Assembly: GCA_017531625.1 (NCBI GenBank)
Contig: JAFXKQ010000058.1
Location: 1-36,890, forward strand
Direction: 5' to 3'
DNA: 36,890 bases
Origin: Clostridia bacterium
GTDB taxonomy: Bacteria > Bacillota > Clostridia > Oscillospirales > CAG-382
Part shown: positions 1 to 36,890 of the stretch, piece after piece
Layout: every line of letters begins with the position of its first letter
Numbering within the stretch: the first letter of the stretch is position 1
Notes under the pieces: model-generated
What the model was told of the DNA's origin: nothing
The model's input: the letters and a program-made list of their open reading frames with translations, nothing else
Database searches by the model: none
Translations under genes and position numbers: made by a program

Positions 1-825
1 GTAGTCGGTGATCGGGTGAAATCCATAAGGAACTGTCGCAGAGAGGTCGTGGGTAACATCAACATTATACCACGCACCATCAATACACACCCGATTCCAT
101 GTGTGTTGAATACTGCGGTTTGTACGTGCATAGCCATCGACGACATAGCAAGGAATACCTTGGCTACGGCAGATGGCGGCGAAGAGGCAGGAGATATCGT
201 AGCACACTCCCGTTTTAGTCCGCAATGTTTTGCCTGTATCGGAATACTGATAAAGGCAATCGTAATCGTAGTCGTAGGTGATGTTTTTGGTCATCCACGT
301 ATATGCCGACATTGCCTTTTCTTCGTCGATATCGCCCGAGACGATTTCATCGTAAAAAAATGTATCCTCGCTTTTCCATAGGATGCCTGCACCATTGCCT
401 AGAGGATCCCGTACCGTTACCGAGAAGGTGATTCCCGTAATGACCAAAATGGCCGAAAACACCGATAGCAGCACGGTATTTGCGATTTTCGTTAAGGGCC
501 TATCCTTGCTGTTTGGACCTGCAATAAGATTCTTGGCAAGCAGAGCGCTTGATACAAAAACAATGTAAAATCCGAGTGGTCTTCTGCAGTAAATGGCGTA
601 AGTTATGGCAAGCAGTAAAACAAGTATATTCAGGGTGTAAGTCACTACTCGCAAGGGCTTTGACTTCATATTGAACAAGAGAAGACTTGTGCAGAGATAT
701 GACAGCACAAGAAAACATATGGGAAGGTTGCTGACGGTCAGAAAGCCCCGATATTGAAAGGTAACATAGCTATTTACAGCAATAAATACAGTAATTAACG
801 TAAGCCATATAAGCTTAATTTTCAT
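1..825 (-). CDS. Membrane-anchored transglutaminase-like domain protein (3' end runs off the window)
   Basis: Absent from the ORF track because there is no stop in the window. Hand translation from ATG at 825 (RBS GGAGGA at 832-837) gives MKIKLIWLTL..., several hydrophobic segments, then triad motifs GVCYD...HTWN...VDVT. Confidence 0.85.
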   Translation of the reverse strand, partial: MKIKLIWLTLITVFIAVNSYVTFQYRGFLTVSNLPICFLVLSYLCTSLLLFNMKSKPLRVVTYTLNILVLLLAITYAIYCRRPLGFYIVFVSSALLAKNLIAGPNSKDRPLTKIANTVLLSVFSAILVITGITFSVTVRDPLGNGAGILWKSEDTFFYDEIVSGDIDEEKAMSAYTWMTKNITYDYDYDCLYQYSDTGKTLRTKTGVCYDISCLFAAICRSQGIPCYVVDGYARTNRSIQHTWNRVCIDGAWYNVDVTHDLSATVPYGFHPITDY

Positions 826-844
826 AGAGAATCCTCCAAAAAAT

Positions 845-886
845 TTAAGCCATTTACACCAATTGCTTTAAGTGTAAATGGCTTAA
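845..886. repeat. Perfect 15-bp inverted repeat TTAAGCCATTTACAC-N12-GTGTAAATGGCTTAA
   Basis: Read directly. Each arm contains the TGGCTTAA motif also found at 954 and 973. Confidence 0.85.
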
Positions 887-1003
887 GATATTTTGGAACT
901 TTGCTCTTGCCATGCCCACTTAAAACCGTAAAAACATACATAATTACATAAATTGGCTTAAATTCGGCGTATTGGCTTAAGCTCTTTGGGGGTCTGAACG
1001 CCC

Positions 1004-1032
1004 CGAAAACCCTTTATTTATGCGGGTTTTCG
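1004..1032. repeat. 9-bp inverted repeat CGAAAACCC/GGGTTTTCG abutting the duplicated lysS tail
   Basis: Arms at 1004-1012 and 1024-1032. Confidence 0.7.
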
Positions 1033-1057
1033 TCAGTCAAGAGGTTTCATTGTGGGG
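1033..1057 (-). repeat. Duplicated lysS 3' end (att-like direct repeat)
   Basis: CCCCACAATGAAACCTCTTGACTGA matches 1755-1779 at 22/25. Both encode PTMKPLD* and the differences are synonymous. Confidence 0.92.
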
Positions 1058-1229
1058 CTCTACCGTTCCAAAGTCCGATAAGTTCGGGTAACACTCGATA
1101 AGTTTCGTTCTCAACCTCTATCATATTGCAAGTGGTCGTGATAACTTCCGATAAGTTAAGATTACGGAACATTTATTGGTTTAAACTGTGGTTTAAAATG
1201 GTTTAACCCCACTATACAAATATTGTAAT

Positions 1230-1628
1230 TTATCTGAGGACAAATTCAGAAATGGTTTTGCAAATCTCTTTGATATCAGAATCTCCCTTAAACTCAAACT
1301 TCACCTTGCCCACGCTCGAAAAATAAAGTTCCAACTCACAGTCTGCGGTGTGCTTATTCCAAAACATTTCACCTGCCCCGACGGTTTCAACGGAATATAC
1401 TTGTATTTTTGAATACGGCATAGATGTGTAGTCCTGTTTTGTACCAGTAAGTCCTTGTACATTTATAGAAATTATTCTTTTATTTGTAAATACAACCTGA
1501 TCTCTAAATCCTTTATATGTAGAAATTATTTTTTCATCCGACACAAGAATCGGACCAACCAACGGTTCTGCAACCGAATCAGAAACTTTTTTTAATTTAA
1601 AAAAAGTCGCATTATTAAAATCAATCAT
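1230..1628 (-). CDS. Bacterial PH domain protein (bPH_1-like)
   Basis: 132 aa with RD-x-VVFTNKRII...QGLTG...S-x-PY-x-KI...SVET signature. RBS GAGGAG upstream. Confidence 0.85.
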   Translation of the reverse strand: MIDFNNATFFKLKKVSDSVAEPLVGPILVSDEKIISTYKGFRDQVVFTNKRIISINVQGLTGTKQDYTSMPYSKIQVYSVETVGAGEMFWNKHTADCELELYFSSVGKVKFEFKGDSDIKEICKTISEFVLR

Positions 1629-1754
1629 TTTGCAAATCTCCTCTGCATTATAATCCTAAAATATCCTTCTTTTTGCATCACTTGGTTTAAATTTTGATTT
1701 AACCTTATTTAGCAACCCAAGATACCGTAAGATATCTTGGGTTATCGTAACTTA

Positions 1755-3263
1755 TCAGTCCAAAGGCTTCATTGTGGGGAACAAAAGGACATCTCTTATG
1801 GATGCGCTGTCGGTGAGGAGCATTACAAGACGGTCAACGCCGAAGCCAAGTCCGCCCGTAGGAGGAAGACCGTATTCAAGGGCGGTGATGTAATCATAAT
1901 CCACCTGTGCGCGGCAACCGGGTTCTTGTGCTTTTCTTTCTGCTACCTGACGCTCAAAGCGTTCCTTCTGATCGATGGGGTCATTAAGCTCGGAGAACGC
2001 GTTTCCGAATTCCGTTGCGTTGATAAAGTACTCAAATCTTTCGGTAAACGCAGGGTTTGAGGGTTTACGCTTTGCAAGCGGGCTATTCTCAACGGGGTAA
2101 TCATAAATAAACGTGGGCTGAATGAGGTTCTCCTCAACAAACGCGTCAAAGAACTCAACAAGGATTGCCCCCTTGGTCTTAACGGCGGGAAGCTCAACAT
2201 GCTTTTCCTTAGCGATGGCGATAGCCTCTTCGTCCGTAGCGATGGCGTCGAAATCAACGCCCGAATACTTCTTGACTGCCTCAACCATGGTGAGTCTTTC
2301 CCAATGTGAAAGGTCGATTTCCTTGCCTTGATAATTAATGTTAAGCGTACCGCAAACCTTCATTGCGACGGTCTTCATCATTTCCTCAACCAAGTCCATC
2401 ATGCCGTGGTAGTCGGTGTACGCCTGATAAAGCTCGATGGAAGTAAACTCCGGATTGTGCTTGGTGTCCATACCCTCGTTTCTGAAGATACGGCCAACCT
2501 CGTAGACCTTATCCATACCGCCTACAACAAGACGCTTAAGGTAAAGCTCGGTCTCGATTCTGAGCACCATATCCATATCAAGGGTGTTATGGTGAGTATA
2601 GAAAGGACGTGCAGAGGCGCCTATTTCAAAGGGAGTAAGAATAGGCGTATCAACCTCCAAAAATCCCTTGGAGTCAAGGAAAGAACGAAGCTCACGCAAA
2701 ATAAGAGAACGCTTTACAAAGGTATCCTTAACCTCGGGGTTAACGATAAGGTCAACGTATCTTTGGCGGTAACGCATGTCTGTATTGGTCAGTCCGTGAT
2801 ACTTTTCGGGAAGCGGGAGCAAAGCCTTTGAGAGGAGCATAATTTCCTTAGCGTGTACGGAAATTTCACCTCTGCGTGTGCGAAACACAAATCCCTTTAC
2901 GCCGACAATGTCACCGATGTCCCAGGTCTTAAACTCGGCAAAGGCTTCCTCACCTATCTCGTCACGCTTAACGTAGATCTGGATTCTTCCGCTGCCGTCA
3001 GCGATGTCAATAAAATTAGCCTTACCCATGTCACGCCAGGAAAGGATTCTGCCTGCGATGGAAACATCCTTTTCCTCAAACTCTTCAAACTTCTCCTTTA
3101 TGGGGAGAACCTCAGTAGTTCTCTCGTACTTGGTAATTTCATAAGGGTCTGCACCAACGCTCTTGAGCTTGTCAAGCTTCTGACGGCGAAGAAGCATCTG
3201 CTCGCTTAAACCTTGACCTTCTTCAACCATTTCTTCAACTGTATTATTAACGTTGTTGTCCAT
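1755..3263 (-). CDS. lysS: Lysine--tRNA ligase (class II)
   Basis: RYRQRYVDL, YEVGRIFRNEG, HNPEFT, YGLPPTGGLGFGVDRL, IRDVLLFP. Confidence 0.99.
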   Translation of the reverse strand: MDNNVNNTVEEMVEEGQGLSEQMLLRRQKLDKLKSVGADPYEITKYERTTEVLPIKEKFEEFEEKDVSIAGRILSWRDMGKANFIDIADGSGRIQIYVKRDEIGEEAFAEFKTWDIGDIVGVKGFVFRTRRGEISVHAKEIMLLSKALLPLPEKYHGLTNTDMRYRQRYVDLIVNPEVKDTFVKRSLILRELRSFLDSKGFLEVDTPILTPFEIGASARPFYTHHNTLDMDMVLRIETELYLKRLVVGGMDKVYEVGRIFRNEGMDTKHNPEFTSIELYQAYTDYHGMMDLVEEMMKTVAMKVCGTLNINYQGKEIDLSHWERLTMVEAVKKYSGVDFDAIATDEEAIAIAKEKHVELPAVKTKGAILVEFFDAFVEENLIQPTFIYDYPVENSPLAKRKPSNPAFTERFEYFINATEFGNAFSELNDPIDQKERFERQVAERKAQEPGCRAQVDYDYITALEYGLPPTGGLGFGVDRLVMLLTDSASIRDVLLFPTMKPLD

Positions 3264-3293
3264 AAAAACTGTTTCTCCTCTGTTTTGTTACAA

Positions 3294-3761
3294 TTACTTT
3301 GAAATACCTACAACTTCAACTGTCAGATTTCCGGTAGGAATCTCAACTACCTTGCTTTCGCCGATACGCATTCCGATGAGCGCCTTACCGATGGGGGACT
3401 CGTCAGAAATCTTGAGCTTAAGCGGGTCAGCCTCAGTAGAACCGACAATGGTATACTCGCATTCTCTGCCGTTAGACTTAACCTGAACTTTACAACCGAT
3501 GCTTACAGCGTCAGTCTTTATGTTCTTGTCGTCAAGAATAACTGCGTGCTTTATATTTTCTTCAAGCTGAGCGATACGGGTTTCAACCTCAGCCTGCTCT
3601 TTTTTCGCCTCATCATATTCGCTGTTCTCGGAGAGGTCACCGTACTCTCTCGCCTTCTTGATAGCAAGCTTAATTTCGGTACGTTTCACGGTTTTGAGGA
3701 ATTCAAGCTCCTCCTGCATCTTGTTAAAACCTTCCTGAGATACTACTACCTGCTTTGCCAT
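3294..3761 (-). CDS. greA: Transcription elongation factor GreA
   Basis: GDLSENSEYDEAK and ISDESPIGKAL. Usual greA-lysS order. Confidence 0.98.
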   Translation of the reverse strand: MAKQVVVSQEGFNKMQEELEFLKTVKRTEIKLAIKKAREYGDLSENSEYDEAKKEQAEVETRIAQLEENIKHAVILDDKNIKTDAVSIGCKVQVKSNGRECEYTIVGSTEADPLKLKISDESPIGKALIGMRIGESKVVEIPTGNLTVEVVGISK

Positions 3762-3876
3762 AACTGTGTCCTCCGTAAATTTATTGTTAATGATAAATCT
3801 ATTCTTAAGTTTTTATAAAAAGACGGTCAAACCGTGCCGACTTCAAAACCGAAAACCTCTAAGCTTAAAACTCCTG

Positions 3877-5214
3877 TTATTCACCGACTTCAAGCGCTTC
3901 AATAGCGGCTTGAAGCTGAACATCCTCTTCCATGGGAACCTTAAATCGGTCCACGCCTTCCTCAAACGCCTTTTCTATGTCGGGAACAATGCCATCACCG
4001 TTATAACCGTCGCTGAATGGAGGGTAATAATAACTGCTGGTAAGCTTGATTACGCCACCGTCGCTCAAGTTATAAAAGGACTGCATGCTTCCCTTGCCGA
4101 AAGTGGTTTCTCCCACTAAAACAGCCTTTTTGTAATCCCTCAACGCCGCCGCAAACAACTCGCCTGCCGAAGCGGTGGAGCCGTTTACGATAACAGCCAT
4201 GGGGGCATCAAGAATGAACTCTGCATCAGACTTAATCCCGCCTTCTTTGCCGTCCTTGTCCACCCAACGAATAATCGGACCTTCGGGAAGCAACATGTCA
4301 AGCACACTGCAAACAGAATTAAGATAACCGCCCGAATTGTTACGCACGTCAAAGATGTACTTTTCAGCACCGTCAGTCTTCGAAGCTTCTACGGCAGCCT
4401 TGAACTCTTCGGGAGTGTTGCTTGCAAGTCCTGTAATCTTAAAGTAAGCCACTTTACCGTCAAGCATCTCATACTCAACGGATTTGATTTCGTAATCGCC
4501 TCGGATTATTTCCAAAACAAGCTCTTCACTACCGCGTAAAACCGTAATCTTAACAGCGGTACCGCTTTCTCCGCTTATGGCTGCAGTCGCATTTTCTGCG
4601 CCTAACTCCTCTATGGAAGTTCCGTCAACTGCGGTAATGTAGTCACCGACCAGCACCCCTGCCTTCTCTGCGGGGGAATCCTTGAGCACCTGGTAAACGT
4701 AAATGGTGTCCTCAACCGAGTTAATGGAAACACGTACACCTATGCCTTTTTTGGAACCGTAGTTTCCGTCAATAAACTGCTTGCTCTCTTCAGCCGACAT
4801 GTACTGCATGTATCTGTCGCCCGAAGCGAAGGTGTAACCTTGAATTGCACCGTACAGCAGGTTTTCGTCATTGATTTCTCCTACGTAGTGCTCTCTCACC
4901 ACCTCGTCGATTTCAAAGAGAATCCCAAACCGTTCTTCCACGTCTTGGTACTTCTTTTCCGCCGCAACCAAGGCGTTGTTTACTGCTAGTCTTTGCGAAT
5001 CTGCGTAACGGTTGGTAAGGTAAATTCCGCAAACAAGGACGCTCACCACCGCAGTAAAAATGCAACTCCAAATGCAAGCGGTAAGGCTTACACTTCTGCC
5101 ATTTTTCGCCGAGCCGGAATCGGGCTCATGCTGACCGTCCTTGGTCTGTTCTTCGTTGTCTGCGTTTTCATCGGCGGCGGAATTCTCCGTCACCTCAAGC
5201 TTGTTTTCATCCAT
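3877..5214 (-). CDS. S41 family C-terminal processing protease (TM, PDZ, S41)
   Basis: GIGV PDZ motif, DVRNNSGG, TASAGE, GETTFGKGSMQ, GIVPD. Confidence 0.93.
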   Translation of the reverse strand: MDENKLEVTENSAADENADNEEQTKDGQHEPDSGSAKNGRSVSLTACIWSCIFTAVVSVLVCGIYLTNRYADSQRLAVNNALVAAEKKYQDVEERFGILFEIDEVVREHYVGEINDENLLYGAIQGYTFASGDRYMQYMSAEESKQFIDGNYGSKKGIGVRVSINSVEDTIYVYQVLKDSPAEKAGVLVGDYITAVDGTSIEELGAENATAAISGESGTAVKITVLRGSEELVLEIIRGDYEIKSVEYEMLDGKVAYFKITGLASNTPEEFKAAVEASKTDGAEKYIFDVRNNSGGYLNSVCSVLDMLLPEGPIIRWVDKDGKEGGIKSDAEFILDAPMAVIVNGSTASAGELFAAALRDYKKAVLVGETTFGKGSMQSFYNLSDGGVIKLTSSYYYPPFSDGYNGDGIVPDIEKAFEEGVDRFKVPMEEDVQLQAAIEALEVGE

Positions 5215-5349
5215 GTGAAATGCCCTCTCCCAAGGCGTGTAAGGCTAAACCGAAACTTCGGTAAATTTCAAAACTGTGTTAATTCAGTTAAAGTCAACAA
5301 CTCAAGCAATTCCGTCAACTAAACTTTGACGTTTCGTTAAGTGCCCTGC

Positions 5350-6552
5350 TTAGTCCAGGTAACTTTTGGGCAGATAATCCTCAGGGTCAACATAACCGCC
5401 GTCCTTAGTCACCGCAAAATGCAAATGGTAACCGCTGGACATCCCCGTAGTGCCAACCTTAGCAATGACCTGGTCCTGCAACACCGTAGCACCTGCGGAA
5501 ACGAGCAAGCTGTCGCAATGAGCGTAAATCGTAGTCAAACCGTTGGCGTGAGCGATGAACACCACGTTTCCGAAAGCGCCTCTCATGCCGGAGTATGTAA
5601 CCACGCCACCCGCAACCGCATGGATGGGCGTACCTCTGGACGCTACCAGATCCAAGCCGTTGTGATGCTCATAATCCGTGAAAGGACCGTCTGTACGAAT
5701 GCCGAATCTCGAACTTATTCTGTACTTCGTATTAGACGAGAAGGGCCACGAAAACTCCGAATCGCTGTAAGCCAATTTTTCTTCGATCTGTTTTTGAAGC
5801 TCTTCGATTTCTTTACGGATCTCGTCCTCAAGTTTGGAGTAACCGTCAATTTCCTGCTGTGTGTACTGCAAGCCGGAGGAAGACGATTCAATTAGTGTGT
5901 CAAGCTCCGCCGTTTTGTTAAGCTGTTCCATACGGCTTATTTCAAGTGATGCGCCGTAAGCCTCAAGCTTGGTCTGAGCATCAACGTACTGCTCCTTGGT
6001 AACAGCCATCTCGTCAATGGTGGAATTGATGCCCGAAATCATTTTATCGTTGTATTCAAGTATATGCGTAGTGAAATCCACCATAACAAGGTAATCCCCA
6101 AAGCTTTCGGCAGAGATCAAAAGCTCTAAAGCAGATGCATCACCGTTTTTGTAAAGGTACTCAACCACCGTGCCGAAATCGTCAAGCTCTCTTTGAAGCT
6201 CGCGTTCAAGCTGAAGCGTTTTTTCTTCCGAAGAACTGATGACCTCGTTGTACTCGTCCACGAGGGTCTGAGTAAGCGAAATCTCGTCATTGAGGTAAGT
6301 AATCTGCTGTTCAAGCTGGATTTTTTGCGAAAGAAGGGTCTGGAGCTGACCCTGAGCGCTGTTTATCTCGTCTTTGAGAATGCTCTGATTGTTTTTAAGA
6401 TTTTTAAGCTTTTCTTCGAGTTGTGCCAGATGTTGTTTGTCTTCATAAATGCTGGAAGCCGCTTCGGAAACAATTCCCTGCCCAATCTGTAACGTAAGCA
6501 CGCTCACGCACATAACCAGACAAAGAAGCAACAAAACAAGCTTTCTTTTCAT
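5350..6552 (-). CDS. Secreted coiled-coil M23 peptidase (EnvC-like FtsEX partner)
   Basis: Signal peptide, long coiled coil, HNGLD and HLHF zinc motifs. Follows ftsX. Confidence 0.93.
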   Translation of the reverse strand: MKRKLVLLLLCLVMCVSVLTLQIGQGIVSEAASSIYEDKQHLAQLEEKLKNLKNNQSILKDEINSAQGQLQTLLSQKIQLEQQITYLNDEISLTQTLVDEYNEVISSSEEKTLQLERELQRELDDFGTVVEYLYKNGDASALELLISAESFGDYLVMVDFTTHILEYNDKMISGINSTIDEMAVTKEQYVDAQTKLEAYGASLEISRMEQLNKTAELDTLIESSSSGLQYTQQEIDGYSKLEDEIRKEIEELQKQIEEKLAYSDSEFSWPFSSNTKYRISSRFGIRTDGPFTDYEHHNGLDLVASRGTPIHAVAGGVVTYSGMRGAFGNVVFIAHANGLTTIYAHCDSLLVSAGATVLQDQVIAKVGTTGMSSGYHLHFAVTKDGGYVDPEDYLPKSYLD

Positions 6553-6624
6553 AATCAGAACCCTCTCATTTTAAAGAAACGCCACACGCCGACCAAAACG
6601 CCGTTCAAACCTCGAAAAAGAGGT

Positions 6625-7518
6625 TTAAACATTCAAATGTTTCTTGACGCAAATGGAACTTGCAACCACGCCGGAAAAGATTCCGATAGCCAGGAACGCA
6701 AGTGCGATAATAACAAGGTAGTCATTAACAAAGGAACCTAAGATAGCCGTACCGCCGTAGGTCCCCACCATGTCGACGGTGATTTCGTAAAGGCAGAATT
6801 GAATCCCCAAGGCAATAACAGCAGAAACGATGCCGATGATAACGCCCTCAACAATAAAAGGCGCAATAACAAAGGCACTCGTAGCGCCAATGTAACGCAT
6901 TATGGCGATCTCCTGTCTTCTTGAGTAGACCGTAAGCTTAACCGTGTTCATAATAACAAGTATAGCCACAACAAACAGGATTACCATAATCCAAATCCCA
7001 ATAACACGGAAAAGGGATTTAAGACGGTTTGCACCCTCGTAAACGCTGATTTGGCTTTTAACCTCATCAATGCCTGTTATGGCGTTCAAATCTCTGATAA
7101 TGGAGTGAACCTCGTCAAAATCCGAAAACTCCACTTTAAAGGTGTGTGGCACGGGATTGGTCTCAGAATCGTAACGGTTAAGAATCTCCTTAATGGAAGG
7201 AGCTCTCTCCTTAAGCGCTTCGAGACCCTCATCGCTTGTGACCTGAGTATAAGCGCTGACGTGTTCAATCTTGCTTATTTGTTCTTCGATTCCCCTTATG
7301 TCCTCTTCCCCTGCGCCGTTCATAACGTAGGCGTTGATAACGTAAAGGTCGTCTATGCCTTCAAGAAAGCGGTCAATGTTATCAATCAGAAGGAAAAAGG
7401 TGCCGGGAAGAATCATGCAAAAGATAAGCACCGCAATGGAAGCGGTGGTCATGGCACCGTTTCGGAAAAAGCTTATAAACCCTTGGGAAATGAGGTGAGG
7501 AATGCTTCTTATTTTCAT
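6625..7518 (-). CDS. ftsX: Cell division permease FtsX
   Basis: NTVKLTVYSRRQEIAIMRYIGAT...PFIVEG. Overlaps ftsE by 4 bp. Confidence 0.95.
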   Translation of the reverse strand: MKIRSIPHLISQGFISFFRNGAMTTASIAVLIFCMILPGTFFLLIDNIDRFLEGIDDLYVINAYVMNGAGEEDIRGIEEQISKIEHVSAYTQVTSDEGLEALKERAPSIKEILNRYDSETNPVPHTFKVEFSDFDEVHSIIRDLNAITGIDEVKSQISVYEGANRLKSLFRVIGIWIMVILFVVAILVIMNTVKLTVYSRRQEIAIMRYIGATSAFVIAPFIVEGVIIGIVSAVIALGIQFCLYEITVDMVGTYGGTAILGSFVNDYLVIIALAFLAIGIFSGVVASSICVKKHLNV

Positions 7519-8279
7519 TCTGCAACACCTCCGTTATTTTCAGTTTTTTCTGAGTCTGTGTCCCTTGAATGCTGAACGTAGGGAGCTTCGTACTGTTCAA
7601 CGTGCTCCACATTTATTCCCACTCTGTCGGAAACGATCTTACCGTTTTCGAGGGTGATAACACGCTTTTTGTAGTAGTTTACCAAATCCCAGTCGTGCGT
7701 AACCACGATAACGGTCTTACCCAGCTTGTTTATTCTTACCAAAAGATTGAGAATGTCACGGCTCATTTCGGGGTCCACGTTACCGGTAGGCTCGTCCGCA
7801 ATGATGATCTGCGGGTTATTAGCCAGGGCACGGGCAAAAGCAACCCTCTGCTGTTCACCGCCCGAGAGCTCGTCGGGGAAGCGGTCAGCCTTGTCGGTAA
7901 GCTCCGCAAGGTTCAAAAAATAAGGGACTCTCTTCCTGATAACCGAAACCTTTTCTCCAACGACACGCATGGCAAACGCCACGTTCTCGTAGACGGTCTT
8001 GTTCTTAAACAATCTGAAATCCTGAAAAACAACGCCCATTGTACGCCTGAGATAAGGAATCTTCCTTGCAGGCATACGGTCGAGTCTGAAATTGTTGACG
8101 GTGAGACGTCCGCTTGTAATGCGTTCTTCACGGAGCAAAAGCTTTGTAAGAGTGGTCTTACCTGCGCCCGAGCGTCCGACTATAAAAACGAACTCGCCGT
8201 CTTCGATGCGAAGGCTCACTCGGTCAAGAGCCTCCGTGCCGTTTGGGTAGGCCATTGAAACGTCCTGGAATTCAATCAT
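7515..8279 (-). CDS. ftsE: Cell division ATP-binding protein FtsE
   Basis: [37 protein letters not shown]. Confidence 0.97.
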
Positions 8280-8493
8280 CTTTCAAATTACCTCAAAAAA
8301 ACAGCCTGTAAATAAAACCAAGATTGCATCAAAGCTCCCCAAAAGAACTTTCCGGGAAGCTCGGAATCAACAAGTGATTGCACGTAATTAAACGTAACAA
8401 ATGTCTGCTTAAATCAAATCTGTAACAACTCAGTAAGGTGTGCGTCTGAGAAAAACTCACCCGGCCGACGCAACCAACCGCAGCGTTACCTCA

Positions 8494-9582
8494 TCAGCCC
8501 GTAAACGCAAGAGAGGGCTTAGCCTGAACGTACTTTTTAACCATGAGTGCAACCTTAAAGGTGATGGCATGCTCAAACTCTCTTAAATCAAGACCTGTGA
8601 GCTTCTTGATTTTTTCAAGACGGTAAACCAAGGTGTTTCTGTGAACGAAAAGCTTACGGCTGGTTTCGGACACGTTGAGGTTGTTCTCAAAGAACGCCTG
8701 AATCGTCACAAGAGTTTCCCTGTCAAGACTGTCAAGAGAGCCTCTCTTGAACACCTCCTGCAAGAACATCTCGCAAAGTGTGGACGGAAGCTGATAAATC
8801 AATCTGCCGATGCCGAGATTTTCGTAATTGATGGTGCTCTTTTCCGGTTCAAAAATGCTTCCTACGCTGATGGCAACCTGAGAATCCTTGTAAGAGCGTG
8901 CAAGGTCCTTTATGTTAGAAACGGTAGTGCCGATGCCGACAACCACTTTAAGCAGGAATTCGCTGGAAGCGGTGTCAACAATGTCCTTTGCAATGGACTC
9001 AATGTTTTTAAGTTCGGAAGCGTTCTTCATCTCTTTGACGAGAACAACATCATTTTCACCGACGCTGATAACGTAATCACGGTTCTTGTCCGGGAACATG
9101 TTCTGCACCACATCAAAGGGGATAATGTCACCCTTGTTGATGAAACGGATAAGGAACACAACACGATTCACTTCGTTGTCAAAATGAAGCTCCTTGGACT
9201 TAATGTAAATGTCGCCGGGAAGGATGTTGTCAAGAATGATGTTCTTTATAAAATTGGTCTTATCGTACTTTTCATCATAAAGGGTTTTTATGTTTGAGAG
9301 GGAAACAGAAAGAAGCTGTGACGTGCTCTTTGCAAGCTCGTCCTCGCCTTCAACAAAAACAATGTATTCAATGTGAGCATGAGAACCAATGGGCTTGTAG
9401 GTGTAGCCGTTAAAAGCAACGCTGTCAAAGGAATAGGAAATCTCCTCAACCGCGTCACGTCTAACCTCGCCTATCCTGGTAAGTTGCGAACAGGCAATAA
9501 CAGTACCACGGTCGTCAATAACGCCAATCATGCGGTTAACGGCGTCTTTCATCTGATAAATCAAACCTTGAAATAACTTCAT
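8494..9582 (-). CDS. CdaR/PucR family transcriptional regulator
   Basis: N-terminal sensor (IGVIDDRGTVIA), GGDEF-like middle, C-terminal HTH LFVHRNTLVYRLEKI. Confidence 0.92.
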   Translation of the reverse strand: MKLFQGLIYQMKDAVNRMIGVIDDRGTVIACSQLTRIGEVRRDAVEEISYSFDSVAFNGYTYKPIGSHAHIEYIVFVEGEDELAKSTSQLLSVSLSNIKTLYDEKYDKTNFIKNIILDNILPGDIYIKSKELHFDNEVNRVVFLIRFINKGDIIPFDVVQNMFPDKNRDYVISVGENDVVLVKEMKNASELKNIESIAKDIVDTASSEFLLKVVVGIGTTVSNIKDLARSYKDSQVAISVGSIFEPEKSTINYENLGIGRLIYQLPSTLCEMFLQEVFKRGSLDSLDRETLVTIQAFFENNLNVSETSRKLFVHRNTLVYRLEKIKKLTGLDLREFEHAITFKVALMVKKYVQAKPSLAFTG

Positions 9583-9764
9583 ACCTCAAATTCCGTCCTT
9601 GCATTCGTCACACAAATACGGATTCTCTATCCAAAGCATTGCAACCCAAACCAAACTTCAAATCACAAAGGTTCCGGTGCAGAATCGGCAAACTGCTGCG
9701 AATACCGAATCCCCAACAATCGGGAAACAACTAAGGGAAGTTCACCCCTCGTCACCCGATTAGT

Positions 9765-9793
9765 ATTATAAACGATTGCTCCCGAATTTTCAA
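9765..9793 (-). promoter_or_regulatory. Sigma-A promoter for the CdaR-family gene
   Basis: TTGAAA-N17-TATAAT. Confidence 0.75.
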
Positions 9794-9942
9794 GTACTTT
9801 TGCGTAATTCTAACAAAAAAATTCTCAAAAATTTGTTGCTTTTAACTCTTTTTTACCACTAAAACCCATAAAGAATCAGTTAGAGGCGCAAAAATTGTCG
9901 AAAACTTCCTCTGTGAACGGATTATTTTTTGTACAAAACGCC

Positions 9943-9971
9943 TTGACTTTTAGATAGGATTTTGATAGAAT
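9943..9971 (+). promoter_or_regulatory. Sigma-A promoter for the DUF1292 gene (possibly also 6S RNA)
   Basis: TTGACT-N17-TAGAAT with extended -10 TG. Confidence 0.7.
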
Positions 9972-10055
9972 ACCTTTACAGTCGGGGGCATCCCCCAACC
10001 AACATATTTTTCTAAAAGGAGGGCGCGGCGGAGCAGTCCGTTTGCGTATCATACG

Positions 10056-10382
10056 ATGACCGATAATCACGACAACATTAACGAGCTTCCGGAAGAAGTT
10101 GAAACTTGCGTTCTTGTGGACGAAGACGGAAACGAAAGCGTTTTTGAATTGATTGGCGAGCTTGAAATCGACGGCGCAGAGTATCTTGCGTTTATGCCCA
10201 TTGAAAGTGACGATTGCGAGTACGTTATTCTTAAGAAAGAGCGTGATGAGAACGGCGAGGAAACTCTTGTAACCATCGACGACGATGACGAGTTTGAGCG
10301 TGTTGCCGAGGAGTTTGAGGACCGCCTCATGGATGAGCTTGACCTTGACGAGCTTGACGGCGACAACGAGGACGACGACTAA
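10056..10382 (+). CDS. DUF1292 family acidic protein
   Basis: LVDEDGNE..FE...EIDG.EY...L.TIDDDDEFERV pattern. Confidence 0.88.
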   Translation: MTDNHDNINELPEEVETCVLVDEDGNESVFELIGELEIDGAEYLAFMPIESDDCEYVILKKERDENGEETLVTIDDDDEFERVAEEFEDRLMDELDLDELDGDNEDDD

Positions 10383-10437
10383 AACGGGGCCTATCTTCCC
10401 CCTTTTGTCTTGAATTAACCGTTACTGCGAAAAAAGT

Positions 10438-10642
10438 ACTCCTGCTTGATTCGTGTTGTTCCCGTGTAAAAACCCACATTAACGAAGAGGAGCCTGGGCT
10501 TCTTATTTCGGGAATGCAGACCTCCCATACCTGCGCTGCTTTAGTCACCGCGGAGTATGGACGTTGGGAGCGCAAAGAATAAGAGAGGGCACCTACCTGC
10601 ACAGAGCAGGGTTTCGTTCACGGGCCACGGTCCGGTGGGAGA
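10438..10642 (+). ncRNA. ssrS: 6S RNA (ends approximate)
   Basis: AGAGGGCACCTACCTGCACAGAGCAGGGTT resembles the conserved Firmicute 6S 3' bubble. The ends pair (CTCC/GGAG, CCCGTG/CACGGG, AACGAA/TTCGTT). About 200 nt, followed by a terminator. Confidence 0.8.
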
Positions 10643-10664
10643 GCTTAGTTTTCAAAACGTATTT

Positions 10665-10701
10665 AAAAGAGCTTTGCGAAAACGTTCCGCAAAGCTCTTT
10701 T
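10665..10701. terminator. Bidirectional intrinsic terminator
   Basis: AAAAGAGCTTTGCG-N9-CGCAAAGCTCTTTT between convergent transcripts. Confidence 0.85.
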
Positions 10702-10710
10702 CTGTTTCTG

Positions 10711-11547
10711 TTAAGAGTTCAAATCTAAATTTTCGATACGAATTGAAGCTATTATGTCCTCAATCCACCCAGAGCTTTCTGCGATAGCTTGGTTATGGCA
10801 TCTCGCTACCACCTCAAACAGAAATCCCTCGTACTCAAAGCTCATCAAAAACACTTTGTACGGGTTTTCAGCCCTCGTCTTTGTTTTTGTGTAATACTTT
10901 CCGTATTCAAACTCGCCTTCGCCCGTTATGTACTCCTCACTGCTTTGTGCAATTACGCTGTCGGAGAGCTTTTTCCCTTCTGTTATGGTTACACTTATGC
11001 TGGGATAACCCTCTGTCTTGTTGTAAAGCAGATAGGAAAACTTTGTCTCCTTCGGCCAATAGCAAGTAAATGTATCAGGATAGGCAAAATCTAAGGAAAC
11101 AATCAAGGGCAATTCTTCTCTTATGTCAAAGGTTTTATAAAGCACGTCCGTTTCTCTTATGGGCTTATCTCTTGCCTCAACCTTAGCCTTTTCGTTAATC
11201 AGAAAGCTCTTTATTTCGTTATAAAAAGCCTCTGTATACAAATCTCCGCCTTTTTCGTGCGGAATTTTGTAACTGCCAAGCTCATAGTACCAAAGGGGTG
11301 GTAAACAGCCCGAATAGCCGTATAACAAGCCCTTTTTATCCGTGTCGTCTCCGTAGCATTCGCCGTAATCGTCAAATCCCTCGGCGTAGTAATAATCCAC
11401 TCTATAAGAGGTGTCTTCATAAGAGGTTTCTTCGTTTTCGCTTACGGCATCGGAAGGCACAAGACTCTCGTTGTCCGTTTTGCCTTCACAAGCACACAAG
11501 CCGAAAACAAAGACAAAAGCTAACAATAAACAAAACAATTTTTTCAC
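10711..11547 (-). CDS. Hypothetical lipoprotein
   Basis: GTG start with RBS AGGAGG, lipobox-like GLCAC, no recognised domain. Confidence 0.8.
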   Translation of the reverse strand: MKKLFCLLLAFVFVFGLCACEGKTDNESLVPSDAVSENEETSYEDTSYRVDYYYAEGFDDYGECYGDDTDKKGLLYGYSGCLPPLWYYELGSYKIPHEKGGDLYTEAFYNEIKSFLINEKAKVEARDKPIRETDVLYKTFDIREELPLIVSLDFAYPDTFTCYWPKETKFSYLLYNKTEGYPSISVTITEGKKLSDSVIAQSSEEYITGEGEFEYGKYYTKTKTRAENPYKVFLMSFEYEGFLFEVVARCHNQAIAESSGWIEDIIASIRIENLDLNS

Positions 11548-11638
11548 AATTCTACCTCCTACCGCTCTAATCGCAAGGAATCAATCCTATCGTTTATAGC
11601 CGTTTTGCAATCATTACAAAACAGAGAATAATAATTCT

Positions 11639-11656
11639 CGCAAAGCTCTTTTTTGT
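11639..11656 (+). repeat. Direct repeat of the 6S terminator 3' arm
   Basis: CGCAAAGCTCTTTTTTGT versus CGCAAAGCTCTTTTCTGT at 10688-10705 (17/18). Confidence 0.8.
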
Positions 11657-11675
11657 CCCGTACGGGCTTTCCTTT

Positions 11676-12788
11676 TTATTGGTTTTTATTTATGTCAATC
11701 ACCACGTATTCGCTCTTTTCGGCGGTTCTCACCGAAAAGCCCCAGCCCGAGATGCCCGATGTAACAACAGCATTAAAATCACCGTCTTTTTTCAAGCCGT
11801 AGTTCATCTCGTTTATGCCGAAAAGCTCCGAAAACTGTCCCAAGGGCCAAATCTGACCTGCGTGGGTGTGTCCCGAAAGCTGTAAATCCACTCCCAGCTC
11901 TGCCGCCGTTTTCAAATCCTTCGGTTGATGATCGAGAAGCAAAACAAACCTTTCCCTGTTAACCTCCGACAAAAGCGTCGAAAGCTCTTTTCTTTCAGAG
12001 CCGAAATGCCCCATGGAGGCGTCATTACGCCCCACAACGCAAAACTCGTTTCCAATCTCCACGCACTCATCTTCAAGAACGGTTATCCCGTTCTTTTCAA
12101 ATTCAGCCTCAATTTCTTCTCCGCCAAAGCCCCTTCCGTTTCTGTAATGACCTCGATCGTGGTTTCCGTAAACAAAGTATGTGCCGTACTTAGTTTCAAC
12201 GCCGCCGAGAACTTCGGCCGCTTTGACCATCTCCGCAAGGCTTGTCCCTTCGTCAAACAAATCTCCTACCAAAACGAAAACGTCGGGATTCTCCGCTTGA
12301 ATCTTTCCGCAGTACTCCTTAAGCTCCGACGAATCAATGGAATTACCCAGATGAAGGTCGGCAATCATCGCCACCCTCAGCTCTACTTCCTTTTCACTCC
12401 GTAGCTCGTAACGTGTTGCGGTGACATGGTTAATGTTCCAAAATCCGTAGAACAGAACACAGGCAGTAACTACAAGCGTAAGCAATCCGCTGGCATAAAG
12501 CTTCAACCGCTTAAAATCCTTCTTAAAATGCTTGACTGCCCTTTCTGCAACCAGATAAACAAAATCCGTAACTGCACCGCAAAGAATCAGCATCAGCACC
12601 GATGACATTCCCACTCCAAAAACGTCGGTAAAAGCCGAGACAAGCAACAAAACCGCCGCCACCGCGGAACAAGAGTAGAGCACCGATTTTTTCTCAACAC
12701 CGAAAAAGCTTAAGATCCGCTTCGCAAGGAAAAAAAGATAAAGCCCGCCAAGCACACCGACCGCCAGGAATAAAGCCACAAAAATCAT
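11676..12788 (-). CDS. Membrane-anchored metallophosphoesterase (YkuE-like)
   Basis: N-terminal TMs and motifs DLHLG, GDLFD, GNHD, DHQP, SGHTHAGQ. Confidence 0.92.
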   Translation of the reverse strand: MIFVALFLAVGVLGGLYLFFLAKRILSFFGVEKKSVLYSCSAVAAVLLLVSAFTDVFGVGMSSVLMLILCGAVTDFVYLVAERAVKHFKKDFKRLKLYASGLLTLVVTACVLFYGFWNINHVTATRYELRSEKEVELRVAMIADLHLGNSIDSSELKEYCGKIQAENPDVFVLVGDLFDEGTSLAEMVKAAEVLGGVETKYGTYFVYGNHDRGHYRNGRGFGGEEIEAEFEKNGITVLEDECVEIGNEFCVVGRNDASMGHFGSERKELSTLLSEVNRERFVLLLDHQPKDLKTAAELGVDLQLSGHTHAGQIWPLGQFSELFGINEMNYGLKKDGDFNAVVTSGISGWGFSVRTAEKSEYVVIDINKNQ

Positions 12789-14158
12789 AACGCCTCCTGT
12801 TCTAACCTCAGCTTTCTAAGGTCCACGGCGAAAACCGCCGTCACAACCACAGCAGAAACAACCCAAATCACCGGTTCCGCAATGCAAATCCCGATGTAAC
12901 CGAGATAAGGCGCAAACAAAGTCGCGGCAACAAATTTAAGAACCAATTCAATAGCTCCCGAAACGATGGGAACAGCCTTTTTACCAAGGCCCTGCAAAGC
13001 GCTTCTGAACACGAAAAGCAGATTCAGAACAAAGAAGAACGGAAGGTTTATGCGCATGTACATAACAGCCTCCGAAATGATTTGCTCATCCGTCGAAGCG
13101 GTAAGCATTTCCGCAAGCTCCGCACCGAAAAGGTAAATCACCGCCACGCCCAACGCCGACCATAAAGAACCCGCAATCAGAGTGCTCTTAATGCCTGAAG
13201 TAATGCGTTCATAACGCTTTGCACCGTAGTTCTGACCCACAAAAGTGGCAGCCGCAGTACCAAGGGTGCTGAGCGGAAGCATAAACAGCCCGTCCAAACG
13301 TCTTGCGGCACCCGTAGCTGTAATGGTGGCTTTGTCGAAACCGTTAATCGCTCTTTGAAGCGCAAACGAACCGAGAGAAACAAGTGAGCTGATCAAGCCC
13401 ATGGACAAGCCCATCAAAGCAAGCTCGGAGAAAAGCGGCGCCTCTAAACGAAAATCTCCCTTTTTGACATGAAGCTCAGGCCGCTTTTTCCAAATGTAAG
13501 AAAAAACAAGAACCACCGAAACCGCCTGAGCGCAAACCGTAGCGAGGGCGATTCCGCCCACGTTCATTCCCAGCCCCTTTACAAAAAACAAATCAAGACC
13601 CACGTTAAGCAACGAAGTAAAAATCAAGAAAACAAGAGGTGTCCTGCTGTCGCCTACCGCACGCAGAACGCTCGCCCCCATGTTGTAGAGAATTGTGGTT
13701 ATTATTCCCCCAATTATGATGGAAATGTACGAATAAGCCTCACCGTAAAGCGTCTCAGGCACATCTATAAGACTCATCAAGGAATCCAACAACAAAAGAC
13801 CGAGGGCAGTAAAAACCGCCGCTGTTGCAAGATTTATCAACAGCATGTGGGCAACAGCTTTACGCATGCGCTCCATGTTCTTCGCACCGAAAAGACGGGT
13901 AACCACGATGGCGCTGCCGTTGTTCATTCCGTTTGCCATTCCGATTATTACGCCGTAAATGCTGCCCGTTGCGGAAATTGCCGCAAGAGCGTCTTCCCCG
14001 AGGGTTTCTCCGGAAATCCGCATGTCTGCAAGATTGTAAAATTGCTGAAAGAGGTTGCCAAGCAAAATCGGCAACGCAAACAGTATGATAACCTTAAAAG
14101 GATTTCCAACTGTCATGTCGCCCCGCTTTGAAAGGGGCATTTTTTTCACTTCGGTCAT
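12785..14158 (-). CDS. MATE family efflux transporter
   Basis: FALPILLGNLFQQFYNLAD, LRAVGDSRTPL, GQNYGAK. Confidence 0.95.
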   Translation of the reverse strand: MTEVKKMPLSKRGDMTVGNPFKVIILFALPILLGNLFQQFYNLADMRISGETLGEDALAAISATGSIYGVIIGMANGMNNGSAIVVTRLFGAKNMERMRKAVAHMLLINLATAAVFTALGLLLLDSLMSLIDVPETLYGEAYSYISIIIGGIITTILYNMGASVLRAVGDSRTPLVFLIFTSLLNVGLDLFFVKGLGMNVGGIALATVCAQAVSVVLVFSYIWKKRPELHVKKGDFRLEAPLFSELALMGLSMGLISSLVSLGSFALQRAINGFDKATITATGAARRLDGLFMLPLSTLGTAAATFVGQNYGAKRYERITSGIKSTLIAGSLWSALGVAVIYLFGAELAEMLTASTDEQIISEAVMYMRINLPFFFVLNLLFVFRSALQGLGKKAVPIVSGAIELVLKFVAATLFAPYLGYIGICIAEPVIWVVSAVVVTAVFAVDLRKLRLEQEAL

Positions 14159-14257
14159 TCTTGTTTTCCCCAGCTATTCAATAAAATAAAACTTGCGAGC
14201 AAGCGCAAATCAACGAGGGCCTTTGGTTTAAACAGCCACTCCTTTTCAACAGAGCAA

Positions 14258-14286
14258 ATTATAAACCACATTAAAGCGTTTGTCAA
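14258..14286 (-). promoter_or_regulatory. Consensus sigma-A promoter for the MATE-phosphoesterase operon
   Basis: TTGACA-N17-TATAAT. Confidence 0.85.
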
Positions 14287-14290
14287 CAAA

Positions 14291-15202
14291 TCACAAAAAA
14301 AGACTTGCCCCTAAGCCCATTACAGCACACTGGAAAATTTTAGAGAGGAAATAAGGCTTCAAAGACAGTTTACTCTCAACCGCCGAAACTACCTGACAGT
14401 GTACACAAAGCCCCGACCATCCGAGAAGCAGAGCGCAATCCCTTAAAGCTCCCACTCCTCCCCTCTCGGCACAAAGACTTATTCCGCTCGAAAACTCAAA
14501 GAACCCCCGCAAAAGCGGACTTGAAAACCACGGGAAAGTCTCAACCGCAAGGGCTCCCACCACCCCAAAAACCACGATGAATGAACAAATTCCAAGCATC
14601 GTCATCCCGCTGTCGGTTACCGCCTTAACAAAGCTCTTAGCTTTTACGGTTCTTTCCGCACCCTTGATGCTCCCTCTCTCCCCTCTCGAGAAAAGCACAA
14701 GCTTAAAAACCGCGGCGCAACAAATCGCCGAGAACAGTTGTAGAACCAAAAGCTTTACCCCAATCATCTTGCAAGAAAACAGATTTTGCCCCACGAAACC
14801 CACCACAAAAGAAGCGCTCGCATTGTTAGAAAAACAAAGGAGGTACTCTGCCTCTCGCTTTCTAAGCTTTCCTTGATCGTAGAGCGCAGTACAAACCCTC
14901 GCACCCAATGGGAAACCGCCCAAAGCCCCTAAAATCAGCAAAGAAATCTCCGTGCCGTAAAAAGGTATCCTCCGACAGATACGCATAAAAAGCGGAGAAG
15001 AACAAACCAAATCCGAAAAAACCAGAAACAAAAAAAGAGACGGCACAATTCGCCTTGCGCAAAATCCGAGGTAATCAAAGACAAATTTCTCTGCCTCTCT
15101 GCTTCGAACAAACAAAAGAGCCGTCACCGCAAGACTTACCGCAAAGAGCATCTTTTCCGAGGCATCGTGAAATGCAAATTTTTTCTTATTCAAGTGCAAC
15201 AC
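14291..15202 (-). CDS. ylbJ: Sporulation integral membrane protein, YlbJ-like
   Basis: IVPSLF, GGFPLGA, FSNNASASF, FEFSSG, GWSGLCVHCQV. Confidence 0.75.
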   Translation of the reverse strand: MLHLNKKKFAFHDASEKMLFAVSLAVTALLFVRSREAEKFVFDYLGFCARRIVPSLFLFLVFSDLVCSSPLFMRICRRIPFYGTEISLLILGALGGFPLGARVCTALYDQGKLRKREAEYLLCFSNNASASFVVGFVGQNLFSCKMIGVKLLVLQLFSAICCAAVFKLVLFSRGERGSIKGAERTVKAKSFVKAVTDSGMTMLGICSFIVVFGVVGALAVETFPWFSSPLLRGFFEFSSGISLCAERGGVGALRDCALLLGWSGLCVHCQVVSAVESKLSLKPYFLSKIFQCAVMGLGASLFL

Positions 15203-15282
15203 TCCTCCAAAAACAATGTATTTAAAGCCTTAGAATTTTTAGAACAGCAAAGGCATATAAATTGTTTTGGGAGGTGAGCTGT

Positions 15283-15549
15283 GTGTCAGACTTACTGAAA
15301 TCGGGCAAAGAAGCGGTTTTGCCTTGCTACTTTGAACTTAGAGGGCGCAAAGAAATGCTAATCGACGGCTTTGAATCCCTTGTGGGTTACGACGAAAAGG
15401 AAATCCGCTTTATTTGCGGGGGCTACCTCGTAAAGGTGCAGGGAAACGGCTTAAAACTGGAGTTTCTGAATGACGGCAAAGCGGTTCTCCGAGGAATTCT
15501 GGACAGTTTTGAGTTCTCGGGCAAGGGGGAAAAGAATTGCAGAGAATAA
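15283..15549 (+). CDS. yqfC: YabP/YqfC family sporulation protein
   Basis: Small beta-rich protein directly upstream of yqfD. GTG at 15283 follows RBS GGAGG. Confidence 0.75.
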   Translation: MSDLLKSGKEAVLPCYFELRGRKEMLIDGFESLVGYDEKEIRFICGGYLVKVQGNGLKLEFLNDGKAVLRGILDSFEFSGKGEKNCRE

Positions 15550-16742
15550 TCCACGGACTTTTTGGACACCTTCTTCTCAGAATCGAAGGTGCAGAAGCCC
15601 TTAATGCAATAAATCGGCTTAACAAAGAAGAAATCCCTTTCTGGGGGCTAAAAAAAGATGACGGAGCACTTTTTATAAAATGCTCCGTCTTTTCAGCAAA
15701 AAAGGTATTCCGTACACTAAACGACTGTAACGTTAAGTACCGCACAGAAGAAGAAAAAGGACTACCCTTTCTTTTTAACAGGTACAGAAAACGTGCCGGA
15801 CTTTTAGCAGGCGTGGTTCTCTCCCTTGTGCTGATTTACGCCTCAAGCCTTTTTCTTTGGGACATAAGACTGAGCTGTAACGGCGAACACGACGAGAACA
15901 AAGCCATAAACTCACTTTATAAATTAGGGGTACGTGAAGGCGTTACCCTATCGAGTATTGATGTCCACCGTGCGGAGCTGAGTTTTCTGATAGAAAACCC
16001 CGAGTACTCGGACATCGCGATAAACATTGAAGGAACCGTAGCCTGCGTAGAATTAAGGATGAGAGAAAGCTTACCGCCCACGCCCGACCGTGAAGGAATT
16101 TACGACATCGTAGCATGCCGTGACGGGATAATCCATTCGGTAACCGCAACAAACGGAGAACCCGCCGTAAAAAAAGGTGACACTGTCAGGAAAGGCGACG
16201 TGTTGATTAACGGCGTCATAACGGGAAAATACGGCGCCTCCTATGCGCTTCATGCGGAAGGAGAGGTTTTAGCCACGGTTTACAGAGATTTCTCCGTGGT
16301 AATTCCGCTAAACACAACAGAAAAGCAGTACACGGGAAACACAGAGTCCAAAACCTCCGTAAAAATTTTGGGGATGACCTTTGATTTTTTCCTCAACGAG
16401 TTGTCACCCTACGAAAAGAGCGACGCGGAAGCAAGCAAAGAAAAGCTAAAACTCTTCAACTCGGTGATTTTACCCATCACAGTTGAAAAAATCCGTTACA
16501 AGGAGTACGAAATCAAAGACCTGAGCATCACCGAAGACGAAGGCTTAAAACGCGCAGAAAACGCCCTTAAAGCCTGGATGGAGCGCAACATAAAAGGAGA
16601 GGTAATTTCCGTAAAAGCAGAGCATGACCTGAACCGAGAACACCAAATTCTGATTTACAGAGCCCAAATTGAAGCGGTGGAGGAAATCGGAGCAGAAAAG
16701 GAACTCACTCTTCGGGAACTTTCGGAAAAGGCGGACAAATGA
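15537..16742 (+). CDS. yqfD: Sporulation protein YqfD
   Basis: RYRKR-TM, DIVA..DGII...G.P.VKKGD.V.KGDVLI.G. Confidence 0.88.
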   Translation: MQRIIHGLFGHLLLRIEGAEALNAINRLNKEEIPFWGLKKDDGALFIKCSVFSAKKVFRTLNDCNVKYRTEEEKGLPFLFNRYRKRAGLLAGVVLSLVLIYASSLFLWDIRLSCNGEHDENKAINSLYKLGVREGVTLSSIDVHRAELSFLIENPEYSDIAINIEGTVACVELRMRESLPPTPDREGIYDIVACRDGIIHSVTATNGEPAVKKGDTVRKGDVLINGVITGKYGASYALHAEGEVLATVYRDFSVVIPLNTTEKQYTGNTESKTSVKILGMTFDFFLNELSPYEKSDAEASKEKLKLFNSVILPITVEKIRYKEYEIKDLSITEDEGLKRAENALKAWMERNIKGEVISVKAEHDLNREHQILIYRAQIEAVEEIGAEKELTLRELSEKADK

Positions 16743-16776
16743 ACTCACGGCAATTCAAAAAAATTGTTTTAATCTC

Positions 16777-16805
16777 TTGAATTTGGATATTATTAGGAGT
16801 ATAAT
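16777..16805 (+). promoter_or_regulatory. Sigma-A promoter for the second MATE gene
   Basis: TTGAAT-N17-TATAAT. Confidence 0.7.
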
Positions 16806-16845
16806 CGGTTTCGAGAGATTTGTTTTTATTAAAAAGAGGAATTCT

Positions 16846-18276
16846 ATGTCTGTCCCAATGATTATGAGGCGTTTGTACGCTTCCGATTACTTGATAAAAG
16901 AAAAAGACCGTAAAGGAGAACTACCAAGTACAAAATCAGCATACACAAACTTTTTCAAGTTTGCGTGGCCCTCAATGGCAGAATCCCTGCTTATTTCCCT
17001 GGTTGGGCTTGTGGATACACAGATGGTTTCGGGTCTCGGCTCGTCCGCCGTTACAGCAGTGGGCGTAACCAACCAGCCAAAGTTCTTGTTTTATGCTCCC
17101 CTCTTCGCCCTTAACGTAGGCGTAACCGCCATTGTCAGCCGAAGAAAAGGACAAAACGACAGAGAAGGCGCAAACCGCTGTCTGGCACAGGCGATCCTGC
17201 TTGTGGTGGTGTTGGGCGCATTGCTTTGCGGTACCGCGATTGCGGTGGCAGAACCGCTTATCCGCTTTGCGGGCGGAAGCGATGCGGTAATAGACGAAGC
17301 AGTAACTTATTACCGGATCATAATGGTAGGTATGTTCTTTACCGCCTTGGGCCTTGTTATTAACGGCTCCCACAGAGGCACGGGAAAAACCCAGATTTCC
17401 ATGATTGCCAACGTAACCGCAAACCTGATAAACTGCCTGTTCAACTACTTACTCATTAACGGGCATCTTTTCTTCCCCGCCCTTGGGGTAAAAGGAGCGG
17501 CAATTGCTACTCTGATAGGAAACATAGTTTCCTGCCTCATCTCGGTTTACACAGTCTTCTTTAGAAAAAACAGTTACTTACGCATTAAATTCAGAGAAAT
17601 TTTCCGTCTTGACACAAAGCTTTTGGCACTCATCGGCAACGTGGCGAGCGGCGCCGCTGTGGAGCAGGTCTTTTTGCGTTTCGGATTCTTTGCGTACTCC
17701 ATTTTGGTAAACAATCTCGGAGATGCCGCAATCGCCACGCACACAGCTTGCATGACCATCGTAACCATCTCATTTGCAGTGGGTGACGGATTGGGAATCG
17801 CTTCGTCCGCCTTGGTAGGTCAAAACCTCGGAAAAAAACGTCCCGATCTGTCAAAGCTTTACGGCAAAGTAGGTCAACGAATTGGAATAATCGTTTCAGT
17901 CATCCTCGTCCTGCTTTTCACGCTTGGAGCTAATTTCTTGGTTTCAATTTTTGTTGTAGAAGGCGACCCGAATGCGGAATACATGCTGTCGGTAGGCGTA
18001 ATTCTGCTGTACATTTTGGCGGCAACCTCACCCGCACAGATTTCACAGGTGGTTTACAACGGCTGTCTTAGAGGCGCAGGAGACACAAAGTTTGTAGCCC
18101 TCACCTCGCTTGTTACCATCGCACTTATCCGCCCCCTCACCACCTACGTGCTTTGTTACCCCTTGGGGCTCGGGCTCATCGGCGCGTGGATAAGCCTGCT
18201 TATTGACCAGTACCTGAGGCTTGCTTTCTCCTCAATCCGTTTTATCGGCGGTAAATGGAGTAAGATAGTTATTTAA
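16846..18276 (+). CDS. MATE family efflux transporter
   Basis: FAWPSMAE, LGVKGAAIAT, VGQNLG, LRGAGDTK. Start moved to ATG 16846 (RBS AGAGGA, downstream of the promoter). Confidence 0.93.
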   Translation: MSVPMIMRRLYASDYLIKEKDRKGELPSTKSAYTNFFKFAWPSMAESLLISLVGLVDTQMVSGLGSSAVTAVGVTNQPKFLFYAPLFALNVGVTAIVSRRKGQNDREGANRCLAQAILLVVVLGALLCGTAIAVAEPLIRFAGGSDAVIDEAVTYYRIIMVGMFFTALGLVINGSHRGTGKTQISMIANVTANLINCLFNYLLINGHLFFPALGVKGAAIATLIGNIVSCLISVYTVFFRKNSYLRIKFREIFRLDTKLLALIGNVASGAAVEQVFLRFGFFAYSILVNNLGDAAIATHTACMTIVTISFAVGDGLGIASSALVGQNLGKKRPDLSKLYGKVGQRIGIIVSVILVLLFTLGANFLVSIFVVEGDPNAEYMLSVGVILLYILAATSPAQISQVVYNGCLRGAGDTKFVALTSLVTIALIRPLTTYVLCYPLGLGLIGAWISLLIDQYLRLAFSSIRFIGGKWSKIVI

Positions 18277-18335
18277 AACAACCCGCCTAAACCCAAAAGA
18301 CGCATCTTACCAAACACAACAATCGGATAAAAAGT

Positions 18336-18372
18336 AACGGAGGCAACTTCTTTTTGAAGTGCCTCCGTTTTT
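18336..18372. terminator. Bidirectional intrinsic terminator
   Basis: AACGGAGGCA-ACTTC...GAAG-TGCCTCCGTT with flanking A and T tracts, between convergent genes. Confidence 0.85.
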
Positions 18373-18399
18373 ATTTGCTTTTTAGTTATGAATAAATCC

Positions 18400-20292
18400 T
18401 TAAACTATGATGATGTCAAGATTCTTATCCTTAACGGTTACACCGTCACGGTTGAGAGCTACCCAAACGTCTCCGCTGATTTCGCCCTCACACTTAACGA
18501 TAATCAATTTTCCGCCGCCAAGGTCTACCCTTGCGTATTTCTTTTCGCCGTAGTCAAGAATCTCGCTTACAGTGCCTCTGAAGCAAATGCCGTTAATCTC
18601 GCTGTCGGACACAGCAACCGCATCTGCACCAAAAACGTACTCAAGCGGAGTCTTAAAGATTTTAGTACCCTTGCAGGCAAAAAGCTTTTCACTGATTCTC
18701 TTGGAGGAAGCGATTCTTTGACCTGCAATTTCCATGTAGAAGCTGTAAACCTTCTTGCCGTTCTCCACTTCTTTAACTTTAACGAACTCTCCGTCAAGCG
18801 TGTTTACGGTGTCCAAAGGCTTAACATCAAGGGCAGTAAGCTCAACACGGCTGAAGTCCAAACCGAAAGCAACTTCTGCACCTGCGGAAAATCTTGCCTC
18901 GCCCTTTTCCACAGCAAACATGGTAAGCTCTCCGACTTTGAGCTGGTAAACCTGTTTACCCTCAATGCTTTCCACTGCTTCGACCTTCGCCTTGCCCTGA
19001 CCGTCGCCAAGGAGGAGCGCATCGGTGGGAATGATAAGCTCGCTCTTTGCGCCCTTAATGTGACTGAGAGCCTTAGGAAGTTCAAACGACTGAGAAGCAA
19101 AGCTGAGTTTCGCACCGTCAACAACTGCATCCACTGCGTTGACCTCGGGTACACGGAGTTTAATGCTCTTCTCGCTCTCCTTATCGAAAACGTGCAACTT
19201 GTTTTTGTTAATTGCTATGTCAATGATTTCGCCTCTGTTAGCAGGGTAATCGCCGGGAACCTTGATGGTAATCGAACCTTCTGCGGCATCAATGTCATCA
19301 GTATTGAGGTTTGCATAAATGAGTGTTTCGCCGCCGAGGGCTTCCACCACGCTGACAACCGCTTTCATCTTAGCCCATTCGTTCTCATTAAGACTCCCGT
19401 CATCGACCTTTACGTCGTCGGGACGAACGCCCACAACAACGGGATGCTTTCCGTCCATAAACTTAACAAGAATCTTATTAGCGAGGCTGTAATCCATGCT
19501 GATGGAACTGCCGCACTCAAAATCAAACTTTACGTTATTGCCCTGCTTGGTGATGGTACCGTCAAAGAAATTCATCTGCGGAGTGCCGATGAATCCCGCA
19601 ACAAAGATGTTACCGGGGTACTTGTAAAGATTCTGAGGGGTGTCGATCTGCTGAACGTAACCCGCCTTCATAACTACGATTCTCGTACCCATGGTCATCG
19701 CTTCGACCTGATCGTGGGTAACGTAGATAAAAGTAGTCTGAAGTTTTTCGTGAAGCCTTGAAATTTCAGCTCTCATGGCAGCACGGAGTTTTGCATCCAG
19801 ATTAGAAAGAGGCTCATCGAGGAGGAACACCTTAGGATTACGTACAATAGCACGTCCGAGTGCCACACGCTGACGCTGACCGCCGCTGAGCGCCTTGGGC
19901 TTACGGTCGAGGTACTCGGTAATTCCGAGGATTCTTGCAGCTTCGACAACCTTTTCGTGAATCTCTTCTGCGGGAATCTTAGATGTTTTAAGTGAAAAAG
20001 CAAGGTTGTCGTAAACGCTCATGTGAGGATAAAGAGCGTAGTTCTGGAAAACCATTGCAATATTACGGTCCTTGGGCTCATAATCGTTAACGATAACGTC
20101 ATCAATTCTGAGTTCGCCCGCAGTGATGTCTTCAAGACCCGCAATCATTCTGAGAGTTGTGGACTTACCGCAACCGCTGGGGCCGACAAAAACGATAAAC
20201 TCCTTGTCTTCGATTTCCATACAAAAATCGTTTACCGCTTTTACACCGCCGTCATAAACCTTGTAAATATGTTTAAGTGATAAACTTGCCAT
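18400..20292 (-). CDS. msmX: Sugar ABC transporter ATPase, MsmX/MalK family, with a long C-terminal extension
   Basis: GPSGCGKST, VFQNYALYPHM, LSGGQRQRVA, DEPLSNLDAKLR, FVAGFIG. 630 aa. Confidence 0.92.
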   Translation of the reverse strand: MASLSLKHIYKVYDGGVKAVNDFCMEIEDKEFIVFVGPSGCGKSTTLRMIAGLEDITAGELRIDDVIVNDYEPKDRNIAMVFQNYALYPHMSVYDNLAFSLKTSKIPAEEIHEKVVEAARILGITEYLDRKPKALSGGQRQRVALGRAIVRNPKVFLLDEPLSNLDAKLRAAMRAEISRLHEKLQTTFIYVTHDQVEAMTMGTRIVVMKAGYVQQIDTPQNLYKYPGNIFVAGFIGTPQMNFFDGTITKQGNNVKFDFECGSSISMDYSLANKILVKFMDGKHPVVVGVRPDDVKVDDGSLNENEWAKMKAVVSVVEALGGETLIYANLNTDDIDAAEGSITIKVPGDYPANRGEIIDIAINKNKLHVFDKESEKSIKLRVPEVNAVDAVVDGAKLSFASQSFELPKALSHIKGAKSELIIPTDALLLGDGQGKAKVEAVESIEGKQVYQLKVGELTMFAVEKGEARFSAGAEVAFGLDFSRVELTALDVKPLDTVNTLDGEFVKVKEVENGKKVYSFYMEIAGQRIASSKRISEKLFACKGTKIFKTPLEYVFGADAVAVSDSEINGICFRGTVSEILDYGEKKYARVDLGGGKLIIVKCEGEISGDVWVALNRDGVTVKDKNLDIIIV

Positions 20293-20333
20293 AGTTAATC
20301 TCCTGTCAACAAATCAAATTTGCCGTCACCGGC

Positions 20334-21908
20334 CTACTTCAAAATAGCAATGGATTGTGGAGGTAATTTAAGCTCAGAGCCGTTAAGACTGACGTGAGTG
20401 TTAACATCCACACAAAGCTCACCGACCACTTTTTTGACCTGCAAAGCATCTTTGTCGAGGGTCACAGTCTGGTCAAAAGAGTCGAGATTGATAACAATAA
20501 CAATGCTCTCGTCCTGATAAGACTTTTTAACAACACAGATGTAATTGTTCTGCCCCTCAGGGAAGTACTCAACCGTACCTCTCGCAATGGCGGGGAAGCG
20601 GTTACGCAAGGTCATAGCCTGCTTATAGTAGTTGAGAATGCTGTTCTCGTCCTCGGTCTGCGCCTCAACGGAGGGGAAATAATAACACGTTTCGTCCACC
20701 GTGATTCCCTCAGGCGGCATGTAACACCAACCCTTGTAAACGTTTTTGTCGGACCATTTCATAGCAATTCTCTTAGCGGGGTCGGAATTACTGCCGTTTT
20801 TGCTGATCATTCCGATTTCTTCGCCGTAGTAAACGAAAGTACCGCCATTCATCATAGCGAGAACGCCGCCCGCCATCTTAACGTTTTCTTCACCGGGCAT
20901 AAAGCTGCCGGGACGCATTGTGTCGTGGTTGCCGAGGAACGGAGCTAAGATGCCGTCGGTGTAGGTCTCCTGTAAGGACATAAAGAGCTTTCCGAGCTGA
21001 GCACCGCTCTGCTGTTTGACGATAGTAGCGAGAGTGCCCGTGCCCTGTGAACCTGTAAAGAGGAAAAAGCTGTCAACACCGCTCTTGTAGTATTCGTTAA
21101 TAAGTACGTCCGAGCCAACCCAGGCTTCGCCAACGATGAAGCAGTCGCTCTTGATGGCCTTCGCCTGCCGGTTAACCCAGGAGAGGAACTCCACGTTTTT
21201 CGCAACGTCACCCGTGTAGTAACTTGTGACCGCATCAAGACGGAACCCGTCAACGCCGTGCTCATCGAGCCAAAACTTCATAATGTTAACGATTTCAGCA
21301 CGAAGCGCCTCACTGTCGAGATTGAGGTCGGGCATTCCGCTCCAAAACCGTGCCTCGTAGTAGTAGGGCGTACCGTCCACCTTGGTGTAATCCGCAAGGT
21401 TCTGGGGAACAAAATTGTAGTAATCGCCGTAGGAACCGCCAACGGAACCGTTTTCCTTAATGTACTGACAAGCTTCTTTAAACCAAGGGTGCTGGTTACT
21501 GCTGTGATTGAGCACTAAGTCAAGAATGACCTTAATCCCACGGTTGTGAGCTTCACTCACCAGCTCATCCAGGTCATCGAGGGTGCCGTACTGAGGGTCG
21601 ATGGCGTAGTAATCCGTAACATCGTACTTGTGGTAAGTTGGAGACGGACTGATGGGCATAAGCCAAATGCCGTTAAACCCTAAATCCTTGATGTAATCGA
21701 GCTTTTCCGTAACCCCTTTGAGGTCGCCGATTCCGTCATTGTTTGTGTCGTAGTAGCTGTGGACGAAAATCTCGTACCAGTTACGGTAATTGTCATCAAT
21801 GATGTTTAGCTCTGTGTTGTTTTCGGTGCCGTCGTTGCTCTCTCCGCAAGAAGCGGTAAAGAGGAGCATCACGGCCATCAAAAGCACAAAAAATCTTTTC
21901 TTCATCAT
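20334..21908 (-). CDS. GH13 alpha-amylase family lipoprotein
   Basis: Lipobox FTASC and GH13 regions DLVLNH, GFRLDAV, VGEAW, FLGNHD. Confidence 0.93.
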   Translation of the reverse strand: MMKKRFFVLLMAVMLLFTASCGESNDGTENNTELNIIDDNYRNWYEIFVHSYYDTNNDGIGDLKGVTEKLDYIKDLGFNGIWLMPISPSPTYHKYDVTDYYAIDPQYGTLDDLDELVSEAHNRGIKVILDLVLNHSSNQHPWFKEACQYIKENGSVGGSYGDYYNFVPQNLADYTKVDGTPYYYEARFWSGMPDLNLDSEALRAEIVNIMKFWLDEHGVDGFRLDAVTSYYTGDVAKNVEFLSWVNRQAKAIKSDCFIVGEAWVGSDVLINEYYKSGVDSFFLFTGSQGTGTLATIVKQQSGAQLGKLFMSLQETYTDGILAPFLGNHDTMRPGSFMPGEENVKMAGGVLAMMNGGTFVYYGEEIGMISKNGSNSDPAKRIAMKWSDKNVYKGWCYMPPEGITVDETCYYFPSVEAQTEDENSILNYYKQAMTLRNRFPAIARGTVEYFPEGQNNYICVVKKSYQDESIVIVINLDSFDQTVTLDKDALQVKKVVGELCVDVNTHVSLNGSELKLPPQSIAILK

Positions 21909-21911
21909 AGC

Positions 21912-22886
21912 TTATCCCTTTACCGCACCGCCGGTAACACCCTGGATGTAGTACTTCTGCAACCACATAAAGAGCAGAGTAATGGGGGTAGCAACGATAA
22001 CAGCCGCCGCACAGAAGGTGGTGAAGTACTGCTGAATCATTTCACGTTCAAGCCACTTGTACATACCGAGAGAAACGGTGTACATTCCGGTGTCGGGAAC
22101 GCCGGACATGATGAAGGAAACGAAAATGTAATCGCACCAAGGAGCAATAAAGCTGATAAGAATGGTGTAAATGATAATGGGTTTACTAAGCGGAAGAATG
22201 ATTTTCCAGAAGATTCTCGCACGGCTGGCACCGTCGATTCTCGCCGCCTCGTCAAGGGATTTCGGAACTGTGTCAAAGAACCCCTTAGCGATGTAGTAAT
22301 TGAGCGCCGCACCCGCAGAATAAACGATGATAAGACTGAGGAGGGACTGATAATTGTCGGGAAGAAGAATCTTCAAAAGGAAATAAACCGCCGACATGCT
22401 CATAAATCCGGGGAACATGCCGAGGATGAGCATAACGTTCATCATAGGCTTACGGGCCTTGAACTTGATACGGCTGAAAGCGTAGGAAACGGAAAGCGCA
22501 AAAACCGTAACGATGGTGCAGCTGATAACGCTGACTAAAAGCGTGTTTCCGTACCAGCGGAAGAATTGAGTCTCGTTGAAAAGTCTTTTGTAGTTATCGA
22601 GAGTCCACTCTTGCGGGAAGAACGTAGGACTCCACGCACCGGGTTCGCCTCTGAAAGACTGAATAACCAGATAAATCAAAGGAATTATCCAGATTATGCC
22701 GAGCACGGTCAAAACCGTCTGCCCAACGCTGTTGCCGATAATGCGGTTAATCCTCATACTGCGATGTTTCTTGCGTTTAGGCACCTTAACGGCTTCTTTT
22801 TCGAGTCTGTCGATTTCAGCCCAATCCGTGAGGGGCTGAGCGGAGGTAGCAACGCCGTTGATGTCAATAGTTTTTTCTTTACTCAT
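21912..22886 (-). CDS. Maltodextrin ABC permease, MalG-like
   Basis: KGFFDTVPKSLDEAARIDGAS EAA loop and C-terminal GVTGGAVKG. Confidence 0.93.
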   Translation of the reverse strand: MSKEKTIDINGVATSAQPLTDWAEIDRLEKEAVKVPKRKKHRSMRINRIIGNSVGQTVLTVLGIIWIIPLIYLVIQSFRGEPGAWSPTFFPQEWTLDNYKRLFNETQFFRWYGNTLLVSVISCTIVTVFALSVSYAFSRIKFKARKPMMNVMLILGMFPGFMSMSAVYFLLKILLPDNYQSLLSLIIVYSAGAALNYYIAKGFFDTVPKSLDEAARIDGASRARIFWKIILPLSKPIIIYTILISFIAPWCDYIFVSFIMSGVPDTGMYTVSLGMYKWLEREMIQQYFTTFCAAAVIVATPITLLFMWLQKYYIQGVTGGAVKG

Positions 22887-24433
22887 TGGAAATTGTCCTC
22901 CCCCTTAACCGCCGACGACCTGTTGTAAACAATCAACGAGAAGACGGCTGAAATAACGAATACCAAAATACCTATAACAGAAGCTAACTTGTAATTGCGG
23001 TCAATGCCGAGGGACAGCTTGTACAGCCAGGTAATCAGCAAGTCTGTACCCTTTGCGCCGTCCGTATAAAGCTGGAGGTCGCCGGGACCGCCGCCGCTTA
23101 AAAGGAAAATCACGTTAAAGTTATTAATGTTGCCGATGAACTGAGTAATGAGGTAAGGGCCGGTAACGAACATCATGTAAGGAAGCGTAATTTTCATAAA
23201 AGTACGTACCTTGCTTGCGCCGTCGATTCTTGCAGATTCGTAAAGGTCTGCAGGTATGTTCATAAGGATACCGCTGCACATAAGCATACTGTAAGGCACA
23301 CCGATCCACATATTAACAAGTATGATGCAAATACGGGTAGTTGTGATGTCCAGACCGAACTGCAAATGGTACCCAAAAATGTTTTCGATCCATTGAGTGA
23401 TGATACCGCCGCCACTACCCATGATTCCGCCGCCCGTGTCAAGCATTTTGGACATGATCATAAGCGAAACGAACTGAGGAACAGCGATTGTAGCAACGAA
23501 AAGCGTGCGGTAAAGCTTTTTAAGTCTGATGCCCTTCTTGTTGATGAGCATAGCGAGAAGCATTCCGAAAAAGTAACTTGTAAAGGTAGCGAAGAACGCC
23601 CAAACGAGGGTCCAGCCGAGAACGCGCCAGAAGGTCTGACCGAGGGCGGAACCGCCGTTTAAAATGCTTCCGAAATTCTCAAACCCAACCCATTGGAAAA
23701 GGTGTTCGGGAACCTCGTGGCTTGCATCGTAGTTGGTAAATGCAATGAGGATCATCGTCACCAAGGGAACGATGGTAAAAAGGAACAATCCCACCATGGG
23801 TAAAGAGAGAAGCGTGATGTGGAATTTGCTGTCAAAGAGACGGCCTGTTTCCTGACGGAAATTATCAGCCTTTCTGCCAATGATTTTGCCCTGTTCGAGA
23901 GCAACGCTCTCCTTTACAGAACGGAAATAGATCATGGCAAAGAAAAGAATCATAAACATTGAAAGAATGCCGTAAAGCACGATATGGAAGGAGTTATCGC
24001 CGGCAATCTTTACGTATTCACCGAGGTTATCGTCCCAAACTCCCGAAACGGAGGTTTCAACCAATCCGACATTACCGCCGGTGAAGAAGTTCTGGAAGAA
24101 CATGTATAAGTATTTACCGCCGAAGAAAATGAGGTATGCAATGAAAGCCACTTCAACTCCGAGATAAACAACGCCTTTAACGACCTGACCGCGGAACATG
24201 TGACCGACGCCCATAACGAAATAAGAGACCTTGGTAATGAGGTTACCCCTCCACCAATCAACAAAAAAGTTTTTGACACCGAGAACGATTCCGATGAAAA
24301 AGGCGGCGATGCCCTTTCCCAGCTTAACCCAGAAATTACAAAAGCCCCTGCCGATGCCCGCAAGAGTTTTTTTGCATTTATAGAGAATCCTTTGCCACCA
24401 AGAGAGTCGGTAGTATTCGAGATCCACAGTCAT
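22883..24433 (-). CDS. Maltodextrin ABC permease, MalF-like
   Basis: LYESARIDGAS, FIGNINNFNVIFLL, TDLLITWLYKL. ATG 24433 follows RBS GGAGG. Confidence 0.93.
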   Translation of the reverse strand: MTVDLEYYRLSWWQRILYKCKKTLAGIGRGFCNFWVKLGKGIAAFFIGIVLGVKNFFVDWWRGNLITKVSYFVMGVGHMFRGQVVKGVVYLGVEVAFIAYLIFFGGKYLYMFFQNFFTGGNVGLVETSVSGVWDDNLGEYVKIAGDNSFHIVLYGILSMFMILFFAMIYFRSVKESVALEQGKIIGRKADNFRQETGRLFDSKFHITLLSLPMVGLFLFTIVPLVTMILIAFTNYDASHEVPEHLFQWVGFENFGSILNGGSALGQTFWRVLGWTLVWAFFATFTSYFFGMLLAMLINKKGIRLKKLYRTLFVATIAVPQFVSLMIMSKMLDTGGGIMGSGGGIITQWIENIFGYHLQFGLDITTTRICIILVNMWIGVPYSMLMCSGILMNIPADLYESARIDGASKVRTFMKITLPYMMFVTGPYLITQFIGNINNFNVIFLLSGGGPGDLQLYTDGAKGTDLLITWLYKLSLGIDRNYKLASVIGILVFVISAVFSLIVYNRSSAVKGEDNFQ

Positions 24434-24474
24434 ACCTCCCAAAGAAAATTTGCAACGGGGAAATTTAATTCAAG

Positions 24475-24502
24475 GGGCAAGGGAGCAAAAGCTCCCTCGC
24501 CC
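24475..24502 (-). terminator. Intra-operon stem-loop after the binding-protein gene
   Basis: GGGCAAGGGAGC-AAAA-GCTCCCTCGCCC with a weak U tract. Confidence 0.6.
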
Positions 24503-24516
24503 GTCAGTAAACCGAA

Positions 24517-25830
24517 TTACTTTTTGATCTGATCGCAGAGTGCGTCAAGGTATTCTTGAAGCATGTCGTCAGAAACCTCAGTACCGTCAGCCTTAGCGGT
24601 AATGAGAGGAGTGATAAGGCTGCCCATGGGAGTCCAGTAGTTACCGGGAACGCCCTTCTGAGCTCTGTTGTACTGACCCTGTTCAAGAACTGCGGAAATA
24701 ACAGCATCGTTCTTAACAGCTTCCATTTCAGCAACCTTCTTGTTTGTGGGGCCGAAACCGCGAACTTCGAATCTCTTAAGCTGATTCTCTTCATTGGTGA
24801 GCCACTGAGCGAGCTTGTGAGCTTCGCCCTTGTTCTTGCTGTAACCGTTTACGCCGATGAGCTTGTAGCCCATGTAACCGCTAAGCTGAACGTCACTACC
24901 GCCTATTTTAGCGGTGGGGAGCTTGCAAACGCCCATGTCATCACCGAGGAGTTCCTTAACGGTAGCAGCGTTCCAAGTACCGCTGATAGCAGCAGCAGCT
25001 TCACGCTTACCGCTTGCGTCGGGAGTGAAAGCAGCGATAATTTTGCTGTCGTCAGTCTGAGCAACAAGGCCATCGCGAGCGATGTAAGCGCGCAAAGACT
25101 TCATAACATCAAGACCGGCGGGATCGTTGTAGTTGATGCTTACAGCTGTTTCAACCATAGCTTCGTTGTAGGTTACCTCGTACTTGAGGTCGGGGTTAGC
25201 AAAGAAGAAGCTGGAAAGGTACCAACCGTCATCGTTGAGCTTGAAATGAACGTTCTTGCCTGCTGCTTCAGCAACATCAAGCATGGTATCAAGGCTCTTG
25301 AGATCGTCTGCGTTAGTGAAAACGCTCTTGTCGTAGTAAACGAAGTAGCAGTTGTCACCTGTATTGGGGTAAGCATAAAGCTGATCTTCACCGTTGATGG
25401 TGAGAGTAGCCGCATCAATACTGCCGGCAGTATTGACCTCTTTAATGTTAGTTTCGATTTCGCCGCCTATACGAGCGAGAGCGCCGCCGGCGTAAAGCTT
25501 GTTAATCTGGTCGCTGGGGAAGCTGAACACGTCAGGACCTGCCTGAACGTCGTTAAGAACCTTGTCAGCAGCATCGCTTTCGCTCTGAACGCCGAAGAGG
25601 AACTTGTAAGTGTTCTGGGGATTAGCCTGAGCATAAGCGTTGCACATTTCTTTGAGCATTTCCTGGTCTTCCTGTGCGCCCCAAACGGTAAGGGTGTAGC
25701 TCTGACCCTGTGCAGCGGAAGCGTCGCCTGTGGAAGAGGTGTCGTCGCCGGAGCCGCCGCAAGCTGCGAATGCACCGCAAACCATGATTAAAGAAAGAAC
25801 AAGTGCCAAAATTTTAGTGTAAGACTTCAT
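24517..25830 (-). CDS. Maltodextrin-binding lipoprotein (MalE-like)
   Basis: Lipobox AFAAC, GPDVFSFPSDQ, ISGTWN, YWTPM. Sits upstream of the permeases. Confidence 0.9.
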   Translation of the reverse strand: MKSYTKILALVLSLIMVCGAFAACGGSGDDTSSTGDASAAQGQSYTLTVWGAQEDQEMLKEMCNAYAQANPQNTYKFLFGVQSESDAADKVLNDVQAGPDVFSFPSDQINKLYAGGALARIGGEIETNIKEVNTAGSIDAATLTINGEDQLYAYPNTGDNCYFVYYDKSVFTNADDLKSLDTMLDVAEAAGKNVHFKLNDDGWYLSSFFFANPDLKYEVTYNEAMVETAVSINYNDPAGLDVMKSLRAYIARDGLVAQTDDSKIIAAFTPDASGKREAAAAISGTWNAATVKELLGDDMGVCKLPTAKIGGSDVQLSGYMGYKLIGVNGYSKNKGEAHKLAQWLTNEENQLKRFEVRGFGPTNKKVAEMEAVKNDAVISAVLEQGQYNRAQKGVPGNYWTPMGSLITPLITAKADGTEVSDDMLQEYLDALCDQIKK

Positions 25831-25842
25831 AGATAACCTCCT

Positions 25843-25876
25843 AAAAAAATTGGGGCGGGGCTTATGCCCTGCCCCA
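25843..25876 (-). terminator. Terminator-like hairpin immediately before the binding-protein RBS
   Basis: TGGGGCAGGGC-ATAA-GCCCCGCCCCA followed by ATTTTTTT on the minus strand. Confidence 0.7.
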
Positions 25877-25909
25877 TTCGGAATCTAATATTTGCTATTT
25901 ACAGAAAAA

Positions 25910-27403
25910 TTATTCAGCAACTACGCTAGCCGTACCGGTAGCGATGTCAAGGCTTACATTGTAAGTGCCGAGGGGGAGATAGAAGTTGTCGCCTTCGGTA
26001 GCGGGATCAGCGTACCAATCCTTGATGCCGAGTTCGGAACCGAACACAACCTTAACAGCCATAACGCCGGGTTTGCTCTGAGCAACCATCCAGTTGTAGT
26101 CAGCAAGGCCGGTAGCGTCATAAACTTCGAGTTTGCCGGTTGCAACGCCGTCAACAACCTCAAGCTTGGGGGAAACGCCTTCTTTAACTGCGAAGTTAAC
26201 AGCGTTGCCTTCAGCGTCGAGGAGAGTACCTACAACGTAGTAATCGCAAGCCTGAACAGCGATGCTGTTGTCAGCAACGGTGTACTTAATAGCGTATGTA
26301 CCTGCGGAGAGGAAGATGTTAGCCATACCGCCGTCAACGCCGTAGTCGGAACCGCTGATGTGGTTGATGAGCTTGATAGCAGCGCAAACTTCGCCGGAAG
26401 CGTTGTTTTCGTCAGTTGCAGTCCAATCTGCGTAATGATCTTCGGTGATGGTGATGAAGCCACTCCAAGTGGTCTTGTCTTCGGACTCAGCGAGAGCAAA
26501 GGTCTTGTCGTCATTTGCCCATTCGTTAACTGTACCGTAAACGTACATTTCGTGGGTCTGAGTCATGGGCTCGATCTTTTCGATGAGCTCGAACTGAATT
26601 TCATTGTAAGAGATGCTGTTGGGGTAAGTGATAAGAGTGATCTTGTACTTACCGTCGTGACCCTCGTTGAGGATAGCGTTCCAGCTTACAGAAGTGTTGT
26701 TGTTTTCGTCGCCGCCGATGAACACAACTTCGCCGTCTGCGTTCTTAACTTCAGCGTACTTCTGATCTTCAGCAGTAACTTCACCTTCAGCGGGCTTGTT
26801 GGGGTTAATGCCTGCAGCGTATTCGCAACCTGCGAAGCCGCCGATACCGAACTGGCCATCCCAGCTGCCGTCGTGGCAGATCTGGAAACGGTCGCCTGCG
26901 AACATTTCGATTTCGATGGTGTAAACGTTCTTATCGGTGATGGAAGTATCCTTGGTCATCTTAAGGTTTTCAGCGCTTGCTGTGTGATCCCAGCCGCTAA
27001 CCTTCATAGAACCGCTACCTGTACCGATGAGGTAGTATTCGGTAGTATCTTCAACATAAACTTCGCTACGGAAAGCAGCGAAAATGTCAGTATCAGCTTC
27101 AACTGCAACAGCAAAGTCAAACGCTGTGCTGCAGCTTGCTTCTGCAAACCAGCCTGTGAAGGACTTGTCTGCAACTTCGGGAGTCCAAGAAGTAAGAGTT
27201 GTGCCCTTAGCAACCTGTTCTTCCTTAAGAACTTCAGAACCGTAGTACCATGTAACGGTAACGTTTTCGGAATCAGCTACGCTTTCATCAACGGAAGCGT
27301 CAGCAGAGCTCTCGTCCTTAGAATCGTCGCCGCAAGCCGCAAAAGAGGTCACGGTCATAACAAGAACGAGCAACAATGCGATGATAGATAAAAATCTTTT
27401 CAT
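25910..27403 (-). CDS. Non-catalytic lipoprotein with an InlB-B-like repeat and three putative starch-binding modules
   Basis: Lipobox SFAAC, FTGWF...FDF repeat, modules starting YYLIGT, MYVYGT and YYVVGT. ATG 27403 follows RBS GGAAGGAG. Confidence 0.7.
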   Translation of the reverse strand: MKRFLSIIALLLVLVMTVTSFAACGDDSKDESSADASVDESVADSENVTVTWYYGSEVLKEEQVAKGTTLTSWTPEVADKSFTGWFAEASCSTAFDFAVAVEADTDIFAAFRSEVYVEDTTEYYLIGTGSGSMKVSGWDHTASAENLKMTKDTSITDKNVYTIEIEMFAGDRFQICHDGSWDGQFGIGGFAGCEYAAGINPNKPAEGEVTAEDQKYAEVKNADGEVVFIGGDENNNTSVSWNAILNEGHDGKYKITLITYPNSISYNEIQFELIEKIEPMTQTHEMYVYGTVNEWANDDKTFALAESEDKTTWSGFITITEDHYADWTATDENNASGEVCAAIKLINHISGSDYGVDGGMANIFLSAGTYAIKYTVADNSIAVQACDYYVVGTLLDAEGNAVNFAVKEGVSPKLEVVDGVATGKLEVYDATGLADYNWMVAQSKPGVMAVKVVFGSELGIKDWYADPATEGDNFYLPLGTYNVSLDIATGTASVVAE

Positions 27404-27530
27404 AAATGTTCTCCTTCCCAAAAATTGGTTTAATGAGTTATCTATGGTACACGGCGATGCCGCAATACCCTAAAAATTACATAGCGACAGCGAGGTCAAG
27501 TTTTATCTCTCTCCCCGCTGTTGCACACCT

Positions 27531-27559
27531 ATTATAAATTAACAGTAAATAATTGTCAA
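27531..27559 (-). promoter_or_regulatory. Consensus sigma-A promoter of the starch transport operon
   Basis: TTGACA-N17-TATAAT. Confidence 0.85.
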
Positions 27560-27638
27560 TACATTCTTTGAAAAAACGGAGTAATGGTAAATTTTACGTA
27601 GCGTTTTTTGTGCACTTTGCTAATTTATTAAAAAACAA

Positions 27639-30335
27639 TCAGCTCTTTACGTAAACAAGAACTCCGACGGAAGGAACCGTAACAGCACCGCTGTCTGTGC
27701 TCAGGATTTCAGCCCCTGCGACTTTTTCGTTAGCAACAAGGTTCCACTCGCCATCAAGCTCGTAGTTTACCGTCTCCTCTGTTGGGTTAATAAGAACGAG
27801 AGCGTAATCCCCCATGTGGTTGTCAAACAGCGCAGTCATTCCGCCGCCGTCAAGGTCGCCGAACTTGACATTAACGTTACCCTGGCCTTGGAAAACGCTG
27901 TAAGCCTTACGCATTTCAATAAGCCCCTTGTAGTAGAGCATGGTTTCGTACTGCAAACTACCTTCTTCAAGAACTTCCCAGTCAATGTTGTTTATCTCAT
28001 CGCCGGACTTGTAGCTGTTTTCGTCTCCGTCCTTGGTTCTGAGCATTTCCTCACCCGCCTGCATAAAAGGCGTCCCCTGAGAAATCATCAGGATGGCAGC
28101 GCCGAGCTTGTTCATAGCTACTCGCTCTTCATCGCTGTTTTCGGGGTTGGAAAGAAGAAGCTTATCCCAAAGTGTGTTATTGTCGTGTGCGCTCATGTAA
28201 TTAATTACAGAAGCCTTTTTTACCTGCCAGCCTGCCGCATTGCCGACGCCGCCTGCTATGCCAAACTTAACCTTTGAAGCGGTGGAAACCCAATCGCCGC
28301 TTATGTAGCCCTTCGAAGCTTTGTCAAAAACACTGCCCTTAAGTCCGTCACGTATCGCATCGTTGAAAACCGCTACGCTACCCGCCGCTCCCTCGGAGGC
28401 GATGATGCGGCTTATGTTGCTTTGGTTAGCCTGAGCGCTGCCGTCAATGGTGCTGCCCATCGTCCAACCTTCGCCGTAAATCAAAGCGTTGGGGTTGATT
28501 GCGTGAACCGCTTCTTCGATGAAATCCATGGTTTCCAGATCGTGAAGCCCCATGAGGTCGAAACGGAAGCCGTCAAGCTTGTACTCTTCAGCCCAGAAGC
28601 TGACGCTGTCGATCATAAACTTTCTGAACATGTAGCGTTCGGAAGCCGTGTCGTTTCCGCAACCGCTGGCACTTGAATTAGCTCCCGATGCGGTGTAGCG
28701 GTAGTAGTAATAAGGTACTATGCGATTAAACGAGCTGTTAGCGTCATAGGTGTGGTTGTAAACAACGTCCATTACCACGCCGATTCCCGCTTGATGGAGG
28801 GATGCTACCATCTGCTTGAACTCGTTAATTCTGACCTCACCGTTAAATGGGTCGGTGGAATAACTGCCCTCGGGCACATTGTAATTTTTGGGATCGTAGC
28901 CCCAGTTGAAACCGCTGTCGGGATTAGCCTCGTCAACCGTAGCGTAATCGTAAACAGGGAGAAGATGAACGTGAGTAACACCAAGCTCCTTGAGGTAATC
29001 AACCCCAACGCTTACACCTTCGCTGTTTTTAAGTCCTGTTTCTGTAAACGCAAGGTACTTGCCCTTGTACTTTGAATCCTCGATTTTGTTACTGAAATCT
29101 CTTACGTGTACCTCCCAGATAACAGCCTCGGTGTATTTGTCAGTACCTGCCGAGTACTCCTCGTTCCAATTATCGGGATTTGTAAGGGAAAGATCGACCA
29201 CCATGCTGCGGTCGCCGTTAACCCCTGCGGATTTGGCATAAGGGTCGGTGGCGGTCTGCGTACCTACGGAAGTTGTCACGGTGTAGGTGTAGTAAGTGCC
29301 GTGTCCGCAGTCCTTTTGCGTGTGAACCCAAACACCGCCGTCTTCCTTAACCATCTCAACGGATTCAAAAGCTTCGCCGCCGTTGCCTGCTTCGTAAAGA
29401 TTAATGACAACCTTTGAAGCGGTAGGAGCCCACACCTTGAAAGTAGTGCTGTCGCCGTTGATTACGGGGCCTAAGTCATCACCGTCATAAGTGTAGTCGG
29501 CAATAAACTCTTCGCTGTCAAAAATCGCTGTGGGCACAATCGGCTTTCTGCCGTAACCTTCAATTTCGATTTCGTAGGTTTTAGAAAGTTCAAGTTTCTC
29601 GCCGAGAGTAACGTTACCTATGGTAACCTCGTTATCAAGACTGCTGAGGGCAAGAACGGGAATCTCGCGTTCGCCGTCATAAACCTTTACCTGATCAAGA
29701 GAAGTGAGTCTTACCTTAGGAGTAACACTGTATTGCACCGTATCAAAGGCAACAAGCCCCGCAATGCTGAAATGTTTAATCATGGTTAAAGTTTTGCCTC
29801 CGTCCTCGCTTGTGTACTGAGAAGCGTCACCGCTTTTGAGGTAAATCACCGTATCCTCGCCGGTTATGACCGCAAAGCGGTCCTCTGCGTAATCCTTCGT
29901 AGCCGTTCCCCAGGAATTACCGCCCGGATCGGAACAGCCGTATCTTACGATAAAACCAACCTGCTCTATTCCAACGGGAACGTTGACAACAGCCTTAGCA
30001 CCGTAGTCACAAGGGTGCAGAATGTAACCGCTGCCTTCTTTTCCGTCCCACCAGATCCAAACGTCGCTGTCCTCGATCACGCCGGGGTACGACCAATAGA
30101 ACGTGAGCTGATTGAAGCCCTCTTCCTTTTCAAGGGTGTACTCTTCACCGTTTGAACCCGAAACCTCTGCTCCCTCTGAATCATCGGAACCTTGGGATGA
30201 GCTGTCGGAACCGTCCGAAGCTTCAACGGCGGAAGAATCCGACGCACCGTCATCTTCAGGCGATGAACACGCAGTAAAGCAAAGGCTCAAAATCATCAAA
30301 ATGCTTAAAACGAACGATAAAGTGCGTTTTTTCAT
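27639..30335 (-). CDS. pulA: Type I pullulanase lipoprotein (GH13 with N-terminal CBM41-like and CBM48 modules)
   Basis: Lipobox CFTAC, VWIWW module, FKVWAPTA, NWGYDPKNY, GFRFDLMG, YGEGW, AHDN. ATG 30335 follows RBS GAAAGGA. Confidence 0.94.
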   Translation of the reverse strand: MKKRTLSFVLSILMILSLCFTACSSPEDDGASDSSAVEASDGSDSSSQGSDDSEGAEVSGSNGEEYTLEKEEGFNQLTFYWSYPGVIEDSDVWIWWDGKEGSGYILHPCDYGAKAVVNVPVGIEQVGFIVRYGCSDPGGNSWGTATKDYAEDRFAVITGEDTVIYLKSGDASQYTSEDGGKTLTMIKHFSIAGLVAFDTVQYSVTPKVRLTSLDQVKVYDGEREIPVLALSSLDNEVTIGNVTLGEKLELSKTYEIEIEGYGRKPIVPTAIFDSEEFIADYTYDGDDLGPVINGDSTTFKVWAPTASKVVINLYEAGNGGEAFESVEMVKEDGGVWVHTQKDCGHGTYYTYTVTTSVGTQTATDPYAKSAGVNGDRSMVVDLSLTNPDNWNEEYSAGTDKYTEAVIWEVHVRDFSNKIEDSKYKGKYLAFTETGLKNSEGVSVGVDYLKELGVTHVHLLPVYDYATVDEANPDSGFNWGYDPKNYNVPEGSYSTDPFNGEVRINEFKQMVASLHQAGIGVVMDVVYNHTYDANSSFNRIVPYYYYRYTASGANSSASGCGNDTASERYMFRKFMIDSVSFWAEEYKLDGFRFDLMGLHDLETMDFIEEAVHAINPNALIYGEGWTMGSTIDGSAQANQSNISRIIASEGAAGSVAVFNDAIRDGLKGSVFDKASKGYISGDWVSTASKVKFGIAGGVGNAAGWQVKKASVINYMSAHDNNTLWDKLLLSNPENSDEERVAMNKLGAAILMISQGTPFMQAGEEMLRTKDGDENSYKSGDEINNIDWEVLEEGSLQYETMLYYKGLIEMRKAYSVFQGQGNVNVKFGDLDGGGMTALFDNHMGDYALVLINPTEETVNYELDGEWNLVANEKVAGAEILSTDSGAVTVPSVGVLVYVKS

Positions 30336-30372
30336 AATCAATAAGTCCTTTCTAAGCTTTTTTATCTTAACC

Positions 30373-30401
30373 ATTATAACATCAAAACCAAAGTCCGTCA
30401 A
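30373..30401 (-). promoter_or_regulatory. Sigma-A promoter of the pullulanase
   Basis: TTGACG-N17-TATAAT with extended -10 TG. Confidence 0.8.
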
Positions 30402-30421
30402 CTTTCAAATTTTACAAAAAA

Positions 30422-30693
30422 ACGCCACTGAGCTTCCCGGCGGCGGCAAGATGATGACAAATTCGTCATCGTCTTGCCGGACTGCTGAGAAAGCGTGCAG
30501 ACAAGACGAACCGAGGCGAGAGCCGTACTAAGCACTGCAAGCCAAGGTTCGTTTTGAACGAAAAAACAAGGTGAAATGCAGAAAAATCGGGGGTTCCCCG
30601 ATTTTTCAACTTTAAATCAATAAATTTATTTTTCTTTTTCGTGCTCTGTGCCTTTGTCATCGGTCTGACCGCCACTAGAAAACTCAGTGGCGG
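30422..30693. repeat. Hairpin-rich intergenic element with inverted palindromic ends (MITE/REPIN-like or ncRNA)
   Basis: 25-bp ends match 19/25 in inverted orientation. Internal stems at 30444-30479, 30502-30556 and 30581-30607. Confidence 0.55.
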
Positions 30694-30700
30694 CAGAATG

Positions 30701-31204
30701 TTATTTATCTTCAGCAGCCGGAAGCAACTGTTCCTCAAAACGTTCGATTTTTCTTACCGTAAATAAAGCAATTACCGAAAGAAAAATGTCGGTCAGTGAA
30801 AGGAAAACCAAAGAATAAACGGTTTTTAAAGAGTTCATTATCTCATCGGGCCCAATCGCTTCACTAACGAGGACCAAAACAATAAAAGCAACGCTGAAAG
30901 CGAATGTAAGTACCGAAGCAAGGAATCCGCCGACGAGAACGGTACTTAATGCCTTTTTATTTTTCTCCCCTGCCCCGAAAACACTGATAAGCCTGCCTTT
31001 GCGCCTGAGGTCTGCGGTTTCAAGGGCAAAAAGCGCAACTAAAATCAATGCAAAAAGGCAAAAAACAGAAAGTAACGAAAGACTCATTTTGTCTGTGAGG
31101 AATCCCATGGAAGTGTTTTGAGAGGTAATCACCGCAAACACAATAAAAACTACGGATAGAACGATGTTCACATGAGCAGAAATTTTAAGTGCATTCAATC
31201 TCAT
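30701..31204 (-). CDS. Hypothetical membrane protein (about 4 TM)
   Basis: Hydrophobic 167-aa ORF starting 9 bp after the upstream gene, with an AGGAG RBS. Confidence 0.75.
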   Translation of the reverse strand: MRLNALKISAHVNIVLSVVFIVFAVITSQNTSMGFLTDKMSLSLLSVFCLFALILVALFALETADLRRKGRLISVFGAGEKNKKALSTVLVGGFLASVLTFAFSVAFIVLVLVSEAIGPDEIMNSLKTVYSLVFLSLTDIFLSVIALFTVRKIERFEEQLLPAAEDK

Positions 31205-31212
31205 TCCGACTC

Positions 31213-32298
31213 CTATTCTGCGACAAAAATGATGTCGCTTACGTCACGCCCACCCTGTGTAGGACGGTTCGCAACCTCGTCACCGAAGGTCATCATCGAA
31301 GTTTTTCCGCCGTCAAGGTTGTAACCCGAAACACAACCGTGCTCCGCAAGAAGCTCGGAAAGCTGTTCAAGCGTCGCGCCGCGGGAATAACCCTCCTGCC
31401 TGCCGTCAACAACAACAAAGCAGTAATGCCCCGGCTCAAAGTAACCGATGGCAGTTCTGGGATTAATTCCGGAGATGTCACGGTTTCCGGTAAAGCTCTC
31501 AATGGCAGAGCCATCCTCGTTAAGCAAGGCGGGGCCGAAATTCCAAGCCTGGTAGGCGCCGTTGGCGCAAACCTCATCAATGTCAAACTCGCCTTCCAAG
31601 TAGGTTTTCATCACGCCGTCGGAAAAGATAACACAAACGTCATCGGTGGCTGTTTCACGGTAAACCGTGCCGTTTCTGATAACCACACCTCTTCGGTGAA
31701 TCCCGTAGTAGTCACCGTTTATCGCAACTACTGCGCTGTTTTTGGTGGCCATTTTCAACGTTTCTTCGTTGATGCTCTGCCCATAGGTATCATAAGCGAA
31801 GGCGGTTTTCAAATTTGAAATGTGCCTTACGTAAACGTCCGCAAAGTAGTAGCACATATCGCCGTTGACATTGTTTTCAATCTTGTAGAGATTAACAATG
31901 ACATTTTCACCGGCGTAGCTCTTGTAAGCGTCCTCGTCCACGGAAGCGTTTTCAAAAACGGAAGTGAAATCTCCCTTTTCTGCGCTCGCCTCCGACTGTT
32001 CTTCGGTTTCTTCGCTTTCAAGGCTCTCTGCATTCTCTGTGCTTTGTTCGCTTGCTTCAATTGTCTCGCTTACCGAGTCGGATTCCTCAAATCTCACGCT
32101 GTCTGACGGTTCGTCCGAGCTGTCCTCCCAACCCAAATCAACTTTTGAAAATTCTCTGTCGCTGTAATCAACCACCCTTACATGATGGAAATACGCGAAG
32201 GTACAAAGAGTAATTCCAATGGCAACGGCATCCAACAGTATTATCAGCCAAAGGGGAAAAAGCTTCTTTGTTTTTTTGTTTTTTTGTGATTTCTCCAA
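31213..32298 (-). CDS. Phosphodiester glycosidase (NAGPA domain) family protein
   Basis: N-terminal TM, acidic linker, AINGDYY, NPRTAIG, VVDGR, YNLDGGKTS. Confidence 0.92.
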   Translation of the reverse strand: MEKSQKNKKTKKLFPLWLIILLDAVAIGITLCTFAYFHHVRVVDYSDREFSKVDLGWEDSSDEPSDSVRFEESDSVSETIEASEQSTENAESLESEETEEQSEASAEKGDFTSVFENASVDEDAYKSYAGENVIVNLYKIENNVNGDMCYYFADVYVRHISNLKTAFAYDTYGQSINEETLKMATKNSAVVAINGDYYGIHRRGVVIRNGTVYRETATDDVCVIFSDGVMKTYLEGEFDIDEVCANGAYQAWNFGPALLNEDGSAIESFTGNRDISGINPRTAIGYFEPGHYCFVVVDGRQEGYSRGATLEQLSELLAEHGCVSGYNLDGGKTSMMTFGDEVANRPTQGGRDVSDIIFVAE

Positions 32299-32411
32299 AA
32301 AAATTCATCTCCGTTTAATCTGTATTGCTTATAAGATTACAGTAAGTATAACATACAATTTTATAATTTAGCTTAAATTTCCATAAGAAAAATAAATTTT
32401 TTTATTTTTGC

Positions 32412-32439
32412 TTGAATTAAAGTAAAAAAGTGCTATAAT
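32412..32439 (+). promoter_or_regulatory. Sigma-A promoter for the GT2-GtrA gene
   Basis: TTGAAT-N16-TATAAT with extended -10 TG. Confidence 0.6.
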
Positions 32440-32537
32440 TAGCTTGATAAAAAGCAACTTTCGGCATAATAAACAGCTTACAACGGCCAAATAGAGCGCC
32501 GAATACTGTGTGCTCTTTTCAGCGAGGTGTGACTCAA

Positions 32538-33569
32538 ATGCAAAAAGCAACCATTGTAATCCCCGCCTATAAACCCATCGAAAAGCAACTTGTTCCCTTG
32601 ACCGAGGCGTTGCTCAGGGAGTTCTCTGTGCTTTTGGTTGATGACGGCGGCGGTGAAGAATACGCCCCCGTGTTTGAAAAGCTCAAAAAGCTGGGGGCAC
32701 GTGTTCTCGTACACGAGGTTAATAAGGGCAAGGGCGCCGCATTAAAAACAGCAATAAAATACCTAAAAGCCACAGGTGAAGAACACTTGGTTGTTACGGC
32801 AGACGCCGACGGTCAGCACACGGTAAAAGACATAAGAGCCGTTGCGGCAAAGCTGGCTAAAAACAAGGATAAGCTGGTTTTAGGTGTCAGGAGCTTTAAA
32901 AACATGCCTGCACGTTCCAAAATCGGGAACTCCGTTACCCGTTTCTTTTTCCGTGCGGTGACAGGACTTCAGATTTCGGACACCCAAACGGGTCTGAGAG
33001 GATTTTCCAGCCAGCTGTTTGATAAACTTGTTACAGCCAACGGCGACCGTTACGAGTACGAAATGAACGTGCTTCTTTCCTTGAAGGATTGGCGCATCGG
33101 GTTTACCGAAGTACCGATTGAAACGGTGTACATTGACGGTAATTCCTCCTCTCATTTTCATGCCCTGCGTGACAGCTTTACTGTAATAGGACAGGTTTTG
33201 AAGCATACGGCGGCATCATTTTTCTGCACAGCCCTTGATTATGTACTTTTCTTTATTTTTGAAAAGTATCTTACGCCCGAATGGGCTTATGTGTGTGCAA
33301 GAGGCATGAGCGCGGTTTTAAATTACCAGTTGAGTTGCCGTGTGGTGTTCAACAGTAAACCCTCTGTTATCACAGCCATTTCTTACGGGTTATTGGTCAT
33401 CGCCTCCTTCTCCATCGGAGCGATCGGAGTCTGGTTCCTGTGCGAAATCGGAGTTCCAAGCCTCGTTGCTAAAATCCCCGTAGACTCTGTACTGTTTTTC
33501 GCGAATTACTTTGTTCAAAAGAACGTGGTTTTCAACAATTCGGGGAGCCACGAAGACGTGGAGGAATAG
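32538..33569 (+). CDS. Bifunctional GT2 glycosyltransferase / GtrA family protein
   Basis: IPAYKP, VDDG, NKGKGAALK, DADGQH, DTQTGLRGF, then four C-terminal TMs. ATG 32538 follows GAGGTG. Confidence 0.93.
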   Translation: MQKATIVIPAYKPIEKQLVPLTEALLREFSVLLVDDGGGEEYAPVFEKLKKLGARVLVHEVNKGKGAALKTAIKYLKATGEEHLVVTADADGQHTVKDIRAVAAKLAKNKDKLVLGVRSFKNMPARSKIGNSVTRFFFRAVTGLQISDTQTGLRGFSSQLFDKLVTANGDRYEYEMNVLLSLKDWRIGFTEVPIETVYIDGNSSSHFHALRDSFTVIGQVLKHTAASFFCTALDYVLFFIFEKYLTPEWAYVCARGMSAVLNYQLSCRVVFNSKPSVITAISYGLLVIASFSIGAIGVWFLCEIGVPSLVAKIPVDSVLFFANYFVQKNVVFNNSGSHEDVEE

Positions 33570-33629
33570 AATAGCAACTCTAACAAAACAGCTGTTTCAT
33601 TTATCAAAAGGCTATTTAAGCCATAAACT

Positions 33630-33665
33630 AAGCCCTGCTTTCCGAAAAAAGCAGGGCTTTTGTTT
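33630..33665. terminator. Intrinsic terminator between convergent genes
   Basis: AAGCCCTGCTTT-N6-AAAGCAGGGCTT followed by TTGTTT. Confidence 0.85.
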
Positions 33666-33715
33666 TACGTATTCAAAAATTCAGTTGTTAGAGCACGAAA
33701 GCCAAAACCGTTTTA

Positions 33716-35443
33716 CTACGCTCTGTTTTTGATGTCGTCAAGAATCTTTGCAGAGATTTCGTCATAAGTCTTAACGCCCATGTCGCCGTCCTTCCAGGAA
33801 CGGATGCTGATGGTGCCGTTTTCAACTTCCTTATCACCGACAACGAACATGTAAGGCACCTTTTTAAGCTCGTGCTCGCGAATCTTGTAACCGATCTTTT
33901 CGTTTCTGTTATCAACCTCGGTTCTGACACCTGCAGCCTTAAGCTTTGCTTCGATGCCGGCAGCATACTCCTTAGCTCTGTCGGTAATGGGAAGAACCAC
34001 AACCTGAACGGGGGCCAACCAAAGCGGGAATGCTCCTGCGTAATGCTCAATCAAAACGCCTATAAATCTCTCGATAGAACCGAGAACAACACGGTGGATC
34101 ATAACAGGGCGGTGCTTTTCGCCGTCAGCACCGGTGTATTCAAGCTCAAACCTTTCGGGGAGCTGGAAGTCAAGCTGAATGGTACCGCACTGCCATGTAC
34201 GTCCGAGGCAGTCTTCAAGATGGAAGTCGATCTTAGGACCGTAGAAAGCGCCGTCGCCTTCGTTTATCTTGTAATCTCTGCCAAGGTCTTCAAGTGCGCC
34301 CTTCAAAGCGTTTGTAGCCATTTCCCAATCAGCGTCATCACCCATGTGATCCTCGGGCATGGTAGAAAGCTCGATGGTGTACTTGAAACCAAAGAGGGAG
34401 TAAACCTCGTCAATAAGACTTACAACGCCCTTAATTTCGTCTCTGATCTGTTCCTTAGTCATAAAGATGTGAGCATCGTCCTGAGTAAAGCAACGAACTC
34501 TCATAAGACCGTGGAGCGCACCGCTGAGCTCGTGACGGTGAACGAGACCAAGCTCGCCCATGCGAAGGGGTAAATCACGGTAGGAATGCATCTCAGACTT
34601 GTAAACCAAGATTCCGCCGGGGCAGTTCATGGGCTTTATAGCGAAGTCGGTTTCGTCGATAACCGTGGTGTACATGTTGTTCTTGTAATGACCCCAGTGA
34701 CCGGAACGTTCCCAGAGGTCACGGTTGAGCATCATGGGAGTAGAAATCTCTTTGTAGCCTGCCTTGGTGTGAATCTCACGCCAGTAGTCGATAAGGGTGT
34801 TCTTTACGATCATGCCCTTGGGAAGGAAGAAGGGGAAACCGGGACCCTCGTCCATCATCATAAACAAGCCAAGTTCTTTACCAAGCTTTCTGTGGTCACG
34901 CTTCTTAGCCTCTTCAACTGCTTCAAGATAAGCATTAAGCTCGTCCTTGGAAGCGAACGCCGTACCGTAGATACGCTGAAGCATCTTATTGTTGCTGTCG
35001 CCTCTCCAATAAGCTCCGGTGCTGGAAGTAAGCTTAAACGCCTTAACCTTCTTTGTGTAATTAACGTGAGGGCCTGCGCAAAGGTCAACAAACTCGCCCT
35101 GACGGTAGAACGAAAGTTCTGCATCCTCGGGCAAATCGTTTATCAATTCAATCTTATAAGGCTCGTCCTTCATAAGTTCAAGAGCGTCTTCGCGGGAAAG
35201 TACGCTTCTCTCAAGCTTAAGGTTCTCCTTAACTATCTTAGCCATTTCAGCTTCGAGCTTTTCGAGAACCTCGGGAGTGAAGGGAACCTCACAATCGATG
35301 TCGTAATAAAACCCGTTGTCAATAGCGGGACCGATAGCAAGCTTTGCCGAAGGGTAAAGCCTTTTAACCGCCTGTGCGAGAACGTGGGAAGCGGTATGTC
35401 TGAGAGCGTAAAGCTCGCTGTTCTTATAATCCTCCATTTTCAA
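33716..35443 (-). CDS. thrS: Threonine--tRNA ligase (short form lacking the TGS domain)
   Basis: LRHTASH, DLCAGPH, RDHRKLG, KPMNCP, FYGPKID, GSIERF. Confidence 0.98.
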   Translation of the reverse strand: MKMEDYKNSELYALRHTASHVLAQAVKRLYPSAKLAIGPAIDNGFYYDIDCEVPFTPEVLEKLEAEMAKIVKENLKLERSVLSREDALELMKDEPYKIELINDLPEDAELSFYRQGEFVDLCAGPHVNYTKKVKAFKLTSSTGAYWRGDSNNKMLQRIYGTAFASKDELNAYLEAVEEAKKRDHRKLGKELGLFMMMDEGPGFPFFLPKGMIVKNTLIDYWREIHTKAGYKEISTPMMLNRDLWERSGHWGHYKNNMYTTVIDETDFAIKPMNCPGGILVYKSEMHSYRDLPLRMGELGLVHRHELSGALHGLMRVRCFTQDDAHIFMTKEQIRDEIKGVVSLIDEVYSLFGFKYTIELSTMPEDHMGDDADWEMATNALKGALEDLGRDYKINEGDGAFYGPKIDFHLEDCLGRTWQCGTIQLDFQLPERFELEYTGADGEKHRPVMIHRVVLGSIERFIGVLIEHYAGAFPLWLAPVQVVVLPITDRAKEYAAGIEAKLKAAGVRTEVDNRNEKIGYKIREHELKKVPYMFVVGDKEVENGTISIRSWKDGDMGVKTYDEISAKILDDIKNRA

Positions 35444-35578
35444 AACACTTGCCTCTCCTCTGACTCACAGAGCAGAGCAAGCAACGCCTTTCTGTCCTTG
35501 CGGGCTGGATTTTAAAATAAAACTTCAAAAAACTATGTAAAACCTTTGTCTTGAATTAAAGATCGCATTAAGCGGTAA

Positions 35579-36073
35579 TTACTTTTTAGCCTGTTCCTTC
35601 AAAAGATCTCTTATCTCTGCAAGAACTGCAGCATTTTTCTCCTCGATAGTAGGTTCAGCAGGAGCCGCTTCCTCTGCGGGAGCTTCTTCTTCCTTCTTCT
35701 TGAGTGCCTCAAGATTCTTTCTGAAATTCATAGCAGTCTTGATGACAACGAAAAGACACAAAGCGATGATAATAAAATCAATAATGTGCTGAATAAATGC
35801 GCCATACTTAACTGCAACCTCAGCCACCTCTGCAACTCCGTTAGCCTCGTCGGCGGGAACAGCCTCGGTGATAACCCATTTAAGGTCGGAAATGCTCTTT
35901 GTGCCGATTATCTTACCTACGATAGGCATAATGATGTCGGCAACGAGGGAGTTTACAATGTCCTTGAACGCACCGCCAACGATAACGCCGACAGCCATGT
36001 CAATGATGCTACCCTTGGAAATGAACTCCTTAAACTCTGTGAAGAAGCCCTTCTTGTTCTTATCCTTCGCCAT
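35579..36073 (-). CDS. mscL: Large-conductance mechanosensitive channel
   Basis: EFKEFISKGSIIDMAVGVIVGGAF, YGAFI, LAEIRDLL. Confidence 0.96.
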   Translation of the reverse strand: MAKDKNKKGFFTEFKEFISKGSIIDMAVGVIVGGAFKDIVNSLVADIIMPIVGKIIGTKSISDLKWVITEAVPADEANGVAEVAEVAVKYGAFIQHIIDFIIIALCLFVVIKTAMNFRKNLEALKKKEEEAPAEEAAPAEPTIEEKNAAVLAEIRDLLKEQAKK

Positions 36074-36123
36074 AATTGTTATCCTTTCTTTTTACAAAAA
36101 TCCTTTGAACCACTTCAAAGCTC

Positions 36124-36152
36124 AGTATAGCATTACCTTGCTTTTTTGTCAA
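36124..36152 (-). promoter_or_regulatory. Sigma-A promoter of mscL
   Basis: TTGACA-N17-TATACT with extended -10 TG. Confidence 0.8.
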
Positions 36153-36220
36153 GAAATTTTCACTGCCTGAGGCACGGCCCATTACAGCCGTTCCGCCCCT
36201 TTGAACCAAGCCGTACGGTC

Positions 36221-36260
36221 TTAGGTCAAAGGGAGTAAAGCTTTACGCCCCTTGACCTAA
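36221..36260. terminator. Stem-loop downstream of the DUF1858 gene
   Basis: TTAGGTCAAAGGGAGTAAAG/CTTTACGCCCCTTGACCTAA. Confidence 0.6.
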
Positions 36261-36271
36261 AAAGCTTTTAC

Positions 36272-36469
36272 TTACTGACCGATTTCCGCCTTGATCTTTG
36301 CGAGGAGAGCGTCTGCGTCTGCGCCGTGTACCATGCAAGCCTGTTCGAGTGTTTCGCTTCTTGCAGAAGGACAGCCGAGGCAATGCATCCCGATTTCAAA
36401 GAAATACTTTGCGGTTTCGGGATAGCTCTCAAGAATCTGACCGATAAAACTGTTTTTCGTAACTTCCAT
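36272..36469 (-). CDS. DUF1858 domain protein
   Basis: GMHCLGCPSARSETLEQACMVHG. ATG 36469 follows RBS AAGGAG. Confidence 0.9.
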   Translation of the reverse strand: MEVTKNSFIGQILESYPETAKYFFEIGMHCLGCPSARSETLEQACMVHGADADALLAKIKAEIGQ

Positions 36470-36553
36470 TGTGTTTTTCTCCTTTATCGAATTATTTTTT
36501 AACAACTTAATCTTATTTTTAAGCAACTTAACCGTTTTAATTGATTATTATGC

Positions 36554-36890
36554 TTAATCGTTTTTCACCGTGTTTTCGGGGGAATAAGTGTACCTGTCCG
36601 TTTCGGAACGGGAAGTTTTTTTTGTGAGCTCTGTCACAATGAGTATTATTTGCAAAACCACAAATAAGGATACAGGGCACAGCAAGGCCGAAAGAACGAG
36701 TCTTCCGCTGATGGGAGCAAATCCAAACGCATTGCTGAACCTGGAAACGTATAAAAGCAACGCCGTTACCGCACAAACGCCGCCTACGGCTAAAAGAATA
36801 AAGCGGTTTTTGAGTGCTGAGGAATAAATAACACTGCGTTTTTCAACCCCTATGCAAAGGTAAGCGAGCAAAACCGCCGCCATGCAGATA
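36554..36890 (-). CDS. Membrane protein, probably 5'-truncated by the window edge
   Basis: Hydrophobic ORF whose frame stays open to the end of the window. Confidence 0.6.
   Translation of the reverse strand, partial: ICMAAVLLAYLCIGVEKRSVIYSSALKNRFILLAVGGVCAVTALLLYVSRFSNAFGFAPISGRLVLSALLCPVSLFVVLQIILIVTELTKKTSRSETDRYTYSPENTVKND

Follow-up and report, generated by a model that had tools for sequence, protein, structure and literature searches.

Probable stacking of a second integrative element behind a mini-element downstream of lysS in a Clostridia metagenome-assembled genome

The 3' end of the lysyl-tRNA synthetase gene lysS in the Clostridia MAG G000 (1.41 Mb in 179 contigs, 77% complete) is a site of tandem accretion, a known process by which integrative elements and cis-mobilizable remnants become stacked at one target. 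The window, i.e., the whole stretch of DNA analysed here (36,890 nt), is the entire contig C10 of this genome. At this locus and its counterparts in other genomes, the core is duplicated, the gene end is restored, short repeats stand at fixed distances from the core in both arms, and units have been stacked and have spread horizontally. In the window, a 722-nt mini-element (E1) adjoins lysS, and positions 1-1057 beyond it probably belong, as the end that faces lysS, to a second integrative element (E2) or to its decayed cis-mobilizable remnant. The case for E2 as a second stacked element is supported by other genomes rather than by G000 itself, and the overall interpretation offered by an earlier, sequence-only reading of this DNA is partly supported.

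Probable stacking of two units downstream of lysS

The target gene lysS (Table 1) is preceded by greA, genes for an S41 and an M23 peptidase and ftsX/ftsE. The last 25 nt of lysS (1755-1779) are the live copy of a 25-nt direct repeat, the displaced copy of which is 88% identical and lies 722 nt away. Both copies contain the exact 12-nt core TTCATTGTGGGG and, according to our own reading of the sequence, encode the same peptide end PTMKPLD* with synonymous differences, and the element restores the reading frame as well as the end of lysS. A copy of the core stands at either end of E1, and the locus is therefore a tandem accretion of two units. Contigs from public sequencing runs confirm the E2/E1 and E1/lysS junctions (spans 493-1078, 1056-1596 and 1595-1780), the former being spanned without any difference (493-1078) by contigs of two runs (X1 and X2), and a 449-nt contig of the same two runs extends 350 nt to the left of position 1. 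No joint skipping E1 was present among the contigs listed for four runs, which is uninformative as contigs drop rare variants. Furthermore, no tRNA genes were identified in positions 1-4000 and no Rfam families above threshold in positions 1-2000, and a scan of 780-1800 for sigma-70 and terminator consensus sequences returned nothing useful.

Table 1. Positions of lysS and of the features of E1 and E2 in the window
Feature	Position	Strand	Details
E2 cargo gene, membrane protein with C-terminal transglutaminase core	1-825	-	Transglut_core PF01841, 3e-19
Inverted repeat, terminator-like	838-893	-	perfect 15-bp arms 845-859 / 872-886, TGGCTTAA in each
E2 proximal arm repeats	954-980	+	TGGCTTAA (954), degenerate GGCGTAT (966-972), TGGCTTAA (973)
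Hairpin after displaced lysS stop codon	1004-1032	-	CGAAAACCC (1004-1012) / GGGTTTTCG (1024-1032)
Displaced lysS 3' end, E2/E1 junction	1033-1057	-	PTMKPLD*, stop 1033-1035, 12-nt core 1046-1057
Mini-element E1	1058-1754 (697 bp)	-	722-nt unit together with one copy of the 25-nt tail repeat
GATAAGTT, three copies in E1	1077, 1097, 1150		
TGGTTTAA, three copies in E1	1177, 1189, 1199		
bPH_1 gene of E1	1230-1628		
TGGTTTAA and TGATTTAA (one mismatch) in E1	1683 and 1695		
Hairpin of E1	1714-1743		
lysS, class II lysyl-tRNA synthetase, target gene	1755-3263	-	PF00152, 1.1e-87

Outward from lysS, E2 consists of the PLD* tail, a terminator hairpin, the repeats TGGCTTAA-GGCGTAT-TGGCTTAA, a terminator-like stem and the cargo gene, of which 275 codons are present and the 3' end is lost at the contig end. 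Because the window is a whole contig that ends inside this gene, the far end of E2 is missing. The motif TGGCTTAA was found at 954, 973 and 879 on the plus strand and at 845 on the minus strand, as the sequence-only reading had described, and the hairpin (1004-1032), the displaced lysS tail and an accessory-type gene in the orientation of lysS, an open reading frame with a transglutaminase core, are likewise present as it had claimed. The two TGGCTTAA copies of the proximal arm are located 92 and 73 nt before the core, and the degenerate third unit between them is conserved in two loci of other genomes, L058 and L061, which are described below. The window contains 12 copies of the motif TGGYTTAA where 3.45 are expected (none of 100 shuffles reached 12), with eight of the 12 copies located within 845-1690. 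Across the whole 1.41-Mb genome TGGCTTAA has 33 copies, and the sole cluster of at least three within 150 bp is that of E2. The RNA of the inverted repeat at 838-893 forms a terminator-like stem-loop with a U run (-29.3 kcal/mol, z -6.55), matches no Rfam family above threshold, and is directly followed by a ribosome-binding site (GGAGGA, 832-837, minus strand) ahead of the cargo gene. Two of the four TGGCTTAA copies are arms of this stem and may exist owing to its structure.

The minus strand of 990-1060 also folds as RNA (-21.4 kcal/mol, z -2.99). Near-identical versions of the hairpin it contains (GAAAACCC..GGGTTTTC) are scattered over unrelated intergenic places in G013 and G180, and this hairpin is a generic terminator-type motif and no recombination site. 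It was therefore ruled out as a family marker and lends no support to homology between elements. The hairpins of E2 and E1 are both simple, perfect terminator-type stems that are unlike each other.

The body of E1 is flanked on either side by one and the same repeat, at distances of -85/-73 and +120/+132/+142 to the core, and E1 encodes a bPH_1 domain protein as its sole gene, with no recombinase and no regulator. Having two cores, arms on both sides and the bPH_1 gene only, it corresponds to a cis-mobilizable element (CIME). Neither repeats nor cores surround the bPH gene homologues of G014 and G180, which are therefore uninformative with respect to the mobility of E1. The 60-bp offset between motif and lysS tail, which the sequence-only reading had considered common to both units, is exact in E2 (973 to 1033), whereas in E1 the motif at 1695 is TGATTTAA and the exact TGGTTTAA is found at 1683. 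The same reading had placed the newest unit nearest lysS; the order of arrival is unreadable from the sequence because insertion of E1 between lysS and E2 and insertion of E2 behind E1 would produce an identical arrangement.

The E2 module and its arm repeats in other genomes

A search of metagenome contigs with the E2 cargo protein yielded one locus, L058, in which an E2-type module abuts lysS directly, the 722-bp E1 being missing from an otherwise homologous lysS/E2 junction. This module comprises the transglutaminase-like gene, the inverted repeat, TTGGCTTAA / GGCGTAT / TTGGCGTAA, a hairpin and the PTMKPLD* tail, with its TGGCTTAA-type arm repeats at -90/-71. The non-coding positions 826-1057 of the window are 82% identical to L058 (191 of 232 columns), the cargo genes share 63.5% nucleotide identity (55% for the protein), and the inverted repeat at 838-893 is kept with one compensatory change (CCATTTACAC/GTGTAAATGG to CCAATTACAC/GTGTAATTGG). 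The amino acid identities between the two hosts amount to 57% for LysS (59.5% for the lysS nucleotide sequence), 43% for GreA, 32% for the S41 peptidase, 29% each for the M23 peptidase and FtsX, and 55% for FtsE. Because the non-coding DNA is 82% identical while LysS is only 57% identical, the comparison indicates that the E2 module has moved horizontally. The cargo gene copy beside lysS in L058 is frameshifted, neither a distal TGGCTTAA pair nor a second core was found at this locus, and the L058 copy of the module looks fixed and decayed. An HTH_3 regulator gene and a YpsA-like gene are located beside the cargo gene. In addition, a 383-aa integrase is encoded 2.2 kb beyond the transglutaminase-like gene; an inverted repeat of its own, 21 bp long, borders it, and it may have been inserted separately. 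Two contigs of G000 with a YpsA-like gene were considered as possible continuations of E2 and rejected, one (C70) on account of different neighbours and the other (C54) since it cannot be joined.

It is quite improbable that positions 1-1057 are native chromosome, with an ancestral cargo gene, regulatory or chance repeats, and an original lysS end that was displaced by E1 alone. Such an arrangement would accommodate the generic terminator hairpin at 1004-1032, the transglutaminase-like gene that adjoins lysS in L058 too, and the lack of both a far end and an integrase in G000. It is, however, largely refuted by a module that is 82% identical between hosts whose LysS and FtsX are 57% and 29% identical, respectively. 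The repeat type, in addition, is found again beside lysS of other families as well as next to the displaced core of L061. A conserved position of the cargo gene beside lysS, which the sequence-only reading had named among the observations that would count against its proposal, was encountered in none of the seven same-genus genomes with a readable lysS downstream region. Homologues of the cargo gene (35-41% identity) in G012, G023, G011, G024 and G003 are located at other loci and never beside lysS. Three of the homologues lie in a 1.2-kb block with 74-82% identity in common and differing flanks, and two are located just after a tRNA gene. The distribution of the E2 module is thus patchy and horizontal, as opposed to that of a conserved neighbour of lysS. 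Viral contigs contained no match to the repeat pattern and no relative of the E2 cargo protein.

Further evidence for E2 as an integrative element comes from L061, a locus of an Acutalibacteraceae MAG identified by scanning species-representative genomes for the composite repeat. Here, TTAAGCCA occurs twice (492-499 and 512-519), at 122 and 142 nt from CCCCACGATGAA, followed by the tail, a terminator and other genes, while the element body is cut by the contig start. The repeat carries the same composite unit as the window, GGCGTAT included, in the distal arm, and its spacing (+122/+142) equals that of the distal arm of E1. L061 is the far end of an element with the arm type of E2, ending in a displaced lysS core and tail. 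A further att copy associated with TGGCTTAA, as anticipated by the sequence-only reading, is found at this far end and has no counterpart in the assembled 77% of G000. Together with the L058 module, the pattern scan described next and the seven same-genus genomes, L061 supports the earlier claim that 1-1057 would belong to a second stacked element and not to the native surroundings of lysS.

The pattern TTGGCKTAA-N9-12-TTGGCKTAA matched five of 401 genomes of the order, versus no control matches. Four of the five matches (G000, G535, G211 and G425) are located 73-107 nt before a lysS core, and the fifth, inside a coding region, was discarded. The repeats at lysS in G535, G211 and G425 have the form TGG(C/T)(G/T)TAA. 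In G211, whose element carries ParA, ParB and SpoVG-like genes, the single arm beside lysS contains TGGCTTAA, TGGTTTAA, TGGCTTAA and TGGATTAA in tandem. A family-level pattern scan matched two of 164 genomes, i.e., G000 and one further match in G134, and a match or two is expected by chance because the backwards-read control matched five times. A TGGCTTAA pair on contig C30 of G000 was dismissed as a chance occurrence inside a coding region. The sequence-only reading had ascribed different arm specificities to the two units on the basis of the one-base difference between TGGCTTAA and TGGTTTAA, which is doubtful given that both are mixed in the one arm of G211. This difference probably lies within one recognition family and, since the fourth base varies within the single arm of G211, a single integrase, or integrases that closely resemble each other, probably act on E1 and E2.

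Repeats of the same sequence and orientation on both sides of the core, at distances of approximately 70-145 nt, are present in E1, in the TGGCTTAA type when pooled across the window, L058 and L061, and in unit Y of G036 (see below). The TGGCTTAA copies of a real element could, rather than being integrase arm sites, represent operator or iteron sites controlling the cargo gene or replication, with the stem at 838-893 acting as an attenuator. Immediately ahead of the ribosome-binding site, the 845 and 879 copies pair into a strong terminator-like stem, which shows a compensatory change in L058, the 954 and 973 copies are placed where the cargo promoter is expected, and an HTH_3 regulator gene adjoins the cargo gene in L058. 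We nevertheless regard this as unlikely: in L061 the pair is seen again beyond the core, where no cargo promoter is near, the repeats in G535, G211 and G425 keep a fixed distance to the lysS core and not to a gene start, E1 contains only a PH-domain gene and no regulator, and the geometry equals that of units encoding arm-binding integrases.

Units with and without recombinases

Among the lysS downstream regions of 19 relatives that were read in detail, a common plan was recognized, consisting of the lysS tail, a hairpin and then two to four direct repeats of 8-10 nt. The PTMKPLD* tail is also encoded in L058, G004, G009 and at both cores of contig C6 of G036. The repeat at lysS is TGGCGTAGT in G007 and G009, TTGTTGTCAA in G004 and on contig C8 of G036, and TGTCGTAAA in G038. 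G026 contains two cores with different repeats, TTTGGTAAA at lysS and TGTCGTAAAT behind the second core; its second unit is 95% identical to the proximal arm of unit Y over 149 nt and has no far arm.

An array is located on contig C6 of G036, in the order remnant-core-Y-core-Z. In unit Y, TGTCGTAAA pairs flank the body at -87/-76 and +116/+128, and the encoded proteins include an integrase with PF02920, the arm-binding domain known from Tn916, together with PF00589, as well as a Tn916-type Xis and an ImmA-like protein. Unit Z combines TTGTTGTCA arms with another integrase that contains PF02920. The junction of this array with lysS, which is located on C8, could not be demonstrated. The lysS-adjacent element on C8 itself looks conjugative because it carries a type IV coupling protein. 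At the other end of the size range, G038 contains a 1405-bp cassette with a DUF4932 gene that is bordered on both sides by TGTCGTAAA, the repeat of Y, and lacks a recombinase. Autonomous elements, single-gene mini-units and remnants thus belong to one family, stacked at one core. The LysRS of some relatives has a C-terminal tRNA-binding domain that is cut off by such insertions. Displaced copies of this domain were sought as markers of a far end and only MetRS-like and PheT-like copies were found.

The tyrosine integrase anticipated by the sequence-only reading is present in or beside comparable units (two with PF02920 in G036, the 383-aa protein in L058), but no cognate integrase for E2, in the element or in trans, was found in the 77%-complete G000, and this is weak evidence because of that incompleteness. 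PF02920 was not found in G000 and PF00589 in two genes only, an Xer-like one and a 223-aa fragment; the contig of the window has no PF00589 match. A third copy of the core is likewise absent from the assembled 77% of G000. Eight loose matches comprise the two known copies and six others, none of which is positioned where a lysS-like reading frame ends; two of the six, viewed closely, are located in a tRNA (C33) and inside coaX (C12). No TGGCTTAA clusters occur elsewhere in G000, and no G000 contig overlaps leftward with the first 15-55 bases of the window. Since a third core, a further repeat cluster and PF02920 are all missing from G000 and L058 is without a far arm, E2 may be a fixed remnant in this genome.

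The sequence-only reading had likened the locus to an integron. A true integron-like system, with promoterless cassettes, folded hairpin sites and a platform integrase beside lysS, is hardly credible, even though the units are single-gene, share one orientation and each have a hairpin beside the repeated core. There is no integrase gene in the window, where lysS, greA and the peptidase genes follow, no attI, and no platform integrase within 12 kb of the contiguous array of G026. In addition, the hairpins are of the terminator type and differ between units, direct arm repeats flank the core on both sides as in lambda/Tn916-type attP sites, and comparable units carry their own integrase and Xis. 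Every unit brings arm repeats of its own and probably also a promoter.

For the preferred reading of stacked integrative elements and cis-mobilizable remnants, we propose that the TGG(C/T)TTAA repeats are putative arm-type sites to which a heterobivalent tyrosine integrase of the Tn916/lambda type would bind with its N-terminal domain. Binding of such an integrase to TGGCTTAA is suggested purely by the geometry of the repeats; PF02920 integrases co-occur in sister elements. The integrase would be supplied in trans and would synapse the cores, and, given a matching integrase and Xis in trans, E1, E2 or both together could be excised.

A more far-reaching and so far speculative possibility is that lysS in these gut Clostridia serves as the docking site of an open cassette economy in which single-gene units are traded. 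E1 and the DUF4932 unit of G038 would each represent a complete two-armed attP without a recombinase. The TGTCGTAAA arms of the G038 unit match those of the autonomous unit Y of G036, with its integrase and Xis, and the TGGTTTAA repeat of E1 occurs together with TGGCTTAA in the arm of the ParAB-bearing element of G211. Such mini-units may be moved in trans and may stack with each other and with integrative and conjugative elements (ICEs), E2 being one more unit. This would amount to an integron-like gene trade that is based on heterobivalent integrases and lacks a fixed platform. Use of an enzyme made elsewhere is familiar from non-autonomous transposons (MITEs), which depend on a transposase encoded at another locus.

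Relation to known systems and significance

CIMEs are typically several kb in size. At 722 bp and 1405 bp, respectively, E1 and the G038 cassette are single-gene units and much smaller. As described in a review that cites Pavlovic (2004) and Bellanger (2011), elements integrate at the 3' end of housekeeping genes, decay to CIMEs and accrete at the regenerated att site, as in Streptococcus thermophilus, where ICESt1/ICESt3 and CIMEs have accreted in tandem at the 3' end of fda (PMC5704250). The lysS locus shares the stacking of units at the 3' end of a housekeeping gene, the att core with the gene end at the junctions, and the presence of some units that lack integrase and transfer genes and keep both att sites (E1) next to others that have decayed. 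It differs in host group and target gene, only one end of E2 is contained in the contig, and excision and transfer are putative here.

Streptococcal ICEs such as ICE_SsuGZ1_lysS insert in the 3' end of lysS via site-specific tyrosine integrases and are bordered by direct repeats of 13-17 bp (PMC4701971). The elements reported here likewise target the last lysS codons and restore the gene end, with a 12-nt core in a 25-nt repeat, and the lysS element of G036 with its type IV coupling protein appears conjugative as well. The host belongs to a different bacterial class, the comparison covers the target, the repeats and the restored gene end, and common descent is putative.

With respect to the arms, the closest resemblance is to the attP sites of phage lambda and Tn916, in which the core is likewise flanked on both sides by short direct repeats of the same orientation, here at approximately 70-145 nt, and PF02920 integrases and a Tn916-type Xis are encoded in sister elements. 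The lambda integrase is heterobivalent, and the N-terminal domain of the Tn916 integrase binds direct repeats in the transposon arms. Unlike Tn916, which has a low target specificity, the elements described here are specific for lysS, and binding of their integrases to TGGCTTAA is putative. Integron cassette arrays resemble the locus in their single-gene units of one orientation at one site. However, they use another type of recombinase, whereas the lysS units have no intI/attI platform and no attC-type folded sites, and instead possess arm repeats and their own regulatory signals.

The stacking of elements at the 3' end of a gene is already known and is encountered here in gut bacteria that have been little studied. 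Among the genomes examined, elements at lysS often coincide with contig breaks (the window, G001, G008, G180, G425, G535 and G211), and the comparison provides a rule for marking such islands in a fragmented MAG: the core lies at the PTMK codons, with two to four repeats of 8-9 nt located 70-110 nt before it and the same repeats 115-145 nt after it. For genome annotation, it is of relevance that insertions at lysS can remove the C-terminal tRNA-binding domain of LysRS in some relatives. Autonomous elements and mini-elements that are matched in arm code offer natural material for tests of trans-mobilization and of changes in arm-site recognition, and mini-units with one gene and the arm code of an autonomous element most deserve to be followed up. 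The end of lysS at which ICEs are known to insert in streptococci is thus a busy integration site in uncultured animal-gut Clostridia as well, with an accumulation of full elements, mini-units of a single gene and decayed remnants.

The chromosomal surroundings of lysS and its C-terminal domain

G007 and metagenome contig L058 both encode a type VII secretion cluster a few kb past lysS, which may represent the conserved chromosomal flank outside the lysS islands. Both clusters contain an EssC-like ATPase and YukD, and L058 additionally encodes a WXG100 protein. When the EssC-like protein of L058 was searched by tblastn against the assembly of G000, to which the window belongs, the sole hit was to an FtsK domain and was weak, at 30% identity across 240 residues.

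In four relatives (L019 of G037, L023 of G028, L026 of G012 and L028 of G014), the lysS reading frame continues past PTMKP, and the protein ends in a tRNA-binding domain (PF01588). Relative G038 carries a 1405-bp DUF4932 cassette at the PTMK core, between lysS and this domain; the severed domain persists as a 211-aa ORF, the start of which lies inside the end of the cassette.

Coordinates of the lysS-associated and other loci
Feature	Locus	Coordinates
Distal-arm CGATAAGTT copies	window, E1	1077-1157
Inverted CGATAAGTT copy	window	1749-1756
AGCTAAAT cluster	L029 (G014:C48)	6982-7075 (oriented view)
Type VII secretion cluster	L016 (G007)	6690-11512
Type VII secretion cluster	L058	14411-19550
DUF4932 cassette locus	L013 (G038)	7917-9800
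Transglutaminase-like block	L047 (G023:C11)	915-2154
Transglutaminase-like block	L048 (G011:C12)	
Transglutaminase-like block	L049 (G003:C10)	
Integrase with inverted repeat	L058	12400-13760
21-bp inverted repeat arms	L058	7077-7097 and 8500-8520 (oriented view)
AATGGAGTA triplet	L068 (G180:C49)	2172-2290
Partial and full tRNA(UGG)-like genes	L046 (G013:C10)	~9560-9870

Short repeats in distal arms and near bPH_1 genes

The distal arm of E1, the mini-element with a bPH_1 gene next to lysS, contains three copies of CGATAAGTT, and an inverted copy overlaps the lysS stop codon. In G036, element Y, a lysS-core unit with integrase and Xis, has two copies of the similar motif CCACTTATCG in its own distal arm, and both motifs may be excisionase or host-factor sites. 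Separately, L029 contains four copies of AGCTAAAT within ~90 nt. A bPH_1 gene 79% identical to that of E1 lies a few hundred bases away, but there is no lysS core near this cluster.

Putative mobile units with other arrangements and targets

Within the lysS-adjacent island of L058, a 383-aa tyrosine integrase gene lies between the arms of a 21-bp inverted repeat without mismatches (GCGTAGAACTATTACTTCTAC) and could form an invertible or self-contained unit with it. A further arm-repeat element is located in L068, where three tandem AATGGAGTA copies immediately follow a 402-aa integrase gene and end shortly before a ychF-like GTPase gene begins, its target apparently being the 5' end of a gene. 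In L046, a tRNA(UGG)-like gene is preceded, ~200 nt ahead, by a partial copy of its 5' half, with a GAAAACCC..GGGTTTTC-type terminator hairpin between the two; this arrangement may be a scar left by insertion at a tRNA gene.

Homologues of the transglutaminase-like cargo gene of E2, the second element in the window, are contained in a 1.2-kb block with its own upstream repeats (two copies of TTGCCCTT). As this block is shared by three genomes of two genera at 74-82% identity with different flanks, its distribution suggests a mobile single-gene module with a target other than lysS.

Follow-up and report, generated by a model that had tools for sequence, protein, structure and literature searches.

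What is the short piece of DNA that follows the lysyl-tRNA synthetase gene (lysS) in this Clostridia genome, and how could it have come to lie between two copies of that gene's own tail? Close to the left end of the window, which is the whole stretch of 36,890 nucleotides that was analysed, the last 25 nucleotides of lysS are found twice, 722 nt apart from start to start (Table 1), and the initial annotation read the DNA between them as an extremely small element without an integrase that would be moved in trans, much like an integron cassette. The duplication itself was confirmed: the two tails are identical at 22 of 25 bases, both read PTMKPLD* on the lysS strand, the three differences (AAG/AAA for lysine and TTG/CTT for leucine) are all synonymous, and both tails contain the same 12-nt core, CCCCACAATGAA. 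This core has only two occurrences in the 1.41 Mb of the organism's own genome, which is 77% complete. A degenerate pattern for the two tails has two matches in the window, whereas 100 shuffled sequences gave none; in the genome, too, it has only two matches, and a reversed control pattern has none.

Table 1. Features at and around the 722-bp unit, in window coordinates; E2 denotes the second element, on the far side of tail B.
Feature	Position	Strand	Basis or detail
Left end of E2	1-1032	-	Runs off the contig
Transglutaminase-like membrane protein gene of E2	1-825	-	PF01841
TTAAGCCA repeats of E2	845-980		
Hairpin B of E2	1002-1032	-	Includes a 27-mer common to 30 species
Tail B, attR-type junction of the unit and lysS tail of E2	1033-1057	-	Core 1046-1057 plus 13-nt tail
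Distal arm, three direct CGATAAGTT repeats adjoining the core	1074-1157	+	CGATAAGT at 1076, 1096 and 1149
Distal arm, three direct TTAAACCA repeats	1176-1209	-	Spacing of 10-12 nt; TTAAACCA at 1177-1206; orientation as 1682-1711
Cargo, bacterial PH-domain protein (bPH_1/DUF1696), 132 aa, sole gene of the unit	1230-1628	-	PF08000
Repeats of the lysS-proximal arm, which read TTAAATCA and TTAAACCA on the strand of lysS	1682-1711	-	Direct repeat with 1176-1205
Hairpin A, 14-bp stem immediately past the new stop of lysS	1713-1744	-	RNA fold; inverted repeat
Tail A, attL-type junction	1755-1779	-	Core at 1768-1779, with 13 nt of replacement tail that include the stop
lysS, lysyl-tRNA synthetase, 502 aa, target gene	1755-3263	-	ORF; PF00152 at E 1e-87, PF01336

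The last eight codons of lysS and its stop are supplied by tail A and were delivered with the unit; the insertion lies in the final codons of the gene, and its replacement tail keeps the frame. Loci without the unit were found in two other species (L067 and L079), where lysS is joined directly to tail B, which identifies the unit as an insertion. When tail A is aligned with these loci, the DNA to the left of the core corresponds to their lysS and the DNA to the right of it has no match in them, and their DNA after lysS matches the flank of tail B to the right of the core. These unoccupied sites are not from the same species, as their lysS is only 73% identical at the DNA level (the protein is 77% identical in amino acids to that of L067). 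The search for an empty site in related genomes that the initial annotation had proposed was thus successful. Its view that the DNA was inserted into the end of lysS together with a replacement tail is supported, as are the att-type character of the ends and the lack of a recombinase gene.

By the same two loci, the distal tail is not the native end of lysS displaced by the insertion. The DNA that includes and follows tail B is 92.7% identical to L067 (47-1057) and 94.2% identical to L079 (624-1057), and both the 13-nt tail and the full 25-nt tail of tail B are identical to L067. As these identities are far above that of lysS, the distal tail copy and the DNA beyond it make up a horizontally shared element, E2, and it was E2 that brought this tail (92.7% vs 73% for lysS). 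Since tail B belongs to E2, the unit is one member of a tandem array. The 2.6 kb that L067 carries beyond the transglutaminase-like gene have no match in the own genome, two genomes in which the distal end of E2 was sought (G422 and G423) hold one tail copy each, the contigs with E2 end before an integrase gene of this element comes into view, and the E2 arm pattern is present in 0 of 163 other genomes of the family.

No relative examined carries the unit. A second tail copy was absent from all 17 lysS-downstream stretches (233 nt to 12.7 kb), and the closest lysS found, that of G540, with 90% identity over the C-terminal 148 amino acids, is followed by a different element. Of 401 genomes of the order, 21 have a homolog of the PH gene; the own genome is one of them, and in the 20 others the homolog never adjoins lysS. 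Genomes labelled as the same genus are poor comparators here, since the lysS and thrS genes of the window are 60-66% identical to theirs vs 73-77% for the best genomes of other genera.

The unit contains a single recognizable gene. The protein that it encodes matches PF08000 over profile positions 2-122 of 122 (E 2e-33; 115.4 bits vs a cut-off of 27.7) and is therefore a full-length member of the bPH_1 family above the Pfam gathering score; it also matches phrog_7115 (E 1.5e-37) and the PDB entries 3dcx and 3hsa. A ribosome-binding site precedes the gene, and a scan with consensus patterns revealed no promoter on its strand and no T-tailed terminator. Four further ORFs, with lengths of 34-53 aa, gave no Pfam hit at E<=0.1, so that the bPH_1 gene is the sole Pfam match of the unit, which lacks integrase, excisionase and transfer genes; tyrosine integrases (PF00589) have no match within 1033-1779. 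The earlier statement that only a PH gene and ordered repeats lie between the tails therefore holds. No Rfam family reached its gathering score in 700-1900, no tRNA gene lies in 1-4000, and PADLOC assigned neither the PH protein nor the transglutaminase-like protein to a defence system. A homolog in G014 is 85% identical in amino acids and lies in a different context, and the homology ends at the ORF boundaries. The GC content of the unit is 35.2%, against 47.6% for lysS and a genome mean of 46.2% (105 contigs of at least 5 kb), for which reason the unit looks foreign. Neither the arms nor the ORF show signs of decay, which fits either a very recent deletion or selection for function. No pseudogene remains lie between the arms.

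Directly after the lysS stop, hairpin A folds at -21.1 kcal/mol (z -4.9; equalled by 0 of 200 shuffles) and is a probable terminator of lysS. It resembles the terminator that follows lysS in G005, which belongs to the genus assigned to the MAG. The proximal arm repeats align with the two TTAAGCCAA repeats of E2 and lie at the same distance from the core, so that unit and E2 have one layout in common: tail, hairpin and two TTAA[A/G]CCAA repeats. The cluster of three TTAAACCA repeats in the distal arm is the only one in the own 1.41-Mb genome. The presence of repeats on both arms, together with the match of the proximal arm to that of E2, gives the unit an attP-like layout. The TTAA[A/G]CCAA repeats (TTAAACCAA and TTAAGCCAA) are candidate arm-type sites for an integrase, whereas an accessory factor similar to Xis may bind at the CGATAAGTT repeats. 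A Tn916-type integrase at G048:C6 is followed by an orphan lysS tail that also has a CGATAAGTG repeat pair beside it, and the CGATAAGT repeats of the unit have the opposite orientation relative to the tail.

The 3' end of lysS is a hot spot in these Clostridia and is also used by elements that carry an integrase. In G030, an element with integrase, ParB and relaxase genes follows lysS, and Xis-like genes are found there in G035. Thirty loci carry the 27-mer of hairpin B; the order lysS, tail, hairpin and arm repeats is seen in 10 of them, and an integrase match comes right after the hairpin in 5 of the 7 with at least 1.5 kb beyond it. Orphan tails between elements are present at 6 of the 30 loci and indicate tandem arrays. 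The lysS-specific elements with Tn916-type integrases at L065, L069, L076, L089 and G048:C6 have the same core as the unit, a replacement tail, a hairpin after the stop and arm repeats, and they too stand in tandem arrays with orphan tails. Unlike the unit, they encode an integrase of 423-431 aa with the PF02920 arm-binding domain (by Pfam, the domain in L065 is of the Tn916 type), and their arm repeats differ from those of the unit (e.g., ATTTACCCAC).

The likeness to an integron cassette is confined to general features: the unit is one gene without a recombinase, and a tyrosine recombinase encoded elsewhere might in principle release it as a small circle. Its ends, however, repeat the tail of a host gene in direct orientation and have lambda-like arms, where a cassette has a folded attC site; hairpin A is a plain 14-bp stem after the lysS stop. 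Nor is there an integron platform, as no attI, IntI or cassette array was found, the unit stands by itself as one unit, and no integrase gene lies near it in the 36.9-kb window. The comparison thus fails on the defining features (attC, attI, IntI and array), and a CIME (cis-mobilizable element) in site-specific accretion fits better. Recombinase-less units are also present in staphylococci, in which ccr-less pseudo-SCC units are part of composite islands at the 3' end of rlmH (orfX); like the unit described here, they lie between repeats of a housekeeping-gene 3' end and are stacked with complete elements, but they depend on a serine recombinase (Ccr) and are kilobases long.

CIMEs and site-specific accretion have been described for elements related to ICESt1 and ICESt3 in Streptococcus thermophilus (PMC5704250, a review whose reference list includes Pavlovic 2004 and Bellanger 2011). 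The unit is bounded by attL and attR direct repeats (the 25-nt repeat with its 12-nt core and flanks as in L067 and L079), and, in keeping with the CIMEs of that account, it lies at the 3' end of a housekeeping gene without integration or transfer genes, stands in tandem with a related element that uses the same target, and would be expected to move only through the integrase of a neighbour or an incomer. Compared with the CIMEs as they are presented there, it is much smaller (722 bp and one gene) and free of pseudogene debris, its target is lysS and not fda, and its host belongs to an uncultured lineage of gut Clostridia. That tyrosine integrases target the 3' end of lysS, as had been assumed for this locus, is documented for streptococcal ICEs with site-specific integrases, which are flanked by direct repeats of 13-17 bp (Ambroset et al. 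2016, PMC4701971). By that description, those ICEs and the unit share integration at the lysS extremity, short direct repeats and a gene that is left intact; the unit has an exact core of 12 nt within a 25-nt tail in place of the 13-17-bp repeats, and it carries neither the integrase nor the conjugation module of the ICEs.

The 722-bp unit is thus not a new gene-capture system, but a very small case of a known stripped-down mobile element. It is likely to be a CIME-type derivative, devoid of integrase and transfer genes, of an element or prophage with a lysS-specific tyrosine integrase, of which both ends and one accessory gene have been kept. Site-specific recombination within the core would have placed it at the 3' end of lysS, and the synonymous tail and terminator hairpin that it brought would have left the gene intact, in tandem with the horizontally acquired E2 and the lysS tail that E2 carries. 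The unit may have arisen by internal deletion of a larger element. It could move only with an integrase supplied from elsewhere; such an enzyme, from E2 or a related lysS-specific element, might release a 722-bp circle or mobilize the unit and its neighbour jointly. The cargo is probably an accessory gene of a lysogeny module. Its only match in the phage collection is the PH ORF of Lactococcus phage ul36 and derivatives, and in ul36 this homolog is a neighbour of the integrase within the lysogeny module, as would suit a gene that began as an accessory close to att.

The larger element and possible siblings were sought in several collections. A search of metagenome contigs with the PH protein matched 598 stretches and gave 454 relatives; among the best 80 of these 454, the top identities are 83% and 79%, the others are at most 64%, and lysS, the arms, the tail motif and the transglutaminase-like gene accompany none of the 80. 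In viral contigs, the exact 30-mer of the E2 arm has no match. The pattern of three GGTTTAA motifs has 34 matches there, 32 in one closely similar group of contigs with GGTTTAA-type tandem repeats and 2 in contigs of another type, and no lysS-tail core lies within 150 nt before or 60 nt after any of them. A degenerate E2 arm pattern gave 90 viral matches, with no tail motif within 250 nt among the 80 loci listed. The plasmid collection yielded no match, and an element with the arms of the unit is absent from the 80 metagenome PH loci, 163 other genomes of the family, the phage records and the plasmids. The own genome has two PF00589 matches, on contigs C115 and C112, the latter adjoining the 3' end of a tRNA gene; an integrase of the lysS type and a second copy of the unit were not found in it (77% complete). 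A sibling with different cargo between the same ends, which the initial annotation had suggested as a check, was not found; none of the 80 metagenome and 20 genome PH loci shares the ends of the unit or lies at lysS. In the contigs of four runs, which are blind to circles and rare excision, 0 of the 15 joints listed skip from 1057 to 1780.

These results bear on the reading of the unit as a dedicated minimal cassette, an attP with one gene that an integrase supplied in trans would regularly cut out as a 722-bp circle and insert into lysS tails, with the lysS arrays as a gene-capture platform comparable to integrons. The intact ends, with five TTAA[A/T]CCA-type and three CGATAAGTT repeats, would suit such a role, as would the intact, full-length PH ORF free of pseudogene remains, the tandem arrays with orphan tails at lysS, and arm repeats that differ by one base between unit and E2, which makes cross-recognition plausible. 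The unit is, however, a singleton with one copy in its genome, its ends or the lysS site accompany none of the PH genes in metagenomes and genomes, no other small unit with two tails is seen among the 30 loci with the 27-mer, and every other lysS unit observed is an ordinary element that encodes an integrase or Xis genes of its own. This reading is accordingly considered unlikely, and movement in trans, as proposed in the initial annotation, gained no support from the search for a second copy, a sibling with other cargo or a cognate integrase in the 77%-complete genome. The more specific proposal of a working cassette, inserted into lysS tails or element junctions by lysS-specific Tn916-type integrases acting in trans, with the stacked tails as an integron-like array based on lambda-type recombination, is regarded as quite improbable. 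If cassettes of this kind did exist, the stacked lysS tails of gut Clostridia would amount to an integron-like array for gene capture.

It is very unlikely that the PH gene and its flanks are native DNA and that E2 entered some 700 nt beyond lysS at a secondary site resembling the core, with tail B due to E2 alone and no mini-element at all. The 13 distal bases of tail B are E2's own (identical in L067), which means that only the 12-nt core need have existed beforehand, and the resemblance of hairpin A to the G005 terminator would also be accounted for; yet an exact 12-nt core is improbable by chance within 1 kb and the 1.41 Mb contain no further occurrence of it, the TTAAACCA-type repeats that flank the PH gene, three on one side and two on the other, mirror the arm repeats of E2 and their positions, the GC content is 35% against 46%, and PH follows lysS in no relative, with the homology to G014 stopping at the ORF ends. 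Still less likely is a contig that joins the DNA of two organisms at the conserved lysS tail. The unit does lie close to a contig end, within the first 1.8 kb of its MAG contig; 44 nt at the boundary of tail A and lysS (1759-1802) also occur in a contig of another organism (run X13), and no independent contig seen bridges tail A into this lysS body. Independent contigs of runs X1 and X2, however, cover 493-1078 and 1056-1596 with no differences, and one of run X3 covers 1595-1780, after which 19 further letters misfit the window; tail B, the distal arm, the PH gene, the proximal arm and tail A thus form one continuous stretch in other assemblies as well. Only the identity of the attached lysS body would be in doubt, and the unit with its two tails would stand. 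In tetranucleotide composition the contig is a typical part of the MAG and ranks third among 59 contigs in closeness to their centroid.

As a CIME-type derivative, the unit would be a clean and very small case of the decay and stacking of integrative elements at a housekeeping-gene hot spot, with a single gene enclosed by attL and attR, both intact, and by a complete array of arm repeats and, beside it, an element shared across species. For annotation, it teaches that a duplicated gene tail may mark the next element of an array and not the native end of an island. If the cognate integrase were recovered, the unit would become a convenient minimal substrate for the sites of lysS-specific integrases in uncultured gut Clostridia, and the movement of such mini-units in trans would become testable. 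As a separate observation, the 27-nt hairpin module is found without any change in 30 species, in integrase elements whose targets are lysS, ychF and tRNA-Pro, which points to modular exchange of att-proximal sequence between elements.

The final 25 nucleotides of lysS (tail A) are duplicated at the far end of a 722-bp, one-gene unit (tail B), with 22 of the 25 bases identical in the two copies. Both translate as PTMKPLD* on the lysS strand, the three differences (AAG/AAA and TTG/CTT) being synonymous, and the exact core common to them, CCCCACAATGAA, occurs twice in the whole 1.41-Mb genome. A pattern spanning the two tails matches twice in the window and in none of 100 shuffles, and its only two matches genome-wide (1.41 Mb, 179 contigs, 77% complete) are tails A and B themselves. 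A Pfam search with the four other open reading frames inside the unit (34–53 aa) gave no matches. The GC content of the unit is 35.2%, compared with 47.6% for lysS and 46.2% for the genome (mean of 105 contigs of at least 5 kb). With the tail duplication, the single PH gene and the ordered repeats all confirmed, the description of the tails, gene and repeats in the initial annotation is correct.

Features of the one-gene unit, of lysS and of the adjoining element E2 (window coordinates)
Feature	Position	Strand	Details
Transglutaminase-like membrane protein gene (E2)	1-825		PF01841
TTAAGCCA repeats (E2)	845-980
Hairpin B (E2)	1002-1032
Tail B (E2)	1033-1057		Distal copy of the lysS tail
Three CGATAAGTT repeats	1074-1157		End 16 nt from tail B
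Three TTAAACCA repeats, after the PH gene	1176-1209		Sole such cluster in the genome
PH gene, single gene between the tails	1230-1628	-	132 aa; full-length bPH_1, E 2e-33
Two TTAA[A/T]CCA-type repeats, beyond hairpin A	1682-1711
Hairpin A, strong, after tail A	1713-1744		-21.1 kcal/mol, z -4.9
Tail A	1755-1779		End of lysS
lysS	1755-3263	-	PF00152, PF01336

When 185,579 species genomes were scanned for exact matches to a 27-mer of the hairpin beside tail B (window 1006–1032), 30 loci were returned. Two of these, L067 (JAZUQN010000196.1) and L079 (JAZOAL010000170.1), have lysS joined directly to a tail B-type tail, followed by the identical 27-mer hairpin and the same flank; the L067 tail is identical to tail B at 25 of 25 nucleotides. 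In a four-way alignment of both tails with these junctions, the flank of tail A matches the lysS of L067 and L079 to the left of the core, the flank of tail B matches the DNA downstream of their lysS to the right, and the 697 nt separating the tail copies are missing from both. This is the classical attL/attR/unoccupied-site pattern; the unit is a real feature and an insertion at the lysS 3′ end, as the initial annotation had proposed, the sites without it belonging to species other than the window's. The unit was absent from all other genomes examined: a second tail copy was found in none of 17 lysS-downstream stretches of relatives (233 nt to 12.7 kb). Across the order, 21 of 401 genomes have PH homologs, the window's own among them, and in the 20 other genomes none adjoins lysS; the closest among genomes (85% at the amino acid level, in G014) lies in a different context, with homology stopping at the ends of the open reading frame. 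The genome with the most similar lysS found (G540; 90% identical in the C-terminal 148 aa and 76% at the DNA level over 1.08 kb), in which greA is syntenic, carries a different element immediately downstream of lysS.

Tail B belongs to E2, a second element beyond the unit, because identity beyond the core is 92.7% to L067 (window 47–1057) and 94.2% to L079 (window 624–1057), whereas lysS is only 73% identical to either, and the jump in identity is located at the core. The stretch from tail B through the transglutaminase-like gene therefore makes up the left end of E2, an element shared horizontally between genomes, and an identity of 93–94% where the lysS genes are only 73% identical indicates recent horizontal spread. 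The matches pair window 1–1057 with L067:2009–3019 and L079:4584–5017. As tail B is E2's own tail, the 722-bp unit and E2 are arrayed in tandem, with the unit on the lysS side; the unit could have inserted at a lysS/E2 junction already in place, or E2 could have arrived second, at the unit's distal junction. E2 continues in L067 with an AbiEii toxin-family gene up to the contig end, has its transglutaminase-like gene shortened to 70 codons in L079, and is cut by the contig start in the window; neither its integrase nor its far end was found, the sequence in the window and L067 stopping at contig ends. Just upstream of the transglutaminase-like start, a 22-nt inverted repeat (window 838–893, 86% complementary) is formed from two TTAAGCCA motifs and gives weak Rfam hairpin matches only, below threshold; an operator is one possible role, an additional integrase-site pair of E2 another.

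In these bacteria, lysS is a hot spot, which agrees with the account of streptococcal ICEs in PMC4701971, where the lysS 3′ end is described as a target with direct repeats of 13–17 bp. Downstream of lysS, genome G030 carries a zinc-finger gene, then a 397-aa tyrosine integrase, ParB and a MobA-type relaxase, and G035 carries Xis-like DUF6462/DUF5348 genes. The order lysS, tail, hairpin and short direct arm repeats recurs at 10 of the 30 27-mer loci, and an integrase match lies directly past the hairpin, on the strand opposite lysS, at five of the seven loci having at least 1.5 kb beyond it (PF02920 and PF00589 in L065). Orphan tails between two elements, found at 6 of the 30, indicate tandem arrays. 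On contig C6 of G048, CGATAAGTG repeats and, beyond them, an orphan tail (22 of 23 positions as in tail B) come after a 423-aa Tn916-type integrase, an M78 peptidase gene and a 200-aa open reading frame.

The exact 27-nt hairpin, spread over 30 species genomes of several Clostridia families (L061–L090), always stands at the end of an integrative element, with three kinds of target. It adjoins a lysS tail at 18 loci (12 true lysS genes and 6 orphan tails), lies upstream of ychF with an integrase adjoining at 10 (Pfam check in L063), and adjoins a tRNA-like sequence in L083, while a 31-nt, 97% copy adjoins tRNA-Pro in G013:C10; L074 is the sole 27-mer locus outside these kinds. Relative to the lysS tail, the hairpin of E2 (window, L067 and L079) is inverted with respect to the other 16 lysS-tail loci.

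The lysS-proximal arm of the unit aligns with that of E2, with tail, hairpin and two repeats at equal distance from the core; the proximal repeats are TTAAATCAA/TTAAACCAA in the unit and TTAAGCCAA twice in E2. Three further copies of the unit's proximal repeat, oriented as in the proximal arm, lie in the distal arm, and a second kind of repeat then adjoins the core. The arms have the layout of a lambda/Tn916-type attP site divided into attL and attR, in which the TTAA[A/G]CCAA repeats are candidate arm-type integrase sites and the CGATAAGTT repeats candidate accessory-factor binding sites. A tyrosine integrase would have joined an attP-like site to the lysS tail by recombination, with the crossover inside the 12-nt core and the unit contributing 13 nt of synonymous tail and the terminator hairpin. 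The unit itself would derive from a larger ancestral element by loss of all but the arms and one gene; its ends and open reading frame, which are without decay, are consistent with recent deletion or with selection for function. An integrase, with an excisionase, supplied by E2 or by a newly arriving lysS-specific element could release the unit as a 722-bp circle or carry it along joined to its neighbour; the unit itself presumably cannot bring about its transfer between cells. Hairpin A is closely similar to the terminator after lysS in G005 (L022), where an ordinary gene lies 60 nt past the lysS stop, and a host of the G005 group may have been the source from which the tail-plus-terminator was copied.

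The initial annotation had likened the unit to an integron cassette, a class ruled out by the absence of attC, IntI, attI and a cassette array. The unit is instead a very small member of an already known kind of element: it works like a cis-mobilizable element (CIME) in site-specific accretion and has the structure by which a CIME is defined, showing two of the four defining features (att-type boundaries; no integrase or transfer genes). Such elements are described as moving by accretion and later cis-mobilization (PMC5704250). The other two defining features, descent from a larger element and a partner integrase, may also apply to the unit. Its size (one gene, 722 bp), complete arms and host lineage are what is unusual. 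The apparently intact att arms and the lack of a recombinase were both rightly noted: the ends show no decay, and no recombinase gene was found inside the unit, the two PF00589 matches in its genome lying on other contigs (C115, and a partial integrase on C112). The latter, at the contig start (G000:C112:1–760, L092), directly abuts the 3′ part of a tRNA gene and marks a further integrative element of this genome, distinct from the unit and located at a tRNA site. When the 77% complete genome was queried with a lysS-type Tn916-like integrase, there was no match; a partner integrase is possible, given the incomplete genome and the truncation of E2 by the contig end. The unit is a singleton, with no second copy in its own genome and no parent element, nor any sibling with the same ends, among the best 80 of 454 metagenome PH relatives, 163 further genomes from the family, and the phage and plasmid collections; the reuse of these ends around different cargo, suggested earlier as a check, was not seen in the best 80 of the 454 metagenome PH loci or the 163 family genomes.

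The PH protein matches phrog_7115, and a PADLOC search with it gave no matches. In the temperate Lactococcus phage ul36 (L215, 1701–2075), the lysogeny module has a PH homolog directly beside the integrase, with ORF355 on its other side; the homolog shares 78% DNA identity with the unit's gene over about 230 nt. This position fits an origin of the PH gene as an att-proximal accessory gene, and bPH_1 genes may commonly be such genes.

Contigs from public sequencing runs X1 and X2 cover 493–1078 and 1056–1596 with no differences, confirming tail B, the distal arm and the PH gene, and an X3 contig (1595–1780) confirms the PH gene, the proximal arm and tail A. The X3 contig departs from the window exactly at 1780, its next 19 letters being unlike the window's lysS, and independent support for the join of tail A to the lysS body therefore ends there. 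An X13 contig of 1215 nt matches 1682–1780 only (91%) and differs on both sides; a second runs through 1759–1802, 13 other letters and then hairpin B-like sequence ending at 1022. The X3 and X13 contigs may represent tail A-type ends on other lysS genes or with other cargo. An X1 and X2 contig joins window 715, in the transglutaminase-like gene, to 1240, within the final codons of the PH gene; 40 different letters take the place of the 524 nt between them. This may be a related arrangement with the two genes side by side, without tail B and the arms.

The window's lysS (1755–3263) and thrS (33716–35443) show 60–66% identity to the genus assigned to the genome, compared with 73–77% to the best-matching genomes of other genera, which makes either the placement in that genus or the history of the two synthetase genes worth revisiting; the tetranucleotide make-up of the contig is nevertheless typical of the genome. 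In several relatives (G030:C14, G049:C8, G012:C1 and others), the lysS-matching frame is 645–693 aa long, compared with about 500–530 in most; in G030, G049 and G012, it extends beyond the usual lysS end to a common C-terminus with (H/R)IPAGAKL(Y/F) as its last residues, and the extension may be a fused C-terminal domain.
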